Shown: positions 1 to 64,000 of the stretch, in pieces
Numbering within the stretch: the stretch's first letter is position 1
Layout: each line of letters begins with the position of its first letter
The notes under the pieces: model-generated
The model's input: only the letters and a program-made list of their open reading frames with translations
What the model was told of the DNA's origin: nothing
The model's database searches: none
Program-made: the position numbers and the translations under genes
Assembly (NCBI GenBank): GCA_947085115.1
Contig: CAMTVF010000009.1
Location: 51,787-115,786, forward strand
DNA length: 64,000 nt
Reading direction: 5' to 3'
Origin: an uncultured Opitutaceae bacterium
Lineage (GTDB): Bacteria; Verrucomicrobiota; Verrucomicrobiia; Opitutales; Opitutaceae

Positions 1-73
1 AAATGAAAACGGCGATTAATCTAAGCGACCCAACAAAAAGCAAGCCAAACCCTCACTGTAAATCACGCTCACA

Positions 74-2017
74 TTGAAGACCAAATCCGCATCCAACTGG
101 TCGGCCACCCAATCCGAAGACATTTACGGTTTTAAGCGCTGGGGCTCCAACCACTTTTCGGTCGATTCTGACGGATTTGTGCAGGTCCAGCCCCTCGCGG
201 ACGGTCGCAGCATCCGCGTCATGGATGTCGTCGATGAATCAGTCAGCATGGGCCTGAAGGCCCCCCTCGTCATCCGGTTCCAGGACAAACTCCGGCACCG
301 GGTCATGCAGCTGAACGAGGCCTTTGCCAAAGCGATCAAGGAAGAGGGCTACAAAGGCGCCTATCGGGGCGTTTTCCCCATCAAGGTCAACCAGCTGAGG
401 GAAGTCGTCGATGAGGTGGTCGCCGCCGGCAAAGATTACAACTACGGCCTCGAAGCCGGCTCCAAGCCCGAGCTGATGATCGCCCTCGCCATGCACGAAG
501 GCACCCAGCGCCTCATCATCTGCAACGGCTACAAGGACGACGATTACATGCGCCTCGCCCTGCTCGGACGCAAACTGGGCAAGAAGATCATCATCGTCAT
601 CGAGCAACTCTCTGAAATCGATAGCGTTATCCGTATCTCGAAAGAGACCGGCGTGAAGCCCTTGATCGGCTTCCGCGTCAAACTCCAGACTCGCGGCGAG
701 GGCAAATGGTCCTCCTCCACCGGCGACAACGCCAAATTCGGTCTCAACACCGCCGAAATCCTCTTTGCGGTCGAAAAACTCCGCGCCGCCAAGATGCAGG
801 CCTGTCTGCGCCTGGTTCATTTCCACATCGGCTCCCAGGTGCCGAATATCATCACGATCAAGGCCGCCGTCACCGAGGCCGCCCGCTTTTACTGCCAGCT
901 CGCCAAGATGGGTTTCCCCATGGGTTACCTCGACGTCGGCGGTGGTCTCGGCGTCGACTACGACGGCTCCCGCACCAACTTCGAGTCGTCGATGAACTAC
1001 ACGCTCGGCGAATACGCCCGCGACGTCGTTTCCAACATCCGCGAAATCTGCGCCGCCGCCGCCGTGGCCATGCCTGACATCGTAAGCGAGTCCGGCCGCG
1101 CCGTTGCCGCCCCCCACTCCATGCTCGTCGTCGAAGTCTTCGAACGCATCAACAAGCGCGAATCCCTCGGCAAACAGCACCAGCCGAAGTCCAAGCACCA
1201 GATCGTCACCGATCTCGAAGTGCTCCTGCGGAACAAGGCCAAGCTCGGCCGCCTCGAACGCTATCACGACGCGTTGCAAAAGAAGGAGGAAGCCTTCTCG
1301 CTCTTCAACCTCGGTTACCTCGACCTCGAAAATCGCGCCGCCGCCGAACAGCTCTTCTGGCAAATTTGCGAGCAGATCGACAAGGAGGGCAACAAGTCCG
1401 GCTACCAACCCGAGGAACTCCACGACCTCAAGCGCCTCCTCGCCGACCAATACGTCTGCAATTTCTCCGTCTTCCAGTCCCTCCTCGACTCGTGGGCCCT
1501 CAAGCAGCTCTTCCCGGTCAGCCCGCTGCACCGCCTCAAGGAGAAGCCCACGGTCAATGCCATCCTCGTCGACATCACCTGCGACTCCGACGGCAAGATA
1601 AGCAGCTTCATCGACCTGCAGGACCAGAAAGACTACCTCACCCTTCACCCGTTGAAGAAAGGCCAGTCCTACTACCTCGGCATCTACCTCACCGGCGCCT
1701 ATCAGGACATCATGGGCGACCTCCACAACCTCTTCGGCCGCGTCAACGAGGTCCACGTGTTCCTTGAGGACGACGAACCCAACGGCTACTACATCGAGGA
1801 AGCCCTCGCCGGTTCCCGCGTCGCCGACGTCATCGAAGGCGTGCAATACCAGTGGGAAGAACTCTGCCGCCGCGTGAAGCAGCAAGTCGATCACGCGACG
1901 AAGAAGGATCTCGTCAAACCACGCGAAGGCGTGCGTCTGGTCGAGTTCTACGAATCGCAGATGCTCGCCAAGACCTACCTCAACATCGTCCAGCACAACG
2001 GACGGAAAAAGAAGTAG
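74..2017 (+). CDS. speA: Biosynthetic arginine decarboxylase
   Basis: 647 aa; FPIKVNQ PLP-lysine motif, GLEAGSKPEL, HFHIGSQ, DVGGGLGVDYDG, ESGRA, DITCDSDG, GAYQDIMGDLHNLFG. TTG start. Confidence 0.96.
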   Translation: MKTKSASNWSATQSEDIYGFKRWGSNHFSVDSDGFVQVQPLADGRSIRVMDVVDESVSMGLKAPLVIRFQDKLRHRVMQLNEAFAKAIKEEGYKGAYRGVFPIKVNQLREVVDEVVAAGKDYNYGLEAGSKPELMIALAMHEGTQRLIICNGYKDDDYMRLALLGRKLGKKIIIVIEQLSEIDSVIRISKETGVKPLIGFRVKLQTRGEGKWSSSTGDNAKFGLNTAEILFAVEKLRAAKMQACLRLVHFHIGSQVPNIITIKAAVTEAARFYCQLAKMGFPMGYLDVGGGLGVDYDGSRTNFESSMNYTLGEYARDVVSNIREICAAAAVAMPDIVSESGRAVAAPHSMLVVEVFERINKRESLGKQHQPKSKHQIVTDLEVLLRNKAKLGRLERYHDALQKKEEAFSLFNLGYLDLENRAAAEQLFWQICEQIDKEGNKSGYQPEELHDLKRLLADQYVCNFSVFQSLLDSWALKQLFPVSPLHRLKEKPTVNAILVDITCDSDGKISSFIDLQDQKDYLTLHPLKKGQSYYLGIYLTGAYQDIMGDLHNLFGRVNEVHVFLEDDEPNGYYIEEALAGSRVADVIEGVQYQWEELCRRVKQQVDHATKKDLVKPREGVRLVEFYESQMLAKTYLNIVQHNGRKKK

Positions 2018-2145
2018 GCCAGACCTGCGCCCCAGTCGGAGAAAAATTTCCGCATCCCGCGCCCACCGCGGGACTTGCCCCGGCACGTCTCCCTGAAAAG
2101 GCAACTGCCGCTTGCGCCCGGACCTCATTAGCCCGCCTTCGCCCA

Positions 2146-2276
2146 CTGGCCGGAGTAAAGAACCCAGGTCATTGATTCATCGCTAGGCTTCCCAAACGTC
2201 GCCTAAACCGGCAGGAGGCGGACCGCCTCCCGTCCGCTCAATCCAGAGGGGGGAAGGAGCTTCGCCCCTTCCCCTC
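2146..2276. ncRNA. Candidate structured non-coding RNA between convergent speA and secretin genes
   Basis: Stacked stems: CTGGCCGG(2146-2153)/CCGGCAG(2208-2214), TAGGC/GCCTA, GGAGGCG-gac-CGCCTCC, and a closing GGGGAAGG/CCTTCCCC hairpin. No known family recognised. Confidence 0.3.
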
Positions 2277-2408
2277 CACCCCCTCCCAAAGATCTTCTTT
2301 ACCTCACCAAACCATCAATCCCTGCACGCTCTTTTGCAGAACTTGACGGACACAACTTTTTTTTCGCGTCGTTCTGAGCGCAACGAGCCAGTATGATCAA
2401 TCGACACT

Positions 2409-5015
2409 CTATCGCCCGTTCGGTGTCCGTCCCGCTGCTCCCGCCGGGGTAACAATGGTGGGATTCTGGAACACGGTGCCCGCAGGCAGGCCCTGCACGC
2501 CCTGTCGCTTCAAGGAACCACCGGGACTGACGAGATTGGCCGTCACAAAGATCAGGAGATTCCGCTTCTGGGCACTTTCTCCGCTGCTGCGGAAGAGACG
2601 TCCCAGCACGGGCAGATTGCCGATGACGGGGACCTTGTCGTTCGTCTTGCGCGTGTCTTCGCGCGTGAGTCCGCCCATCACGATCGTCGCACCGTCCCAG
2701 ATTGTGACTTTGGTGGAAACTTCGCGCACTGCAAAGATCGGTTGATAAAACCCCGACGGCACCGTGACGGTTGTGCTGCCCGAGACCGCGATGCTTTGGC
2801 CACCGTATTCGACGAACCCTTCGAATTCCGTGACCTTCGGATTGAGGTCGAGGCTGACGCTGTAGTCGTCCTCTTCCACGGTCGGCGTCACGCGAAGCTC
2901 AACGCCGATGTTGCGCGTGGCAAAATCCTGCGGCGTGCCCGCTGTGATCGTCACGCCCGCAGATCCGCCGCCGCTGGCACTGCCGGTGCCGACCTGGCTT
3001 TGCACCTGGCCGTAGGACTGCGGATACCGCAGCTCCTGCGCCACGGTGATCGTGGCCGCATTACCGGAAAGCACCGTCAGCTTCGGCGCGCTCAACAATT
3101 CCGTGCCGCTGCGCTGGGAAAGGGCGCGGATTACCGCGCTGACATTGAACTCTCCCAAGATGCCTGTGACTGCGGCCAGCGGGGTGGCACCGAGACCCAG
3201 GTTGTTTGTCCCCGGGATCGGCGGAGGATTGTTGATGATCGGAATATTGATCCCGTCCTGCGGGGTGGTGGTCATCGTCTCCGCCACCGCCGGGCGGATG
3301 ATCGCACCGGGAGTGCCGCTGACGTTATTGCTGAACGCGCCCGCGAGTGAGCGGGTGCCGGTGGTGTAGTTCGTGACGCTGGCACCCGAGTGCTGCGTGG
3401 CCTTCTTGCCGATGTTCCAATTGATCCCGAGTTCTTCGAGCGCTCCGTCCTGCACTTCCATAAATTTCGCCTCGATCTCGACCTGTCGCACTTCGCTGTA
3501 GCGCGCCAAGATATTGCGCAGTCTTTCAAGATTGCGGCCCGTCTGCGTCACGATGAGTTGCGAGCCGTCGAAGGCCAACGTGCTCCCTTCGACGCCGTCG
3601 AAGCTGACACCCGCCAGTTGGAGAAACTTCCGGATCGCCTGACCTTCGCCTTCGATGTTTGGCGTCGCCGCGCCCCCCGTCAGCGGATCAAGCGCACTGG
3701 ATTGCGCCTGTGCGCCGCGGCCGGTCATGCGCAACACGGTGGACCGCGAGACGGGGAAAAATTGCGTGTCGCGCGCGGACGTCTCGCCGCCCGGCCGCAC
3801 CACGATGGCGTCGGCCTGAACTTCGTATTGGTAACCGACCGAGTCGGTGATGAAGTCGAGCATGCGTTTCAACGACAGATTACGCAGGGTGATGCTCACG
3901 AGCGGATTCGCCTTGCTGGAATCCACCAGCACAATGTTCACGCCCCTGGGGGTGGTGCCGGACTGATCGAATTCCTCGGAGATCACGCTCAGCGTGTTCA
4001 CCACGCGCGCCAGTTCCATCCCGCTAAAACTCACACTGGGCAGGATGATCTTGTTCAACTTGTCCATGAGCGGTGAGGGGCCGGTCTCGGCGGTCGGTCC
4101 CACCGGCGGTTCCTTGTAGACACCGGGGCGCTGCCAAGCGCGTTCGACTTCGTTGAGGAGTTGCGCGGCCGTTTGAGTGCGAGCGGTGTTTCGGTCGATG
4201 CTGCCCCGGGCAATCCGCTTCAAATAGGCGTTCGCGTCCACGTTCAGCGGATCGTGCTCCAGCACCCGCGCAAAGGTCTGCGCTGCCGCCGTGGGATCGC
4301 CGGCCAGATACTGTGAGCGCCCGCGAGAAACAAGAGCCTCAATTTCCTGACGGCCCGGCGCCGCGGACGCGCTAACGGAAAACGACAGCCCCATGGGCGG
4401 TCGCTCGGAGGGCATTGGGGTAATGGCGACGGACTCGTGCGCACGGCGCGCCGTCGCGGAGGCCGACGTCGCCAGATGTTCGTCCCGGGATGTTGCAATT
4501 TCCGCCAACGCTACGGCCATTTCGGTCGCCGCATCCTGCGTGAGCGCATTGTCTGGAAACGTGCCTCGCACGCGTTCGAGCCGATCGAGCGCCGCGGAAA
4601 ATTGCTGTTCGGCCGCCAATCGCCTTGCCTCTCTCACCGCCGCCCGCGCTGTTTCGAGTAAATGGTTCAACCGCGCTTCCTCCTGCCGGGCTAGTTCGTC
4701 AGCTTCGCGTGCGCCCGGCGGGGTCACCACTCCGCCACTCACGATCACCTTCTTGGTGACCGGCTGTCCCAGATTGGCCAGGAGCCGGGTTACCGTCGCG
4801 TCGCCCGGTGCAACCCTGAGCAACTCTTCAAGCCTTGCGCGTGCTTCGCCGAGGTTGCCGGTATCGCGCGCACGCAGGGCATCGGACAGGAGACGAATCT
4901 TCGTTTCTGCTGTGTCTTCCTTGGGACCACCAACGGCAGCAATAAGCGACAGCCCTGCAACCGGCGTGGCAAATAGGGCGACAAGGAGGAGGTAACGAAG
5001 GTATCGATGGCGCAT
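2409..5015 (-). CDS. Secretin (PilQ/GspD-like, Amuc_1098 type) with N-terminal TPR-like region
   Basis: Signal peptide; TPR-like helices; QVEIEAKFMEV; LLSAPKLTVLSG; C-terminal DGATIVMGGL...DKVPVIGNLPVLGRLFRS...KRNLLIFVTANLV secretin signature. Confidence 0.92.
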   Translation of the reverse strand: MRHRYLRYLLLVALFATPVAGLSLIAAVGGPKEDTAETKIRLLSDALRARDTGNLGEARARLEELLRVAPGDATVTRLLANLGQPVTKKVIVSGGVVTPPGAREADELARQEEARLNHLLETARAAVREARRLAAEQQFSAALDRLERVRGTFPDNALTQDAATEMAVALAEIATSRDEHLATSASATARRAHESVAITPMPSERPPMGLSFSVSASAAPGRQEIEALVSRGRSQYLAGDPTAAAQTFARVLEHDPLNVDANAYLKRIARGSIDRNTARTQTAAQLLNEVERAWQRPGVYKEPPVGPTAETGPSPLMDKLNKIILPSVSFSGMELARVVNTLSVISEEFDQSGTTPRGVNIVLVDSSKANPLVSITLRNLSLKRMLDFITDSVGYQYEVQADAIVVRPGGETSARDTQFFPVSRSTVLRMTGRGAQAQSSALDPLTGGAATPNIEGEGQAIRKFLQLAGVSFDGVEGSTLAFDGSQLIVTQTGRNLERLRNILARYSEVRQVEIEAKFMEVQDGALEELGINWNIGKKATQHSGASVTNYTTGTRSLAGAFSNNVSGTPGAIIRPAVAETMTTTPQDGINIPIINNPPPIPGTNNLGLGATPLAAVTGILGEFNVSAVIRALSQRSGTELLSAPKLTVLSGNAATITVAQELRYPQSYGQVQSQVGTGSASGGGSAGVTITAGTPQDFATRNIGVELRVTPTVEEDDYSVSLDLNPKVTEFEGFVEYGGQSIAVSGSTTVTVPSGFYQPIFAVREVSTKVTIWDGATIVMGGLTREDTRKTNDKVPVIGNLPVLGRLFRSSGESAQKRNLLIFVTANLVSPGGSLKRQGVQGLPAGTVFQNPTIVTPAGAAGRTPNGR

Positions 5016-5022
5016 GAGGAAT

Positions 5023-5952
5023 TCAGGGCCGGTCTTCTTTGGCGGTGGTAGCGACGCCAGTCTCGGCGCCTTCGCGGAATAGCTTCTGGACGGGCGTCGT
5101 TTTGCGCGCCATTGCGTCGCCGCCGACGGGTCTCAACACACGCGTCTCGGGATAGGGGAGTCCGACCACTTGCTTTGCCACGACCACTTCGGGGGGATCC
5201 AACTGGATGCGCTCGATCAGATAGGTCGCCGAGTCATCTTGGAAAACATCCCCCTCGCGCACCTCGCGCAGCTTGGCTTTTGGGCCCGAGCGCAAGACCG
5301 CAAGCGGCGTGTCCGTGTATTTGCGGACGCGATTGTCGAGCCTAACGACCGCGCCCGTTGCTTCATCCTGCAACGTTGCAACTGCGGAGATATCATAAAC
5401 TGGCAGAGCCGGATCGTCGCCGACATTGACTTTGCGCACGGTGAATTCGCTGAACGTCAGGCCGAGGTCGGCAAATCGTTTGCCGGCGCGCGCCAGCAGC
5501 GTTTGCGGAACCTGCGAGCTGACGAAGGCCGCGAGGTAATCCCCTTGTCCGCCAATGTAGCCAAGCAACTGCAAGCGATAGAGCTCCCGCTTCACGTCGA
5601 GCAACTCCAGTCCAAACGCCAGTCCCCCTTCGGCGAGAGAAGACGGCGGTGTCACGGCGAAGGAGCGGGCCGACGCGTGATAGTAAATCACCGGCGGAGT
5701 AAAAACCTCATAGACCCAACCCGGGCCGTGCGACTGCGCCGGCGGTTTTGTCCAGGCCACGGGCGCACTGGCCAACGGACGGAACTTCGCCGCGACATAG
5801 TTCTCCCCGGTGAGCGCCACCGCCGCCTGCTCATTGCGCAAAGCGCGCAGGCTGGGTTGCTGCCGCCACCACCAAGAGCCGCTTGCCAGCACGCCCACCA
5901 GCGCGATGCCCAGCACCAGCCTCTCGATTTGAATTTTGGGAAGCGCGCTCAC
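5023..5952 (-). CDS. Pilus-system accessory membrane protein (Amuc_1099-like position)
   Basis: N-terminal TM helix; VFTPPVIYY motif; overlaps the upstream gene by 4 nt; lies between the PilO-like gene and the secretin. Confidence 0.6.
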   Translation of the reverse strand: MSALPKIQIERLVLGIALVGVLASGSWWWRQQPSLRALRNEQAAVALTGENYVAAKFRPLASAPVAWTKPPAQSHGPGWVYEVFTPPVIYYHASARSFAVTPPSSLAEGGLAFGLELLDVKRELYRLQLLGYIGGQGDYLAAFVSSQVPQTLLARAGKRFADLGLTFSEFTVRKVNVGDDPALPVYDISAVATLQDEATGAVVRLDNRVRKYTDTPLAVLRSGPKAKLREVREGDVFQDDSATYLIERIQLDPPEVVVAKQVVGLPYPETRVLRPVGGDAMARKTTPVQKLFREGAETGVATTAKEDRP

Positions 5953-6872
5953 GAGGAAGGCCAGGAGAAGTCGGGCAAGACTTCCACGAATTCCACCACG
6001 ACGGTAAACTTCGACAAATTCTGGACCACGAGTGGCACTGCAGCGCCGAATCCTGCCTCCGTTACTTGGCCCACCACGGCGGGGAGCGGTTCAACCTCCA
6101 CACTGCGCACCACCAACGGCAGTGCGAGAGCAGCGAGCGTATTGAGAAATGTCCGCAGGGTTTGCGTCTGGCCGGTGAACTCGAGACGGAACGCCTCACT
6201 CTCCACCAGGTCGGCGGCCCGCAGGCGCAACTGCGGGTCCGCGTCGAAGAAATCACTCGCCTGCCCACTGGGCCCCTCCACGCGGACGACCCCGGAATCA
6301 CGGGCCGCACGCTGGGCCACTCGCTTCGTTTCCGTAAGAGGATGCTCCCGTTTCACGGCAAGGAGAGCGCGCGGCCGGGCCTCGAAGAGGGATTCCACCA
6401 AGTGTTCGACAATCGTGCACTGCCGATGCACCGAAAACAGGTAATCCCCCTCGGGACCTTCGCTCGCATAGATGGCGAAGCCAAAGCGCTCGTCGGGCCG
6501 GAGCACGATCTGCTGGCGCACCGCGAGCACCCGCATCCGCTCCACAAAGGCGGCGAGACCGAAATACGCGTCGATCGGACGTTTCGGTGGTTCCCCCAGC
6601 CAACGGCCCTTCCCCTGCAATCCTGCGCGCAATATGACCAGGTTGCGTTCCGCCGTCACCACGTCCGCCTCGATGGCGGAAGCATTTTCCTCGCTGAGCG
6701 CAGGTGCCTGCTTGGCGAGCCAGTCGCGTTCTTGTTTGCGCTGCTCCAGCGTCACCGCCGCGCGGCGTTGTTGTTGCCAGAACCCCCGAAGACAATAGGC
6801 CTGCGCGGTTACGGCTCCGGCGCAAACGAACAGCGCCAGGGCAAAGACCGGATTTCGTTTGAGCCAGTTCAT
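5949..6872 (-). CDS. Amuc_1100-like / PilO-like pilus protein
   Basis: 307 aa; N-terminal TM then coiled coil; FGFAIY motif; C-terminal FRLEFTGQTQTLRTFLNTL...LVVRSVEV ferredoxin-like PilO/GspM pattern; synteny. Confidence 0.7.
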   Translation of the reverse strand: MNWLKRNPVFALALFVCAGAVTAQAYCLRGFWQQQRRAAVTLEQRKQERDWLAKQAPALSEENASAIEADVVTAERNLVILRAGLQGKGRWLGEPPKRPIDAYFGLAAFVERMRVLAVRQQIVLRPDERFGFAIYASEGPEGDYLFSVHRQCTIVEHLVESLFEARPRALLAVKREHPLTETKRVAQRAARDSGVVRVEGPSGQASDFFDADPQLRLRAADLVESEAFRLEFTGQTQTLRTFLNTLAALALPLVVRSVEVEPLPAVVGQVTEAGFGAAVPLVVQNLSKFTVVVEFVEVLPDFSWPSS

Positions 6873-6874
6873 GG

Positions 6875-8491
6875 TTACAGTGACTTGGCTGGCGCGACCA
6901 CGAGCACGAAATCAAAATGCAGAATTCCGGGTCGGCGGTTGTCGAAACGCTCGCCCTCAATCGAGGAAACATACGGCGAGTTCACCAAGCTGCCGAGCAG
7001 CGTCGTCACGCGCAGATAGGTATCGGGGCTGACGTTTGCGAGCGGGTTGGTCCTATCGAGCATCCGGCCGGAGACGGCAATGCGCAGCGGCGCCGACAAA
7101 TCGCCCGAACCCGGCGCAAGTTGCATTCGCTCCAACCAGACGTCTTCTATTTTCACGAGGCGGCCCTGCAAATCAGCCAGAAACCCCTGCCAGTTCGCTC
7201 GTCGCTCATGGATCTGTTGCAACGCTCCAATCTGGAGTTGCAGCGTGGCCAACCGTTCGAGATTGGCGCGATTGCGACTCTCTCTTTGTCGCAGGGGGGC
7301 AATCTCCGCTTCGACCGCGCGAATCTGCTGCTGCTGCTCGGCGTGCAGGGTCCGAAAGTGGAAAAGCGGGGCGAGCAGCACGGTCGCGGCAAGGCCGGCC
7401 GCAGCGGCCAACCACGGCTGGCGGCGGCGCACCGTTTCCCGCGCCCGCAAGCGGGGCGGCAGGAGATTGAGAACCGGCTGCTCCCCCTGAAGTCGCAGCG
7501 CAGCGGCACCCACCAAGCCGGCCAGCACCGAGACATGAGCAGCCACTCCAGCTTTCGCGGCGGCAGGCGCCACCTCGACGCTCTCGAGTGCATCAAAGGG
7601 CAATACCGTCACATGCAATCGAGCCGCCAGCAACTCGCCGAGTCCTACCGTTCGCGAGGTTCCCCCAGTCACCAGCAAGCGCTCGGGATTCGCGGTCACC
7701 GAGTGCCTTTTGAAGTGCAACGCCGAGCGGGTGATCTCCTGGGCCATCCGCGTCGCGAAGCTGTCAACCGCCGGCGCGCAGAGGCTGCTGTGGCGCTCTG
7801 ACAGCTTCAGCTTTTCCGCGTCGGCGAATTCACAATCCTGGCTCTCGCTGACCTGTTGGGTGATGTTTTGACCGCCCAGCGCCATCGTCCGTGCGTGAAA
7901 ACAATTCTTCTCCGCCAGCACCATGGTCGTGGAGCGCGCCCCGATATCCACGATCAGAGTCGGCACTGATATCTCGGGGTTCGCGCTTCGATAGGCTGCG
8001 TGCAGCGCGAGCGCCGCCGGTAGCAACGCGTCCGGCACCAAACCGGCCGCTTCCACGGCGGCGCACAAGCCCTCGACGGCATCGAGTTTCGCAACGCAGA
8101 GCATGACTTCGAGATCAAGTCCTGTTTGCCCGACGATCCCATGGTCCCAGACCACCTCCGTCAGCGGATACGGAATATTCTGCTGCGCTTCGAAGCGGAT
8201 CACCCTTTCGCGTTTCGTCGCGTCGACTCGCGGTGTCTTGATGAACTTCGTCAACACCAGATGCCCGGGCAATACAATCGATACCGGCCCGTTAAAATCG
8301 ACCTGCCGGCGCACCATTTGCAGCGCTTCGCCTATGCGCCCCGGCCATTCGTCTTCCCGGCCCGGCTCAAGCGCGAAAGACCCGAGTGCAAACTGTTCGA
8401 GCCGGTGCTTGTTGGCTCCGGCCTTGGCAAAGGTGCCGAGCGCAACGTGGCTGGCACCGCAATCGATAATTGCAACTCGCGAGGGTGGCAT
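6875..8491 (-). CDS. pilM: PilM-PilN fusion (Amuc_1101-like)
   Basis: Actin-like fold motifs IDCGAS, FEAQQNIPYPL, VDIGARST, VTGG; then the PilN-type LNLLP motif, a TM helix, a coiled coil and VWLERM. Confidence 0.85.
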   Translation of the reverse strand: MPPSRVAIIDCGASHVALGTFAKAGANKHRLEQFALGSFALEPGREDEWPGRIGEALQMVRRQVDFNGPVSIVLPGHLVLTKFIKTPRVDATKRERVIRFEAQQNIPYPLTEVVWDHGIVGQTGLDLEVMLCVAKLDAVEGLCAAVEAAGLVPDALLPAALALHAAYRSANPEISVPTLIVDIGARSTTMVLAEKNCFHARTMALGGQNITQQVSESQDCEFADAEKLKLSERHSSLCAPAVDSFATRMAQEITRSALHFKRHSVTANPERLLVTGGTSRTVGLGELLAARLHVTVLPFDALESVEVAPAAAKAGVAAHVSVLAGLVGAAALRLQGEQPVLNLLPPRLRARETVRRRQPWLAAAAGLAATVLLAPLFHFRTLHAEQQQQIRAVEAEIAPLRQRESRNRANLERLATLQLQIGALQQIHERRANWQGFLADLQGRLVKIEDVWLERMQLAPGSGDLSAPLRIAVSGRMLDRTNPLANVSPDTYLRVTTLLGSLVNSPYVSSIEGERFDNRRPGILHFDFVLVVAPAKSL

Positions 8492-8617
8492 GGGACTTGG
8501 GGAGTGCCAGAGCCAGGAGAACGAGCGGTGCCATGGTTCCTATGACTGATTCATCGCAGGTTGTCCCGCCGAAAAATCATTGCCCGACTTCGGCGCGCCA
8601 GCACGCTGAACGCCTCA

Positions 8618-9124
8618 ATGAGTCCCGTCCTCCCCTACAAGATCAGCGTCCTCGTCTTCCTCGAAAACCGCGCGGGCGAATTACTGCTGATGCTGCGGGC
8701 CCAGCAACCCAACCTCGGCGCTTGGTCTCCCATCGGCGGAAAATTGGAAATGGCCACGGGCGAATCCCCGTTCGAGTGCGCCGTGCGCGAAACCAAGGAG
8801 GAGGTCGGCCTGAAAGTGCGCGCCGAGGATCTTCACCTCTTCGCCATGATCGCCGAGAAAGCCTATCAGGGCCACAATCACTGGCTCATGTTCCTGTTCC
8901 GCTGCAAAGTGCCGCTCGACGGCCTGCCGGCGGATATCGACGAGGGTAAATTCGCGTTTTGGTCCCGCGAGCAAATCAACACCCTCGAAATCCCTGAGAC
9001 CGACGCGGCGGCCTTGTGGCCGATCTACGATCAGCACCGCGAGCACTTCGTTTCGCTGCGGGCAGATTGCTCGGTTTCACCGGTCCAGATTACTATCGAG
9101 CAGGTCACCCCTTCGGTGGGTTAA
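8618..9124 (+). CDS. NUDIX hydrolase (MutT-like)
   Basis: NUDIX box GGKLEMATGESPFECAVRETKEEVGL; start placed at ATG 8618. Confidence 0.9.
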   Translation: MSPVLPYKISVLVFLENRAGELLLMLRAQQPNLGAWSPIGGKLEMATGESPFECAVRETKEEVGLKVRAEDLHLFAMIAEKAYQGHNHWLMFLFRCKVPLDGLPADIDEGKFAFWSREQINTLEIPETDAAALWPIYDQHREHFVSLRADCSVSPVQITIEQVTPSVG

Positions 9125-9249
9125 CCGCAGCGCAAGCCGCTTGGCCGGGATTTAATACATTCTGCCTCCGAAGGTTTTGCTTGTCTTTCGGGGAGCTTTC
9201 CCAAGTTAGGAGCTTGGCGTCAGAAAATCACTTTGAACTCAAAACACTT

Positions 9250-10347
9250 GTGAGCAAGAAACCATCCCCCTCCAAAAAGCCCGACGACGGGTCCCCGCCC
9301 TACAATGCCCGCCAAGCCCCGGTGAACGCACGGCTCGGCCAGGACGAATTGATCACGTTCTACCGCGACATGGTGCGCATCCGTCGCTTTGAGGAGCGCT
9401 GTCTCCGGAGTTACCAGCAGGGGAAGATCGGCGGGTTCCTTCACCTTTACATCGGCCAGGAGTCCATCGCGGTGGGCTGCGCTTCCGTCATGGGCAAGCA
9501 CGACCATATCATCACGGCCTACCGCGACCACGGTCACGCCATCGCGGTCGGCATGGGTTTCAACGAGCTCATGGCCGAAAACTACGGCAAATACACCGGT
9601 TGTTCGAAGGGCAAAGGTGGTTCGATGCACTATTTCGACCCGACCCGTCATTTCTGGGGCGGCCACGGCATTGTCGGTGGCCAGATCCCGTTGGGCACCG
9701 GTCTCGCCTTCGGACTCAAATACAAGGGGCTCAAGGGCGCGTGCATGGCGTTCATGGGCGACGGGGCGGTCAACCAAGGCGCGGTCCACGAATCCTACAA
9801 TCTCGCGGCCCTGTGGAATCTGCCTGTCATTTTCGTGATCGAGAACAACGGCTACTCGATGGGCACCAGCCAGGCGCGCTCCTCCGCCGCTCCGAGCCTC
9901 GCGCAGCGCGCCGACGGCTACGGAATGAATTGGGAGATCGCCGAGAACGGTCACGACATCCTCGAGGTGCGCGACAAGTTCGACCGCCTCCTCAAGCTCG
10001 CGCACGAAGAGTCGAAGCCGAGCGTGCTCGAAATCCGCACCTACCGTTACCGCGGCCACTCCGTTGCCGATCCGGACTCCACCTATCGCGAAAAAAAGGA
10101 GGTGGAGGACTACAAGACGAACAAGGATCCGATCCTCACCTTCCAAAAGGCGCTCCTCGCCGAGGGAGCGTTGACGGACGGGTTGATCAAACAAATCGAC
10201 GATGCGGCCCGCGCCGAGTCCGAGACTTCCGCGCAATTCGCCGATGCCAGCCCCTTCCCGACCGTCGATGACATCAAGAAGGACGTCTATTGGGAGGCGG
10301 ATAATCCCGCTGACCGCAAATCCGTTGGCTCGCTCTTCTTCGACTGA
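9250..10347 (+). CDS. pdhA: Pyruvate dehydrogenase E1 alpha
   Basis: GFLHLYIGQE, KGKGGSMH, TPP motif GDGA...ENN, RYRGHS. Start estimated at GTG 9250 within ORF 9016-10347. Confidence 0.95.
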   Translation: MSKKPSPSKKPDDGSPPYNARQAPVNARLGQDELITFYRDMVRIRRFEERCLRSYQQGKIGGFLHLYIGQESIAVGCASVMGKHDHIITAYRDHGHAIAVGMGFNELMAENYGKYTGCSKGKGGSMHYFDPTRHFWGGHGIVGGQIPLGTGLAFGLKYKGLKGACMAFMGDGAVNQGAVHESYNLAALWNLPVIFVIENNGYSMGTSQARSSAAPSLAQRADGYGMNWEIAENGHDILEVRDKFDRLLKLAHEESKPSVLEIRTYRYRGHSVADPDSTYREKKEVEDYKTNKDPILTFQKALLAEGALTDGLIKQIDDAARAESETSAQFADASPFPTVDDIKKDVYWEADNPADRKSVGSLFFD

Positions 10348-10385
10348 GCGCCGCCCTTGCCCACTCCTTTAAACTCTCTCCGAAA

Positions 10386-11363
10386 ATGCCAGTCATCACT
10401 TACCGCGAAGCACTCCGCCACGCCATGTGCGAGGAAATCGAGCGCGACGAAAACGTCATCCTCATGGGTGAAGAAGTCGGCCAATTCCACGGCGCCTACA
10501 AAGTCTCCGAGGGCATGTTGGCCAAATACGGCCCGAAGCGCATCATCGACACGCCGATCAGTGAGGCTGCCTTCATCGGCGCCGGCATCGGTGCCTCCCT
10601 CCTCGGCGTGCGCCCGGTCATGGAGCTGATGTTCTTCAGCTTCTACACCGTCGCTTTCGACCAGATCTTTAACAACGCAGCCAACATGCGCTACATGTCC
10701 GGCGGCCTGACGCACTGCCCGATCGTCATCCGCGGCCCCGCCAACGGCGGCACGAACGTCGGCGCCACGCACTCGCATACGCCCGAGGGCATCGCCGCCT
10801 ACCATCCCGGCATCAAGGTCGTCGTCCCCTCCAACGCCTACGACGCCAAGGGCCTGATGAAGTCCGCCATCCGCGACAACGACCCCGTCATGTTCATGGA
10901 AAACACCATGCTCTACGGCGAATCCTGCGAAGTGCCGAATGAGGAATACCTCGTTCCCCTCGGCAAGGCCAACATCCTCCGCCAAGGCACCGATCTCTCG
11001 ATCATCGGCCACGGCCGCCCGATCCGGTTGGCACTCCAAGCCGCCGACCTCCTCAAGGAGAAACACAACATCAACGCCGAGGTCATCGACCTCCGATCGA
11101 TTCGTCCGCTCGACGAGGAGACCATTCTCAACTCCGTCAAGAAGACCAACCGCGCGCTCTTCGTCGAGGAGGCCAAGCCATTCTGTTCGGTCGGCGCGAT
11201 GGTCGCGTGCATCATTCAGGAAAAGGCGTTTGATTACCTCGACGCTCCCGTGAAACGCGTCACCTCGATGGATTCGCCGGCGATTTACTGCCCGCCCCTC
11301 GAAAAGATTCAGCTCCCCAACGTCGACCGCATCTTCGCCGCCGCCCTCGACCTCCTCAAGTAA
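10386..11363 (+). CDS. pdhB: Pyruvate dehydrogenase E1 beta
   Basis: GEEVGQFHGAYKVS, DTPISE, EVIDLRSIRPLD, FDYLDAP. Confidence 0.96.
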   Translation: MPVITYREALRHAMCEEIERDENVILMGEEVGQFHGAYKVSEGMLAKYGPKRIIDTPISEAAFIGAGIGASLLGVRPVMELMFFSFYTVAFDQIFNNAANMRYMSGGLTHCPIVIRGPANGGTNVGATHSHTPEGIAAYHPGIKVVVPSNAYDAKGLMKSAIRDNDPVMFMENTMLYGESCEVPNEEYLVPLGKANILRQGTDLSIIGHGRPIRLALQAADLLKEKHNINAEVIDLRSIRPLDEETILNSVKKTNRALFVEEAKPFCSVGAMVACIIQEKAFDYLDAPVKRVTSMDSPAIYCPPLEKIQLPNVDRIFAAALDLLK

Positions 11364-11396
11364 CCCGCCAGCCGGCGCTCCCACCCCCTTTCTCCC

Positions 11397-12773
11397 ATGG
11401 CCAACATCATCGATATGCCGAAACTCAGCGACACCATGACAGTGGGTACGCTGATCAAGTGGCTGAAAAAAGAAGGCGATGCCGTGAAATCCGGCGACAT
11501 CCTCGCCGAAGTCGAAACCGACAAGGCGACGATGGAACTCGAGTCGTTCTTCGACGGCACGCTGGTGAAGATTTTCACGCCCGAAGGTTCGCAAATCGCC
11601 GTCGGCGCGCCTCTCTGCGCCATCGGCGAAAAGGGCGAAAAAGTTGACGCGCCTGCTGCGGACAAGCCGGCCGAGTCAGCGAAGCCGGACGCCTCCGCCG
11701 AGTCTCCGAAAGCCGACGAGAAAGCCGAAGCAAAGGCCGATGCCAAGGCGGAATCCAAGGCCGAAGCTGAGCCCGCAACCGATGCCAAAGAAGAAGCCGC
11801 TTCCGACGAAGTTGATGAACCGGCCGCCGCCGCCGCCTCGACCGGCCGCCTAAAAATTTCCCCGCTCGCGCGCAAACTCGCCGCGATCAACAAAGTCGAT
11901 CCCGCCCGCCTCACCGGCACCGGCCCGCACGGCCGCATCGTCAAAGCCGACGTGCTCGCCGCCGTCGCCGATCCGTCGAAGTTGAAAGCCGCCACGTCCG
12001 CTGCTTCCGGCAAAGCCGCCGCAGCGCCTGCCAAATCCAGCGCGACCTTCGCGGGAGGTGCCCCCGGTCGCACGGGTCCGATTCAGGAAGCCCGCACCGT
12101 GCCGGCCTCGAACATGAGGGCGACAATCGCAAAGCGCCTGCTCGAGGCCAAAACACAGATCCCCCATTTCTATCTCGAGATCGAAGTCGATACCGAGCCA
12201 CTTTTCGCCGTCCGCGCCGATCTCAACGCCGCCTTCGAAAAGGACGGCGTCAAACTCTCCGTCAACGACTTCATCTTGAAGGCCAGCGCCGAGGCGCTCC
12301 GCCGCGTCCCCGGCGTCAATGCCTCGTGGACCGGCACCGGCATCCAATACCACGCCGCCGCGCACGTCTCCTTTGCCGTCGCGATCGATGACGGCCTGAT
12401 CACGCCGGTCATCCGCGACACGCACACGAAGTCGGTCTTCGCGGTCAGTGCCGAAGCCAAGCCGCTCGGCAAACGCGCCAAGGAAAAAAAGCTCAAGCCC
12501 GACGAGTTCACCGGCGGAACCTTCTGCGTTTCCAATCTCGGCATGATGGGCGTGAAGAATTTCTCCGCCATCATCAACCCGCCGAATGCCGCCATTCTCG
12601 CTGTCGGCGCCACTGTCACCAAACCGGTCGTGAAAAACGGCCAGATCGTGGTCGGGCAGACGATGACGCTGACGCTCTCGTGCGACCACCGCGTCGTGGA
12701 CGGCGCACTAGGCGCGCAATTTCTTGCCGCAATGAAGGACCTGCTCGAAAAGCCCGCGCTCTTGCTGGTGTAG
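11397..12773 (+). CDS. pdhC: Pyruvate dehydrogenase E2 dihydrolipoamide acetyltransferase
   Basis: Lipoyl ETDKAT; E3-binding SPLARKLA...GTGPHGRI; catalytic DHRVVDG. Confidence 0.96.
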   Translation: MANIIDMPKLSDTMTVGTLIKWLKKEGDAVKSGDILAEVETDKATMELESFFDGTLVKIFTPEGSQIAVGAPLCAIGEKGEKVDAPAADKPAESAKPDASAESPKADEKAEAKADAKAESKAEAEPATDAKEEAASDEVDEPAAAAASTGRLKISPLARKLAAINKVDPARLTGTGPHGRIVKADVLAAVADPSKLKAATSAASGKAAAAPAKSSATFAGGAPGRTGPIQEARTVPASNMRATIAKRLLEAKTQIPHFYLEIEVDTEPLFAVRADLNAAFEKDGVKLSVNDFILKASAEALRRVPGVNASWTGTGIQYHAAAHVSFAVAIDDGLITPVIRDTHTKSVFAVSAEAKPLGKRAKEKKLKPDEFTGGTFCVSNLGMMGVKNFSAIINPPNAAILAVGATVTKPVVKNGQIVVGQTMTLTLSCDHRVVDGALGAQFLAAMKDLLEKPALLLV

Positions 12774-12832
12774 CGCGGAGCCGTGGATTGGGGATATCCG
12801 CCCTGACATTGCCTCGGTCTTTTCAGGCGGTT

Positions 12833-12932
12833 CGGGGAGCGCACGCATGCTGGTTTCGGCGTCCCGCCGAGAGCGGATCGGATGGCTCGGGCGGGACGCC
12901 CAAGCCGACACGCGAGACGCGTGTGCTCCCCG
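12833..12932. repeat. REP/REPIN-like inverted repeat pair, family A
   Basis: Left arm CGGGGAGCGCACGC...TTTCGGCGTCCCGCCGA; the right arm reverse complement reads CGGGGAGCACACGCGTCTCGCGTGTCGGCTTGGGCGTCCCGCCCGA; internal hairpin CACGCG-aga-CGCGTG; partial extra copy at 12967-12981. Confidence 0.75.
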
Positions 12933-12987
12933 GAGCCTCTCCCGAATCCGCACAAGCTTCACCCATCGCCCAAGCCGACACCTCCGC

Positions 12988-13080
12988 AGGTGGAGCGGGT
13001 TGACCCCAACACGCTTTTGCAGAGCGAACCCAACGCGTTGAGGTCAACGCGTTCCACCCCGAACCCAACGCGTTCCACCT
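12988..13080. repeat. REP-like inverted repeat pair, family B (GGTGGAACGCGTTGACCTCAACGCGTT)
   Basis: Degenerate left copy GGTGGAGCGGGTTGACCCCAACACGCTT; inverted right copy AACGCGTTGAGGTCAACGCGTTCCACC; tandem partial copy GAACCCAACGCGTTCCACCT. Confidence 0.75.
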
Positions 13081-13171
13081 CGGCAGCAGGTCGCGCCGCC
13101 AGAATCTCTGCGGACGGTTCCTGGCAATTCCCTGTCAGGCCACTGTCATGATTGCGCTGTTTCCCAGATCG

Positions 13172-13194
13172 CTTGTAACCTATTAGGTTACAAG
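13172..13194. repeat. AT-cored palindrome, copy 1 (CTTGTAACCTA-T-TAGGTTACAAG)
   Basis: Perfect 11-bp arms with a 1-nt centre. Confidence 0.85.
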
Positions 13195-13434
13195 TGGAGC
13201 CGCCACTCTCGCACGAGGAACAGCACACAGTCTTTGCGGCACGCCGACGAGCGGCGGCCCTATAGGGCTCCCCGGGGAAATCCTCCGCAGAAACGGCGCG
13301 TTGACCTCACTTACAATTGTCCCCGCGCCGGAAGGCTGGCCGCATTTGCTCGACACTCTCCCTCTGTATCCGGCAACCTCATGCGGCTTCGCAGCCCCCA
13401 AGGCGGCGGAGTCAGCCGAACTCTCCCAAGCCCG

Positions 13435-16080
13435 ATGGAAGTTACCAAGCTGTCCGCCACGCTCTTCTCCCCAGCCGTAACGGCGCGGTTGATCGGCATT
13501 CGCGGGAGACTTGTCCTGCTGGTGCTGGTCGCCGCACTGCCGCTGCTCACGCTGATCGGTCTCGATGCGAAGAGGGAAATTGCCCATGAGCGTGCGGTCG
13601 CGCTTGAGCGCCTCCAGGCGCGCGCCCACTCCATCGCCGCCCGACTCGACGATCAGCTCGGCAACATCGATACGCTCCTCATCGGCCTCTCCCACTTGGT
13701 GTCCGCGAACCCGGACAACATAGCCCAAAACGAGGAAATTTTCCGCAGCATCGCCCGGGATCTTCCGCCCTACTACCTCAATGTGAAGGCCCAGTCGCTC
13801 GATGGCGGCGCCCTCGGCTCCACGAGTGGCAACCGCGATGTCACCGTGGCCGATCGCGACTATTTCCGCGCAGCCATCGAGAGGCGCGGCCTTGTTGTGG
13901 ACCAACCGCTCGTCTCGCGCACGAAGGGCCGCTGGTCGCTCACGCTGGCCCGGACGCTGTTTGATCCGGCTGGTGAGGTGGCGGGCATGGTGGGCGTGTC
14001 GTTCGACCTGGCCAAGCTGGAGACCTTGCTCGAAGGCGAGGCGCTGGGAGAAACGGCGCTCATCACGGTCATCAACGAAAAGCACCTCATCCTCGCGCGG
14101 TCGACCGACGCCGCGCAATGGATTGGCCAGGCGAGTCCCGACAACCCGATGCTCGGCCGGGCGATGGTGGACCGCGAGGGCGCGGTGGAGTTCACTTCGC
14201 GAGACGGCACGAAATTCCTCGCCGGCTTCAGCACCTGTTCGCGAGCGCCGTGGCTGGTCTTTGCGCAGCTGCCCAGCGCCACCGCTTTAGCATCGCTTGA
14301 GCAGAAATTCCGCCGGGCACTTCTCCTCATCGCCATCGCCCTCGCCTTGACCCTTGCCCTGGCCTGGTTCATCGGTGGCCGCATCGTCCGGCCGCTGCGC
14401 CACCTAGCGGCTGACGCCGCCACCCTCGGCGCGGGCGGCGAGTTGCGACCCAACAATGTCGCTTACAGCGGTGAAATCGGGCAACTCGCCCGCTCCTTCA
14501 ACCAGATGCTCGCCACGCTCGCCCAACGCGACGCCGCGCTCCGCCGCAGCGAGGCGCAATTCCGCACCCTGATTGAGAACTCAGGCGACGGCATCTTCAT
14601 CACCGATCCCGAGGGCGTCTATGTCGAGGTCAACGCCAGCGGCGAGCGCATGATCGGCTGGAAGCGCGAGGAACTGGTCGGCCAGCAAATCGCAGCCATC
14701 CTCGCACCCGAGGAGCAGGTGCGGATCGCACCTGAGCTGGCCCGGTTGATGACCGGCGAAACGGTTGTGAGTGAATGGCAGTTGCAACGAAAGGACGGAT
14801 CGACATTTCCGGGCGAAATCAGCTCCAAGCGCCTGCCGGACGGACGCCTGCTGGGGGTGCTGCGCGACATCGCTGGGCGGAAGCGGGCGGCGGCGGATCA
14901 GGAGCAACTCGAAAGGAAACTGCAGGACACGCAAAAGCTCGAAAGCCTCGGCGTGCTGGCCGGCGGAATCGCCCACGACTTCAGCAATCTCCTCACCGGC
15001 ATCCTCGGCAACGCCAGCTTGGCGGCCATGGAACTGCCCGTCGGGTCACCCGTGCAGGCTTACATTGATCAGATCAGCAAAGCTTCGCTGCGCGCTGCGG
15101 ATCTTTGCAAACAGATGCTCGCCTACTCTGGCAAGGGAAGGTTTGTCGTGCAAAGGCTTCAGCTCAACAAGCTCGTGGAGGAGACCACCCAGCTCCTCCA
15201 GCTTTCCATCAGCAAACAGGCGGTGCTGCGCTTCAATCTTTACCCGACGCTGCCGGTCATCGAGGCCGACGGGACCCAAATCCGTCAGGTGGTCATGAAC
15301 CTCGTCATCAACGCCTCCGAGGCGATCGGCTCCAAGAGCGGCGTGATCAGCGTGACCACCGGCCTGACGCGAGTGGACCGGACGTATCTGGGCGGCACGT
15401 TGCTCGCGCCCGAGCTGCCGGAAGGCACCTACGTCCATCTGGAGGTGTCGGACAGCGGCACCGGCATGACGCCCGAGACCCAGGCCAAGATATTCGAGCC
15501 GTTCTTCACGACCAAGTTCACCGGCCGGGGTCTCGGTCTGGCTGCCGTGCTCGGCATCGTGCGCGGTCACAAGGGTGCGATCAAGATCTACTCGGAGCCG
15601 GGCCGTGGCACGACGTTCAAGTTGCTTTTCCCCTGTGCGACTGGCGATGAGGAACTCGGGGCGGCGGACGGTATCGCCAAGGATTTGTGGCGCGGACACG
15701 GTTGCGTGCTCGTGGTTGACGACGACGAGTCGGTCCGCAGCACGGCATCGGCGATGCTTCGGAAGCTGGGGTTCGAGGCCGCTCTGGCGCGCGATGGCCG
15801 GGAAGCCGTGTCCGCCTTCCGAGCGGAGCCCGACCGCTTTGCCTTGGTGTTGATGGACCTGACGATGCCGCATCTCGACGGCGAGCAGGCCTTCGCCGAG
15901 TTGCGCCGGATTCGCCCCAACGCCCGCGTGGTGCTGATGAGTGGCTTCAACCAGCATGAGGCAGTCTCGCGGTTCACCGGCAAGGGTCTTGCGAGTTTCC
16001 TGCAAAAGCCGTTTCAGGTCGAGTCGCTGAGCGCGACACTGCAGGGTGCCCTAGCTGGCACGCCAAATTCCGACAGGTGA
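13435..16080 (+). CDS. Hybrid sensor histidine kinase (TM-Cache-TM-HAMP-PAS-HisKA-HATPase-REC, CckA-like)
   Basis: DRDYF Cache motif; H-box LAGGIAHDFSNLL; QVVMNLVINA; DSGTGM; FEPFFTTK; GRGLGLA; receiver VVDDD...DLTMP...FLQKPF. Start uncertain (13381 or 13435). Confidence 0.93.
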   Translation: MEVTKLSATLFSPAVTARLIGIRGRLVLLVLVAALPLLTLIGLDAKREIAHERAVALERLQARAHSIAARLDDQLGNIDTLLIGLSHLVSANPDNIAQNEEIFRSIARDLPPYYLNVKAQSLDGGALGSTSGNRDVTVADRDYFRAAIERRGLVVDQPLVSRTKGRWSLTLARTLFDPAGEVAGMVGVSFDLAKLETLLEGEALGETALITVINEKHLILARSTDAAQWIGQASPDNPMLGRAMVDREGAVEFTSRDGTKFLAGFSTCSRAPWLVFAQLPSATALASLEQKFRRALLLIAIALALTLALAWFIGGRIVRPLRHLAADAATLGAGGELRPNNVAYSGEIGQLARSFNQMLATLAQRDAALRRSEAQFRTLIENSGDGIFITDPEGVYVEVNASGERMIGWKREELVGQQIAAILAPEEQVRIAPELARLMTGETVVSEWQLQRKDGSTFPGEISSKRLPDGRLLGVLRDIAGRKRAAADQEQLERKLQDTQKLESLGVLAGGIAHDFSNLLTGILGNASLAAMELPVGSPVQAYIDQISKASLRAADLCKQMLAYSGKGRFVVQRLQLNKLVEETTQLLQLSISKQAVLRFNLYPTLPVIEADGTQIRQVVMNLVINASEAIGSKSGVISVTTGLTRVDRTYLGGTLLAPELPEGTYVHLEVSDSGTGMTPETQAKIFEPFFTTKFTGRGLGLAAVLGIVRGHKGAIKIYSEPGRGTTFKLLFPCATGDEELGAADGIAKDLWRGHGCVLVVDDDESVRSTASAMLRKLGFEAALARDGREAVSAFRAEPDRFALVLMDLTMPHLDGEQAFAELRRIRPNARVVLMSGFNQHEAVSRFTGKGLASFLQKPFQVESLSATLQGALAGTPNSDR

Positions 16081-16401
16081 CGCAGGGAAGCCCCGGCGCG
16101 TCGCGGAAAACGCTTAGGCGAATGCGCGCTCCCTGCGCAATGCTTCCACGTTGTAAAAGGCCTGCTCCAATACCACTCACAAATTGATTCTGGACCATGG
16201 CGCGAGCGTCCCGGGTAGGGCTGAGCGGCCCGCACCGTCGATTTGAGCTGCAAGAAATCTCCGGGGCACGGGTGAAATTTCAGCAATCTCCGGGGGGTGC
16301 GTCCTCGTGGACGCGGCCATTGGACAAGTCTTCAAAATCCCGCTTTTAAAACCCAATTTTGTCCTCAAGAACTGAATTTTTGCGCCGACTTCTAGGGAAC
16401 C

Positions 16402-16551
16402 ATGGGGAAAGCCGGACGCATTGAAGATTCCAACGCTTGGCTCGAACAGGATCGTCGTGAACGCTTTCGTTTGGCGGCGACCCTCTTGACCTATGTCGGC
16501 GCAGTCTTCGCCGGAGTCGTCATGCTCGCTGTCGGCCTCGCTCAAAACTGA
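16402..16551 (+). CDS. Small single-TM protein, 49 aa (below the ORF-track cutoff)
   Basis: MGKAGRIEDSNAWLEQDRRERFRLAATLLTYVGAVFAGVVMLAVGLAQN; AGGGAA just upstream; AT-rich promoter-like region before it. Confidence 0.6.
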   Translation: MGKAGRIEDSNAWLEQDRRERFRLAATLLTYVGAVFAGVVMLAVGLAQN

Positions 16552-16684
16552 GCGACCCGCCGAATTGCTGCCCGTGCCCTCGTTTCCGGGCGCGCCAGCC
16601 AAACTTTTTGCGCGCAGCGCGCTTTCTTGCTGCTGCGGTTTTTGTTTTCTGCATTCGGCAACGCAGGCGAAAAGGAATCGGCGA

Positions 16685-18637
16685 CTATCTTTCCGCCCGC
16701 TGCCTTGCGTCGGCTTCGATCAAGGCGCGCAGAGCGTCGAGCGTCGCCTTGGCCTTGGCCTTCGCAGCGGTCAGATCAGCGGCAGTCGCGACCGGTTCAC
16801 TGGCGAAGAGGTAAAACTTCATCTTCGGTTCCGTGCCGCTGCCGCGCGCTGCAAAGGAGTAACCATTGGCAAGCGTGACCAGATAAAGATCCTGCGTGGG
16901 GATTTGCTCGCCGTCGTTGTCGAAGAATTTCTCCCGTCCAAAATCCTGGAAGCGCGTCACGGCTGTGTCCCCGAATCCCTTCGGCGGCGACGCCCGGTAG
17001 GAATCGAGGATGCGCTTGATCTTCGCCGCGCCGGTCGCGCCTTCGTAGTAGATGTTGATCACACCCTCGAGGAAGAAGCCGCAGCGCAGGTAGAGTTCGT
17101 CGAGATACTCCGGCACCGTGAGCCCGCGTGCTTTCACCCACGCGCACAACTCCGCCAGCATCACGCAGGCGGAATTACCGTCTTTGTCGCGGAGAAAATC
17201 GTTGGGCAGGTAACCGTAACTCTCCTCCGTGCCGAAAAGGTAGAACGTGCCGTGTTCTTGCAGCAGCGCGGCGCGTTTACGGAAGGGCGTCGCGTCGTAG
17301 TCGAAGCCCGCGCCCATCGCCTCCACAAGCTTCCGCTCGTAGCCGCGCATCTTGGCCGCAATCCATTTGAAACCCGTGAGCGTGTTGATGACCTTCACGC
17401 CATGCGCCCTGCCGACGGCATCCTGCAACGGCGACGTGACAAAGGTTTTCACGATGCAGGCCGCCTGTGTCCCGGCCTGCGGAATCCAGCCGAGTTCCTT
17501 GTATTTGCCGACGCGGTAGTCCGCGAGCAGTGCGCCGGTCTGGTTGCCGGTGAGGGTTTCCATCTTCCCAGCACGGTTGCGCACGGCGATGCCTACGCGA
17601 TCGCTGTCGGGATCAGTCGCCATCACGACATCGTGCCCGCCCTTCTCGGCGAGCGCCACGGCGAGCGCGAGCGCTTCGGCGTTCTCCGGATTGGCGGATT
17701 TCACCGTGGGAAAGCGCGGGTCAAACTCGGCCTGCTCCGCCACCTGAATGACATCGACGTCGAAGCGTTTGAACAACGGCATCGTCGAGACGCCGCCGAC
17801 GCCGTGGATGTTGGTGTAAACAACGCGCAAATCCGAATTGCGGAGCAAGTCGCCGTCGATGACCGCTTGGGCGGCCACATCGAGGTAGGCTGCGTCGGCG
17901 TCCACCCCCAGCGTCTTCACTGCACTCACGTCAATTTCCTGAAATTCGTGCACCGCTCCGAGCGGCACCGCATTCACCTGGGCGATGATGCCCGAGTCGT
18001 GCGGCGGGGTGACTTGGGCGCCGTCATCGAAGTAGGCTTTGAATCCATTATCGTGCGGTGGATTGTGGCTGGCGGTGATCACCGCGCCACAATGCGCCTT
18101 CAACCAGCGCACCGAGAAACTCAACTGCGGAGTCGAGCGCGGGCCGTCGAAGATGTGCGCCTCGCCGCCCAGCTTCGTCCAAGTTGACGCCGCGAGTTCG
18201 CAGAAGTGCCGGGAGAAATGGCGCACATCGTGCGCGATCACGATCCGCGGGGGCGTTGCGTTCCCGGTTTGATCGAGGTAACCCTTCACGTAGCGAAAGA
18301 GGCCGATCATGGCGCGCGTGAGCGTGAAATCATTCAACAGGTTGCTGCCCACCCCGGCGTGAGCGGGTGAGCCCGAGGCGGAAAGCGTGCCGGTTTCGGC
18401 CTGGGCACCCACGGCGCCGATCGTGCGTCCCCGCAAGCCACCGGTGCCAAACTCCATGTAGCGGTAGAAGCGATCATTCAGTTCCGCCCATTCTTCCCGT
18501 TCGACCAACTCGTCCATGCTGAGCTGCGCCCACCCGGGCAAACCCGCCTGCCACCACGCGGTGAAATTTTCGACGGTGCCGGGAAGCAAATGGCCGGCCT
18601 GGGCGGCCGCAGAAAATTTCTCGGGAAGTGGAATCAT
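16685..18637 (-). CDS. pgm: Phosphoglucomutase/phosphomannomutase
   Basis: FGTGGLRG, phosphoserine TASHNP, metal loop DPDSDR, GTEESYG, RGSGTEPKMKFY. Confidence 0.93.
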   Translation of the reverse strand: MIPLPEKFSAAAQAGHLLPGTVENFTAWWQAGLPGWAQLSMDELVEREEWAELNDRFYRYMEFGTGGLRGRTIGAVGAQAETGTLSASGSPAHAGVGSNLLNDFTLTRAMIGLFRYVKGYLDQTGNATPPRIVIAHDVRHFSRHFCELAASTWTKLGGEAHIFDGPRSTPQLSFSVRWLKAHCGAVITASHNPPHDNGFKAYFDDGAQVTPPHDSGIIAQVNAVPLGAVHEFQEIDVSAVKTLGVDADAAYLDVAAQAVIDGDLLRNSDLRVVYTNIHGVGGVSTMPLFKRFDVDVIQVAEQAEFDPRFPTVKSANPENAEALALAVALAEKGGHDVVMATDPDSDRVGIAVRNRAGKMETLTGNQTGALLADYRVGKYKELGWIPQAGTQAACIVKTFVTSPLQDAVGRAHGVKVINTLTGFKWIAAKMRGYERKLVEAMGAGFDYDATPFRKRAALLQEHGTFYLFGTEESYGYLPNDFLRDKDGNSACVMLAELCAWVKARGLTVPEYLDELYLRCGFFLEGVINIYYEGATGAAKIKRILDSYRASPPKGFGDTAVTRFQDFGREKFFDNDGEQIPTQDLYLVTLANGYSFAARGSGTEPKMKFYLFASEPVATAADLTAAKAKAKATLDALRALIEADARQRAER

Positions 18638-20058
18638 GCGAGATAGAGGTTGTTCGTAAGCGCAGGCGACGGCGACAAGCGCCGCCAGCTTTCCGTCACC
18701 GTCTCGGCATCGTATCCGAAGAGCGGAGAGATTTCCAGAACGTGCTGCGGCAGGCCCTCGGCATCGACGGACAAATCCGCGCCAGCCGCGCGCAGCCAGC
18801 GTGCGAACTGGCGCAACTGATCGTCGCGGCAGGTTTGCGGCGAGTCCACGCCCTCGGCATTCTTGACCGGGCTGAAATCGTCGGCGCGTGCCGTCTCAAT
18901 CACGATCGGGTTCTTCGCGAAGGGCAGCGCGTCAAAAACGAAGAGCTCAAACTTCACCCCGTTGGGCTGATCCGGCTTCACCGCGTTTCCGTGCGCATCG
19001 ATCGTCGGGATTTTTTTGTCAGCACGGTGGAACGGCAACTCGGGGTCTTCGCCTCCTGCCGCCATGCGTTGCGCGAAATCGCGGTCAATAAGGTGAATCG
19101 CAATGCTGCCGGCACTGAAGCGCAGCGAGCCATTTGGATTCGTCTCCTGTTGCAGTGCCATCGGAACATCGCTGTATTCGGCCACGGTCAGCCGGCCGCC
19201 TTGGAGACAAAACAATCCGACCTTTTCCTCGGGATATGCCTTTGGAACCATCTTGCTGGACATCTCGGAACCCGCGAGCACGTGGTGGCCGATGAATTCT
19301 GCGTCGATACAACGCACCAGTGGATTATCGACCTGAAAATAGCTCAGAATATCGACGCCGTCGCGCTTCATCCGGTCCAACGCACCGCTGCGATGCAAGG
19401 CACGCAATGACCCGCCGTGACCATCCGGGCTCAGCGCGATCCCATCCTTAGCCTCCAGCAGGATCTTGCCGTCGATATCCACCGCGGGCAACCGGCCCTG
19501 CCGGAAGAAATGCACTTTCCCGCGCTCAAGTCCGAAGAAATTGTGGTCGGCAAAGAACGCCTCGGTCGCGGCGTGGTTGGCATGACTCGTCATGATGAAC
19601 CAAGGCAACGATCGACCGTAGCGACGACCGGCCGCCAGGATCTTTTCCGCGAATACTTGGAAGAGAGGCTTCCCCTTTACGGGCGTGACACGGAACGTGC
19701 CCTTGGGGCCCTCGTAGCCGAGACGCGTCCCCTGCCCGCCTGCGACGGTGAATGCCGCAACGCGACCGGCGCGCAAAACGGTTTCCCCCGCAGCACGCGC
19801 AGCGGCCCACTTCTCAGCCTCACCGCCATGCGCGGGAAGCGCTTCGTAAGGCGCCGGCTGCAGCCCAACCAGGCTAGCGGTCGCGGTGGATTTTTCGACG
19901 ATCAACTTGCGATGCAGCCGTGCGACTTCGCCAAGGTCGATTTCGGAAGCCTGCGCGCACAAGGAGGTTTTTTGCGCTGCATCGAGGTCAGCCCAAAAGG
20001 CAAAGACGTGGCCTTGGCCGGCGGAGCGATAACGGGCGATCAAGTCGTCCGGTGTCAT
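18634..20058 (-). CDS. UDPGP type 1 family uridylyltransferase (eukaryote-like UAP1, UDP-GlcNAc/UDP-sugar pyrophosphorylase)
   Basis: AGGQGTRLG, SPDGHGG, QVDNPL, EKVG, EYSD, GVKFELFVFDALP, FSPVKN. Confidence 0.9.
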   Translation of the reverse strand: MTPDDLIARYRSAGQGHVFAFWADLDAAQKTSLCAQASEIDLGEVARLHRKLIVEKSTATASLVGLQPAPYEALPAHGGEAEKWAAARAAGETVLRAGRVAAFTVAGGQGTRLGYEGPKGTFRVTPVKGKPLFQVFAEKILAAGRRYGRSLPWFIMTSHANHAATEAFFADHNFFGLERGKVHFFRQGRLPAVDIDGKILLEAKDGIALSPDGHGGSLRALHRSGALDRMKRDGVDILSYFQVDNPLVRCIDAEFIGHHVLAGSEMSSKMVPKAYPEEKVGLFCLQGGRLTVAEYSDVPMALQQETNPNGSLRFSAGSIAIHLIDRDFAQRMAAGGEDPELPFHRADKKIPTIDAHGNAVKPDQPNGVKFELFVFDALPFAKNPIVIETARADDFSPVKNAEGVDSPQTCRDDQLRQFARWLRAAGADLSVDAEGLPQHVLEISPLFGYDAETVTESWRRLSPSPALTNNLYLA

Positions 20059-20357
20059 GGCTGGCGCTTGTCGTCGAAGCGAAACACAAACTCCTGCGAA
20101 CGCACGTAACCGAGCTTCTTGCGGATGACCTGTTCCAGAAGCTCCGGGTCGCTCCTCAGGCGGGCGAGGTAGCGTTCCTGTTCGGCCAGCTTGGCCTGCG
20201 CCTCCGCCAACTTGCGGCGGTTACCCTCTTCCTGAAGCCGGATGCTCGTGAGTTCGCGGTTCATCTGCAGAAAGAACAACCCCGCCCAGACGGTAACCGC
20301 GGTAAAGAGGACGACGAATCCAGTGACGATGATCTTGTTCCAATTCAAAAGCGACAC
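20055..20357 (-). CDS. ftsB: Septum formation initiator (FtsB/DivIC family)
   Basis: 100 aa; TM plus coiled coil plus DPELLEQVIRKKLGYVRSQE. Confidence 0.8.
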   Translation of the reverse strand: MSLLNWNKIIVTGFVVLFTAVTVWAGLFFLQMNRELTSIRLQEEGNRRKLAEAQAKLAEQERYLARLRSDPELLEQVIRKKLGYVRSQEFVFRFDDKRQP

Positions 20358-20457
20358 TCAGCTAAACGGATGCCCTAATCTCGCAGCAAGGTTTTTGAGG
20401 CTTGTTTAACAGAGATTTTTCGTGCTTTTTCGCTCCCCAACCGGATACTCGCCACCG

Positions 20458-21273
20458 ATGTATCAAGGTTACTACGGTCTTACGGAGATGCCGTTTCACA
20501 TCACTCCTGACCCGAAGTTCCTCTACCTGAGCCAGCCCCATCAGGAAGCGCTCCAACACTTGCGCTACGGCGTCAAGGAACGGAAGGGTTTCATCGTGCT
20601 CGTGGGAGAGGTCGGTTGCGGCAAGACCACCCTGTGCCGCCAATTTCTCACCGAGCTAAGTCCGACCCACTACGATACTGCCTTGATCTTGAATCCCCGG
20701 CTCACGGAAACACAGATGCTCAAGGCCATCTTGACCGAGCTCGGCGAAACCCATCTCGCGCGCAGCAAGAACGACCTCGTCGCCCAGATGAACAAGGTGC
20801 TGCTTGAGCGCATCGCGGCCGGACGCGAGATCGTGCTCATTGTAGACGAAGCACAGAATCTTTCCTTCGAGGTTTTCGAGCAGGTTCGATTGCTCTCCAA
20901 CCTCGAGACCGACAAACAAAAGCTCCTCCAGATTATTCTGATGGGCCAGCCGGAATTGAAAGAGAAACTTGCGGCCGAGGAATTGCGGCAACTGCGCCAG
21001 CGCATTCTGGTCCACTACGACCTGCTCCCGCTCACGCGGGCCGAAACGGATCACTACATCCACCATCGGCTCGCCCTCGCCGGTGGTTCCGGCCGGCCGC
21101 GCTTCACATCGTGGGCTCTGCGCCACATCCACCGCACCAGCCGCGGAATCCCGCGCATCATCAATAATCTTTGCGACAAATCGATGCTCTCGGCCTTTAT
21201 TCGCGACTCCGATGAGGTCAATTACTGGGACGCCCGCCGCGCTGCCCGCGAAATGGCTCAACTCACCGACTGA
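20458..21273 (+). CDS. ExeA/GspA-family AAA ATPase (ATPase domain only)
   Basis: YYGLTEMPFHITPDPKFLY, Walker A GEVGCGKTT, IVDEAQNL, MGQPEL, QLRQRI, GIPRIINNLCD. Confidence 0.92.
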   Translation: MYQGYYGLTEMPFHITPDPKFLYLSQPHQEALQHLRYGVKERKGFIVLVGEVGCGKTTLCRQFLTELSPTHYDTALILNPRLTETQMLKAILTELGETHLARSKNDLVAQMNKVLLERIAAGREIVLIVDEAQNLSFEVFEQVRLLSNLETDKQKLLQIILMGQPELKEKLAAEELRQLRQRILVHYDLLPLTRAETDHYIHHRLALAGGSGRPRFTSWALRHIHRTSRGIPRIINNLCDKSMLSAFIRDSDEVNYWDARRAAREMAQLTD

Positions 21274-21275
21274 CC

Positions 21276-21965
21276 ATGAGTCTGATCAACGACGCGCTCA
21301 AGAAGGCCCAACGCGCACGGACCGGTGAAACCCTTGGGCCGGACGGCACACCCTTGCGCGTCGGAGGCGATGCTCACCACGGTGGCAGCGACCGACCGAC
21401 CTTGATCAGTTCTCAAACCGTTCTTCTCTCCGGAGGAATTCTCATCGTCCTTCTGATCGTTGCCGGCACACTTTACCTCGGTCTTGGCTCGGAATCCGCC
21501 CCGGTGCCCGCGAAGGCACCGCTTGCGAATGCCGCCGCACCGGCCACCGTCGCATCATTCCCGGTCCTTGCCGTCGCCGACCGCGGGCAGGCGGCGAAAC
21601 CGGCGGAATCTTTGACTTTTGTTCTGGCGACGCCAGATCCGACTGAGCCAAGTCTGCCCGCGGTTCCCACCGCGAGCGCCGCGCCTAACATCACCCTTCA
21701 GGTCGAATCTCCGCCCGTGCCCGTGGTCAATACCCTTCCCATGCTGCCCCCGATACCTTCCGAGCGCATGGTGCGAACCATTGAAGCCCTGCAGGTCAGT
21801 GGCATTCGCGCCCTCGGGGCCGACAGCAAAGTGCTTTTGAATGGACGTGTATATCGCATCGACGATCTCGTTGATCGCGATTTCGGACTGCGTCTCATCG
21901 AGGTCACGGCCGATTCACTCACGTTTAAGGACCAGACCGCCGCCGTCTATACGCGACGCTTCTAG
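21276..21965 (+). CDS. GspB/ExeB-like membrane protein
   Basis: MSLINDALKKAQ N-terminus typical of GspB-like proteins; TM; Pro/Ala linker; C-terminal KVLLNGRVYRIDD; follows exeA. Confidence 0.7.
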   Translation: MSLINDALKKAQRARTGETLGPDGTPLRVGGDAHHGGSDRPTLISSQTVLLSGGILIVLLIVAGTLYLGLGSESAPVPAKAPLANAAAPATVASFPVLAVADRGQAAKPAESLTFVLATPDPTEPSLPAVPTASAAPNITLQVESPPVPVVNTLPMLPPIPSERMVRTIEALQVSGIRALGADSKVLLNGRVYRIDDLVDRDFGLRLIEVTADSLTFKDQTAAVYTRRF

Positions 21966-22010
21966 TCAGCGTCCCGGACCCTCACTGCCGTCGCCGCCTC
22001 GATTCCCAGA

Positions 22011-22039
22011 GGGAATGACACGTAATAGGTGTCATTCCC
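22011..22039. repeat. AT-cored palindrome, copy 2 (GGGAATGACAC-GTAATAG-GTGTCATTCCC)
   Basis: Perfect 11-bp arms; the 19-bp core TGACACGTAATAGGTGTCA aligns with copy 1; lies between convergent genes. Confidence 0.75.
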
Positions 22040-22078
22040 GCCGGACTGCTTTTTTGCGCCGACCATCGCAAAGTGACA

Positions 22079-23503
22079 CTAGTAGGCCGACTTGGGCGGG
22101 AAGAAAATCTGCCAGCACGTTTTCAGGGCGATCTGCACATCAAGCCGGATCGACCACTTCGCGATGTAATCCAGATCGCGGCGCACCCGTTCCTGCAATT
22201 GCCCGGGCGTGGTGATCTCACCGCGAAAGCCTTCGCTCTGCGCCAGCCCGGTGATCCCTGGTTTGACGAAATGCCGCGTGCGATACGCGCGGGCCTGTCG
22301 CTCAAATTCCTCATCCAAGAGCGGCATGACGGGACGCGGGCCCACCACGCTCATCTCGCCGGTCAGCACATTCCAAAATTGCGGGAACTCATCGAGACTG
22401 TGGCGCCGCAGAAAATGCCCGAACGGGAAGATCCGGTTGTCTTCGCGCGTTGCCTGCACGCTCTCGGCACCGGCATCGGCCGGTGCCACGTGCATGGTGC
22501 GAAACTTGAGCATCTCGAAATGGCTGCGCCCACTGCGACCGCGCCGCCGCACATGAAACAACGGTCCGGGGGATTGCCAGCGTTGCGTCAGCCACACGAC
22601 CACGCAAAGCACCGGGAGCACCAGCACCACCATCGGCAGCGCGAGCAGCAGATCAAAGGTTCGCTTCATGACGCGATTGATCGGTTCCTCCAAGGGCTCC
22701 GCGTGCAAGGTGAAGCAGTGTTGACCCTGCAATTCCACCGAAGCAACCGGGTGACCCAGTTGTTCCGCGATGTCGTGCCGCAGCAGCACGCGCGCACCGT
22801 GAGCCTGGCAGACCTCGACGACCCGCCGCCCTGCCGTAGCGTCGGTGGCCAGTTCCCACAAGACGACTTGGCGAACCTGCCTCGCCTCGAGCAGTGCAGC
22901 GAGTTGCTCCACCGCGCCGAGCCAGGTGGCAATTGGCGGGTTCGAACCCGCGGGGAGCATTTCCCACGAAACAAACCCCGCCAGGTCCACGCCAAGATCC
23001 TTTCGCGCTGCCAGCCAAGCCTCCACTTCCCGCAGCGCGGCCACCCGGCAGACGATAAGCGTTGGCACCCGGGCGCTTCCTCCAAAAACGAGCGCCGCCA
23101 GATAGCTGGGCAGCTTCAAGTGCAACCCGAGCAAGAGCAGCCACGTGAACACCAGAAACGAACCGAGGAAGAGACGACTGATGCTGCGATCCTGGGTGGC
23201 AAACATCATCGCGAAGACCACAAGGGCGATGAGCGCAATCTGGCGTGACGCCAAACTGCTGGCGTCCACCATCGACAACTTCGAGAGGCGCCAGCCGATC
23301 TTCGCGACATGCTTCCACCCAAAGATCACGCCGAGCACGACACTGAGGAAATACGGCAACAGTGCTACGTCGCGCGTCAGTCGCATGAAGTGCGAAAAGA
23401 CAGCGATGGTGAGCTCCGCGTAGAGCCAGAAAAAGAATCCCACGAGCGCCAGCGTCAGGGCGTTGTGCAGGTCAGTAAGACCTCGGTGGCGGTTCAACAG
23501 CAT
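22079..23503 (-). CDS. Polyprenyl glycosylphosphotransferase (WcaJ/WbaP family)
   Basis: Four N-terminal TMs; KRTFDLL; LKFRTM; FLRRHSLDEFPQFWNVLTGEMSVVGPRP; VKPGITGLAQ. Confidence 0.92.
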   Translation of the reverse strand: MLLNRHRGLTDLHNALTLALVGFFFWLYAELTIAVFSHFMRLTRDVALLPYFLSVVLGVIFGWKHVAKIGWRLSKLSMVDASSLASRQIALIALVVFAMMFATQDRSISRLFLGSFLVFTWLLLLGLHLKLPSYLAALVFGGSARVPTLIVCRVAALREVEAWLAARKDLGVDLAGFVSWEMLPAGSNPPIATWLGAVEQLAALLEARQVRQVVLWELATDATAGRRVVEVCQAHGARVLLRHDIAEQLGHPVASVELQGQHCFTLHAEPLEEPINRVMKRTFDLLLALPMVVLVLPVLCVVVWLTQRWQSPGPLFHVRRRGRSGRSHFEMLKFRTMHVAPADAGAESVQATREDNRIFPFGHFLRRHSLDEFPQFWNVLTGEMSVVGPRPVMPLLDEEFERQARAYRTRHFVKPGITGLAQSEGFRGEITTPGQLQERVRRDLDYIAKWSIRLDVQIALKTCWQIFFPPKSAY

Positions 23504-23757
23504 CGGATAAGATGCTAGGGATGCGAGCCCAGGCGGCAACAGCCGACTAGCGCGAGGCTGAACACACGTTTGAAGTGCCCAAGACCTGCCCGCAAAACCG
23601 GCAGCGTGAAGTTGTCCTCGTGCTTCGCCTTGACCAGCGGCGGCCTCGCGACATCTTTTCGGAATTTCCCCGGAACCGCGCGACCGCAGCCCGGTCCTTT
23701 CGCCCCTCCCTGTTCAATAGTTTCAACTTTCTCCCGATTGCCGGGCATTACCCTCCC

Positions 23758-24618
23758 ATGCGCCTCCTCCCACTAGCCCTCCTGTCGCTTGCCTTCACGG
23801 CAAACGCCTTCGCTTCGACCCCGCTCGATACCGCTCGCCAATTTTACACCGAACGCAAGGACGCCGAGGCCAAATCGGCGTTCGAAGCGCTCGCCCGCGG
23901 CGAGCCCCGCAATGCCGAAGCAGTGTTATACTTGGGCCGACTCGCCATGCGGGCTCGGGATGTGGATACGGCGGTGAAACATTTCGAAAAGGCCATCGAG
24001 CTCGACCCGACAAAGTCAGCCCACCACCTCGAACTGGGCGGCGCCTATGGTGCCAAGATCCAATCCGCCGGACTCCTCGGCAAAGCGTCGCTTGCCGGTA
24101 AATCCCGCAAGGCAATGGAGAAGGCCGTTGAGCTTGACCCGAACAGCGTGGATGCGCGGTTCGGCCTCGTTTTATTCTACTCCCAAGCTCCTTCGATGAT
24201 CGGCGGCGGCATGGACAAGGCGCACCTGCAGGCCGACGCCATTATCAAACTCAATCCCGCACGCGGCCGTATCGCCAAAGCGGGGCTTTTCGCCCGCGAG
24301 AAGAAATACAATGACGCCTTCGGGCTTTATGAGGAAGCGCTCACCCAAAGCCCCGACGATTACGGCACGCTTTATCAAGTCGGCCGCCTCGCGGCGGAAT
24401 CGGGGGAACGACTCGATCGCGGGCTCGAGGTGCTCAATCGTTGCCTAGGCATGACTCCACCGGCCAATGAGCCCGGTCACGCGCCGGCCAACTGGCGCCG
24501 CGGCAATATTTTTGAAAAAAAGGGCGACAAGGCCGCCGCCCGCACCGCCTATGAAGCGGCGTTGGCCATCGACGCAAAGTTTGAGGCGGCCATTGCGGCG
24601 TTGAAGAAGCTGAATTGA
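23758..24618 (+). CDS. Exported TPR-repeat protein
   Basis: Signal peptide; repeated KAIELDP/KAVELDP TPR units. Confidence 0.85.
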   Translation: MRLLPLALLSLAFTANAFASTPLDTARQFYTERKDAEAKSAFEALARGEPRNAEAVLYLGRLAMRARDVDTAVKHFEKAIELDPTKSAHHLELGGAYGAKIQSAGLLGKASLAGKSRKAMEKAVELDPNSVDARFGLVLFYSQAPSMIGGGMDKAHLQADAIIKLNPARGRIAKAGLFAREKKYNDAFGLYEEALTQSPDDYGTLYQVGRLAAESGERLDRGLEVLNRCLGMTPPANEPGHAPANWRRGNIFEKKGDKAAARTAYEAALAIDAKFEAAIAALKKLN

Positions 24619-24648
24619 CCCCTCGGCTCGTTCGGCAACGGTAGGAGC

Positions 24649-25860
24649 ATGTCCTCCGGTGTCACCGAGCCAGTCGTCGCGAAATTTATCGCCGCCCTCG
24701 AACAGAGCGTGCGCGATGGCACCTTCACGCGACTCACGCTCGGCAAGACGCGCAGCGACGACCCGACCTTGCGCAACGTGCAGGTGCGCACAGTGCAGTT
24801 GAAGACAGGGCAGCACCTGAACTTCGTTTGGCGTTACGACACACAGGACGTCACCAAGAACCTCTCCCCTGCGGAAGCCATGCTCGAAATCCGCCGGCTG
24901 GTTGGCACCACCTTCCACAGCGCCCACCTGTTCACGACCGGCCGAATGACCCAACTGGAGTTCAACAAAAAAGGACAGGCGCGCTTGAGCCATGGCAAGG
25001 GCGACACGTCGTCTGTGGAGCAGATCGCAACGACGCACGACCGCGCCAAGCCGCGCCTGCTGGCCGCCGAAAGCCAACCGTGGCTCCACGCGCTTGGAAT
25101 CACCAATGCCGCAGGTGTCGTCCGCGAAGGCATGGCCGACAAGCACCGGCAGATTCACAAGTTCGTGGAGTTGCTCAGTCATCTGGTTGAAGGCGCCCCG
25201 CTAGCCACTGACCGCCCGATTGAAATTGCCGACATGGGCTGCGGCAAAGGCTACCTGACTTTTGCGACGAACGATTATTTTGAATTCGTCGCGAAACGCT
25301 CCGCCCGCATCTGCGGCGTCGAGCAGCGCGACAATCTCGTCGCCCAGTGCAACCACATCGCCCGCGAAACCAGTCGCTCCAAACTCTCCTTCGTGGGCGG
25401 GTCCATTCAGAGCGCCACCTTCCCGACACCCGACATCCTGATCGCCTTGCATGCCTGCGACACCGCGACCGACGACGCCATCGCGCGCGGAATCGCCGTC
25501 GGGGCGGCTCTGATCGTCACCGCGCCGTGTTGCCAGAAGGAACTGCGAGCGCAATTGACCCCCGCCGCCGTGCTCGCGCCGGCGTTGCGTCACGGGATTT
25601 TTCAAGAACGCCACGCCGAGTTTGTGGCCGACGCGCTTCGCGCCCTGCTGCTGGAGTGGGCCGGCTACTCCACCAAAGTCTTCGAGTTCATTTCCACCGA
25701 ACACACCGCGAAGAACCTCATGATCGCCGCAACAAAGCGGACCGAAGTCGACGAAGTCGTCAAAGAGCGAACCACGACAGCGATTCGGAACCTCGCGGCC
25801 TTCTACGGGATCAAAACGCACGCACTCGCACGTCATCTTGGTCTAAACCTCGCCGAGTAA
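24649..25860 (+). CDS. Class I SAM-dependent methyltransferase (Methyltransf_32-like)
   Basis: ADMGCGKGYLTF, IALHACDTATD, APCCQ, VFEFISTEHTAKN. Confidence 0.9.
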   Translation: MSSGVTEPVVAKFIAALEQSVRDGTFTRLTLGKTRSDDPTLRNVQVRTVQLKTGQHLNFVWRYDTQDVTKNLSPAEAMLEIRRLVGTTFHSAHLFTTGRMTQLEFNKKGQARLSHGKGDTSSVEQIATTHDRAKPRLLAAESQPWLHALGITNAAGVVREGMADKHRQIHKFVELLSHLVEGAPLATDRPIEIADMGCGKGYLTFATNDYFEFVAKRSARICGVEQRDNLVAQCNHIARETSRSKLSFVGGSIQSATFPTPDILIALHACDTATDDAIARGIAVGAALIVTAPCCQKELRAQLTPAAVLAPALRHGIFQERHAEFVADALRALLLEWAGYSTKVFEFISTEHTAKNLMIAATKRTEVDEVVKERTTTAIRNLAAFYGIKTHALARHLGLNLAE

Positions 25861-26038
25861 GCTCCTCCACCTATCCCTGTTTGTAAGGTATTATGGGGCA
25901 GGTGACAGCAACCGTCGAACACCCCTGAGGCTAAAAAGTGGCAGGTCGGATGAGCGAGAAGCGGCTGGCTTTGAGGAGCGGTTGGTGGGTGGGATCGCGG
26001 CGGCGCAGGACTTCGAGGCGAAGACGCCCGGGGCTTCC

Positions 26039-26722
26039 TCAATCGGTGGGCGGCGGCACTCGGAGTGAGTGTCCGTTATCCTTTGGCCCGAGGCCGAGAA
26101 TAAACGGTCCGGCCGTTTTGGCCCAAATTTCTGCCTTCGGATGATTCGCCGCCTCCTCGTCCATACACTGGCGCAACATGTCGGTGTCGATGGTGCCCGG
26201 GCTCATCGGCACCGCCGCCATGCCCGCAGGTAGCTCCTGCGCGAGCGCCTGAGTCATTCCTTCGATTGCAAATTTCGACGCGCAATACGGCGCGACCGTC
26301 GGAGAAGTCCTCTTACCCCAACCGGAACTCAAGGTCACGATCACTCCGCTACCACGTGCAATCATGGCCGGCACGAAATGCCGGATGACGGTCGCCACGC
26401 CCTTCACATTGACATCAATCAGCCGATTAAACTCTGCCGCCGGCACTTCCCACAGCGGAGCAGGAGTATTCATCAGGGCGGCGTTGCAAATGAGCAGATC
26501 CGGCGCGCTCTGTGCCGCGGAGAGTTTTTCCGCCCAAAGCGCGACCTTGTTCTCATCGGTCACATCCACCACCGCGAAATCGTGCGGCGCCGCGTGGGTG
26601 AAGCGAAGATTGAGAATTTCGGCGCTCCGGCCGCAGCCGGCCACCGTGTGACCGTTTGCAATAAACCACTCCGCCAACGCGCGACCGAGGCCTTTCGTTA
26701 CTCCCGTAATGACGATGAACAT
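26039..26722 (-). CDS. Short-chain dehydrogenase/reductase
   Basis: TGVTKGLG, CNAA, YCASK, SPGTIDTDM. Confidence 0.92.
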   Translation of the reverse strand: MFIVITGVTKGLGRALAEWFIANGHTVAGCGRSAEILNLRFTHAAPHDFAVVDVTDENKVALWAEKLSAAQSAPDLLICNAALMNTPAPLWEVPAAEFNRLIDVNVKGVATVIRHFVPAMIARGSGVIVTLSSGWGKRTSPTVAPYCASKFAIEGMTQALAQELPAGMAAVPMSPGTIDTDMLRQCMDEEAANHPKAEIWAKTAGPFILGLGPKDNGHSLRVPPPTD

Positions 26723-26764
26723 AGGACCATTAAGCCAGCCAACCCGATCGGCGCCAGCAAATGG

Positions 26765-27175
26765 TTACCGCGCCTGGAGCCGAATCTTGTTCAGACCGTT
26801 CTTCCTGCAGATATCCATCGCCTCGGTGATGAAGCGCAGCGGCGTATTTTCATCCGAACGAATCAACACCGTGATGTCTTTGGTGATTCCGCCGACCTCG
26901 TTGATCAACCGCTCTAACTCCGCCGTCGCGACCCGGGCGCTCCGCGCCCCGGATTGGAAAGTATACTCGCCCTCCTTGGTGATGCTGATGGTCACCGAAT
27001 CCTTCAGCTCGCTCTTGCCCGCGGTCTCCACCCTCGGGAGCGTGAGGTTCATCGTCGCCACCGAGCGGAACTGCATCGTGACGAACGCGAAGAATATCAA
27101 AATCACAAGGACGTCGATCAACGGCACGAGGTTCATCTCGGGCCGTTTGCGCCGTTTCTGGTAAAGGCTGCTCAT
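26765..27175 (-). CDS. exbD: ExbD/TolR biopolymer transporter
   Basis: MNLVPLIDVLVILIFF; IRSDENTP. Confidence 0.88.
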   Translation of the reverse strand: MSSLYQKRRKRPEMNLVPLIDVLVILIFFAFVTMQFRSVATMNLTLPRVETAGKSELKDSVTISITKEGEYTFQSGARSARVATAELERLINEVGGITKDITVLIRSDENTPLRFITEAMDICRKNGLNKIRLQAR

Positions 27176-27771
27176 AGCGCGCTGGTATGGGGGGAGGATA
27201 CCGACGAGGTTTCGCGACTTTGCCTGCCGAGCACGCGCTCAAGAAGCACGTCCATCTGCGCGGCGTAGTTTTCCACCTTGCGCTGGAGGAACCCGGCGCC
27301 TACGAGCGCCGGGATAGCAATGGAAAGACCGATCACGGTCGCCGAGAGCGCGAGGGCCACGCCAGTCGTGAACGCCACGGGATCCGGCAGTCCGGTATCC
27401 GGCGAGATGTTGCCGAACACGCGCAGCAAACCGGTTACCGTGCCGGTGAGGCCGATCAGGGGCGCCGCGGCGTAAATGACATCAAGATACGGCATGCCCC
27501 GCTCCATCCGGTTGATTTCGAGCCGGGCAAATGCCTTCACCGCGTCGGGGTCGGTGCGATGCGCCTGCGCGTAGTCGAGAACGCGCGCCAGCACCGAATG
27601 CCTGCCTCCGGCGTAGGCCTTGCCCTGCATCACGGCATCAACCAGATCATCAGGCAGAATCGCAGCCTGGCGCAGGGCGTAAAGCCGCTCGCAGATGATG
27701 AACACCGCGAGAACGGAGCAAAGACCGAGTGGGTAGATGAGAAGGCCTGCGCCTTTTAGGACGTCAAACAT
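27172..27771 (-). CDS. exbB: MotA/TolQ/ExbB proton channel
   Basis: AAPLIGLTGTVTG; GVALALSATVIGLSIAIP. Confidence 0.88.
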   Translation of the reverse strand: MFDVLKGAGLLIYPLGLCSVLAVFIICERLYALRQAAILPDDLVDAVMQGKAYAGGRHSVLARVLDYAQAHRTDPDAVKAFARLEINRMERGMPYLDVIYAAAPLIGLTGTVTGLLRVFGNISPDTGLPDPVAFTTGVALALSATVIGLSIAIPALVGAGFLQRKVENYAAQMDVLLERVLGRQSRETSSVSSPHTSAL

Positions 27772-27898
27772 AGTTTGGTGGTTCGAGTGAACCGGCCTGT
27801 GTGACTCTCACAAGCAGTAAAAGGTTCAGTTTTTTTGACGGCGCGCTCCTTTCGAGCCCGGTCCCCTCCCTCCAACACCCATACACGCCAATTCTCGA

Positions 27899-29686
27899 CT
27901 ATCGTGGGGCGCGCAATCTCTCGGCCAGCCGGACCATTTCCATATCCAATTGCTGCCCTTTTTCTACTCTGAGCGTGGATCGGGCGCGCGCCAAGGCGTC
28001 GCGGGCGGCCGGAAGCTGGTTTTGCTTATGCAAATGTTCAACGAAGGGCAGCACCACCTTGTCGTAGAAATCGATGCTCGCCCCGCGCCCGTGGAGCTCA
28101 AGCAGCCGGCGATAAGTCCTGATCTGACCTGCCAGATCTTCATTTTCCAAACCACGCTGCAACATTTCACCGGCCTGCTGAATGCTCAAGTCGCTGCGTT
28201 CGCCCTGGTATTTCCTCACCAAGCGCTGCTCTTCAATTGCCGCAACGCTCGTTTCGCCGCGTCCCCGAAGGCTCGCCACCAGTTGGGTCCCGAAGTCGCG
28301 CTCCAGGTCGGGATACTTTTGCAAGGCCAGCATTGCGTCACGCAAGGTGCCTTCGCGGACCCGCGGTTCATCGCCTGCGGCATCCTGCACGGCTATGAGC
28401 ACCTGCCAGGCCCCGAGGTTTCGGTGCTCACGATTCGTCGCCTCCCGTGCTGAACGAAGCGCATTGGGATAATCGCGAGCGCGGAGGTATTCGCGAGCGA
28501 ACGCCGCATGAATGGCTGAAAGTCGATACAAGGGCGTTGCACGAAATCGATCCGAGACAAAAAGCAATTCGTGGTCGGTGAACTCCCTCCAGGTTTGCGG
28601 ATCACGTGCGCGACCCGCGACAAAGCGTTGTTCAGCGTAGCGCCCCGCGTCGAGCACCCACCCTGCGGGTGAGAGGAATCCAAACCACGCATGCCGCCCA
28701 TCGAGACCGGCGCCGCGAAATAGCAAAGTAGGCACGCCTCGCGCCTTTCCCACCTGCGTCGCGAAATACGCCTGATCCACGCAGATGCCCCCTTCCTTGA
28801 GGATCGTCTCCAGTCTGTAATTCGCACCCGGCCAAGAATGTTTCCCCTGCTCCACCCGATCCTGCCGGTAACCCACCATGTCGTAAGCCCTGGCCATTTC
28901 CGACAGGGGCGGCGTGACGTTTCGTTGCGCCCAAGTCAGCTCGGCAAACGGCGTGCTGGTATCGATCACAAATTTCAACTCCGACGCCGGCAGGCGCCGC
29001 AAACGATGAGCGGTAACGTTGGCCCGATCCAGCCGCACCCAGAAGTTGAACGCCTCCACTGGAGACGGCAGGCGGCGTGGCAGTTGCCTCTCACTCACCT
29101 GACCGTGCGGCCAATCCGGCGGCGGCGGAACATCATACACCACCGCAATGGCCACCGCGAGCGAGGCGTAATCTGAAAACAAAGATGGATTCGCCGCATA
29201 GAGCTGCTGCAGTATCCGCAACACCTCGACCGGTTGGTCTTGGGAACTGAGCGTCTCAAAAAACCCCTGTGCGAAGGCATCGTTGCCGATCAGCCAGCGT
29301 TGCAAATCAGGCGCCACTTCGCCGCTCAGCGAACCTGGACCTGTCTCATAACGAGAGGCCATGTTCGGATGGCCCCCCCCCGTTGCCTCGACGGCCTTGA
29401 TCCATCCCTCAATCGCCCGCCCTCTCGGAGTCGCGAAAAGTTGGGACCACCGATACAAAAAATACCACGGCGCAGCCGAGGCGGCATCGCGTTCATATGC
29501 TTGGAGAGCCGCGGCCCGCAGACTGTTTTCCCAACGCCCCCAACCGGCGCGGGTCGCCACCGCGTGGATTTGATCGAGACGCGCCGGAGATGGCGGGCGC
29601 GCCGTCTCCTCAGGGGGAATCGTCCCCTCTTGCGCGTCCACTCGGGCGGCGAAGAAAAGGAGACAAATGAGCACGGGCCGCAGCAC
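27899..29686 (-). CDS. Exported protein with transglutaminase-like catalytic core
   Basis: Signal peptide; GGICVDQAYFA (Cys), RHAWFGF (His), WVLDAGRY (Asp); helical C-terminus. Confidence 0.65.
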   Translation of the reverse strand: MLRPVLICLLFFAARVDAQEGTIPPEETARPPSPARLDQIHAVATRAGWGRWENSLRAAALQAYERDAASAAPWYFLYRWSQLFATPRGRAIEGWIKAVEATGGGHPNMASRYETGPGSLSGEVAPDLQRWLIGNDAFAQGFFETLSSQDQPVEVLRILQQLYAANPSLFSDYASLAVAIAVVYDVPPPPDWPHGQVSERQLPRRLPSPVEAFNFWVRLDRANVTAHRLRRLPASELKFVIDTSTPFAELTWAQRNVTPPLSEMARAYDMVGYRQDRVEQGKHSWPGANYRLETILKEGGICVDQAYFATQVGKARGVPTLLFRGAGLDGRHAWFGFLSPAGWVLDAGRYAEQRFVAGRARDPQTWREFTDHELLFVSDRFRATPLYRLSAIHAAFAREYLRARDYPNALRSAREATNREHRNLGAWQVLIAVQDAAGDEPRVREGTLRDAMLALQKYPDLERDFGTQLVASLRGRGETSVAAIEEQRLVRKYQGERSDLSIQQAGEMLQRGLENEDLAGQIRTYRRLLELHGRGASIDFYDKVVLPFVEHLHKQNQLPAARDALARARSTLRVEKGQQLDMEMVRLAERLRAPR

Positions 29687-29759
29687 AGCCGAACCAAAGC
29701 AGAATGGCCGGCCTGGGCAAGCGTGCGCGCAGCGGGGCGACTACTCCTGCCACGGGCCA

Positions 29760-29785
29760 AAGAAATAGCCCGCCCGAGGGCGGTC
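29760..29785 (-). terminator. Intrinsic terminator after clpC
   Basis: On the minus strand ACCGCCCTCGGGCGGGC followed by TATTTCTTT. Confidence 0.55.
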
Positions 29786-29813
29786 TTCGAAATTCTACAG
29801 GGATCGCGTGGAA

Positions 29814-32342
29814 TTACGATGAAACACCCGTATCGGCTGCCGGTGTCTTTTGCTCGAACTCCAGGACGTCGCCATTGCGTTTCACAATGATCGGCTCGCC
29901 TTCCTTGATATCGCCGCGGAGCAGAGCCTCGGCGAGTGGATCTTCCAGGCAATGCTCCACTGCCCGACGCAGGGGACGTGCGCCGTATTTCTCATCGTAG
30001 CCTTTCTCGATCAGCAAGAGCTTCGATTCCGGCGAGAACTCGAGGAGGATGTTGCGGGTCGAGAGGCGCTTTACGACTTTGCCGACCTCGATGTCGACGA
30101 TCTTAATGAGCTCTTCCTTCCCGAGCGGCCGGAAGACCACGAGATCGTTGATGCGATTGAGGAACTCCGGCTTGAAGACGCGTTTCGCTTCCTCGAGCAC
30201 CTTTTCCTTAAGCTTGTCCATATCGTGGAAATCGGATGTCCCCGCTGCCGCGAAACCCATCGACGTCTGACGCTGGATGAGTTGAGCGCCGACATTGGTC
30301 GTCATCAAAATAATGGTGTTGCGGAAGTCGACCGTGCGACCGAGCGAGTCGGTCAAACGTCCGTCTTCTAGGATCTGCAACAGAAGCTGGACCACGTCCG
30401 GATGGGCTTTTTCGATTTCATCGAAGAGCACGACCGAATACGGGCGGCGGCGAACGGTCTCGGTGAGCTGACCGCCTTCTTCGTAGCCCACGTAGCCAGG
30501 AGGCGAACCAACCAGGCGGGAAACCGAGAATTTCTCCATGTATTCCGACATGTCGATCTGCACGATGGCGTCAGCCGACCCGAAAATTTGCGAAGCGAGT
30601 TGCTTGGCCAATTCCGTCTTACCCACGCCGGTGGGCCCGAGGAACATGAACGAACCGATCGGACGGCGCGGATCCTTGAGATCCGCCCGGCTGCGACGCA
30701 GCGCGCGGGCGATGGCAATAGTGGCCGCATCCTGACCGATGATGAATTTCTGCAGCTCGCTTTCGAGCGTCAGGAGCTTCTCGGTTTCCTTTTTCTCCAA
30801 ACGGCTCAGTGGAATACCCGTCCAATCGGAAACGATTCGCGCCATTTGCTCTTCATCGACGACAATGCGTTGTTCGTCGCGCGTCTTCTTCCACCCTTCG
30901 ATTGACTGTTCCTGCTTCGCGCGCAGTTGTTTCTCTTGATCGCGGAACTTGGCCGCTTCCTCGAAATGCTGGGCGGCGATCGCCTGCTCCTTCTGGATGC
31001 AAACCTCGTCAATTTCCTTCGTCATCGCCTCGATTTCCGGCGGTCGGTTGAGCGAAGTGATGCGGGCCCGGGAACCCGCCTCGTCAAGCACGTCGATCGC
31101 CTTGTCGGGCATAAAACGGCCTGTGATGTAGCGATCCGACAGCTTCGCCGCAGCTTCGAGCCCCTTGTCGGTGAAGGTGGCCTTGTGGTGTTCCTCGTAT
31201 TTGCTGCGGATGCCCTTGAGAATGATGATCGTGTCCGCCACCGAGGGTGGCTCCACCTTGACGCTTTGGAAACGGCGATCGAGCGCGCTGTCTTTTTCGA
31301 TATACTTGCGATACTCGTTGAAAGTCGTGGCGCCGATGCATTGCAGCTCGCCGCGGGAAAGGGCGGGCTTGAAAATGTTGGAAGCATCCATCGCACCCTC
31401 GGCGGCGCCCGCTCCTACGATGGTGTGCAATTCGTCGATAAAGATAATGACGTTCTTCGCCCGCTTGATCTCGTCCATCACCGCCTTGATCCGCTCTTCA
31501 AACTGACCGCGGTATTTGGTGCCCGCGACCATCAGGGCAAGATCGAGCGTGATGACCTTCTTGTCGGCGAGGATCTCGGGCACATTGCCTTTGGAAATTT
31601 CCTGAGCGAGGCCTTCCACAATGGCCGTTTTGCCCACCCCGGCTTCGCCGACGAGCACCGGATTGTTCTTGGTGCGTCGGCACAAAATTTGAATGACGCG
31701 GCGGATTTCGTCCTGACGGCCAACCACCGGATCCATTTCGCCTTTGCGGGCAAGCTCCGTGAGGTCGCGACCGAATGCCTTGAGCGCAGGTGTCTTCACG
31801 TCCTTCTTGTCGTCGCTTACTGAACGGGAGGAGGGTTCCTCGCCACTCCCTGCGCCGGCACCGGCAACGCCTTCGCCGGCCTGTCCCGCAGCGAATTGTG
31901 GATCGAGTTCCCGGAGGATTTCGTTGCGCGTGCGTTCGATGTCGATGTCGAGTGACTTGAGGACGCGCGCGGCGACCCCTTCCCCTTCACGCAGCAGACC
32001 GAGCAAGATGTGCTCGGTGCCGACGTAGGAATGGTTGAGCGCCTTGGCTTCCTTCCCGGCAAGAGCGAGGACCTTCTTAACTCTCGGGGTGTAGGGAATG
32101 CTGCTTGCCGGCGTCTTGGTTTCTTGGCCGAGGCCAACCTGCTTTTCGACCTCACCACGAACCGTCTCCAAATCGAGCCCCATTTTTTGCAGGACACTGA
32201 CGGCGACGCCTTGCCCCAGCTTGATCAAGCCAAGCAGAAGATGTTCCGTGCCAACATAGTTATGATGGAAGCGGTCCGCTTCTTTGCGTGCCAACGCCAG
32301 CACCTGTTGGGCGCGCGGCGTGAAATTATTCATGGGTTCCAT
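29814..32342 (-). CDS. clpC: ATP-dependent Clp protease ATPase ClpC
   Basis: Two Clp-N repeats ([18 protein letters not shown]); GEAGVGKT; UVR motif [11 protein letters not shown]; GPTGVGKT; YGARPLRR. Confidence 0.96.
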
Positions 32343-32377
32343 TGAGACCTTTTTTGAAAGTGTTTAAGGTGAATCGG

Positions 32378-33460
32378 TTACTTCGAGGCATTACTGAAGT
32401 CCGGACCTGGCAATTTGGCAAATTCGAGCCGCAAGAGCTTCCCGCGCAACACGTCCCGCTGGCCGGATTCAACCGTCTCTCTTGCGTTGTGTTGAATGTG
32501 TCCGGGTTGGCATTCGATGAAAAGGCGGTCGACCACCGCCCGTTGCACATCGGGGAAGACTGAGAGATCAATGCCGAGTCTGATCAACGAAAGCAGGTTC
32601 ATTGCTTCCCCGGAATTGAGCAAGAACCCGTGCTGCAAGATTCCGTAGGCGCGCCCGATCTTGTCGAAGAGTTTGGTCGGCTCAGAGTCGATGAGACGTT
32701 CGCGAGCGTTCAACTCTTGTTCGATGATCGTGTTCAACACGCCGGTGAGGTGCTTGATGATGTCCTCTTCGGATTCGCCGAGAGTGGTCTGGTTGGAGAT
32801 TTGAAAAATGCTGCCGCTTGCATCGGAGCCCTCGCCGAACAACCCGCGCACCGCCATGCCGAGTTGATTGACCGCGCGCACGATCTTTTCCATCTGACCG
32901 GAAATCACGAGTGCGGGCAAGTGCATCATCGTCGACGCACGAATGGCCGTGCCGAGATTGGTCGGACACGCCGTCAGGTAACCGCGCTGCGGGGAAAAAG
33001 CGTAGTCGAGGTGTTCTTCCAATTCAGTGTCGAGCGCGTCGATCGTGCTCCAGACTTTTTTAAATTGGAATCCCGAGCGCAGGACCTGGATGCGCAGGTG
33101 ATCCTCCTCATTGATCATCACGACACAGGACTGATCCTTGCTGATGACGACGCCGGAGCCCGGCTTGCCGTGGGTGAGTTCGCGACTGATGAGATGGCGC
33201 TCAACAAGAATTTGCCGCTCGAGGTCGGAGATGTCTTCGGAAGCAATCGCAATACCGCGCTTCATTTGGGGCAGCGAAGAGACGGCCTGCAAACAGGTCG
33301 CGAACACATCGCGGCGCTGCGCCTCCTTGGCCCAACCGGGGAACGGCATGCGAGCAAGGTTGCGCGCGAGTCGGATGCGCGTCATCAGCACGACTGCGCT
33401 CTTATTGGCGCTAGAATCGGTCAGCTCGGAATGCGCGGTGAGAAGTTCGTTGAGCTTCAT
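32378..33460 (-). CDS. mcsB: Protein arginine kinase McsB
   Basis: RIRLARN, LVERHLIS, INEEDHLR, GYLTACPTNLGT, VRGLFGEGS, QISNQTTLG. Confidence 0.95.
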   Translation of the reverse strand: MKLNELLTAHSELTDSSANKSAVVLMTRIRLARNLARMPFPGWAKEAQRRDVFATCLQAVSSLPQMKRGIAIASEDISDLERQILVERHLISRELTHGKPGSGVVISKDQSCVVMINEEDHLRIQVLRSGFQFKKVWSTIDALDTELEEHLDYAFSPQRGYLTACPTNLGTAIRASTMMHLPALVISGQMEKIVRAVNQLGMAVRGLFGEGSDASGSIFQISNQTTLGESEEDIIKHLTGVLNTIIEQELNARERLIDSEPTKLFDKIGRAYGILQHGFLLNSGEAMNLLSLIRLGIDLSVFPDVQRAVVDRLFIECQPGHIQHNARETVESGQRDVLRGKLLRLEFAKLPGPDFSNASK

Positions 33461-33966
33461 TTGGGATTGACCACCTTGTTGCCCACGGCCTGGCGGACTT
33501 CCTGGATTTCGTCGCGGTAGCGAGCGGCATCCTCGTAGCGCTCAGACTTGATCGCGAGGTCGAGTTCGGTTTCTAGGTTTGTCAAACGCTCGTAGAGTGA
33601 GCGGCGTTCGAGCGCTTTCTGCGGCGTCTTGCCGACGTGAGAGACGCCCTTGTGCATGCTGTCGAGCACAGGCTCAATGACAGCGGCGAAAGCATCGTAA
33701 CAAGCCGGGCAACCAAAGCGACCGGTCTTCTTGAAGTCCTGCTGCGCGAAACCGCAGACCCCGCATTGGGTGTCATTACGCGGCTCAGGATTGAGAGATG
33801 CCTTGAGCAGGAGGTCCGCGAGCGAAAACCCACTCGGGTCGGTCACGCCCTTCGCCTGCGCGCACGCCTCACACAGGTCAACCTTGTGGATCTTGTTGTT
33901 GACGATCTGGGTGAGGTGAACGGTCGCCGGTTTGGCGCAAAGGTCACATTTGAGGGATTTTGCCAT
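33457..33966 (-). CDS. mcsA: McsA activator (CxxC repeats plus UvrB/C motif)
   Basis: Four CxxC motifs (CDLC, CEAC, CGVC, CPAC); ERYEDAARYRDEI. Confidence 0.92.
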   Translation of the reverse strand: MAKSLKCDLCAKPATVHLTQIVNNKIHKVDLCEACAQAKGVTDPSGFSLADLLLKASLNPEPRNDTQCGVCGFAQQDFKKTGRFGCPACYDAFAAVIEPVLDSMHKGVSHVGKTPQKALERRSLYERLTNLETELDLAIKSERYEDAARYRDEIQEVRQAVGNKVVNPK

Positions 33967-34113
33967 GTAAGTTGCTGAAATTGAACGGGTTTGCAGTGCA
34001 CTGCCGTTCACCTCGGGTGCCCGGCAAGAATGCTCTGCCCAACCCAACTTCAAGAATGTCCAAACTGGAAAGGGACGCAAGTGCGCAGTCCATCCCAAAC
34101 CTTGCAACGAGCA

Positions 34114-34980
34114 TCAAATTCGCACGCCTTCTTTTTTCACCCGTTGGCGAAATTCGGTGAGCAGCTTGCCGGTAATTTCTCCGGGCCTGCCGGAGCCGAT
34201 TACGCGGCCGTCCAATTTGACCGCTGGAATGACCTCCGCCCCGGTTCCTGTGAGGAAACACTCGTCGGCGCACCAGACATCGTAACGCGTGAGATTCTGT
34301 TCGCGGCAGGGAATGTCCATGTCCTTCGCGATGTCGAAAATCGTTTCGCGGGTGATGCCCTTGAGCGCGCCCTGCGCTGCGGACGGAGTGAAAATGACTC
34401 CCTTGTGCACGATAAACAAGTTATCCGCCGTGCACTCAGCGATGAAGCCCTGGTCGTTGAGCATGATGCCTTCGAGGGCCCCACCCTGCCTCGCCTCGAT
34501 CTTGCCCAAAATGTTGTTCAGGTAATTCAATGACTTCACCGTCGGCGGCAACGCCGCGGGATTGATGCGGCGGGTCGGCACCGTGACGATCGAGAGTCCG
34601 TTTTCGTAGTGCTCCTTCGGATACATCTGGATCGTGCTCGCGATGATGAAGGTCGTAGGTTTGGCACATAGCCATGGAGCCAGACCGAGATCACCCACCC
34701 CCCGGGTTACGACCAATCGGATATAGCCATCGCGGAGCTTGTTGCGGCGGCAGGTCTCGCATATCGCGTCAGCCAGCTCCTGCCGGTTCAGCGGGAGGTC
34801 GAGCATGATCGCCTTGGCCGAATACTCGAAGCGCTCGAGATGCTCCAGCAACCGGAAGACATTCCCTTCATAGAGCCGAATGCCCTCGAAGATGCCATCG
34901 CCATAGAGCAGGCCATGGTCGAAAACCGAGACCTTTGCTTCTGCGGAATCAACGTATTTGCCATCAAGATAAACGATCAT
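34114..34980 (-). CDS. ilvE: Branched-chain amino acid aminotransferase
   Basis: [42 protein letters not shown]. Confidence 0.93.
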
Positions 34981-35069
34981 ACTTAAGAATGAACCAACAG
35001 TATCGCGCCTCAAAAGGCGAGTTTCAGCTTGAAGTATCCGGGCCCTATGACTCATCTTCCATCCCTGTT

Positions 35070-35834
35070 ATGGCATTTGTCGCACGCCGCCCTGCAGCAG
35101 GTTTCACTCTCATCGAACTGCTCACGGTTATTGCCATCATTGGCATTTTGGCGGCCCTGATTTTCCCGACGGTTGGCAGGGTCCGCGAAACCGCCCAGCG
35201 CACGGTCGACGCGAATAATCTCCGCGAAATCATCAAGGCGGCCCAGATCTATGCGGCCGACAACAACGACCGCCTGCCGGACCCGCAAATGCTCGCGAAT
35301 CAAACCCCGCCCCCAGTCTCCGGCGGCACGGGCGTTTTCTTGTGGGCCGGAATCCTCGCCCAAAGGGGCATCCTCACTGATCCTTCCTTCTATTTCGCCA
35401 AGAATGACCCCCAGTTCAACGGCGTCTACCCGACCGCCATCGTCAGTCCCGCCAATCGCGCCGTCCTTGACCCAAGTTTCACGACCAATCGAGTGCTGAG
35501 TTTTGAATTTGTCGGTGGCTTGCGCATGAGTGACGGGCCAACCGTGCCCGTGGCATTCACCCGGGGTCTTCAGAGCACCGGCACTTGGAGCGCCGAGAGT
35601 GGAGTCTACCGCGACGTCGGCGGACACATCGCTTTTCTGGGCGGTAACGTCCAGTTTTACCCCAACACCCAAGAAGCCGCTACTCAGCTCACGCTGAATA
35701 ACGGGCAAAAAGGTAGCTCTGTCCTACAAGCGCTACCCTATCATGCAAACCCGGTAAGTAACCCCCGAGTCTATGCGACGTCTCCCGCAGGGGTCGGCTC
35801 TCCAGCCGGCACCCCTGCGGAACGCGCCCCATAG
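35070..35834 (+). CDS. Type IV prepilin-like protein
   Basis: Cleavage/methylation site G|[22 protein letters not shown]; C-terminal [11 protein letters not shown]. Confidence 0.88.
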
Positions 35835-35878
35835 CAATGTTAGGTCAGTTAGTATCCGCCATTGCTTTCGGCTAAAGA

Positions 35879-35916
35879 GAAAAGCCCGGCCTGCACAGGT
35901 CGGGCTTTTTTCTTTT
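35879..35916. terminator. Intrinsic (possibly bidirectional) terminator
   Basis: GAAAAGCCCGGCCTG-ca-CAGGTCGGGCTTTTTTCTTTT. Confidence 0.8.
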
Positions 35917-35955
35917 CCCCCCGCAGCACCCGCATACGCTGGTCGGCCACACACC

Positions 35956-37629
35956 ATGACAGCCGCCACTCCCATTTACGTCGTAGGACATAAGAATCCC
36001 GATGCGGATTCCATTTGCTCCGCCATTGCCTACGCAGCCTTCAAGGAAGCACGGGGAGAAACTGGTTATCTCGCCGCGCGTTGCGGCAATACCAACGCTC
36101 GGATCGACGCCATCCTCTCGCGCTTCCGCACCCCCTTGCCTCTTTACTTGAGCGACGTTCGCCCGCGCGTCGAGGACGTGATGGTAGCCGACGTGCACAG
36201 CGTCGTTGAAACCGCCTCCTGTGCCGAAGCACTCGAATTCATCGATCGCCACGGTCATCGCCTCGTGCCGGTGCTGGACGCCGAGCAGAAACTCGTTGGC
36301 ACCGTCACCGCCCCGCAACTCGCCCACGCTTTTCTGCCCCAGATCGCGGAGCCAAAGAAGATGCGATTAGTGACCACCGACCTGAATTCCATCGCGCGAA
36401 CCTTGCATGCCGAATTGATCTTTCTCGGCGCGGATCCCGACCGTGTGGAAGAACTCTACGTCCGCATTGGGGCGATGGACATCGGAACCTTTTGGCGCAT
36501 GTCGCAGGAGGAAGGTATTCCCGCCGACCGCTCCATTATTGTCGTCGGCGACCGAAGCGACGTGCAAAGCAAGGCCATCGATCTCGGGGTGCGCTTGCTC
36601 GTTATCTCCGGTGGCCGCAAAGTTCATGTTTCGATCGTCACCGCCGCGCAGGAACGAGGTGTCAGTCTGATCATCAGTCCCTTCGACACTGCCACGACCG
36701 CTTGGCTCATTCGCACCGCCGGCCGGCTGGCACCACTGATCGACCGCAAGTTCGCTTCCGTCAGTGCCGATGCCCGTCTTTCCGACATCCGCAAAAAAAT
36801 CGGCTCAACCAACATACCGGCGTTCTTGGTGCTCGGAGAAAACGGCCGCTTGCGGGGTATCCTCACCAAGACCGATATGCTCAAGCCGGTGCCGACCCGC
36901 CTCGTGCTGGTCGATCACAACGAGCTGGCGCAGGCTGTCCCGGGGGCCGATGAAGTCACGATCACAGAGATCATCGATCACCATCGGCTCGGGCCCATGG
37001 CCACGCCCCAACCGATTCTCTTCATCAACGAGCCTGTCGGCTCCACCTGCACGATCGTCGCCGATCTTTTTCGCCGCTTTGCCATCAAGCCCGGCGCCGA
37101 CCTCGCGGGGTTGATGATGTCGGGCCTCATTTCCGACACCCTCTTTTTGCAGAGCCCCACGTCCACCGCCAAGGATGCAGAGGTCCTCGCGTGGCTCGAG
37201 ACACACGCCGACATCAAGGCGAAGGCGCTGGCCGAGCTTATCTTCAGCTCCGGCTCCGTCATTCTTGCCCACTCGGCCGCGACGATCGTCCGTTCCGACT
37301 TCAAGATCTACGAGGAAGAGGAAGTCCAGTTCGCCGTCTCGCAGGTTGAAGAACTCGGATTCGACAATTTCTGGATCCACGCGGAGGAGATCGCGACTGC
37401 CCTCGCCGACCTGCGCGCTGTCGAGCGCCTCACCTTTGCTGCGCTCCTGGTGACTGACATCAATACCCAGAATTCACTGCTCCTCGTAAAGGGGGATCCC
37501 GAGTTCATTCACCGCATTTCTTACGCCCATGTCGAACAAGACGAGATATTCGACCTCCCCGGCGTTGTCTCCCGCAAGAAACAGCTTATCCCCTACTTGA
37601 CCAGCCTGCTCCGCGAGATGCGCGGCTGA
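35956..37629 (+). CDS. ppaC: Family II Mn-dependent inorganic pyrophosphatase with CBS/DRTGG insert
   Basis: GHKNPDADS; CBS pair; VVGDR; VDHNE; IIDHH; EPVGSTCT; ISDT; VVSRKKQLIP. Confidence 0.92.
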   Translation: MTAATPIYVVGHKNPDADSICSAIAYAAFKEARGETGYLAARCGNTNARIDAILSRFRTPLPLYLSDVRPRVEDVMVADVHSVVETASCAEALEFIDRHGHRLVPVLDAEQKLVGTVTAPQLAHAFLPQIAEPKKMRLVTTDLNSIARTLHAELIFLGADPDRVEELYVRIGAMDIGTFWRMSQEEGIPADRSIIVVGDRSDVQSKAIDLGVRLLVISGGRKVHVSIVTAAQERGVSLIISPFDTATTAWLIRTAGRLAPLIDRKFASVSADARLSDIRKKIGSTNIPAFLVLGENGRLRGILTKTDMLKPVPTRLVLVDHNELAQAVPGADEVTITEIIDHHRLGPMATPQPILFINEPVGSTCTIVADLFRRFAIKPGADLAGLMMSGLISDTLFLQSPTSTAKDAEVLAWLETHADIKAKALAELIFSSGSVILAHSAATIVRSDFKIYEEEEVQFAVSQVEELGFDNFWIHAEEIATALADLRAVERLTFAALLVTDINTQNSLLLVKGDPEFIHRISYAHVEQDEIFDLPGVVSRKKQLIPYLTSLLREMRG

Positions 37630-37682
37630 CCTGCTCAAACTGCTGTTGCCTCGGTGCGTCCGCCTCCGCAACTTGCCCCTTG

Positions 37683-39485
37683 ATGTCCGCCGAGAACACG
37701 CCACCGCCCGCGCCCGCCCCGAGCGATTTCATTCGCGACCTTGTCGCACAACACCTCGCGGAGAAGCGCTATTCGAAGATCGTCACCCGCTTCCCGCCTG
37801 AACCCAACGGCTACCTGCACATCGGCCACGCGAAGTCGATTTGCCTCAACTTTGGGATCGCTCGCGAGAACAACGGCCGGTGCAACCTGCGCTTCGACGA
37901 CACCAATCCGGCCAAGGAAGACGTCGAATATGTCGACTCGATCATCGCCGACGTGAAGTGGCTGATTGATGGCTGGGCCGACCACTGTCTTGGCTACAAG
38001 GCCAAGGGCAGCACCGCCGCCGCCATCATGAGCAACGGCAAGCCGGACTTCTACCTCGCCCCCGTCCCGGTGGCGCAGATCAGTTCCTCTCTCTCCGGGT
38101 CCAAGACCGAACCCTTCTTCGCGTCGGACTATTTCGAGCAGCTCTATTTCTACGCACTCGAACTCATCAAGCGCGGTCAGGCCTACGTCTGCGATCTCAA
38201 CGCCAAGGAAACCGAGGAATACCGCGGCGCGCCCGACAAGCCCGGCCGCGATTCCCCATTCCGTGGCCGCAGCGTCGCCGAGAACCTTGATCTGTTCCAG
38301 CGTATGCGCGCGGGTGAATTCCCGGATGCCGCCCGGACGCTTCGCGCCAAGATCGACATGGCCTCGCCCAACGTTTGGCTGCGCGACCCGTTGCTTTACC
38401 GCATCCGTCATGTCCCCCACCACCATGCGGGCGACAAGTGGTGCATCTATCCGCTTTATGACTACGCGCACTGCCTGAGCGATTACCTCGAAGGAATCAC
38501 CCACAGCATTTGCACGCTGGAGTTCGAGATGCACCGCGCGCTCTACGATTGGATTCTCGAAGCGCTCGAGCTGCCGCGCTTGCTTCCCAAGCAATACGAA
38601 TTCGCGAAGCTCATCCCGGGCTACACGCTTGTTTCGAAGCGCAAGTTGCTGACGCTGGTTAATGAACACGTGGTCAACGGCTGGGATGATCCCCGGATGG
38701 CAACCCTTTCCGGTTTGCGCCGTCGCGGCATTCCCGCCAGCGCCCTCCGGCGCTTTGTCACGAGCGTCGGCGTGACCAAATACGAAAGCGTCACCGACAT
38801 CGCCTTGTTCGAGCACGTGATTCGCGACGAGCTCAACACCCTCGCTATCCGCCGCCTCGCCGTGCTGAAGCCGATCCGGGTCGTGCTCACGAACATTCCC
38901 GCGAACGAGGTCATCCTCTGCGACGCGGTCAACAACCCGCAGGACCAGACGCCCACCACCCGCAAGCTCAGCCTCACCCGGGAAATCTTCATCGAGGCCG
39001 ATGACTTTGCCGAGGTGCCGCCGCCCAGATATTTCCGCCTCAAACCCGGCGGGGAAGTCCGTCTGAAATACGCCTGCCTCATCAAGTGCGAAGAGCTCAT
39101 TAAGGACGCCGCCGGTAATTTGCTCGAAGTCCACTGCACCGCCGATCTCACCACGCGAAAGGGCGAGCCCAATGCTGATCGCAAGGTCAAGGGCACCATT
39201 CATTGGGTCAGTGCCGTCAATTGCTTCGATGCCGAAGTGCGCCTCTATGATCGTCTTTTTACGGTGCCCGAGCCCGCCGCCGAGGAGGATTTCCTCAAGG
39301 TGGTGAATCCTCATTCCCTGGAAACCGTGACGGCCAAGATCGAGGCGTCGCTGGCGAGCACCAATGGCGGAGAACGTTTCCAGTTCGAACGCCTCGGCTA
39401 CTTCGTGCTCGATAAGAAGGATTCGCAGCCCGGCAAGCCGGTCTTCAATCGCACGATCTCGCTGCGCGACACTTGGGGCAAATAA
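37683..39485 (+). CDS. glnS: Glutamine--tRNA ligase
   Basis: TRFPPEPNGYLHIGHAK, RFDDTNP, THSICTLEF, VSKRKL, GWDDPRM, FQFERLGYF. Confidence 0.96.
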   Translation: MSAENTPPPAPAPSDFIRDLVAQHLAEKRYSKIVTRFPPEPNGYLHIGHAKSICLNFGIARENNGRCNLRFDDTNPAKEDVEYVDSIIADVKWLIDGWADHCLGYKAKGSTAAAIMSNGKPDFYLAPVPVAQISSSLSGSKTEPFFASDYFEQLYFYALELIKRGQAYVCDLNAKETEEYRGAPDKPGRDSPFRGRSVAENLDLFQRMRAGEFPDAARTLRAKIDMASPNVWLRDPLLYRIRHVPHHHAGDKWCIYPLYDYAHCLSDYLEGITHSICTLEFEMHRALYDWILEALELPRLLPKQYEFAKLIPGYTLVSKRKLLTLVNEHVVNGWDDPRMATLSGLRRRGIPASALRRFVTSVGVTKYESVTDIALFEHVIRDELNTLAIRRLAVLKPIRVVLTNIPANEVILCDAVNNPQDQTPTTRKLSLTREIFIEADDFAEVPPPRYFRLKPGGEVRLKYACLIKCEELIKDAAGNLLEVHCTADLTTRKGEPNADRKVKGTIHWVSAVNCFDAEVRLYDRLFTVPEPAAEEDFLKVVNPHSLETVTAKIEASLASTNGGERFQFERLGYFVLDKKDSQPGKPVFNRTISLRDTWGK

Positions 39486-39521
39486 CCTGCGGGTTTCGCA
39501 ATCCCGACCATATCCGTCTCC

Positions 39522-40277
39522 ATGGATTTTCCAGTGCTCACCCCGGTCGAAATCCGCGTTGTCGGCGCGCTCGTGGAAAAGGAGCTCACCACTCCGGAAT
39601 ACTACCCGCAGTCGCTGAACGCGGTGACCAACGCTTGCAACCAGATCAACAATCGCGACCCGGTGGTTTCTTATCGGGAGAGCGACGTCAATCGCGCGCT
39701 GGAGTCTCTCCGCGACAAGCACCTCGCCTTTGTGACAAGCGGCGGCACCAGTCGCGTGCTGAAATTCGGTCACAAGCTTGCGGGAACGCCCCGTCTCTCA
39801 CCGCCCGAAGTCGCCGCCCTTTGCGTGCTGATGTTGCGTGGTCCGCAAACCGTCGGCGAGATTCGCAACCGCAGCGGAAGACTGCATGTGTTTGCCGATC
39901 TGGCCGCCGTGCAAGCAACGCTCGCCGATCTCGGCGCGCGTTCTTCGCCGCTTGTCAGTTGCCTGCCCCGCCAACCCGGAACAAAGGAATCGCGCTACGC
40001 GCATCTGCTCGCGGGCGAGGTTGCATCAGCGCCCGTCGACGTCGCCACTGAACCCGCCCGGGAAGAGATGATCGCCCCACTTGACCGAGTCGCGACGTTG
40101 GAGACCGACGTCGCCACCCTGCGCAACGAGGTTGCCGAACTGCGCAAGAAACTCGCCGGCTTTCGCCAGCAATTTGACCAGGTCTCGACCCGTCGCTGGT
40201 CGCTTAAGCGACGGCCGCAAAACGCAACAGGCGAGCCAGCGTGCGATCACGACCGAGCACGCGGAAGATGCTCGTGA
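39522..40277 (+). CDS. YceH/DUF480 family protein (C-terminus possibly extended by stop loss)
   Basis: [25 protein letters not shown]...RDPV; [13 protein letters not shown]; ESRYAHLL; overlaps gltX by 74 nt. Confidence 0.88.
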
Positions 40278-41598
40278 TGCTGGGGCCGGCATTCGTGCCG
40301 GTGACGGCGAGGCGCGCGACGGCCTGGTAGTCGCCGAAACCAAGGCCGTTGCCCTCCGCGAGCAACTTGATCGCCGACTCAATGGCGGCGTCGCTCGCGA
40401 AATCCATGGCGGGCAGCGCCGCCATCAGCTCGTGCAGCCGCGCCTTCGGGTCGCCCTTGCCCAGCACCTTGGCCCTCACCTTTTCGTCCATGGGAAAATC
40501 CTCGGCAAAGAAATAGGCCGTGTAGGCGGCAAGTTCGTCGATCGACTTTATCTTCGGCTGCGCGAGCAGCATGATCTCCCGGAAATACGCCCCGTCGGCC
40601 AGCGCTGCCGCACCGCCCGGTTGCTTTGAGAAATAGTCCGCCGCAAGCGCCACGAACCGGTCTGCCGGCTGTTCGAGCAGGTAAACCATGTTCATGTGCG
40701 CGAGTTTTTTTGAATCGAACTTTGCGTTGCTTTGGTTGATCGCCGGGAGGTCGAACAGCCGCACTGTCTCGGCGAGGGGCATCTTCTCGCGGTCGTCACC
40801 CGGGTTCCAGCCGAGCAGCGCGAGGTAGTTCACCAGCGCCTCGGGCAGGAAATGCCTCTGCCGGTATTCCTCGATAAGCGCGCCCTTGTCGCGCTTGCTC
40901 ATCTTCCCCTGCCCCATCCCGGGCGATTTGAGGATGAGCGGGAGGTGCGCGAACGCCGGCAGCGTGACCCCGAATCCCTCATAGAGCCGGATGTGCTTGC
41001 TGGTGTTCGAAAGGTGGTCTTCGCCGCGGATGATGTGGGTGACCTTCATTTCGATATCGTCGACGACATTGACGAAATGGAACACAGGATTCCCGTCGGA
41101 GCGGAAGATCACGAAATCCTCGTCCTCGGCGCGTTCAACCCGGCCGCGAATCTTGTCGTCGATGACGACCGGGTCGCTTTTCACCTTCTCGACCTCCTTC
41201 TTCCGGTGTTCGTCGAACACGGTGTAGCGTTCGCCAAGCTGCTTGAACCAGATCGCGCCGTCCTTCTCGTAGGCGCGGCCGGCATTCTGCAACTGCTCAA
41301 GGTATAGCTTGTAGACATCCGCACGCTGACTCTGCCGATAGGGGCCGTAGTCTCCTCGTTCGCCAATCCCATTTGCATTTGGACCTTCATCCCAGTCCAT
41401 GCCCAGCCACGTCAGACTGTCGTAAATTAGACGCAGGAATTCTTCGCTGTCGCGGGCTTGGTCCGTGTCCTCAATCCGCAAAATAAACGTGCCGCCCGTA
41501 TGGCGGGCATAGAGCCAGTTGAACAAGGCCGTGCGGGCACTGCCGATATGAAAGAAGCCAGTGGGACTGGGAGCGAAGCGGACGCGAACCGGAGACAT
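40204..41598 (-). CDS. gltX: Glutamate--tRNA ligase
   Basis: [39 protein letters not shown]. Confidence 0.95.
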
Positions 41599-41701
41599 GA
41601 TGCCTAGAGAGAATCATCGAACAACCGGAGCCAAGGCAATTGATGCGAAGGGTTCCTTGTGCTTTGGGTGATACTGGGCAGGTTTTCCCCACTTTCCGCC
41701 A

Positions 41702-42457
41702 ATGGCCTCCTCTGCTTCTCCCCTCGATCCCTCGAAGTTCTGCCACGAGTTCGACAGGGCGGCGCATGCGGCGGGATTCTCCTCCGACCTGTTCGGCAAG
41801 GTCGCTGGAAACCCCTTGCGGGCCTACATGAAGCGTGCCTCAACCCTTGTCCCTTCGATCTGCCTGTCGGCCGGGGATCCACGGCGACGAGCCGGCTCCG
41901 CCGCAAGCGTTGTTGCGGCTCCTGCAACAGGGATTCTTCGATGCTCAGGCTAGTTGGACCATTTGCCCTTTGCTAAATCCCACGGGAATGGCACGCGGCA
42001 CGCGGGAAAACGCCGCCGGTATCGACCTCAACCGCGACTACAAGCAACCGGTGACTCCCGAGATTCGCGCCCACGTCGGGTGGCTACAGCGGCAGGCGCA
42101 GTTCGCGGCAGTGTTTTGCCTCCATGAGGACTACGAGGCCAATGGATTCTATCTCTACGAACTCAATCCCGAGCGCCGACCGACGGTGGCCGATGCCGCA
42201 CTGGCGGCCGTTGCGCCCCTTTGCCCGATGCGGTCATTGATGGACGCGAAGCGGCCGCGCCAGGAATCATCCGTCCCATCGGGGACCCTTTGCTCCGCGA
42301 CAATTGGCCCGAGGCGATTTACCTCCGTCACCATCACATGACGCTTTCCTACACCCTCGAGACGCCCTCCACACGACCGCTTGAGCAACGGATTGCCAGC
42401 CCTTGTGCGGCGATTTGTGCTGCGGTTGGGATTCTCACGCGGGAAACAGCGCGCTAG
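41702..42457 (+). pseudogene. Frameshifted M14-family zinc carboxypeptidase (MpaA/AstE-like)
   Basis: Three ORF pieces join as ...LSAG|IHGDEP...NRDY...CLHED...LCP|DAVIDG...TLETPS; +1 shift at the G4 run 41873-41876 and a second shift near 42225. Confidence 0.8.
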
Positions 42458-43386
42458 GTTTTAGATTCCGGCGAAGCGACCGCTCCTGCATCAGGGGAAG
42501 CGACCGCGCCCCACGGTTTTGGCTTGGGCAATTTCAGGGCGACAAAACGGTCGATCAATTCTTGTGCCTCTGTCCGGTTCAGGTCCATGCGCCGTTCAGC
42601 AAAATTCGCGAGATCCAGTGGCCAAGGTGCGGTGAGCAGATAATCCAAGCCTGTCGCCCGCAGGTCGATCGCAGCACAGTGCAAGGCTTGGCGCGTCAGC
42701 GGCAGCAATTGGCTGTGGCGCGCGGTCCAGCCATGGATCGCGAACTCCAAATAGAGCGTTGAATCCGGACCATAGAGCTTGTCGCCGACGATGCATCGAC
42801 CGAACCATTCGGCATGCGCGCGAATTTGGTGTTTTCGTCCCGTCACCAATTCAACCCCGACCAGCGTAAATCCATTCTTCGCCGCCAGCGGATGAAAAAC
42901 TGTCGTCGCCTCTTGCGCGCCTGCCGTTCCGGCTGCAACGACCCGCTGTTTCACCGTCACATTGGCGGTGGGATCAGGTCCGAGCGCCTGCTCAATCCGC
43001 ACCGGTTCAGTCAACTCACCCTCCAAGAGCGCGACATAAACTTTCCCCAGCATCCGCTTGGCGACCGCCTTTCCGAGGCGGCTGCCCGTCGCCTCGTCTT
43101 TGGCAAGCATTATCACTCCAGAAGTCTCGCGATCGAGCCGATAGATAAACCGGATGGTTTGCAGTCCCAACCCCTCTCTTATCGCACCCGCCAGGCTCGA
43201 CCACGGACCGTTCTTGGACGGATGCACCACGAGCCAGCCGGGTTTGTCGATGACAAGCAACTTGTTGTCCTCAAATGTCACCCAGCCCGGCAGGTCCAAC
43301 GGGTTGACCAGCGGAGCTTCCGCCGGCGGAATGTTTTCAGGCAGGGATGCGCTCACAGAGAATCGTTCAAAATTATTTTTGCCCAA
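42454..43386 (-). CDS. RluA-family pseudouridine synthase
   Basis: DKPGWLVVHP, YRLDRETSG, TGRKHQIRAH, IVGDKLYG, QALHC. Start uncertain. Confidence 0.92.
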   Translation of the reverse strand: MGKNNFERFSVSASLPENIPPAEAPLVNPLDLPGWVTFEDNKLLVIDKPGWLVVHPSKNGPWSSLAGAIREGLGLQTIRFIYRLDRETSGVIMLAKDEATGSRLGKAVAKRMLGKVYVALLEGELTEPVRIEQALGPDPTANVTVKQRVVAAGTAGAQEATTVFHPLAAKNGFTLVGVELVTGRKHQIRAHAEWFGRCIVGDKLYGPDSTLYLEFAIHGWTARHSQLLPLTRQALHCAAIDLRATGLDYLLTAPWPLDLANFAERRMDLNRTEAQELIDRFVALKLPKPKPWGAVASPDAGAVASPESKT

Positions 43387-43551
43387 ATTGGGCCGAGAAG
43401 GGTTGCCAACTTTAGCCCGGCGAATAATCGTTCGGGTGTCGAATGAAGAACTTTCCTCCCACCGGAAAGAGCGGGCAGCCCGAGAGGCAGCCGCGGCGGT
43501 ATCCCCTTGGTTTCTTAACGGGCAGCGTCATGCACTTTCCCTTAACCCAAA

Positions 43552-43938
43552 ATGACAAATATGAATAACCCGAATCCATCCCACGAAGTCATCATCTCCG
43601 GTATCCATCTCGATCTCACACCTTCCCTGAAATTCTACGTGCACGAGAAGATGGAGCGATTATTTCGACATGATGAGCGTATCGTGCGGATCCGGGTGGA
43701 CCTCGAATGCGACTCGAAGCACGACAAGCTGCACAAGTTCATTGCCAAGGCGACGCTCCAGCTTCGGGGACCAGACATTGTTGCCACCGCCGTCTCCGAG
43801 GAGTGCCACAAGTCCGTCGATCTGCTCGTCGACAAGCTTGATCATGTGTTGCACAAGCGCCACGGCATCGCGAAGGGCAAGCGGAATCACCCCCACGCCA
43901 TCGAATGGGATGACGTGGCGCTGCCAAAAGCGATCTAG
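43552..43938 (+). CDS. hpf: Ribosome hibernation factor HPF/RaiA
   Basis: IISGIHLDLTPSLKFYVHEK; KSVDLLVDKLD. Start 43552 or 43561. Confidence 0.9.
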   Translation: MTNMNNPNPSHEVIISGIHLDLTPSLKFYVHEKMERLFRHDERIVRIRVDLECDSKHDKLHKFIAKATLQLRGPDIVATAVSEECHKSVDLLVDKLDHVLHKRHGIAKGKRNHPHAIEWDDVALPKAI

Positions 43939-43965
43939 CTCATTTTCAAGTTTCCAGTTGCACCG

Positions 43966-43992
43966 GGCCCGCTACAGGCGGGCCTATTTCTT
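43966..43992 (+). terminator. Intrinsic terminator after hpf
   Basis: GGCCCGC-tacag-GCGGGCC-TATTTCTT. Confidence 0.7.
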
Positions 43993-44112
43993 GGCCGCTA
44001 CTGATGGACAGGCGAAGGAACAAGGCCCCCCCGGACTGACCCGCCGGCATCTCGTCACCCTGTCCATTGTAGAAAAGCCTATCTCCTTGAACAAATCAGT
44101 CTGGAGCAATCC

Positions 44113-45681
44113 ATGACACCCGTTACACTGAGTGTTCCCTTGCCTATGCGTCCCTACCTTCTCGACGGAAAGAACCTGACTCTCGTTCGCATCCGTAAAA
44201 TCGTGGCAAGTCGCCAGCCGATTGCGCTCAGTCCAAGCGCCCGCCGTCGCATGAAAGCCTCCCGGGCGATCGTCGATCGCCTGCATAACGATCCAACTCC
44301 CCACTACGGCATCAACACGGGCTTCGGCATCTTGGCCCACAAACGGGTGCCCACGGCCGATATCGAGAAGCTGCAGGAAAATCTCGTGCTCAGTCACGCC
44401 GTAGGTGTGGGCGATGAGGTCCCTGCCGAAATCGTGCGCCTGATGCTCCTGCTCAAGGTGAACGGCCTCGCCGTCGGTATGTCCGGCGTGACGCTGCAGT
44501 TGGTCGAACACCTCATTCGGCTCTACAATGAAGATGCCCTTCCCATCATCTACACCAAGGGTTCGCTCGGGGCTTCGGGTGATTTGGCGCCACTCGCGCA
44601 CCTCGTGCTGCCCGTGCTCGGTCTCGGCAAGATGGACTATCAGGGCAAGCGCCAGTCAGCGAAGTTAGTGCTCCGGAAAATCGGCCTCACTCCCCTCAGG
44701 CTCCGCTCCAAGGAAGGCCTCGGGTTGATCAATGGCACGCAATTCATGTCGGCCTACGCCGTCCATTGTCTGCTCCGGATCGAGAACGTCTGCAAAACCG
44801 CCGACATCGCCGCGGCGACGACCCTCGAAGCTGCCCGAGGCAGCGCAGCGCCTTTCGACGCCCGAATCCACGACGCGCGGCCCCACCCCGGCCAGAGGGA
44901 TGTCGCCGGAAATCTGCGCACCCTGCTGCGCGGTTCCGAGATTCTCCCGTCGCACGCCGATTGTGAAAAGGTGCAGGACCCCTACTCGCTGCGTTGCGTG
45001 CCCCAAGTGCATGGAGCCGTGCGTCTCGCCGTCACCCATGCCCGCGAGGTGGTCGAGACCGAAATCAATTCCGCGACGGACAATCCCCTCGTGTTCGAAA
45101 ACGGTGACGTGATCAGCGGCGGCAACTTTCACGGCGAGCCCTTGGCCTTCGTGCTCGACTACCTTGCCATCGCCACCGCCGAAATCGCCTCCATTTCCGA
45201 ACGCCGCATCTACATGCTGCTCCACGGAGACACGATCGGGGACCTCAAGGTGCCGCGGTTGCTGATGAAGGACACGGGGCTCAATTCCGGATTCATGATT
45301 CCGCAATACACCGCGGCCGCACTCGTCTCCGAAAACAAAATCTTCGCCCATCCCGCCTCGGTTGACTCGATTCCCTCATCGCTTGGTCAGGAAGATCACG
45401 TTTCGATGGGTTCGATCAGCGCCACGAAGCTGCTCGAAGTCGTGAAGAACACGGAAACCGTGCTCGCGATTGAATTCATGTGCTCCGCCCAAGGCCTGGA
45501 ATTTCACCGTCCACTCAAATCGGGTCGCGGAGTCGAGGCCGCCTTCGACGAGATCCGGCGCGTGGTGCCATTCGCCCAAGCTGATCGACTCTTCCACGAC
45601 GATGTGCAATCAGCCCTCACGCTCATGCGCAGCGGCAAGGTCGTCACAGCGGCCGAGCGGGCCGCCGGTATGCTTCTCTAA
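44113..45681 (+). CDS. hutH: Histidine ammonia-lyase
   Basis: YGINTGFG; MIO motif GASGDLAPL; QDPYSLRC; GGNFHG; QEDHVSMG. Start may be 44146. Confidence 0.96.
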
Positions 45682-45698
45682 CCAAAACCTATCCTGTC

Positions 45699-47384
45699 AT
45701 GATTCGTGCGAAATCCAAATCTTCCCCCTCCAAAGCCCGTCCCGTGCGCGCCCCGCGGGGAACGAACCTCACCTGCCAGACCTGGGCGGCGGAAGCCGCG
45801 ATGCGCATGTTGATGAACAACCTCGACCCCGAGGTGGCCGAGCGGCCGAACGATCTGGTGGTTTACGGCGGGCGGGGCAAAGCCGCGCGCAATTGGGCGA
45901 GTTTCGACGCCATCATCGCCACGCTGCGCAAACTTGCGCCGGACGAAACGCTTCTCGTGCAGTCCGGCAAGCCGGTCGGCGTTGTCCGCACGCATCCCGA
46001 TGCCCCGCGCGTCTTGCTCGCCAACAGCAATCTCGTGCCGAAGTGGGCCACGCAGGAAATCTTCGACGACTTCGAAAAACGCGGCCTGATGATGTATGGG
46101 CAGATGACGGCCGGTTCCTGGATCTACATCGGCACGCAGGGCATTCTCCAAGGCACCTACGAGACCTTTGCCGAAGCCGGCCGTCAACATTTCGGTGGAA
46201 ACCTTGCGGGGCGTCTCTGCGTCACAGGCGGCTGCGGCGGCATGGGCGGCGCCCAACCTCTCGCAATCACGATGGCCGAGGGCACTTGCTTGATCGCCGA
46301 CGTCGACAAGTCCCGCCTGCAAAAACGAAGGCATGACCGCTATCTTGACGAGATCGCCCCGTCCCTCGATGAAGCGATCGACCGGGCCGTTTTTTGCGCC
46401 AAGCAAAAAGAAGCCCGCAGCATCGGCGTCGTGGCAAACGTCGTCGATCTGCTCGAGCGCCTCATCGCCCGGAAAGTTTCGGTCGATGTATTGACCGACC
46501 AGACGAGCGCGCATGATCCGCTCGTTGGCTACGTGCCCGTCGGCTACGATCTCAAGGCGGCGGCGATCCTGCGGAAGAAGGATCCGAAGAAATATCAAAG
46601 GCGCTCCCTCTCCACGATGGCGCAACACGTCAGGGCGATGCTCGTCCTGCAGCGGCGCGGCGCGAAGACCTTTGATTACGGCAACAACCTCCGCCAGCAC
46701 GCGCTCAATCAGGGTGTGAAGCGGGCCTGCGATTTTCCCGGCTTTGTCCCCGCCTACATTCGTCCGCAGTTTTGCCTCGGGCGCGGACCCTTCCGCTGGG
46801 TCGCGCTCTCGGGTGATCCGGAGGATATCGCGGCCACCGACCGGGCTATCATGGAACTGTTTCCGCAGGACGCCGCCCTGCACCGGTGGCTGAAGATGGC
46901 CAGCGAACGCGTCGCTTTTCAAGGGCTGCCCGCGCGCATCTGCTGGCTTGGCCTCGGCGAGCGCCACCGCGCCGGATTGCTCTTTAACCAGATGGTGGCC
47001 GATGGCCGCGTGAAGGCACCCCTCGTCATTGGGCGCGATCACCTCGACTGCGGCTCGGTTGCCAGTCCGAATCGCGAAACAGAGGCGATGAAGGACGGCT
47101 CTGACGCAATCAGTGATTGGCCCCTGCTCAACGCGATGGTGAACATCGCCAGTGGCGCGTCGTGGGTCAGCTTCCATCACGGTGGCGGCGTGGGCATCGG
47201 CTACAGCCAACACGCCGGGCAAGTCATCGTCGCGGACGGCACTCCCGAGGCCGCCAAACGACTGGAACGCGTGCTTACCAACGATCCCATGATGGGCGTA
47301 TTTCGCCACGCCGACGCGGGCTACGAACTCGCGCAGCAGTGCGCCAGCGATCTCAAGGTCCCGATCCCGATGAGGAATTGGTAA
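45699..47384 (+). CDS. hutU: Urocanate hydratase
   Basis: [40 protein letters not shown]. Confidence 0.97.
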
Positions 47385-47388
47385 CGCC

Positions 47389-48594
47389 ATGGCTCTTCAT
47401 ATTCGCAACGCCCGTATTCTCACTTTGGCCGGACCGCCCGGAGCGCGCCGCTCCGCCGCATTGCGCGAACTCGCGGTCATTCCCCACGGGGAAGTGCTCA
47501 CCATCGATGATCGCATCACGGCCATCGGAGAAAAAGTCGACGCCCCTGCAGGGGCCGAAGTCATCGACGCCAACGGGCGCGTGCTCATGCCCGGATTCGT
47601 GGATTGTCACACGCACGCCTGCTGGGCCGGCGAGCGACTCGACGAATGGGAAAAGAAACTCAACGGCGTCCCCTATCTCGACATTCTCAAGGCCGGTGGC
47701 GGCATTCACTCGACTGTTCGCGCCGTGCGGGAGGCGACCCAGAAGCAGCTCGCCGCTTCCTTGCGGGAGCGCCTCGGGCGGATGCTCGTGGCTGGCACCA
47801 CCACCGTGGAGGTGAAGAGCGGCTATGGCCTGAACACGGAGACGGAGCTCAAGATGTTGCGCGCCATCCGGCGAGCGGCGAGCGACTGGCCCGGCACCGT
47901 GGTGGGCACCGCGTTGCTTGGCCACGCCGTCGAAGGCAACTTGGACGACTATTCGCGCATGGTGGTGAAGGAAATGCTTGCCGAGGTGTCGCGCGAGTTT
48001 CCGGACATCGCCGTCGATGCGTTCTGCGAAAAAGAGGCGTGGTCCGTCGAGGCCTGCGTGCGGTTGTTTGAAAAGGCCCGCAAGCATCACTCGATCCGCG
48101 TGCATGCCGATCAGTTCAATTCATTGGGGATGATCCCGGAGGCGATTCGGCTCCACGCACGCAGTGTCGATCACCTCGAGGCATCGACCAAGGCGGACCT
48201 CATTGCCCTCGCCGCCTCGGAGACTTTCGGCGTCATCTTGCCCGCCACCGGTTTCCATACCGACCAACGATTCGCGAAAGCCGGGTTCTTCGCCGACAAG
48301 GGCGGTGCCCTCGCTCTGGCGACCAACTGCAATCCCGGTTCGGCGCCGACGCATTCGATGCCCTTCGCCATCGCGCTCGCGGTGCGCTTTTGCGGGTTGC
48401 TGCCCGCCGAGGCCATTGTGGCCGCAACCATTAACCCCGCCATCCTGCTGGGCTACACGGATCGGGGCAGCATCGAAGTCGGCAAGCGCGCCGACATGAT
48501 TCTTCTACACCACAAGGACGAGCGGCAGCTCGCCTACGAGCTCGGGGGCAATCCGGTTGAGATCGTGATCTGCAACGGTCAGCGCTTGGCCTAG
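47389..48594 (+). CDS. hutI: Imidazolonepropionase
   Basis: PGFVDCHTH, GGGIHSTV, EVKSGYGL, DAFCE, HADQ, SVDHLE, NPGSAP. Confidence 0.94.
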   Translation: MALHIRNARILTLAGPPGARRSAALRELAVIPHGEVLTIDDRITAIGEKVDAPAGAEVIDANGRVLMPGFVDCHTHACWAGERLDEWEKKLNGVPYLDILKAGGGIHSTVRAVREATQKQLAASLRERLGRMLVAGTTTVEVKSGYGLNTETELKMLRAIRRAASDWPGTVVGTALLGHAVEGNLDDYSRMVVKEMLAEVSREFPDIAVDAFCEKEAWSVEACVRLFEKARKHHSIRVHADQFNSLGMIPEAIRLHARSVDHLEASTKADLIALAASETFGVILPATGFHTDQRFAKAGFFADKGGALALATNCNPGSAPTHSMPFAIALAVRFCGLLPAEAIVAATINPAILLGYTDRGSIEVGKRADMILLHHKDERQLAYELGGNPVEIVICNGQRLA

Positions 48595-50273
48595 TCTGCT
48601 TGCATCGTGGCCTCGACGGCAGCGAGCGTCTGGCGTTCGAGCGCCAAGGCGCGCTGCTCGATCGCGGCACCTTCCCGCACAAGTCGGTCGGCAAATTCGC
48701 GATCGGTCAGGCCCTTCGCATTGATCCGAACATTGAGGTAAGCGCCCCGCACCGCAGCACACGCACTCAACGCTCCCACCCCGGCATCCGAGACGGAGTT
48801 GGGATTGCCCTTTTCAACCATGGCCAGCGCGAGCGGCAGGGCCTCAGCCGAAAGTTGCATCACCCGGAATGGCACTTCGGTGGCCACGCGGGTGGCGGCT
48901 TGGATCTCGGCGCTGCGGGCGGCCTTTTCGGCATCGTTGCCCTTGGGCATGCCAAACGCAGCCATGATCCGGCTGAAGGCCACGGTATCCCCATCAACCA
49001 AGGCGAGCAATTCGTCCTTCAAGCGTTGTCCCTCCACGGCCCACTCGGAGAATTCCTCCCAGCGCTCGTCCCGGCCCGCCTTGTGCGAAGACAGGTTTGC
49101 GACCATCGTGCCCAGCGCTGCGCCAAGAGCGCCAAGGTAGGCCGAAATCGAGCCCCCGCCCGGCGCAGGACTTTCGCTGGCAGTTTCATCGGCGAAAGCC
49201 CGCAGGTCCATCCGCACGAGTCGGCCCGCCGACGCATCGCGCAGCACATATTCAATCACCCGCTCTTCCGGTTTGAACGGACCAATATCCTCCAAACCGA
49301 GCGAGCGCACGGCAATCTTGATCAATTCCTTTTCCGAAACGCCCATCGAACGCTTCTGCTTGCGCAGGAAATACCGGCCCGCGTCGAGCAATGACTGCAA
49401 CGGAATCAGGCCAACGAGCTCGGAGCCCGTCACGCGCAAGCCCCGGGCGTCAGCGGCCCGGCAAACTTCGTCAAAGGCGACATGCAGCGGGGTGACTGAA
49501 AGGTTGGTGAGGTTGATCGAAACCTGGGCGATTCCGTATTCTTCGATGAACCAGCCGATGGCCTTCACGCATTTCAAACTGCCGGGAACGGTGATCGGTT
49601 TGCCAGCGGCGTCCTTCACGACCTTGCCCGCAGCATCCTTCTTCGGCCGGCCGGCCTCGCGGACATCGAACGCGACCGCGTTGGCGCGGCGGGTGGAGGT
49701 GGTGTTGAGATTGACATTGTAGGCGACGAGAAAATCACGCGCGCCGATCACGGTCGCTCCGCGCTTGGCATCGAATATCGCCGGACCGTAGTCCGGCGCC
49801 CATTCCGGCTGTTTGATCTTCTTGGCAAAGCCTTCGTATTCGCCCGCGCGAATAACCGAAAGATTGCGGCGGGCCGGGTTGGGTTGAGCCGCCTCATATA
49901 GATAGACCGGCAGATTCAGTTCCCGCCCGACGCGCTCCGCGAGTCGGCGGGCATACTCGGCGGTCTCCTCCATGGTGAGTCCGGCAACAGGAATCAGCGG
50001 ACAAACATCCGTCGCGCCCATCCGGGGGTGCTCGCCTTTGTGCCGCGACATGTCGATGACTTCGCCTGCCTTCTTGATCGCACGGAAGGCCGCCTCCAGG
50101 ATGGCGTCGGGTGCGCCGACCATCGTCACAACCGTGCGATTGGTCGCTTTGCCCGGATCGACGTTGAGCAACTTCACGCCTTCGACCGATTGAATTTCGT
50201 CGGTGATGAGACGAATGATCGCGGGATCACGACCTTCACTAAAATTGGGAACGCATTCGAGCAATTGGCTCAT
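48591..50273 (-). CDS. ftcd: Bifunctional glutamate formiminotransferase / formiminotetrahydrofolate cyclodeaminase
   Basis: ECVPNFSEGR, NRTV, HKGEHPRMGATDVCP, GSELVGL; then cyclodeaminase SPAPGGGS and NPNSVSDAGVG. Confidence 0.95.
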   Translation of the reverse strand: MSQLLECVPNFSEGRDPAIIRLITDEIQSVEGVKLLNVDPGKATNRTVVTMVGAPDAILEAAFRAIKKAGEVIDMSRHKGEHPRMGATDVCPLIPVAGLTMEETAEYARRLAERVGRELNLPVYLYEAAQPNPARRNLSVIRAGEYEGFAKKIKQPEWAPDYGPAIFDAKRGATVIGARDFLVAYNVNLNTTSTRRANAVAFDVREAGRPKKDAAGKVVKDAAGKPITVPGSLKCVKAIGWFIEEYGIAQVSINLTNLSVTPLHVAFDEVCRAADARGLRVTGSELVGLIPLQSLLDAGRYFLRKQKRSMGVSEKELIKIAVRSLGLEDIGPFKPEERVIEYVLRDASAGRLVRMDLRAFADETASESPAPGGGSISAYLGALGAALGTMVANLSSHKAGRDERWEEFSEWAVEGQRLKDELLALVDGDTVAFSRIMAAFGMPKGNDAEKAARSAEIQAATRVATEVPFRVMQLSAEALPLALAMVEKGNPNSVSDAGVGALSACAAVRGAYLNVRINAKGLTDREFADRLVREGAAIEQRALALERQTLAAVEATMQAD

Positions 50274-50359
50274 AGGAAAAAGGGGGAAGATTGGTTGTGG
50301 TCAGCGAAACAGATTTTCCATTATTGCAAAAGAAATTCCCGACCTGCCGGACGCCGCAC

Positions 50360-50881
50360 TCAATACCCCGCCGCTTCGTAGGGCCCCTGCCCTTGCCCGT
50401 AGATCAGGATCGTGCGCTCAAAAGTGCAAACGAGGCGGCCGTCCTGGGTCTTGGCCGTCGTGCGCACCTCGATAATCCCCTGCCCGGGCCGGGACTTCGA
50501 CTCCCGCTTCGCCGTCACCGTTGACTCCGCGTAAACCGTCTCTCCGGCCCGCACCGTTTCGTGAAACTTCACATTCTTCCACGCCAGATTCGCCACGATT
50601 TTCGAGAACGTCTTGGTCATCATGCCGGTCAGGACCGCGAGCACATGCAACGGATTGATCGTCAGCGGGCCACCGACGGCTTGTTCGTGAAAATGCCATT
50701 CGGTCAGGCCCGGCGATTGATCGAGCGAACGGAGGGTGTGGGTCATGCTCTCCTCGGCCGTGAACGTTTTCCCCGGTCGGTGTTCGTAAGTCTCACCCAC
50801 TTCGATGTCCTCGAAGAACAGTCCCATGCGTTCAAGAAATACTCCCGGCGAAACCTCACTGTGTGATGCGTGCTTGTTCAT
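50360..50881 (-). CDS. MaoC-family hotdog dehydratase (RipB-like paralog 2)
   Basis: GLFFEDIEVGETYEHRPGKT; VANLAWKNVKF; KRESKSRPGQGII. Confidence 0.85.
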   Translation of the reverse strand: MNKHASHSEVSPGVFLERMGLFFEDIEVGETYEHRPGKTFTAEESMTHTLRSLDQSPGLTEWHFHEQAVGGPLTINPLHVLAVLTGMMTKTFSKIVANLAWKNVKFHETVRAGETVYAESTVTAKRESKSRPGQGIIEVRTTAKTQDGRLVCTFERTILIYGQGQGPYEAAGY

Positions 50882-50886
50882 CGGGT

Positions 50887-51408
50887 TCAATAGTTGAGGC
50901 GGGTAAAATCGTCATGCCCGGCGCGTGCGATGATGAGGTCGTAAACGAGCGTGGCGACAGTTTCGCCGCGTTGGTTGAGGCCAAGCGTGCGCACCTTTAC
51001 CCGACCTGCGGTGGGATGATCCGGTTCGTCCGCAACGGCGAGAATCTCCGATTCGGCATAGATCGTATCCCCGCCGAACATCGGTTTGGTGAGCGTGATT
51101 TCATCAAAGCCAAGCAGCCGCTCGCGTTTGGCGAATGTCTTCCAAGTCATGCCAATCACCACTTTCGTGGTGAGCGTCGAGTCCATCAGGCACTTCTTCC
51201 ATTCCCCGTGGAGTGCAAACTGCTCGTCGAAGTGCAGCATCTGCTGATTGATGGTGTCGAGGCACTCGTCGCGGCTGTCCTGCTGCGAAAGCGTGAGGCC
51301 GGGCCGATGCTTGAATTTCTGGCCCACGACAAATTGCTCGAAATCGAGCCCGAAGCGTTCGCGGAAGCGCTTCTCCCCGGTTTGAACGTAGGCAGTGAAT
51401 GAACTCAT
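50887..51408 (-). CDS. MaoC-family hotdog dehydratase (RipB-like paralog 1)
   Basis: RFRERFGLDFEQF...KHRPGLT; NQQMLHFD; PMFGGDTIYAESEIL; GLNQRGE. Confidence 0.85.
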   Translation of the reverse strand: MSSFTAYVQTGEKRFRERFGLDFEQFVVGQKFKHRPGLTLSQQDSRDECLDTINQQMLHFDEQFALHGEWKKCLMDSTLTTKVVIGMTWKTFAKRERLLGFDEITLTKPMFGGDTIYAESEILAVADEPDHPTAGRVKVRTLGLNQRGETVATLVYDLIIARAGHDDFTRLNY

Positions 51409-51414
51409 GGAAAA

Positions 51415-52257
51415 TCAGGCGTCCGCCCGTTCGAGCACGCGCTGAGCAGAGCGATACATGGGGACATCAATCATCTGCCCGTTCACGTTGGCCACATTGC
51501 CCTGCGCCGCTTCGAAGGCGGAAACGATCCGCTGGGCCCGCTCGACCTGCGCCGCCGTCGGTTGAAAGGCCGTCTTGATGGTGGTGCATTGCTTCGGGTG
51601 AATCGCCACCTTGCCGACAAAACCGAGGGCGCGCACTCGGGCGCATTCCGCCTCGAGGCCAGCCGCGTTGTCCAAGTCAATGTAAGGTTGGTCCAGCGCC
51701 TGCACCCCTGCGGCGGCGCAGGCATGCACAACCTGCGTGCGCGGCCAGAGCAGCGCGTCCCAGGTCGGCTCTCCGCCGGTTTCCGCCGAGAGATCGAAGC
51801 CGCCAAAAACGAGCGCGGCGACTTGGGGCGAGGCCGCGGCAATCTCGTGCGCAAAGCGAACCCCCAACACTGTTTCGATGAGACAGACGACAAGCGGTTC
51901 ACCAAATAGTTTGTCCAGCGCCTGGCTCACTTCTGCGGCGGATTCCACCTTCGGCAGGACGACAGCATCAAGCCGCAAGGCCGCCGCGTTGAGCGCATCG
52001 AGGTCAGCGAGGCCGTGCGCGTTGCGCTGGCAATTCACGCGCAAGGCGCTGACAAACGGTGGTTCACCCACGCGCTTGTTGGCCTGCAACCAAGCAATCA
52101 CCTCGCCGCGCACCCGATCCTTCTCGGGCACGGGCACGGCGTCTTCCAAATCAATGATGATCCCATCCGCTCCACTCGAAACGGCCTTGGCGAAGCGATC
52201 CGGACGAGTGCCCGGGGTGAAGAGGAGCGAGGTAAGCTTGGACCGGGGCAATGCCAT
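51415..52257 (-). CDS. CitE/HpcH-family CoA-ester lyase (citramalyl-CoA lyase RipC-like)
   Basis: SLLFTPGTRPDRFAKA, IIDLEDAV, LPKVES, IET, GGFDL, GFVGKVAIHPKQ, GQMIDVP. Confidence 0.88.
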   Translation of the reverse strand: MALPRSKLTSLLFTPGTRPDRFAKAVSSGADGIIIDLEDAVPVPEKDRVRGEVIAWLQANKRVGEPPFVSALRVNCQRNAHGLADLDALNAAALRLDAVVLPKVESAAEVSQALDKLFGEPLVVCLIETVLGVRFAHEIAAASPQVAALVFGGFDLSAETGGEPTWDALLWPRTQVVHACAAAGVQALDQPYIDLDNAAGLEAECARVRALGFVGKVAIHPKQCTTIKTAFQPTAAQVERAQRIVSAFEAAQGNVANVNGQMIDVPMYRSAQRVLERADA

Positions 52258-52316
52258 CGGCCCCACTCAAGCTGATTTGGGGCGAAGGTGAATCAAAAAC
52301 CCGAGCGCTGAGCAGT

Positions 52317-55105
52317 TTAGCGCGCCGCCTTGCGATAACGCCGCCAGCCAAAGAAGCCCGTCAAGCCCGCCAAAAGCAATGCCCCGTAGGTCGAGGGCTC
52401 GGGCACCGGGGTGAGTTCAGAGTTATAGGGCTGCCACCTGGTGTCGTTGCCGCCAAAGCCGCTGAACACGACCTGATTCGTCGGTGTGCTGCCCTGCGGG
52501 CCGGGATTGTTCTGCACCGGAAAGAAGTCGCTGATGTCGGTCCAGCCGGCGATGGAGAGTGTCAGGGCGGTGCTGCTGAAGCCGATGTTCTGCACAGCGA
52601 GGTTTGAGTTGCTGCTCGTGCCGAAGTTGATGATCGAATTGCCCGTGATGTTGAGATCTCCGAACGTGCCGGCGTAGCCGTTCAGGTTGAGCGTCCCGCC
52701 GGCCAGCGTGATCTTGAGCGCGCTGTTGGTCAGATTGGCCCCGAGGGTAAACGTCGCGCCGGGTCCGATGATCAGCTCGCCGGTGCCAACCATGAAGCCG
52801 GAGAAATTTGAAACGCCGGAAGCCAGGGTGAGCGCGCCAGTGCCCGAGCTGCCGAGGTGCACCGTGCCGCTGTCCGACACCGCACCGATGGTCTCGGTGA
52901 GATTGTTGAGGCTCAGCGTGCCCGCGGAGGCCAGGCTGACCGTTCCCGAATTGGCGATGACGTTGCTCGCGCCCAACAGGAGCGTGCCCGCATTGATCGC
53001 GGTGGTGCCGGTGTAAGTATTGGCGGCCGATAGAATGAGGGTGCCAGTGCCATCTTTCGTCAGACCGCCGGTGCCAGAAACGACGTTCGTGATCGTGGTG
53101 TTGCCGTTGCCACCGACGTTGAGGTTGTTCGCCCCCAGTGCGGTGGTGCCGGAAATGGTCAGTGTGCCCGCATCGGTTTGCACGCGGCTGTCACCCGCCA
53201 GAGTCAGGTTGCCTGACACGGAATTGTTGCCTGTGATACTCTGGATCGCGCCATCAATCGCGCCGGTGCCAAGCGAGTTGAGAGTGAAATTGTTCGTCAG
53301 AGCAATGCCACCCTGAAGCTCAAGGCTGCCCGTGCCCGAGACGGCGGCCGTGCCCGTGCCGAGGGTGCTGGCACCACCGCTCGCAACGTTGATGATACCG
53401 GCAGAAAGATTCACAGTGCCCGCGAATCCCGCGCTCGATCCGCTCAGCGAGACCTTGCCAGTGCCGGTCTTGTTGAAAGAACTGCCGGCGGCACCCGTCA
53501 AAGAGCCGGCAAACACGGACTCACCCGACCCGCCGACCGTGAGGCTGCCGGTGCCCAGTGTAACGCTTGCACCCGTCGAACCGTCGAACTTGGCGATGGT
53601 TTCCGAAAAAATTGTTCAAATTCAACACGCCCGAGGAATTGATCTGCACACCAGCCGTATCAGCGATCTGATTGGAGGCATTCAGCCGGACGGTGTCGGT
53701 GCCGCTGCCGTCACCGATCACAAGGTTGCCAACGATGGAATTGGTGCCGGCAGCCTTGCCCAAAACGAGGGTGCCGGCATTCACCGTAGTCGTGCCGGTG
53801 TAGGTGCTGGCGGCATTGAGCGTCAAGGAGCCGCTCTCGTTCTTGATGAGCGAACCGGTGCCCGCGATCACGCCCGTCGAGCGGGTCGAACCCGTGCCGT
53901 CGAAGGTGATGACCCGGTTGCCGAGACTGGTTGTTCCGTTGAGATTCAGCGCACCCGCGCTGTTGTTGCGAACGGTGATGTTGTTTGCAGGAGCGAGATT
54001 GGAATTGATGGTGTGATCGGCCACGCCGCGCGTCTGCGTGACCGCGATTCCCGTGAAGCCCGGAACTGACCCGGCATCGAAGGTGATCGTGTTGTTGTTG
54101 AGCGTGTAGGCGAAGGGCGCGTCCATCGAGAGCGACCGCACCGAGCGGTTCGTGCCCGTGTTGATCGTCTGCGCGGAGGAGGCAAAAGTGTTATTGAGCA
54201 GAATGTCTGAGCCACCGGCGGGTAGGATGTTCGGGGTCCCAATTGTTCGCGGAGGCCCAGAGTCCGTCGCCCGCTCCGGCGTCCCAGAGGTTGGCCACGA
54301 GCGTGGTCACGTTGAGATTGCGCACTTCGTGGTTGTTGGTCGAGGCGCCCGTGCCGGAGGAGAAACCATACTTGAGCGTGTCCGGGCGGGCGTAACCCGA
54401 GAGGTCGAGCGAGAGCACCGTCTGCGCCGAACTGCCGCCCTGCTGCAGACTGACGGTCAATTGGTTGGTCGGCGAAATCAGGATCTGGACGAGATTCTGC
54501 GTCGTCGGCCGCGTGCTCACACCCGGGGTATCAATCGAGGTCGCGAGTGAGCCGGTGCCACCGAGGTATTCGTAGCCCGTCGTGCCGCTGCCCGGACCAC
54601 GCACCGAAAAAGAATCGGGCACAAACCCGACTCCGCCAACCCGACCCTCTGTGCCATTGGAAAAATTACCGAACTCATCGATCGCGACACCGAGATAGCC
54701 GCCGCTCAATCCGCTTACTCCCGTCTTTTGGGCGTAGCCGAGGGAGCCACCGTTGGCACCCACGCCAAATGTCTGCGAACCGTCGAAGAGAAAAAAGACG
54801 ATGCCATCCGCTCCAGTGCCGCCCCAACTTTGATACTCGAACGACGCATACACGGTGGCATTCGCCGCGCTGAACGCCGTGTTGTAGTAAGCGCTCGTCG
54901 CTTGGTTGTTTCCGATGCCAGTCAGGCGAAGCCATCCCTGACCGGCAGGATCAACCGTTCCCGAAGTCAGGTTCGGCGTGTAGTTGACCCCGGCAAAACC
55001 CCAACCCGGTGCCGTTGAATCCATGAAAGTCTGGGTCACAACCTGCCCCGTGAGCGCGAGAGGCGCCCAAATCAGGAGGAGGAAAATTTTCTTCAGGAAG
55101 TTCAA
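52317..55105 (-). pseudogene. PEP-CTERM surface protein (L-type lectin-like domain plus autotransporter-associated beta-strand repeats), interrupted by two +1 homopolymer frameshifts
   Basis: N-terminal WLRLT...GADGIVF...GVAIDEF...GFSSGTG lectin pattern; repeats such as GGLTKDGTGTLILSAANTYTGTTAINAGTL; C-terminal VPEPSTYGALLLAGLTGFFGWRRYRK. Removing one base each at 54233-54236 and 53606-53611 gives one ORF of about 928 aa. May be sequencing error. Confidence 0.8.
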
Positions 55106-55143
55106 AATCCTGGCATTCGTCTAATCGGTCATTGGAGTGTTCA

Positions 55144-55403
55144 CCTTACTTAAGTAAGGGCTTCACCCTAGTAACAGGCGTTTTTATCCTCATTTATTGG
55201 GTGATTCCCGGTGTCTTTTCGCGCCAGATATTTTCCAACCGCACAAGCGCGTAAAATCATTGCCTTTAGAAGGTTGTTTTATGTTCTCATCAGTTACTAG
55301 TTAGCATCTTGCAAACTCAAACAACCAACCGGATTACAGCACAAATCGCATAGGGAAATCACCGGCAAACAACTGGAATTCCTGCCTCGGGTAGAACTAC
55401 CCG
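55144..55403. promoter_or_regulatory. AT-rich divergent promoter region with multiple palindromic operator-like sites
   Basis: CCTTACTTAAGTAAGG (55144-55159, perfect), TAAGGGCTTCACCCTA, TGGGTGATTCCCGG, TAGGGAAATCACCGG, CGGGTAG-AA-CTACCCG (55388-55403). Confidence 0.55.
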
Positions 55404-55437
55404 TTTCCCGATCGAATCGCATTACGTTACAAACCCC

Positions 55438-56001
55438 GTGTCCTCGCTCGCTCGAACCATCGCCATTCAGAATCGCCATCCGCGATTGCACGCCCCGGTT
55501 GGACAAATCCGCCGGGCCCTCGGGGTGCTCGATGCTCGGTTTATGATGCTGCCAGCCGATCTGCCTCATCTCGCACAGCCCGTGCGGACGGTCAGGAATT
55601 CGTCCAAGGCCAAGGCTCTCACCGCGAAAACCAGAATCCCCGGTGCCTGCACACCGGGCGAGTTGTCGCTCGTGTTCCTGACCGATGCCGCGATGGCGAA
55701 AATTCACGCCGACTTCATGGGCGACCCGACTGCGACGGACGTCATCACGTTCGAGGGCGACTCTGCGGTCGGCCTCGCAGGCGAGATTTGCGTCTCCGCC
55801 GACACTGCCGCCACCTACGCCCGGGCACAATGCGGTGACTTTGCCACCGAACTCACGCTCTACGTCGTGCACGGCTGGTTGCACCTCGCGGGCTACGACG
55901 ATCTCCGACCGGTGAAAAAGCGGCGGATGCGGGCCGCCGAGAAGCGCGCGATGGCCTTGCTCCGCGCGGCGAACGCGGTTCCGCGGTTCGACCTGCGCTG
56001 A
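55438..56001 (+). CDS. ybeY: rRNA maturation RNase YbeY
   Basis: TDVITF, GEICVS, HGWLHLAGYDD. Confidence 0.9.
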   Translation: MSSLARTIAIQNRHPRLHAPVGQIRRALGVLDARFMMLPADLPHLAQPVRTVRNSSKAKALTAKTRIPGACTPGELSLVFLTDAAMAKIHADFMGDPTATDVITFEGDSAVGLAGEICVSADTAATYARAQCGDFATELTLYVVHGWLHLAGYDDLRPVKKRRMRAAEKRAMALLRAANAVPRFDLR

Positions 56002-56081
56002 CCGCCGCGCCGGCGGACGTTCCAGCCAGTGCCGAAGTTTTTGGGTGCAACTCGCGCAACTCTCGTTTCACTTTCACCAAC

Positions 56082-56780
56082 ATGGCCGAAACCCGCTTCG
56101 CTTCGCTTCGTAACGCCTTCCTGACCGGATTGCTGCTGCTCGCCCCGATCGCGGTCACGTGGCTCGTGTTCAGCTGGCTGGTTGACCGCGTTGGCGGCGG
56201 TTTTCGGGATATCTTCTTTTTCTATGTGCCGGACACCCTGCGCAATCAACCCAGCCTGGGCGTGCTCTGGAATTTGCTTTCGACCCTGCTCGTCATCGTG
56301 CTGGTCACGTTTCTCGGATATTTCTCGCGCCTGTTTCTCAGTCGCTATTTTGGCGGCATGGCCGAGCGCTTCATCTCGGGCATCCCGGGCATCGGCACCG
56401 TTTACACCACCGTCAGGCAGATCGTCGACACGCTCAGCTCCCAGAACCGCAACCTGTTCTCCAAGGTCGTGCTCGTGCAGTTCCCCCGCGTCGGGATGTA
56501 TTCGGTCGGGTTCCTGACCAACAAGGCTCAGGGCGAACCGCAGGCCAAGACCAAGGACGAGGTCTGGACGCTTTTCGTGCCGACGACTCCCAACCCCACC
56601 ACCGGCTTCCTCATCATGCTGCCCAAGTCCGAGATCATCGAACTCGATATGTCGGTCGGCGACGGCATGAAGATGGTCTTTTCCGGCGGCGCCGTCGTGC
56701 CGCCATGGCCGGCGAACGGCGCAGGACAGAACGCCGTGCCCGCGCAAGACCCGCCGCGACTCGACGCAAAAAATCCCTGA
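56082..56780 (+). CDS. DUF502 membrane protein
   Basis: FLTGLLLLAP, VLVQFPR, FVPTTPNPTTGF, DGMKMVFSGG. Confidence 0.9.
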   Translation: MAETRFASLRNAFLTGLLLLAPIAVTWLVFSWLVDRVGGGFRDIFFFYVPDTLRNQPSLGVLWNLLSTLLVIVLVTFLGYFSRLFLSRYFGGMAERFISGIPGIGTVYTTVRQIVDTLSSQNRNLFSKVVLVQFPRVGMYSVGFLTNKAQGEPQAKTKDEVWTLFVPTTPNPTTGFLIMLPKSEIIELDMSVGDGMKMVFSGGAVVPPWPANGAGQNAVPAQDPPRLDAKNP

Positions 56781-56792
56781 GACGTCAGCCGC

Positions 56793-57413
56793 GTGCCGGG
56801 CCAGCAACTCTCCACCAACGGAATCATCATCGGACGCAAACCGTCCGGTTCGGAGAAGTTCGACCAGCTGACCGTGTTCAGCGAAGAGCATGGCCAATTG
56901 CTCTGCCTGCGGCGCCTTTCCACCAAGACCGCCTCGCCCACGACTCCGCTGGACTTGTTCGACGAAGCCGAGCTCATGCTCGAATCCTCCAATCAAGGGC
57001 GCACCTGGTTCATCAAGGAGCATCGCCACCTCCAGCGGCACCCGGGGATCGGCCGCAGCTACGCGGCGTTGCAAACCGCCGCGCAACTCGCCCGGCTCAT
57101 CCAGCGCAACCCAGTGCCCGATGATTCGCGCGGCCCGGTCACCGCGCTCCTCCGCCAAACCCTTGTGTCCCTCGAGGAGGGTGCGCGCCCCGACCTCGTG
57201 TGGCTCAAAACTCTTTTCTGTTTTCTGCGCGATGAGGGCTATCCTGTAAGGCAACACTGGTGGGCCGAGCTCACCGCGATCGAACGCGACGAGGCCGCCG
57301 CGTTGCTCAACCAGCCGATCGCCGGACAAGATCCCGAAGCCGACACGGTGGTCCGCCTCACTCAACGTCTGATTGACTGGGTCAGTTCCAATACCGAGAT
57401 CAGGTTCGGCTAA
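56793..57413 (+). CDS. recO: RecO-like DNA repair protein
   Basis: N-terminal OB-like GIIIGRK...LTVFSEEHG...LDLFDE; helical C-terminus with EGYP; no Zn finger visible. Confidence 0.6.
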   Translation: MPGQQLSTNGIIIGRKPSGSEKFDQLTVFSEEHGQLLCLRRLSTKTASPTTPLDLFDEAELMLESSNQGRTWFIKEHRHLQRHPGIGRSYAALQTAAQLARLIQRNPVPDDSRGPVTALLRQTLVSLEEGARPDLVWLKTLFCFLRDEGYPVRQHWWAELTAIERDEAAALLNQPIAGQDPEADTVVRLTQRLIDWVSSNTEIRFG

Positions 57414-57424
57414 GTCTGCGTCGC

Positions 57425-59797
57425 ATGCCCATGCAATTTTCCTTCGAAACCAAGACGGCCAGTTTGAGCGTGGGCGATTTTGCGGAGTTTGCCCTTGGCC
57501 CGCGCGAAGGCGGCGGCGGTTCGTCGGGCTTGTGGCGCGCGCAACTGGGGCAGCATTGGCACAATGAATTGCGCCAGCAGATCGAGCACGAACTGGCGGC
57601 CAGCGGCACGAGCGCCACCACCGCCTCGTTCGAAATCGCCATTGCGGGCGAACTCAAGCACCGCGGTTGGACACTCACGCTCGGTGGCCGCATCGACCAG
57701 CTCGTCGGCACAACCCTCCGCGAAATCAAAACTGTCCTTCGTCCGCTCCCGCTCGAGGAGGCGGAACTGCGCGCCGACTACGGCAGTTATTTCCTCCAGC
57801 TCGCCACCTATGTGATCTTGCGCCGCATCCAGGGAGCGAAGGACACCCGCGCCGAGCTCGTCTTTGTCGAAGGCTCCTCCGGTCTCAGTCAGACGATCAC
57901 TCTCAATCCCTTCGACGAGGCGCTGGTTCACCACCAACTCGACGCCGTGGTCAAGTTTCTGGAGTTGCAGCGCCATGCTGCGGAGCGCCGCCATGCTCTC
58001 CGTTTCCACGCGCCCTTCGAAACGCTGCGCCCCGGGCAGGAGAACATTCAGGCCGAACTGAACGCCGCCTTCGCGCACGACCCGATCGTGCTCTTCGAAG
58101 CCCCGACCGGTTACGGCAAGACCGGTTGCGTGCTCGAGTTCGCGCTCGCGAGTTTGCAGAGTGGCCGCTTCGACCGCCTCATCTGGTTGACCGGCAAATC
58201 CACCGGCCAGCTGCAAGTGGTCGAGACCTTGCGTCGCATGACCACACCGCCGCAATGCAACCTATTAGGTGACAAAGCCGGTTGGACGCCGGTGGCGTTA
58301 TGGCAGGTGCGCAACAAGCGCGAACATTGCGTTAACGACGTGTTCCACTGCGTGCGCGATGGCTGCGACTATCTCGCCGGGGCGCCGGAACGGTGGCCGC
58401 AAAGCGGACTGTCCCGCTTCTATCTCGACGACGCGCCCGTTCGCGACATCGGCACCTTGCGCTCGGCCGGACGCGAGTCGCGCATCTGCCCTTACGAGAT
58501 CACCCGAACTTCACTCGCGTTCAACGACGTGTGGATTGGCGATTTTAACTACGTCTTCGCCCCTGAGAATCGCGGACTCTTCTTCGACCAACCAGGCTTT
58601 GATCCCGCGCGCACCCTCCTCGTCATCGACGAGGCGCACAACCTGCCCTCGCGCGTGGCCGATGCCTTCTCGCACGTGGCGGGCGATCAGGAAATCCGCG
58701 CCTTGCTCGTCGAACTCGACCATCAGCGCGCCCCCGCGCCCCTCGTTCTCGCGGTCGAAGTCTGGGCGCGCGTGCTCGGCAGCATCGAGCCGTGCGAAGT
58801 GCTCGACGGCGCTCGCGAGGCCGACGTGCGCGACGCCCTCGCGCGATTGGCCGAGCTCGTGTCCGTGACGCCCCTCGACCATGCCGCGCTCGGCCCCCAC
58901 CACAGCGAAACCCTGTGGAACTTCGCGAGGCTGCACGAGTTCCTCGACGACCTGCACCTGCACCGCCTGCTCTGGAGTCAACGAACGGGCACGCTGGAGT
59001 TCACGTGCATCGACGCCGCCGATGCGATTGGCGAAACGCTGCGCCGTTTCGGCGGTGCGCTGCTTATGTCCGCGACGCTGGCGCCGTTCGATCAATTCGC
59101 GCTGGCGTGCGGACACTCACGCTACACCCCGGTGCGCGCCGTCACGCCGTGGCGCGGTGGTGCTTACGACGTCGCTGTTGATCTGCGAATTTCGACGACC
59201 TTTCGCGAACGGGCGAACCACTACGGCACCACGGCCGAAACGATCGGAGCCCTGCACGCTTCGGCCGGCCGGGCCATCGCGGTGTTTTTTCCGTCCTATG
59301 CCTACGCCGAGGCGGCGTTGCGCGCGCTGGATCACCATGGCTCCGTCCTGCGCGCCACGCTCCAACCGAAGTTGCCGGATCTCGCGGCGCAAGCCGCGTG
59401 GGTCGAAGAGACGCTGGCGCTTGCCGACGCGCTCTTTCTCGTGCTGGGCAGCAGCTTTGCCGAAAGCATTGATCTGCTCGGCGGACGCGTCTCGCACGCG
59501 ATGGTGGTGGGCCCGGCCTTGCCCGAGGTGAACGCCGTGCAGAAAACGCGCACGGCCACCCTCAGCTCACTGGGGCGCGAAGCGGCGTTTCGCCGCGTTT
59601 ATCAGATCCCCGGGCTGCAAAAGGTGAATCAGGCGCTGGGCCGCCTCGTGCGCAGCCCCGGTCATCGCGCCAAGGTGCTGCTGCATTGCCGGCGCTTCGC
59701 GGAGTCAAATTACGCGAGCCTGCTCGACCCGGAATGCCAGCAATACCGCGAGATCACCACGACCGCCGAACTGCGCGAGTGGCTTGCGTCCCCTTAG
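57425..59797 (+). CDS. DinG/XPD-family Fe-S helicase with N-terminal PD-(D/E)XK nuclease-like domain
   Basis: GRIDQL...REIKT nuclease motif; LRPGQ; EAPTGYGKT; four Cys (EHC, FHC, GC, ICPY); DEAHN; MSAT; FFPSY; QALGRLVR. Confidence 0.9.
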   Translation: MPMQFSFETKTASLSVGDFAEFALGPREGGGGSSGLWRAQLGQHWHNELRQQIEHELAASGTSATTASFEIAIAGELKHRGWTLTLGGRIDQLVGTTLREIKTVLRPLPLEEAELRADYGSYFLQLATYVILRRIQGAKDTRAELVFVEGSSGLSQTITLNPFDEALVHHQLDAVVKFLELQRHAAERRHALRFHAPFETLRPGQENIQAELNAAFAHDPIVLFEAPTGYGKTGCVLEFALASLQSGRFDRLIWLTGKSTGQLQVVETLRRMTTPPQCNLLGDKAGWTPVALWQVRNKREHCVNDVFHCVRDGCDYLAGAPERWPQSGLSRFYLDDAPVRDIGTLRSAGRESRICPYEITRTSLAFNDVWIGDFNYVFAPENRGLFFDQPGFDPARTLLVIDEAHNLPSRVADAFSHVAGDQEIRALLVELDHQRAPAPLVLAVEVWARVLGSIEPCEVLDGAREADVRDALARLAELVSVTPLDHAALGPHHSETLWNFARLHEFLDDLHLHRLLWSQRTGTLEFTCIDAADAIGETLRRFGGALLMSATLAPFDQFALACGHSRYTPVRAVTPWRGGAYDVAVDLRISTTFRERANHYGTTAETIGALHASAGRAIAVFFPSYAYAEAALRALDHHGSVLRATLQPKLPDLAAQAAWVEETLALADALFLVLGSSFAESIDLLGGRVSHAMVVGPALPEVNAVQKTRTATLSSLGREAAFRRVYQIPGLQKVNQALGRLVRSPGHRAKVLLHCRRFAESNYASLLDPECQQYREITTTAELREWLASP
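58256..58274. repeat. AT-cored palindrome, copy 3, in frame inside the helicase gene
   Basis: TGCAACCTATTAGGTGACA, read as TGC AAC CTA TTA GGT GAC (CNLLGD). Confidence 0.75.
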
Positions 59798-60807
59798 CTG
59801 CGCTCAACAGTGCCGAGGAAGCTGGCGAAGACCATCTTGCCGCCGGCGGTGGGCAACACGCCGGTGATTTCCGCCGAAACAACGCGGCCAATAAAGGGCC
59901 GGCCATTGTTGACGACGATCATCGACCCATCCGCGAGGAAACCGACCGCCTGACCTTCGTCCTTGCCGGGCTTGCTGAGTTCGACCTCGACGTTTTCGCC
60001 GACGACGATCTCCGGCCGCAGCGCCTTGTCGAGCGCGCTCAAGTTCAGCCACGTTACGCCGTGAAATTGCGCCATTTTTGCAAGATTGTAATCCGTGGTC
60101 AGAAGCTTGGCCCGCAGTGACTGGGCGATGAACACGAGCTTGGCCTCGAGGTCTTGCCGGCGCACGACATCGCTCTGGTGAATCCGAATATCGAGATTCT
60201 TGATCAGCCGGAGTTCGTTCAAAACATCAAGGCCGCGCCGGCCACGGGCCTTGCGGATGGGGTCGGACGAGTCGGCGATGTTCTGCAGCTCCGTGAGGAC
60301 AAAGGAAGGAATGAGCAGCGCTGCCCCGAGAAACTGCGTTTCGCAAATCCGCGCAATGCGGCCGTCGATTAGCGCGCTGGTATCCACCACCACCAGGGGC
60401 ACATCCACCTCGTGGGGCACAAAGCGCACGTAGGGAATCACGAGATTGAATTCATCCCGGCCGCGCAGCGCGATCACCGTGCCGAGATAGGTGCAGACGA
60501 GAAAAAGCGTCAGGCGGACCAGAAAAATAATCTGTGGATCGCCTTCCGCAAACAACGGCGAGGCACTGATCATCCACGCAATCAGCGCGCCGATGCCCAA
60601 GCCGAACGTAATCGCCGTCAAGCCGCGCAAGGAGAAGCCCTTGAGCAGGATGTCGACCAGCACCACCAGCGCCCCGATACCCGCCCCGATGGAGATCGCC
60701 ATCCAGCGGTGTTGGTCCCACTCCTGCACGGTATAGACGACCAGCCAGCTGCCGAAAACGCAGAGGGAAAAGAAAACCAAACGGATAACCAGGAGGGTCT
60801 TGTTCAT
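59794..60807 (-). CDS. Membrane PIN/TRAM domain protein (YacL-like)
   Basis: Four TMs; VDTSALIDGRI; RGRRGLDVL; LTTDYNL; TRAM GKDEGQAVGFLADGSMIVV. Confidence 0.92.
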   Translation of the reverse strand: MNKTLLVIRLVFFSLCVFGSWLVVYTVQEWDQHRWMAISIGAGIGALVVLVDILLKGFSLRGLTAITFGLGIGALIAWMISASPLFAEGDPQIIFLVRLTLFLVCTYLGTVIALRGRDEFNLVIPYVRFVPHEVDVPLVVVDTSALIDGRIARICETQFLGAALLIPSFVLTELQNIADSSDPIRKARGRRGLDVLNELRLIKNLDIRIHQSDVVRRQDLEAKLVFIAQSLRAKLLTTDYNLAKMAQFHGVTWLNLSALDKALRPEIVVGENVEVELSKPGKDEGQAVGFLADGSMIVVNNGRPFIGRVVSAEITGVLPTAGGKMVFASFLGTVERS

Positions 60808-60813
60808 CGGGAA

Positions 60814-60945
60814 TTATTCAAAGGTGCCGCGTCGGATCAGCCAGAGCAGCACAAACGGGATGACAAGAAAAAGAAGCATTACCCCGTAGAGGATGTATTG
60901 CGCCCGCTGCGCTTTCTTCATCATTTCAGGATCCGGTTCCTCCAT
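60814..60945 (-). CDS. Small single-TM protein, 43 aa
   Basis: MEEPDPEMMKKAQRAQYILYGVMLLFLVIPFVLLWLIRRGTFE; ends 6 nt before the PIN/TRAM start. Confidence 0.6.
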   Translation of the reverse strand: MEEPDPEMMKKAQRAQYILYGVMLLFLVIPFVLLWLIRRGTFE

Positions 60946-60973
60946 TTCCCAAAAAATCACAGGTCCACCATTC

Positions 60974-61387
60974 ATGACAACGCAATACTGGCTCGTGAAA
61001 CAGGAACCCACCGACTATTCGTGGGACGATTTCGTCGCCGAGGGCCGGACGGCCTGGACCGGCGTGCGGAATTACGCCGCCCGCCTCCATCTCCGGGCCA
61101 TGGCCAAGGGCGATGCCGTGCTCTTTTACCACACTAATGATGGCAAATGCGTAGTCGGGCTCGCCCGCGTGGTGCGCACGGCCTACCCCGATCCGACGGC
61201 GGACGAGGACGGCTGGGTGGCGGTGGACCTCGAGCCGGTCAAACCCCTGCGCCAGCCCGTCACGCTTGCCCAAATGAAGACTGAACCGGCCCTCAAGGAC
61301 ATCGCTCTGATCCGCCAAAGCCGGCTGTCGGTCATGCCGCTGCGGGCCGCCGAGGTGGCGAAACTCAGGAAACTTGGCGGATTCTGA
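60974..61387 (+). CDS. EVE domain protein
   Basis: YWLVKQEP, WTGVRNYAAR, LFYH, YPDPT, RQSRLSVMP. Confidence 0.93.
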   Translation: MTTQYWLVKQEPTDYSWDDFVAEGRTAWTGVRNYAARLHLRAMAKGDAVLFYHTNDGKCVVGLARVVRTAYPDPTADEDGWVAVDLEPVKPLRQPVTLAQMKTEPALKDIALIRQSRLSVMPLRAAEVAKLRKLGGF

Positions 61388-61400
61388 GGCGAGCGCCTGG

Positions 61401-63032
61401 TCAATTCACCCCGGGGGAATGCGCGAGGTCGACTTCGACGACGACGCGAAACCCGCGCGTCCGGGACCGCTCGGTCAACGGCACGTGGTCGACACTCTGG
61501 CCGTCCGCGCTCAGCGCCGGAGCGGTCTCCGCCTTTGCAGCATCTCGCGCCAACCACTCCCCCAGCCCACCGGTCAGGTCCTTGAACTCGCTGTCGGCGG
61601 CGCCAGCGGCCCGCAATTCCGCTACCGTGGGCAGGCGCACGGGCAGACCCATTACCCAGCTCAGGCGGCGGCAAAATTCCTCGGCCTCGGGCTGCGTGGT
61701 GGAATCCACGGGCAGCACGCGGCCAGTATTGCGGCTCGGATTGGTGTTCATCATCCGTGCGTAGTCGGCTTGGGTCAGTTCGCCGCGCAGCAGTGCGATC
61801 GTGACCGCGCCGGGGAGGGGTGTCAGCTGATCATAGATGCGGTCCTGCATCGTGCCGAGTTCCGCAGCCCGCACGTTGAGGAACGAAAGTTGCAAACGGA
61901 GCGCCTCGTCGATGTTGCGGGCCTTCGGCCAACGGGACGTAACTTCGCCCATTTTCTCGAACGCCTCGCCCACGAGTTGCTGGGCCTGAAAAAGCTGCCG
62001 GCGTTGCAAATGCCCGCGCGCCCGCACCTGCAATTCCGCGATGGCCCGCAACGTCTCCGCAGCGACCACGGTTTGGCGCTCGGCCTCAATTTGCTCGAGC
62101 CGCTCCATCGACATGAACCGACTCGTCCGAAAGCGATCATTCAACGTGCGTTGCGCCTCGGCGGCGTCCGCGAGCGCCGCCGCCGCTTCCGCCTCGCGAC
62201 CGAGCAGCCCCAGGCGGCGCGCATGCTCCCATTGCTGGGTGACCACCAAGTCGAGCCCGTCGGCACTCAGCACCGCCATCTCGGCATCGATGCGCGCGAT
62301 GATCGAGAGATTCGAGTAGCGGGAGCGGGGAAACTCCCGGTTGACCCGCTCCTGCAGATCCCGCGCCCGTTCGAACATCACGAGGGCCTCGGTCCACATG
62401 CCGGCCTTCAGCGCCGTCGTGCCCTGCCCCATCAGTTGTTGCACCTGCGCGGCCATCGGTTCGGCGGCCAGCCGGGTGACTTCCTGTTCGAGCCGCATTT
62501 CCCGGTCGAGATTACGCATCTTCTCGCCCACGGTGCGGTTCAGGTCGCGCTGCAACTCCCACGCCTGCCGCCACAAAATTTCCGCGGCGGCGAGGTCGCC
62601 TACTTGCACCTTCCCCTCGGCTTCCGTCTCGCGCCGCAGACTCTCGTGCCATTTCTCAGTGACGCGCAACCGGTCCAATTCCAGTTCGGTGTGCTGAATC
62701 TGCGGCAGCAACGTGACCATTTCCGCGGGGCGGACGTTGGCAAGTTGCCGCCGGGCATTAAGCAGGTCCTGCAACCGTTTCATCCGCTCAGCGAGCGGGA
62801 TGGTGTCAGCGTTTTCCTCGGCTTCGCGCACTGCTGCCATTCGTTCCTGCAAGACTGCTGCGACCGATTCCTGTTGCACCCTGACCTCCGCAAGACCCGC
62901 GACCCGGTATCGCCAGATCAGCGCGAGCCCGACCGCCACTGGCAAGGTGGCGGCCGCGAACCACCACCGCCGGCGGCGAACTTTCTGGGGTGGATGGTCG
63001 TGATCCTCATCTTGCAACTTCTCAAAGCTCAT
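61401..63032 (-). CDS. Membrane-anchored helical-repeat protein with C-terminal FGE-sulfatase/SUMF1-like domain
   Basis: N-terminal TM; about four helical repeats; ELTQADY...NPS...LPVDS...AEEFCRRLS...RLPTVAE...DLTGGLGEWL...GFRVV. Confidence 0.75.
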   Translation of the reverse strand: MSFEKLQDEDHDHPPQKVRRRRWWFAAATLPVAVGLALIWRYRVAGLAEVRVQQESVAAVLQERMAAVREAEENADTIPLAERMKRLQDLLNARRQLANVRPAEMVTLLPQIQHTELELDRLRVTEKWHESLRRETEAEGKVQVGDLAAAEILWRQAWELQRDLNRTVGEKMRNLDREMRLEQEVTRLAAEPMAAQVQQLMGQGTTALKAGMWTEALVMFERARDLQERVNREFPRSRYSNLSIIARIDAEMAVLSADGLDLVVTQQWEHARRLGLLGREAEAAAALADAAEAQRTLNDRFRTSRFMSMERLEQIEAERQTVVAAETLRAIAELQVRARGHLQRRQLFQAQQLVGEAFEKMGEVTSRWPKARNIDEALRLQLSFLNVRAAELGTMQDRIYDQLTPLPGAVTIALLRGELTQADYARMMNTNPSRNTGRVLPVDSTTQPEAEEFCRRLSWVMGLPVRLPTVAELRAAGAADSEFKDLTGGLGEWLARDAAKAETAPALSADGQSVDHVPLTERSRTRGFRVVVEVDLAHSPGVN

Positions 63033-63123
63033 CAACCGCAGCGCAAACCGCTTTGCGTGTCATGGCAACGAGTTAACGGCTCGCAAGCTGGACAAGCCCG
63101 CGGGATGCGCATTCCGTGGAGCC

Positions 63124-63978
63124 GTGCCCGTCCGCCTCGCCATTCTCGCTCCCGGTCTCCTTGGTGCCTCCGTGGCCCAAGCCGCCCGTCACTTTGGCGC
63201 AGCCCAACACGTCATTCTCTGGGCCCGGCGACCGGACGTGCGCGTGGCGTTGCGCGGGCTGGCTTGGTGCGACGCGGTGGTCGACTCGGCAGCAGAGGCG
63301 GCGCGCGAAGCCGACCTCGTGGTCGTCTGCTCCCCGGTTGATCGCATTGTGTCGCTCGTCGAGGAAATCGTCCCTGCCCTCAAGCCCGGTGCGATCGTCA
63401 CCGACGTCGGCAGCGTCAAGGGCGAGATCACCCGTCTCGCCACCGCTGCGCTGGCCGGTCGCGCGCATTTCGTCGGTTCGCATCCGATGGCCGGTTCTGA
63501 AAAAAACGGTTGGGAACACGCCCGCGCCGATCTCTTCGTGCGCCGGACTGTTTTTATCACGCCGCGGCCCGAGACCGACGGGAACGCCACGGGAAAGGTC
63601 GCTGCCTTTTGGGCGGCGCTGGGTGCCGAGGTAGCGAGCGTCGCGCCCGATACGCACGACGAGATTGTGGCGCACATCAGCCACTTGCCGCAGATCCTGG
63701 CCTCGACCTTGTGCGCCGCCCTCGCGCGCAAAGATGCCGGTTGGCGCAACTTCGCCGGCAACGGCCTGCGCGACACCTCGCGCATTGCCGCCAGCGATCC
63801 CAAACTTTGGCGCACGATTCTAGAGCAGAACCGGGATGAAGTCCTTGTCGCGTTGCGCTCCTACCAAAACGAATTGCACGGGCTTGAACGCGCGCTGGCC
63901 AATCGCGATTGGTTCGAAATGCAGGCGATTCTTGAACGCGGCCAGCAGTATCGTTCGCAGTTCCGGTCCACTCCCTGA
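63124..63978 (+). CDS. tyrA: Prephenate/arogenate dehydrogenase
   Basis: GLLGAS, TDVGSVK, GSHPMAGSEK, HDEIVAHISHLP, GLRDTSRIA. Confidence 0.92.
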   Translation: MPVRLAILAPGLLGASVAQAARHFGAAQHVILWARRPDVRVALRGLAWCDAVVDSAAEAAREADLVVVCSPVDRIVSLVEEIVPALKPGAIVTDVGSVKGEITRLATAALAGRAHFVGSHPMAGSEKNGWEHARADLFVRRTVFITPRPETDGNATGKVAAFWAALGAEVASVAPDTHDEIVAHISHLPQILASTLCAALARKDAGWRNFAGNGLRDTSRIAASDPKLWRTILEQNRDEVLVALRSYQNELHGLERALANRDWFEMQAILERGQQYRSQFRSTP

Positions 63979-64000
63979 CCGCCCCGTCGTTTTTTGCTTC

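What the first reader, a model, noticed from the sequence alone, without database searches (positions are those of the whole stretch)
58256..58276. Dispersed 19-bp palindrome that also sits in frame inside a protein-coding gene (CNLLGDK insert)
Seen: three aligned 19-mers, TGTAACCTATTAGGTTACA (13174-13192, intergenic), TGACACGTAATAGGTGTCA (22016-22034, intergenic) and TGCAACCTATTAGGTGACA (58256-58274). Their consensus is TG-NN-ACSTAWTAGGT-NN-CA. The third copy starts at codon 278 of the DinG/XPD helicase, in a probable loop before the Fe-S domain. It forces consecutive CTA and TTA Leu codons, which are very rare in these GC-rich genes. Possible relics are an interrupted copy at 25882-25907 (TGTAAGGTATTA-tggggca-GGTGACA) and a half-site ATTACGTTACA at 55421-55431. 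Established: Rickettsia palindromic elements insert in frame into proteins, and matS/parS/DNA-uptake sequences are dispersed protein-binding words that can override coding constraints. Inference: this is a genome-wide, sequence-specific element, either a minimal mobile palindrome or a chromosome-organisation/binding site, and it can add peptide to proteins. I do not recognise it as a named system.
Basis: partly seen in the sequence, partly recalled or inferred. Interest (0 to 1): 0.8.

Follow-up and report, generated by a model that had tools for sequence, protein, structure and literature searches.

The report
Dispersed palindrome with its own HTH gene
The 19-base palindrome read in frame inside the helicase gene is one copy of a short repeat scattered through this Opitutaceae genome and its relatives; each sequence variant of the repeat brackets the gene of a small, uncharacterised DNA-binding protein that probably recognises it, an arrangement like REP/RAYT systems but without a recognisable transposase.

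Summary
TGCAACCTATTAGGTGACA starts at codon 278 of a DinG/XPD-like helicase. Its family (7-nt arm, TAWTA, complementary arm) has 33-38 copies in this 2.36-Mb genome, against about none expected.

1. About 25 copies, including window sites 13174 and 22016, are the exact centre of a 121-bp MITE flanked by CTAG.
2. In congeners the same palindrome occurs as singlets and as doublets (period 45-69 bp). These sit in frame in loops of several genes: helicase, RumA-like methyltransferase, Fmt, HAD ATPase, epimerase, UvrA-like. Orthologs show empty, filled and decayed states.
3. A 115-122-aa XRE-like helix-turn-helix gene is bracketed by the palindrome. Each of its three G000 paralogs has its own arm variant, and each variant also occurs elsewhere in the genome.

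The protein is predicted to dimerise through its invariant motifs, and its recognition helix tracks the arm class.

Best reading: a REP/REPIN-like repeat population tied to a cognate HTH binder. How it spreads is unknown. The helicase copy is probably a collapsed doublet.

This scan noted the same system in other Opitutaceae genomes. I found no published description. The published intragenic REPs of Opitutus terrae are a different, GC-rich, RAYT-type family.

The parts
58256..58274 (+). In-frame singlet palindrome TGCAACCTATTAGGTGACA (codons 278-284, CNLLGD+K). Left arm is TGTAACC-type with one T>C change; right arm is GGTGACA-type.
   Evidence: 2 mismatches to TGTAACCTAWTAGGTTACA. Ortholog series. 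The arms match copy 1 plus copy 2 of the G024 doublet.
57425..59797 (+). Host gene: 790-aa DinG/XPD-like helicase. The palindrome lies in a hypervariable loop just before the Cys-rich Fe-S region (…WQVRNKREHC VNDVFHC VRDGC).
   Evidence: The loop between the anchors STGQLQVV and RNKxEHC is 32-159 aa among 23 orthologs.
13121..13240 (+). Diverged full-length copy of the 121-bp MITE, with palindrome TGTAACCTATTAGGTTACA (13174-13192) at its centre. Intergenic.
   Evidence: nhmmer hit C9:64907-65026. Sequence. The family consensus has TIRs CTAGTATTACTCTGTGA … TCACAAAGTAATACTAG.
21962..22083 (+). Old, degenerate MITE copy whose central palindrome is the second arm class (TGACACGTAATAGGTGTCA, 22016-22034), extended by GGGAA/TTCCC.
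   Evidence: nhmmer hit C9:73781-73869 and alignment row C9_73748_73869. Sequence.

Best explanation
The helicase palindrome is an in-frame copy of a family of short, AT-centred perfect palindromes (7-nt arm, TAWTA, complementary arm). The family behaves like REP/REPIN elements. Copies are scattered as singlets and as inverted doublets. They come and go at orthologous sites. Inside genes they survive only in the one reading frame without stops (C-N-L-L/I-G-Y) and only in tolerant loops or linkers. Each arm variant brackets, start codon to stop codon, the gene of a 115-122-aa protein with a C-terminal XRE/Cro-type helix-turn-helix. I infer that this protein binds its cognate palindrome as a dimer, and that protein and repeat population persist together, as a RAYT does with its REPINs. 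The protein shows no catalytic fold, so the enzyme or process that copies the repeats is unknown. In this genome the immediate vehicle was a 121-bp MITE with CTAG/TA ends (IS630-like targets) that carries the palindrome at its centre and made about 25 copies. The helicase copy itself is most likely what remains of a doublet after its two palindromes recombined: it has a hybrid left and right arm, and such a deletion is in frame. It adds about 12 residues to a loop before the Fe-S domain and is probably neutral for the helicase. Shown: the repeat family, its anatomy, the bracketing, the filled/empty/decayed states and the MITE. Inferred: binding, dimer, doublet collapse, and co-persistence of protein and repeats.
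For: Over-representation. Bracketing: the G000 paralogs at C111:9419-9772 (TGTAACC type), C117 (TGACACG type) and C1 (TTGCGC type) each sit between inverted copies of their own palindrome, 0-25 bp from the start and stop codons. The same holds for about 30 of 45 paralogs from 15 genomes of several genera, with more than 15 arm variants and a nearly constant TAWTA centre. Each G000 class also occurs elsewhere in the genome, about 26, 11 and 4 copies. Co-occurrence: 12 of 13 genomes with the exact 19-mer have the protein, against 58 of 138 without it (Fisher p = 6e-4, not corrected for kinship). G004 keeps the neighbour-dus synteny but has no small gene and no palindrome. Turnover: the helicase site is empty in 10 orthologs, and carries doublets in G014, G013 and G024 and variant or decayed copies in G002, G019, G005, G020 and G016. 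The states are scattered on the gene tree. The same pattern appears in the RumA-like methyltransferase, with different arm classes and spacers at one codon position. In the UvrA-like gene G014 is filled and its sister G002 is empty. Protein: AF2 model with pLDDT 84.5 and five helices; all fold and Pfam leads are XRE/HigA/C-protein type. Homodimer ipSAE is 0.69 against a best control of 0.10; run agreement at least 56%, partner pLDDT at least 64; that mark was reached by 20 of 30 solved homodimers and 1 of 23 monomers. The interface is formed by the invariant TPxWN and PDAE motifs. Recognition-helix residues track the arm class. MITE.
Against: No binding was measured. The HTH assignment rests on sub-threshold Pfam hits (17 bits against a cut-off of 23) and Foldseek E >= 0.27. 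No transposase, nuclease or recombinase is tied to the repeats. The youngest filled/empty pair shows no target-site duplication and has untidy flanks, so the insertion mechanism is open. Some in-frame copies (Fmt, HAD ATPase) sit at the same codon in many species as intact palindromes of different symmetric classes; this could equally mean selection on each site as a functional operator. The covariation and co-occurrence tests are confounded by kinship. About a third of paralogs showed no clear bracket in my automatic scan. No autonomous partner for the MITE was found. The genome is only 70% complete.
Confidence: 0.6

Rival explanations
1. Ordinary regulon. The small HTH protein is an autoregulated transcription factor, and the palindromes are its operators, kept by selection at each site. 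Intragenic copies are functional roadblocks or incidental. The MITE merely spread an operator.
For: Perfect conservation of the 19-mer across at least 9 genera. Copies at the same codon of Fmt and the HAD ATPase stay perfect palindromes while switching arm class symmetrically between species. The operator sits at the start codon of the protein's own gene. XRE-type dimers typically bind odd-length palindromes (my own knowledge).
Against: There are many presence/absence differences between close relatives inside housekeeping genes. Doublets with unrelated spacers occur at one site. Copies sit in loops of unrelated enzymes rather than upstream of a coherent gene set. Multiple paralogs each have a private population. 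Copies decay freely in some lineages.
Confidence: 0.17
2. The palindromes are moved by an unrelated enzyme, such as a RAYT/HUH transposase, an IS630-type DDE enzyme or a recombinase. The small HTH gene is only a passenger or a preferred target that happens to lie between two copies.
For: In G000 most copies were clearly spread by a MITE with CTAG/TA ends, and two DDE_3 (IS630-family) loci exist. RAYT genes are present in G014, G013, G021, G141 and G083. The HTH protein has no catalytic fold.
Against: No Y1_Tnp was found in G000, which is 70% complete. Six RAYT loci in relatives carry GC-rich hairpins and no TAWTA palindrome. The DDE_3 element's ends are unrelated to the MITE termini. The bracket is tight and arm-specific for each paralog across genera, and the recognition helix tracks the arms, which a passenger would not explain. 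Doublets and singlets in relatives have no TIR or TSD.
Confidence: 0.12
3. Chromosome-organisation sites (matS/MatP-like or parS-like) bound by a small nucleoid-associated HTH protein.
For: There are tens of copies of a palindrome per genome and a small dimeric binder next to a conserved housekeeping gene (dus). On the 3.6-Mb contig of G014, 13 of 16 loci lie between 1.88 and 3.44 Mb.
Against: There is no similarity to MatP or ParB. Several paralogs with different sites occur per genome. Copy number differs several-fold between sister species. Sites are gained and lost inside genes. dnaA lies on another contig, so ori/ter position could not be assessed.
Confidence: 0.06

Closest known systems
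REP/REPIN elements with their RAYT gene (REPtrons; Nunvar 2010 PMC2817692; Bertels and Rainey 2011 PMC3116915)
   Same: Short dispersed palindromes. Inverted doublets with fixed spacing. A low-copy chromosomal gene bracketed by its own repeat variant. Several gene/repeat families in one genome. The master gene is inherited vertically at a syntenic locus (next to dus).
   Different: The bracketed gene encodes a 115-122-aa XRE-like HTH protein, not a Y1/HUH transposase. The repeats are AT-centred perfect palindromes without a GTAG or CGTC tag. Tens of copies, not hundreds. Many copies are intragenic.
Intragenic GTAG REPs of Opitutus terrae and RPE of Rickettsia conorii (Di Nocera et al. 2013, PMC3733652; RPE as cited there)
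   Same: Palindromic repeats are read through in frame, as singlets and dimers adding 7-30 residues, often in DNA-repair genes (helicases, uvrA), in the same bacterial family.
   Different: The O. terrae elements are GC-rich and encode peptides such as VGPALAAG and GTGVPPV. No NLLGY or NLIGY peptide appears in that paper's table. They belong to the RAYT-linked GTAG super-family. RPEs are 100-150 bp.
IS630/Tc1-mariner-type MITEs (for example Correia elements), from my own knowledge
   Same: The G000 121-bp element has 17-bp terminal inverted repeats, CTAG (TA) on both sides, no coding capacity, about 25 copies, and folds end to end.
   Different: Its exact centre is the binding-site-like palindrome of another system. 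No autonomous element with matching ends was found. The element was not found in the congeners searched.
Cro/CI, HigA and R-M controller (C) proteins with their operators
   Same: A small dimeric XRE-type HTH is predicted. The palindrome is odd-length (9-1-9), as tetO and lambda operators are (my own knowledge). An operator lies at the protein's own gene.
   Different: The sites are scattered genome-wide and inside genes. There is no toxin, R-M or phage partner next to the gene. The extra N-terminal helix and the TPxWN/PDAE dimer motifs are not in those families.

Membership tests
REP/REPIN-RAYT system | Dispersed short palindromic repeats, far more copies than chance | tested here: met
   33-38 copies in 2.36 Mb, controls about 0. 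6-33 exact copies in congeners.
REP/REPIN-RAYT system | Inverted doublets (REPINs) with conserved spacing | tested here: met
   G014 has 10 doublets, mostly at a 54-bp period with opposite centre base. Periods of 45 and 66-67 bp occur in G002 and G021. G000 has one doublet (C111:9775/9831).
REP/REPIN-RAYT system | Bracketed gene is a Y1/HUH tyrosine transposase (PF01797) | tested here: not met
   The bracketed gene is an XRE-like HTH. No PF01797 was found in G000. RAYT loci of relatives lack TAWTA palindromes.
REP/REPIN-RAYT system | GTAG or CGTC tag at one end of the repeat | tested here: not met
   The arms read TGTAACC, TGACACG, TTGCGC and so on.
Rickettsia palindromic elements (RPE) | In-frame insertion into ORFs that stay open, with orthologs lacking the insert | tested here: met
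   Helicase, RumA-like and UvrA-like genes show empty and filled alleles.
Rickettsia palindromic elements (RPE) | 100-150-bp element of the known RPE sequence families | tested here: not met
   The units are 19-25 bp singlets or 64-88 bp doublets. Sequence relation to the RPE families was not compared.
MITE of IS630/Tc1-mariner type (the 121-bp element only) | Terminal inverted repeats, no ORF, multiple copies | tested here: met
   Alignment of 25 copies. End-to-end hairpins with z -3.4 to -4.8.
MITE of IS630/Tc1-mariner type (the 121-bp element only) | TA duplication within a CTAG target | tested here: inconclusive
   CTAG flanks both ends in most copies. CTAG is itself a palindrome, so a duplication cannot be told from a TIR extension. 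No empty site was examined.
MITE of IS630/Tc1-mariner type (the 121-bp element only) | Autonomous element with the same ends | tested here: not met
   Nearly all TIR matches lie in MITE copies, apart from two weak single matches. The DDE_3 locus C42 has unrelated ends. The genome is 70% complete.
XRE/Cro-C1 HTH (PF01381 clan) | Pfam or NCBIfam match above the curated cut-off | tested here: not met
   Best match is HTH_3 at 17.0 bits against a cut-off of 23, and only for the G009 ortholog. HigA scores 15 against 47.7.
XRE/Cro-C1 HTH (PF01381 clan) | Five-helix fold with helix-turn-helix, similar to solved members | tested here: inconclusive
   The model has helices 51-63, 69-77, 81-89 and 97-111. 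Foldseek hits are nearly all XRE-type, but E >= 0.27 and TM is 0.3-0.6.
matS/MatP or parS/ParB | Sites confined to a chromosomal macrodomain or origin region | not testable with these tools
   dnaA lies on a different contig from most sites, and contig order is unknown.
DNA uptake sequences | Hundreds to thousands of copies of a non-palindromic 9-12-mer | tested here: not met
   There are tens of copies of a perfect 19-bp palindrome.

The most novel reading that the evidence does not exclude
A new kind of repeat/protein partnership. A non-catalytic, dimeric HTH protein maintains a population of cognate palindromes. It may do so by directing copying or gene conversion onto existing related sites. 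That would explain why intact palindromes of different, symmetric arm classes occupy the same codon in sister species, and why copies decay where the matching gene was not found (G016). On this reading the repeats are neither classical transposons nor a classical regulon.
Probability: 0.3. Interest if true: 0.85.

Novelty: new variant of a known kind. Interest (0 to 1): 0.68.

Why it matters
REP-like repeats are common, but the only known partner proteins are HUH transposases (RAYTs). Here a whole bacterial family carries repeat populations, each tied to a tiny HTH protein with no catalytic domain. The repeats are repeatedly written into loops of essential enzymes. If the protein binds and helps maintain the repeats, this gives a new model for how short palindromes persist and diversify. 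It would also be a natural set of orthogonal protein/operator pairs (more than 15 arm variants) and a source of peptide insertions in proteins. In practice, these palindromes and the MITE break assemblies: several copies lie at contig ends. The AT-rich in-frame segments can also be mistaken for frameshifts or regulatory sites.

Tried and rejected
- **Rfam:** no family in the window at gathering thresholds. No tRNA genes either.
- **RAYT as mobiliser:** not found in G000. RAYT loci in relatives are not associated with these palindromes.
- **IS630-type partner for the MITE:** two DDE_3 loci exist, but their ends do not match.
- **Target motif:** both empty alleles of the helicase and the RumA-like gene read GGCGAC|CT at the insertion point. 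The UvrA-like empty allele does not. I dropped this as a coincidence of common Gly-Asp codons.
- **Ori/ter mapping:** dnaA of G014 lies on another contig. Inconclusive.
- **Public reads:** no RNA holder was listed, and only contigs were available. The window's own strain keeps the palindrome. Related organisms in the same samples have the loop replaced. No excision or insertion variant was seen.
- **A mistake of mine, corrected:** I first took to mean that G002 lacks the TGTAACC type. A direct count shows 12 copies. The contrast between sister genomes is one of proportions, not all-or-none.
- **G016:** it has no copy of either type and a decayed helicase site. Its dus locus is not assembled, so loss of the master gene is not shown.
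- **Literature:** five full-text searches found no description of this palindrome/HTH pairing.
Full report
**1. The observation**

The consensus has no match in 100 dinucleotide-preserving shuffles of the window.

The third copy, TGCAACCTATTAGGTGACA at 58256-58274, begins at the first base of codon 278 of the ORF 57425-59797. This is a 790-aa DinG/XPD-type helicase with Helicase_C_2 and DEAD_2 domains. It reads C-N-L-L-G-D-(K).

CTA and TTA make up 1.1% and 0.6% of Leu codons in 653 long high-GC3 ORFs of this genome. The helicase's only CTA is codon 280.

The window is G000:C9:51787-115786, part of a 2.36-Mb assembly of 140 contigs, 70% complete, 62% GC. Genome-wide, the relaxed pattern has 33 sites. 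I also ran a census that does not presuppose the arm sequence. Of 445 TAWTA pentamers, 38 (8.5%) lie between complementary 7-nt arms with at most one mismatch. Seven control cores gave 0.1-0.4%. All but one of these 38 fall into two arm classes: TGTAACC…GGTTACA (about 26) and TGACAC(G/T)…CGTGTCA (about 11).

**2.

Most copies share more than 100 bp of flanking sequence. BLAST and iterated nhmmer define a 121-bp unit with about 25 copies. It matches itself at full length on both strands, so it is one long imperfect palindrome.

The alignment of all copies shows:
- terminal inverted repeats CTAGTATTACTCTGTGA … TCACAAAGTAATACTAG;
- CTAG on both sides;
- the 19-mer at the exact centre.

Canonical copies fold end to end (-41 to -53 kcal/mol, z -3.4 to -4.8). 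The diverged window copy folds less well (z -1.7).

Window site 13174 is the centre of a diverged full copy (about 13121-13240). Site 22016 is the centre of an old copy (about 21962-22083) whose palindrome is of the second arm class.

CTAG/TA ends are what IS630-family elements produce (my own knowledge). However, nearly all matches to the termini lie in the MITE copies themselves, and the IS630-type (DDE_3) locus I examined has unrelated ends. The MITE was not found in the other genomes of the genus that I searched; there only the central 19-25 bp match.

**3. The palindrome in relatives: singlets, doublets and in-frame copies**

The exact 19-mer occurs in 13 of 151 sampled genomes of the family, from 9 genera, with zero hits for the reversed control.

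| Genome (same genus) | Exact TGTAACCTAWTAGGTTACA copies |
|---|---|
| G014 | 33 |
| G013 | 26 |
| G000 | 23 |
| G024 | 16 |
| G002 | 12 |
| G018 | 11 |
| G021 | 6 |
| G016 | 0 |

(Counts.)

In G014, a 99%-complete genome, the copies form 10 doublets and 13 singlets. A doublet is two palindromes with opposite centre base, mostly 54 bp apart and sometimes 45 or 66 bp.

Only one reading frame of the palindrome lacks a stop, and it is the same frame on both strands. At least six G014 loci lie in that frame inside long ORFs:
- the helicase;
- a RumA-like methyltransferase;
- the linker before the Fmt C-terminal domain;
- a HAD-type ATPase;
- an epimerase;
- a UvrA-like ABC protein.

G000 has one further in-frame copy (SNLIGYK). 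It lies in the linker between the exosortase EpsH and DUF3485 domains.

**4.

I compared 23 orthologs between the conserved anchors STGQLQVV and RNKxEHC.

| State | Genomes | Detail |
|---|---|---|
| Empty | ten orthologs | 32-34 residues, e.g. MTAAPGDLAFW |
| Doublet in frame | G014, G024, G013 | CNLIGYN…CNLLGYN |
| Variant doublet | G002 | differently-ended arms: AGTAACC…GGTTACT (perfect palindrome) and GGTAACCCAATAGGTTACC |
| Decayed | G019, G005, G020 | two to four decayed copies |
| Singlet | G000 | CNLLGDK |
| Decayed singlet | G016 (G000's sister) | same length, DHPGGNT |

On a tree built from the rest of the protein these states are scattered. For instance, the empty G021 and G188 nest among the filled G013, G002 and G014. 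So the refuting outcome, a conserved peptide with ordinary codons, is not what is found.

The G000 copy has a TGTAACC-type left arm and a GGTGACA right arm followed by AAG. This is exactly the outer halves of the two copies in the G024 doublet. Recombination between the two palindromes of a doublet removes a multiple of three bases and would give this hybrid. That step is inference.

**5. Other sites confirm turnover**

In the RumA-like gene ten orthologs are empty (…IHEKVGDLKLHF…). At the same codon, other genomes carry doublets that differ in arm class and in spacer length:

| Genome | Arm class | Period (bp) |
|---|---|---|
| G014 | TGTAACC | 54 |
| G002 | RGTAACC | 66 |
| G021 | TGTAACR | 54 |
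| G188 | TGTAACG | 69 |
| G006 | GGTAACC | 66 |

The spacers show no evident similarity.

In the UvrA-like gene, G014 is filled and its sister G002 is empty. Here 18 nt of the target are replaced by 6 + 73 + 11 nt, with no target-site duplication.

In Fmt and the HAD ATPase the copy is old. It lies at the same codon in most species. It reads as an intact palindrome of one class or another (G014 TGTAACC, G002 TGTCACC and G021 TGTAACG in Fmt, with identical flanks) or as a decayed remnant.

These symmetric class differences at one orthologous site have three possible explanations: re-insertion into old copies, conversion from other copies, or selection on each site. I cannot tell which.

**6. 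The bracketed gene**

In G000, G009, G013 and G014 a 115-118-aa ORF lies between two copies of the palindrome, which abut its start and stop codons. It sits next to a dus (tRNA-dihydrouridine synthase) gene in conserved synteny.

G000 has three paralogs, and each has its own arm class:
- C111:9419-9772, TGTAACC type;
- C117, between two copies of TGACACGTAWTACGTGTCA;
- C1, between inverted TTGCGCTTAATA…CAACAA.

Each class also occurs elsewhere in the genome.

Across 45 paralogs from 15 genomes, about 30 show such a bracket. There are more than 15 arm variants and a nearly constant TAWTA centre.

The family is multi-copy and present in 70 of 151 family genomes. It is restricted to Verrucomicrobiota in the large databases and is annotated only as hypothetical.

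Of the 13 genomes with the exact 19-mer, 12 have the protein. G004 keeps the synteny block but has neither gene nor palindrome.

Sister genomes differ in which variant dominates. G014 has 33 copies of the T…A type and 3 of the R…Y type. G002 has 12 and about 29. The variant directly after G002's gene is AGTAACCTAATAGGTTACT.

**7. What the protein looks like**

No curated family reaches threshold. The only leads are HTH_3, HigA and YdaS, below their cut-offs.

An AlphaFold model built from 29 homologs (pLDDT 84.5) has a long N-terminal helix, a linker with the invariant RPG..TP.WN motif, and four helices with an HTH at residues 69-89. Foldseek finds only weak matches (E >= 0.27). Nearly all of them are XRE-type: HigA, C-controller proteins, ImmR, CylR2, HipB. 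No catalytic fold is seen.

A homodimer prediction scored 0.69 against a best control of 0.10. The runs agree in at least 56% of contacts, and partner pLDDT is at least 64. That mark was reached by 20 of 30 solved homodimers and 1 of 23 monomers. The interface is made of the invariant TPxWN and PDAE…L residues. This supports dimerisation but does not demonstrate it.

Recognition-helix residues follow the arm class (kinship not controlled):

| Recognition-helix motif | Arm class |
|---|---|
| PRQR-x-D | TGT(A/C)AC(C/G) |
| PRQR-x-A/S | TGACACG, TGTCACT |
| (S/P)RQR-H-(E/Q) | TGTCAT(T/A) |
| "PSR/PAR" clade | GC-type arms |

**8. Reading**

The finding is one copy of a REP/REPIN-like repeat family coupled to a cognate small HTH protein.

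Three things are not known: what copies the repeats, whether the protein promotes that copying, represses it or merely uses the sites, and why orthologous sites switch arm class symmetrically.

RAYTs are an unlikely mobiliser. None was found in G000, and those of relatives sit among GC-rich hairpins.

A plain regulon remains possible, but it fits poorly with gains and losses inside housekeeping genes.

**9. Comparison with what is known**

Intragenic REPs are published for Opitutus terrae, including copies in helicases and uvrA. Those are GC-rich GTAG elements of the RAYT super-family. Their encoded peptides (VGPALAAG, GTGVPPV) do not include NLLGY or NLIGY.

Five full-text searches found no description of an HTH-bracketed, AT-centred palindrome family.

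Earlier notes of this scan describe the same arrangement in other Opitutaceae genomes. I reached the bracket independently before reading them, and I tested it here.

New in this report:
- the MITE vehicle in G000;
- the ortholog series for five genes;
- the hybrid-arm singlet;
- the differing variant proportions in sister genomes;
- the predicted dimer interface.

Noticed in passing
window 12980-13090: A different short repeat (units like GAACCCAACGCGTT, partly inverted) lies just upstream of the MITE copy. Window 12988-13071 matches dozens of places in G002, G016, G001 and G007. It is another dispersed repeat family in this genus.
   Followed up: no
G000:C31:6745-6763 (outside the window): A second in-frame copy in this genome (AGTAACC-type on the coding strand, peptide SNLIGYK). 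It lies in the linker between the exosortase EpsH and DUF3485 domains of a 569-aa protein.
   Followed up: partly
G014:C1 (relative), loci 1.88-3.44 Mb: 13 of the 16 palindrome loci on this 3.6-Mb contig lie in its second half, around the bracketed gene at 2.434 Mb. This could be local spread or a macrodomain effect. dnaA is on another contig.
   Followed up: partly
window 58250-58256, and the RumA-like gene of relatives: The empty alleles of both the helicase and the RumA-like gene read GGCGAC|CT exactly at the insertion point. The UvrA-like empty allele does not. Probably coincidence, n = 2.
   Followed up: yes
G000:C42:49881-50984 and C138:13466-13774 (outside the window): Two IS630-family (DDE_3) transposase loci. 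The C42 ORF is intact (367 aa stop to stop), and its flanks are unrelated to the MITE ends.
   Followed up: partly
G014:C4:270374-274045 (relative): The UvrA-like host of one doublet is an open frame of about 2,000 aa. The doublet lies in the linker just before a further ABC ATPase (Walker A) module. This echoes the REP-interrupted uvrA genes reported for O. terrae (PMC3733652).
   Followed up: no
G000 contig ends: C85:46-166, C115:1-96, C110, C46, C137: Several MITE copies lie within about 250 bp of contig ends or on very short contigs. The repeat probably breaks this assembly, so its copy number is a lower bound.
   Followed up: no
window 57425-57900 (helicase N-terminus): The helicase has an N-terminal extension of about 190 aa with a weak AddA-nuclease-like match (TIGR02784, E = 0.004, residues 64-151). 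This may be a fused PD-(D/E)xK-type domain.
   Followed up: no
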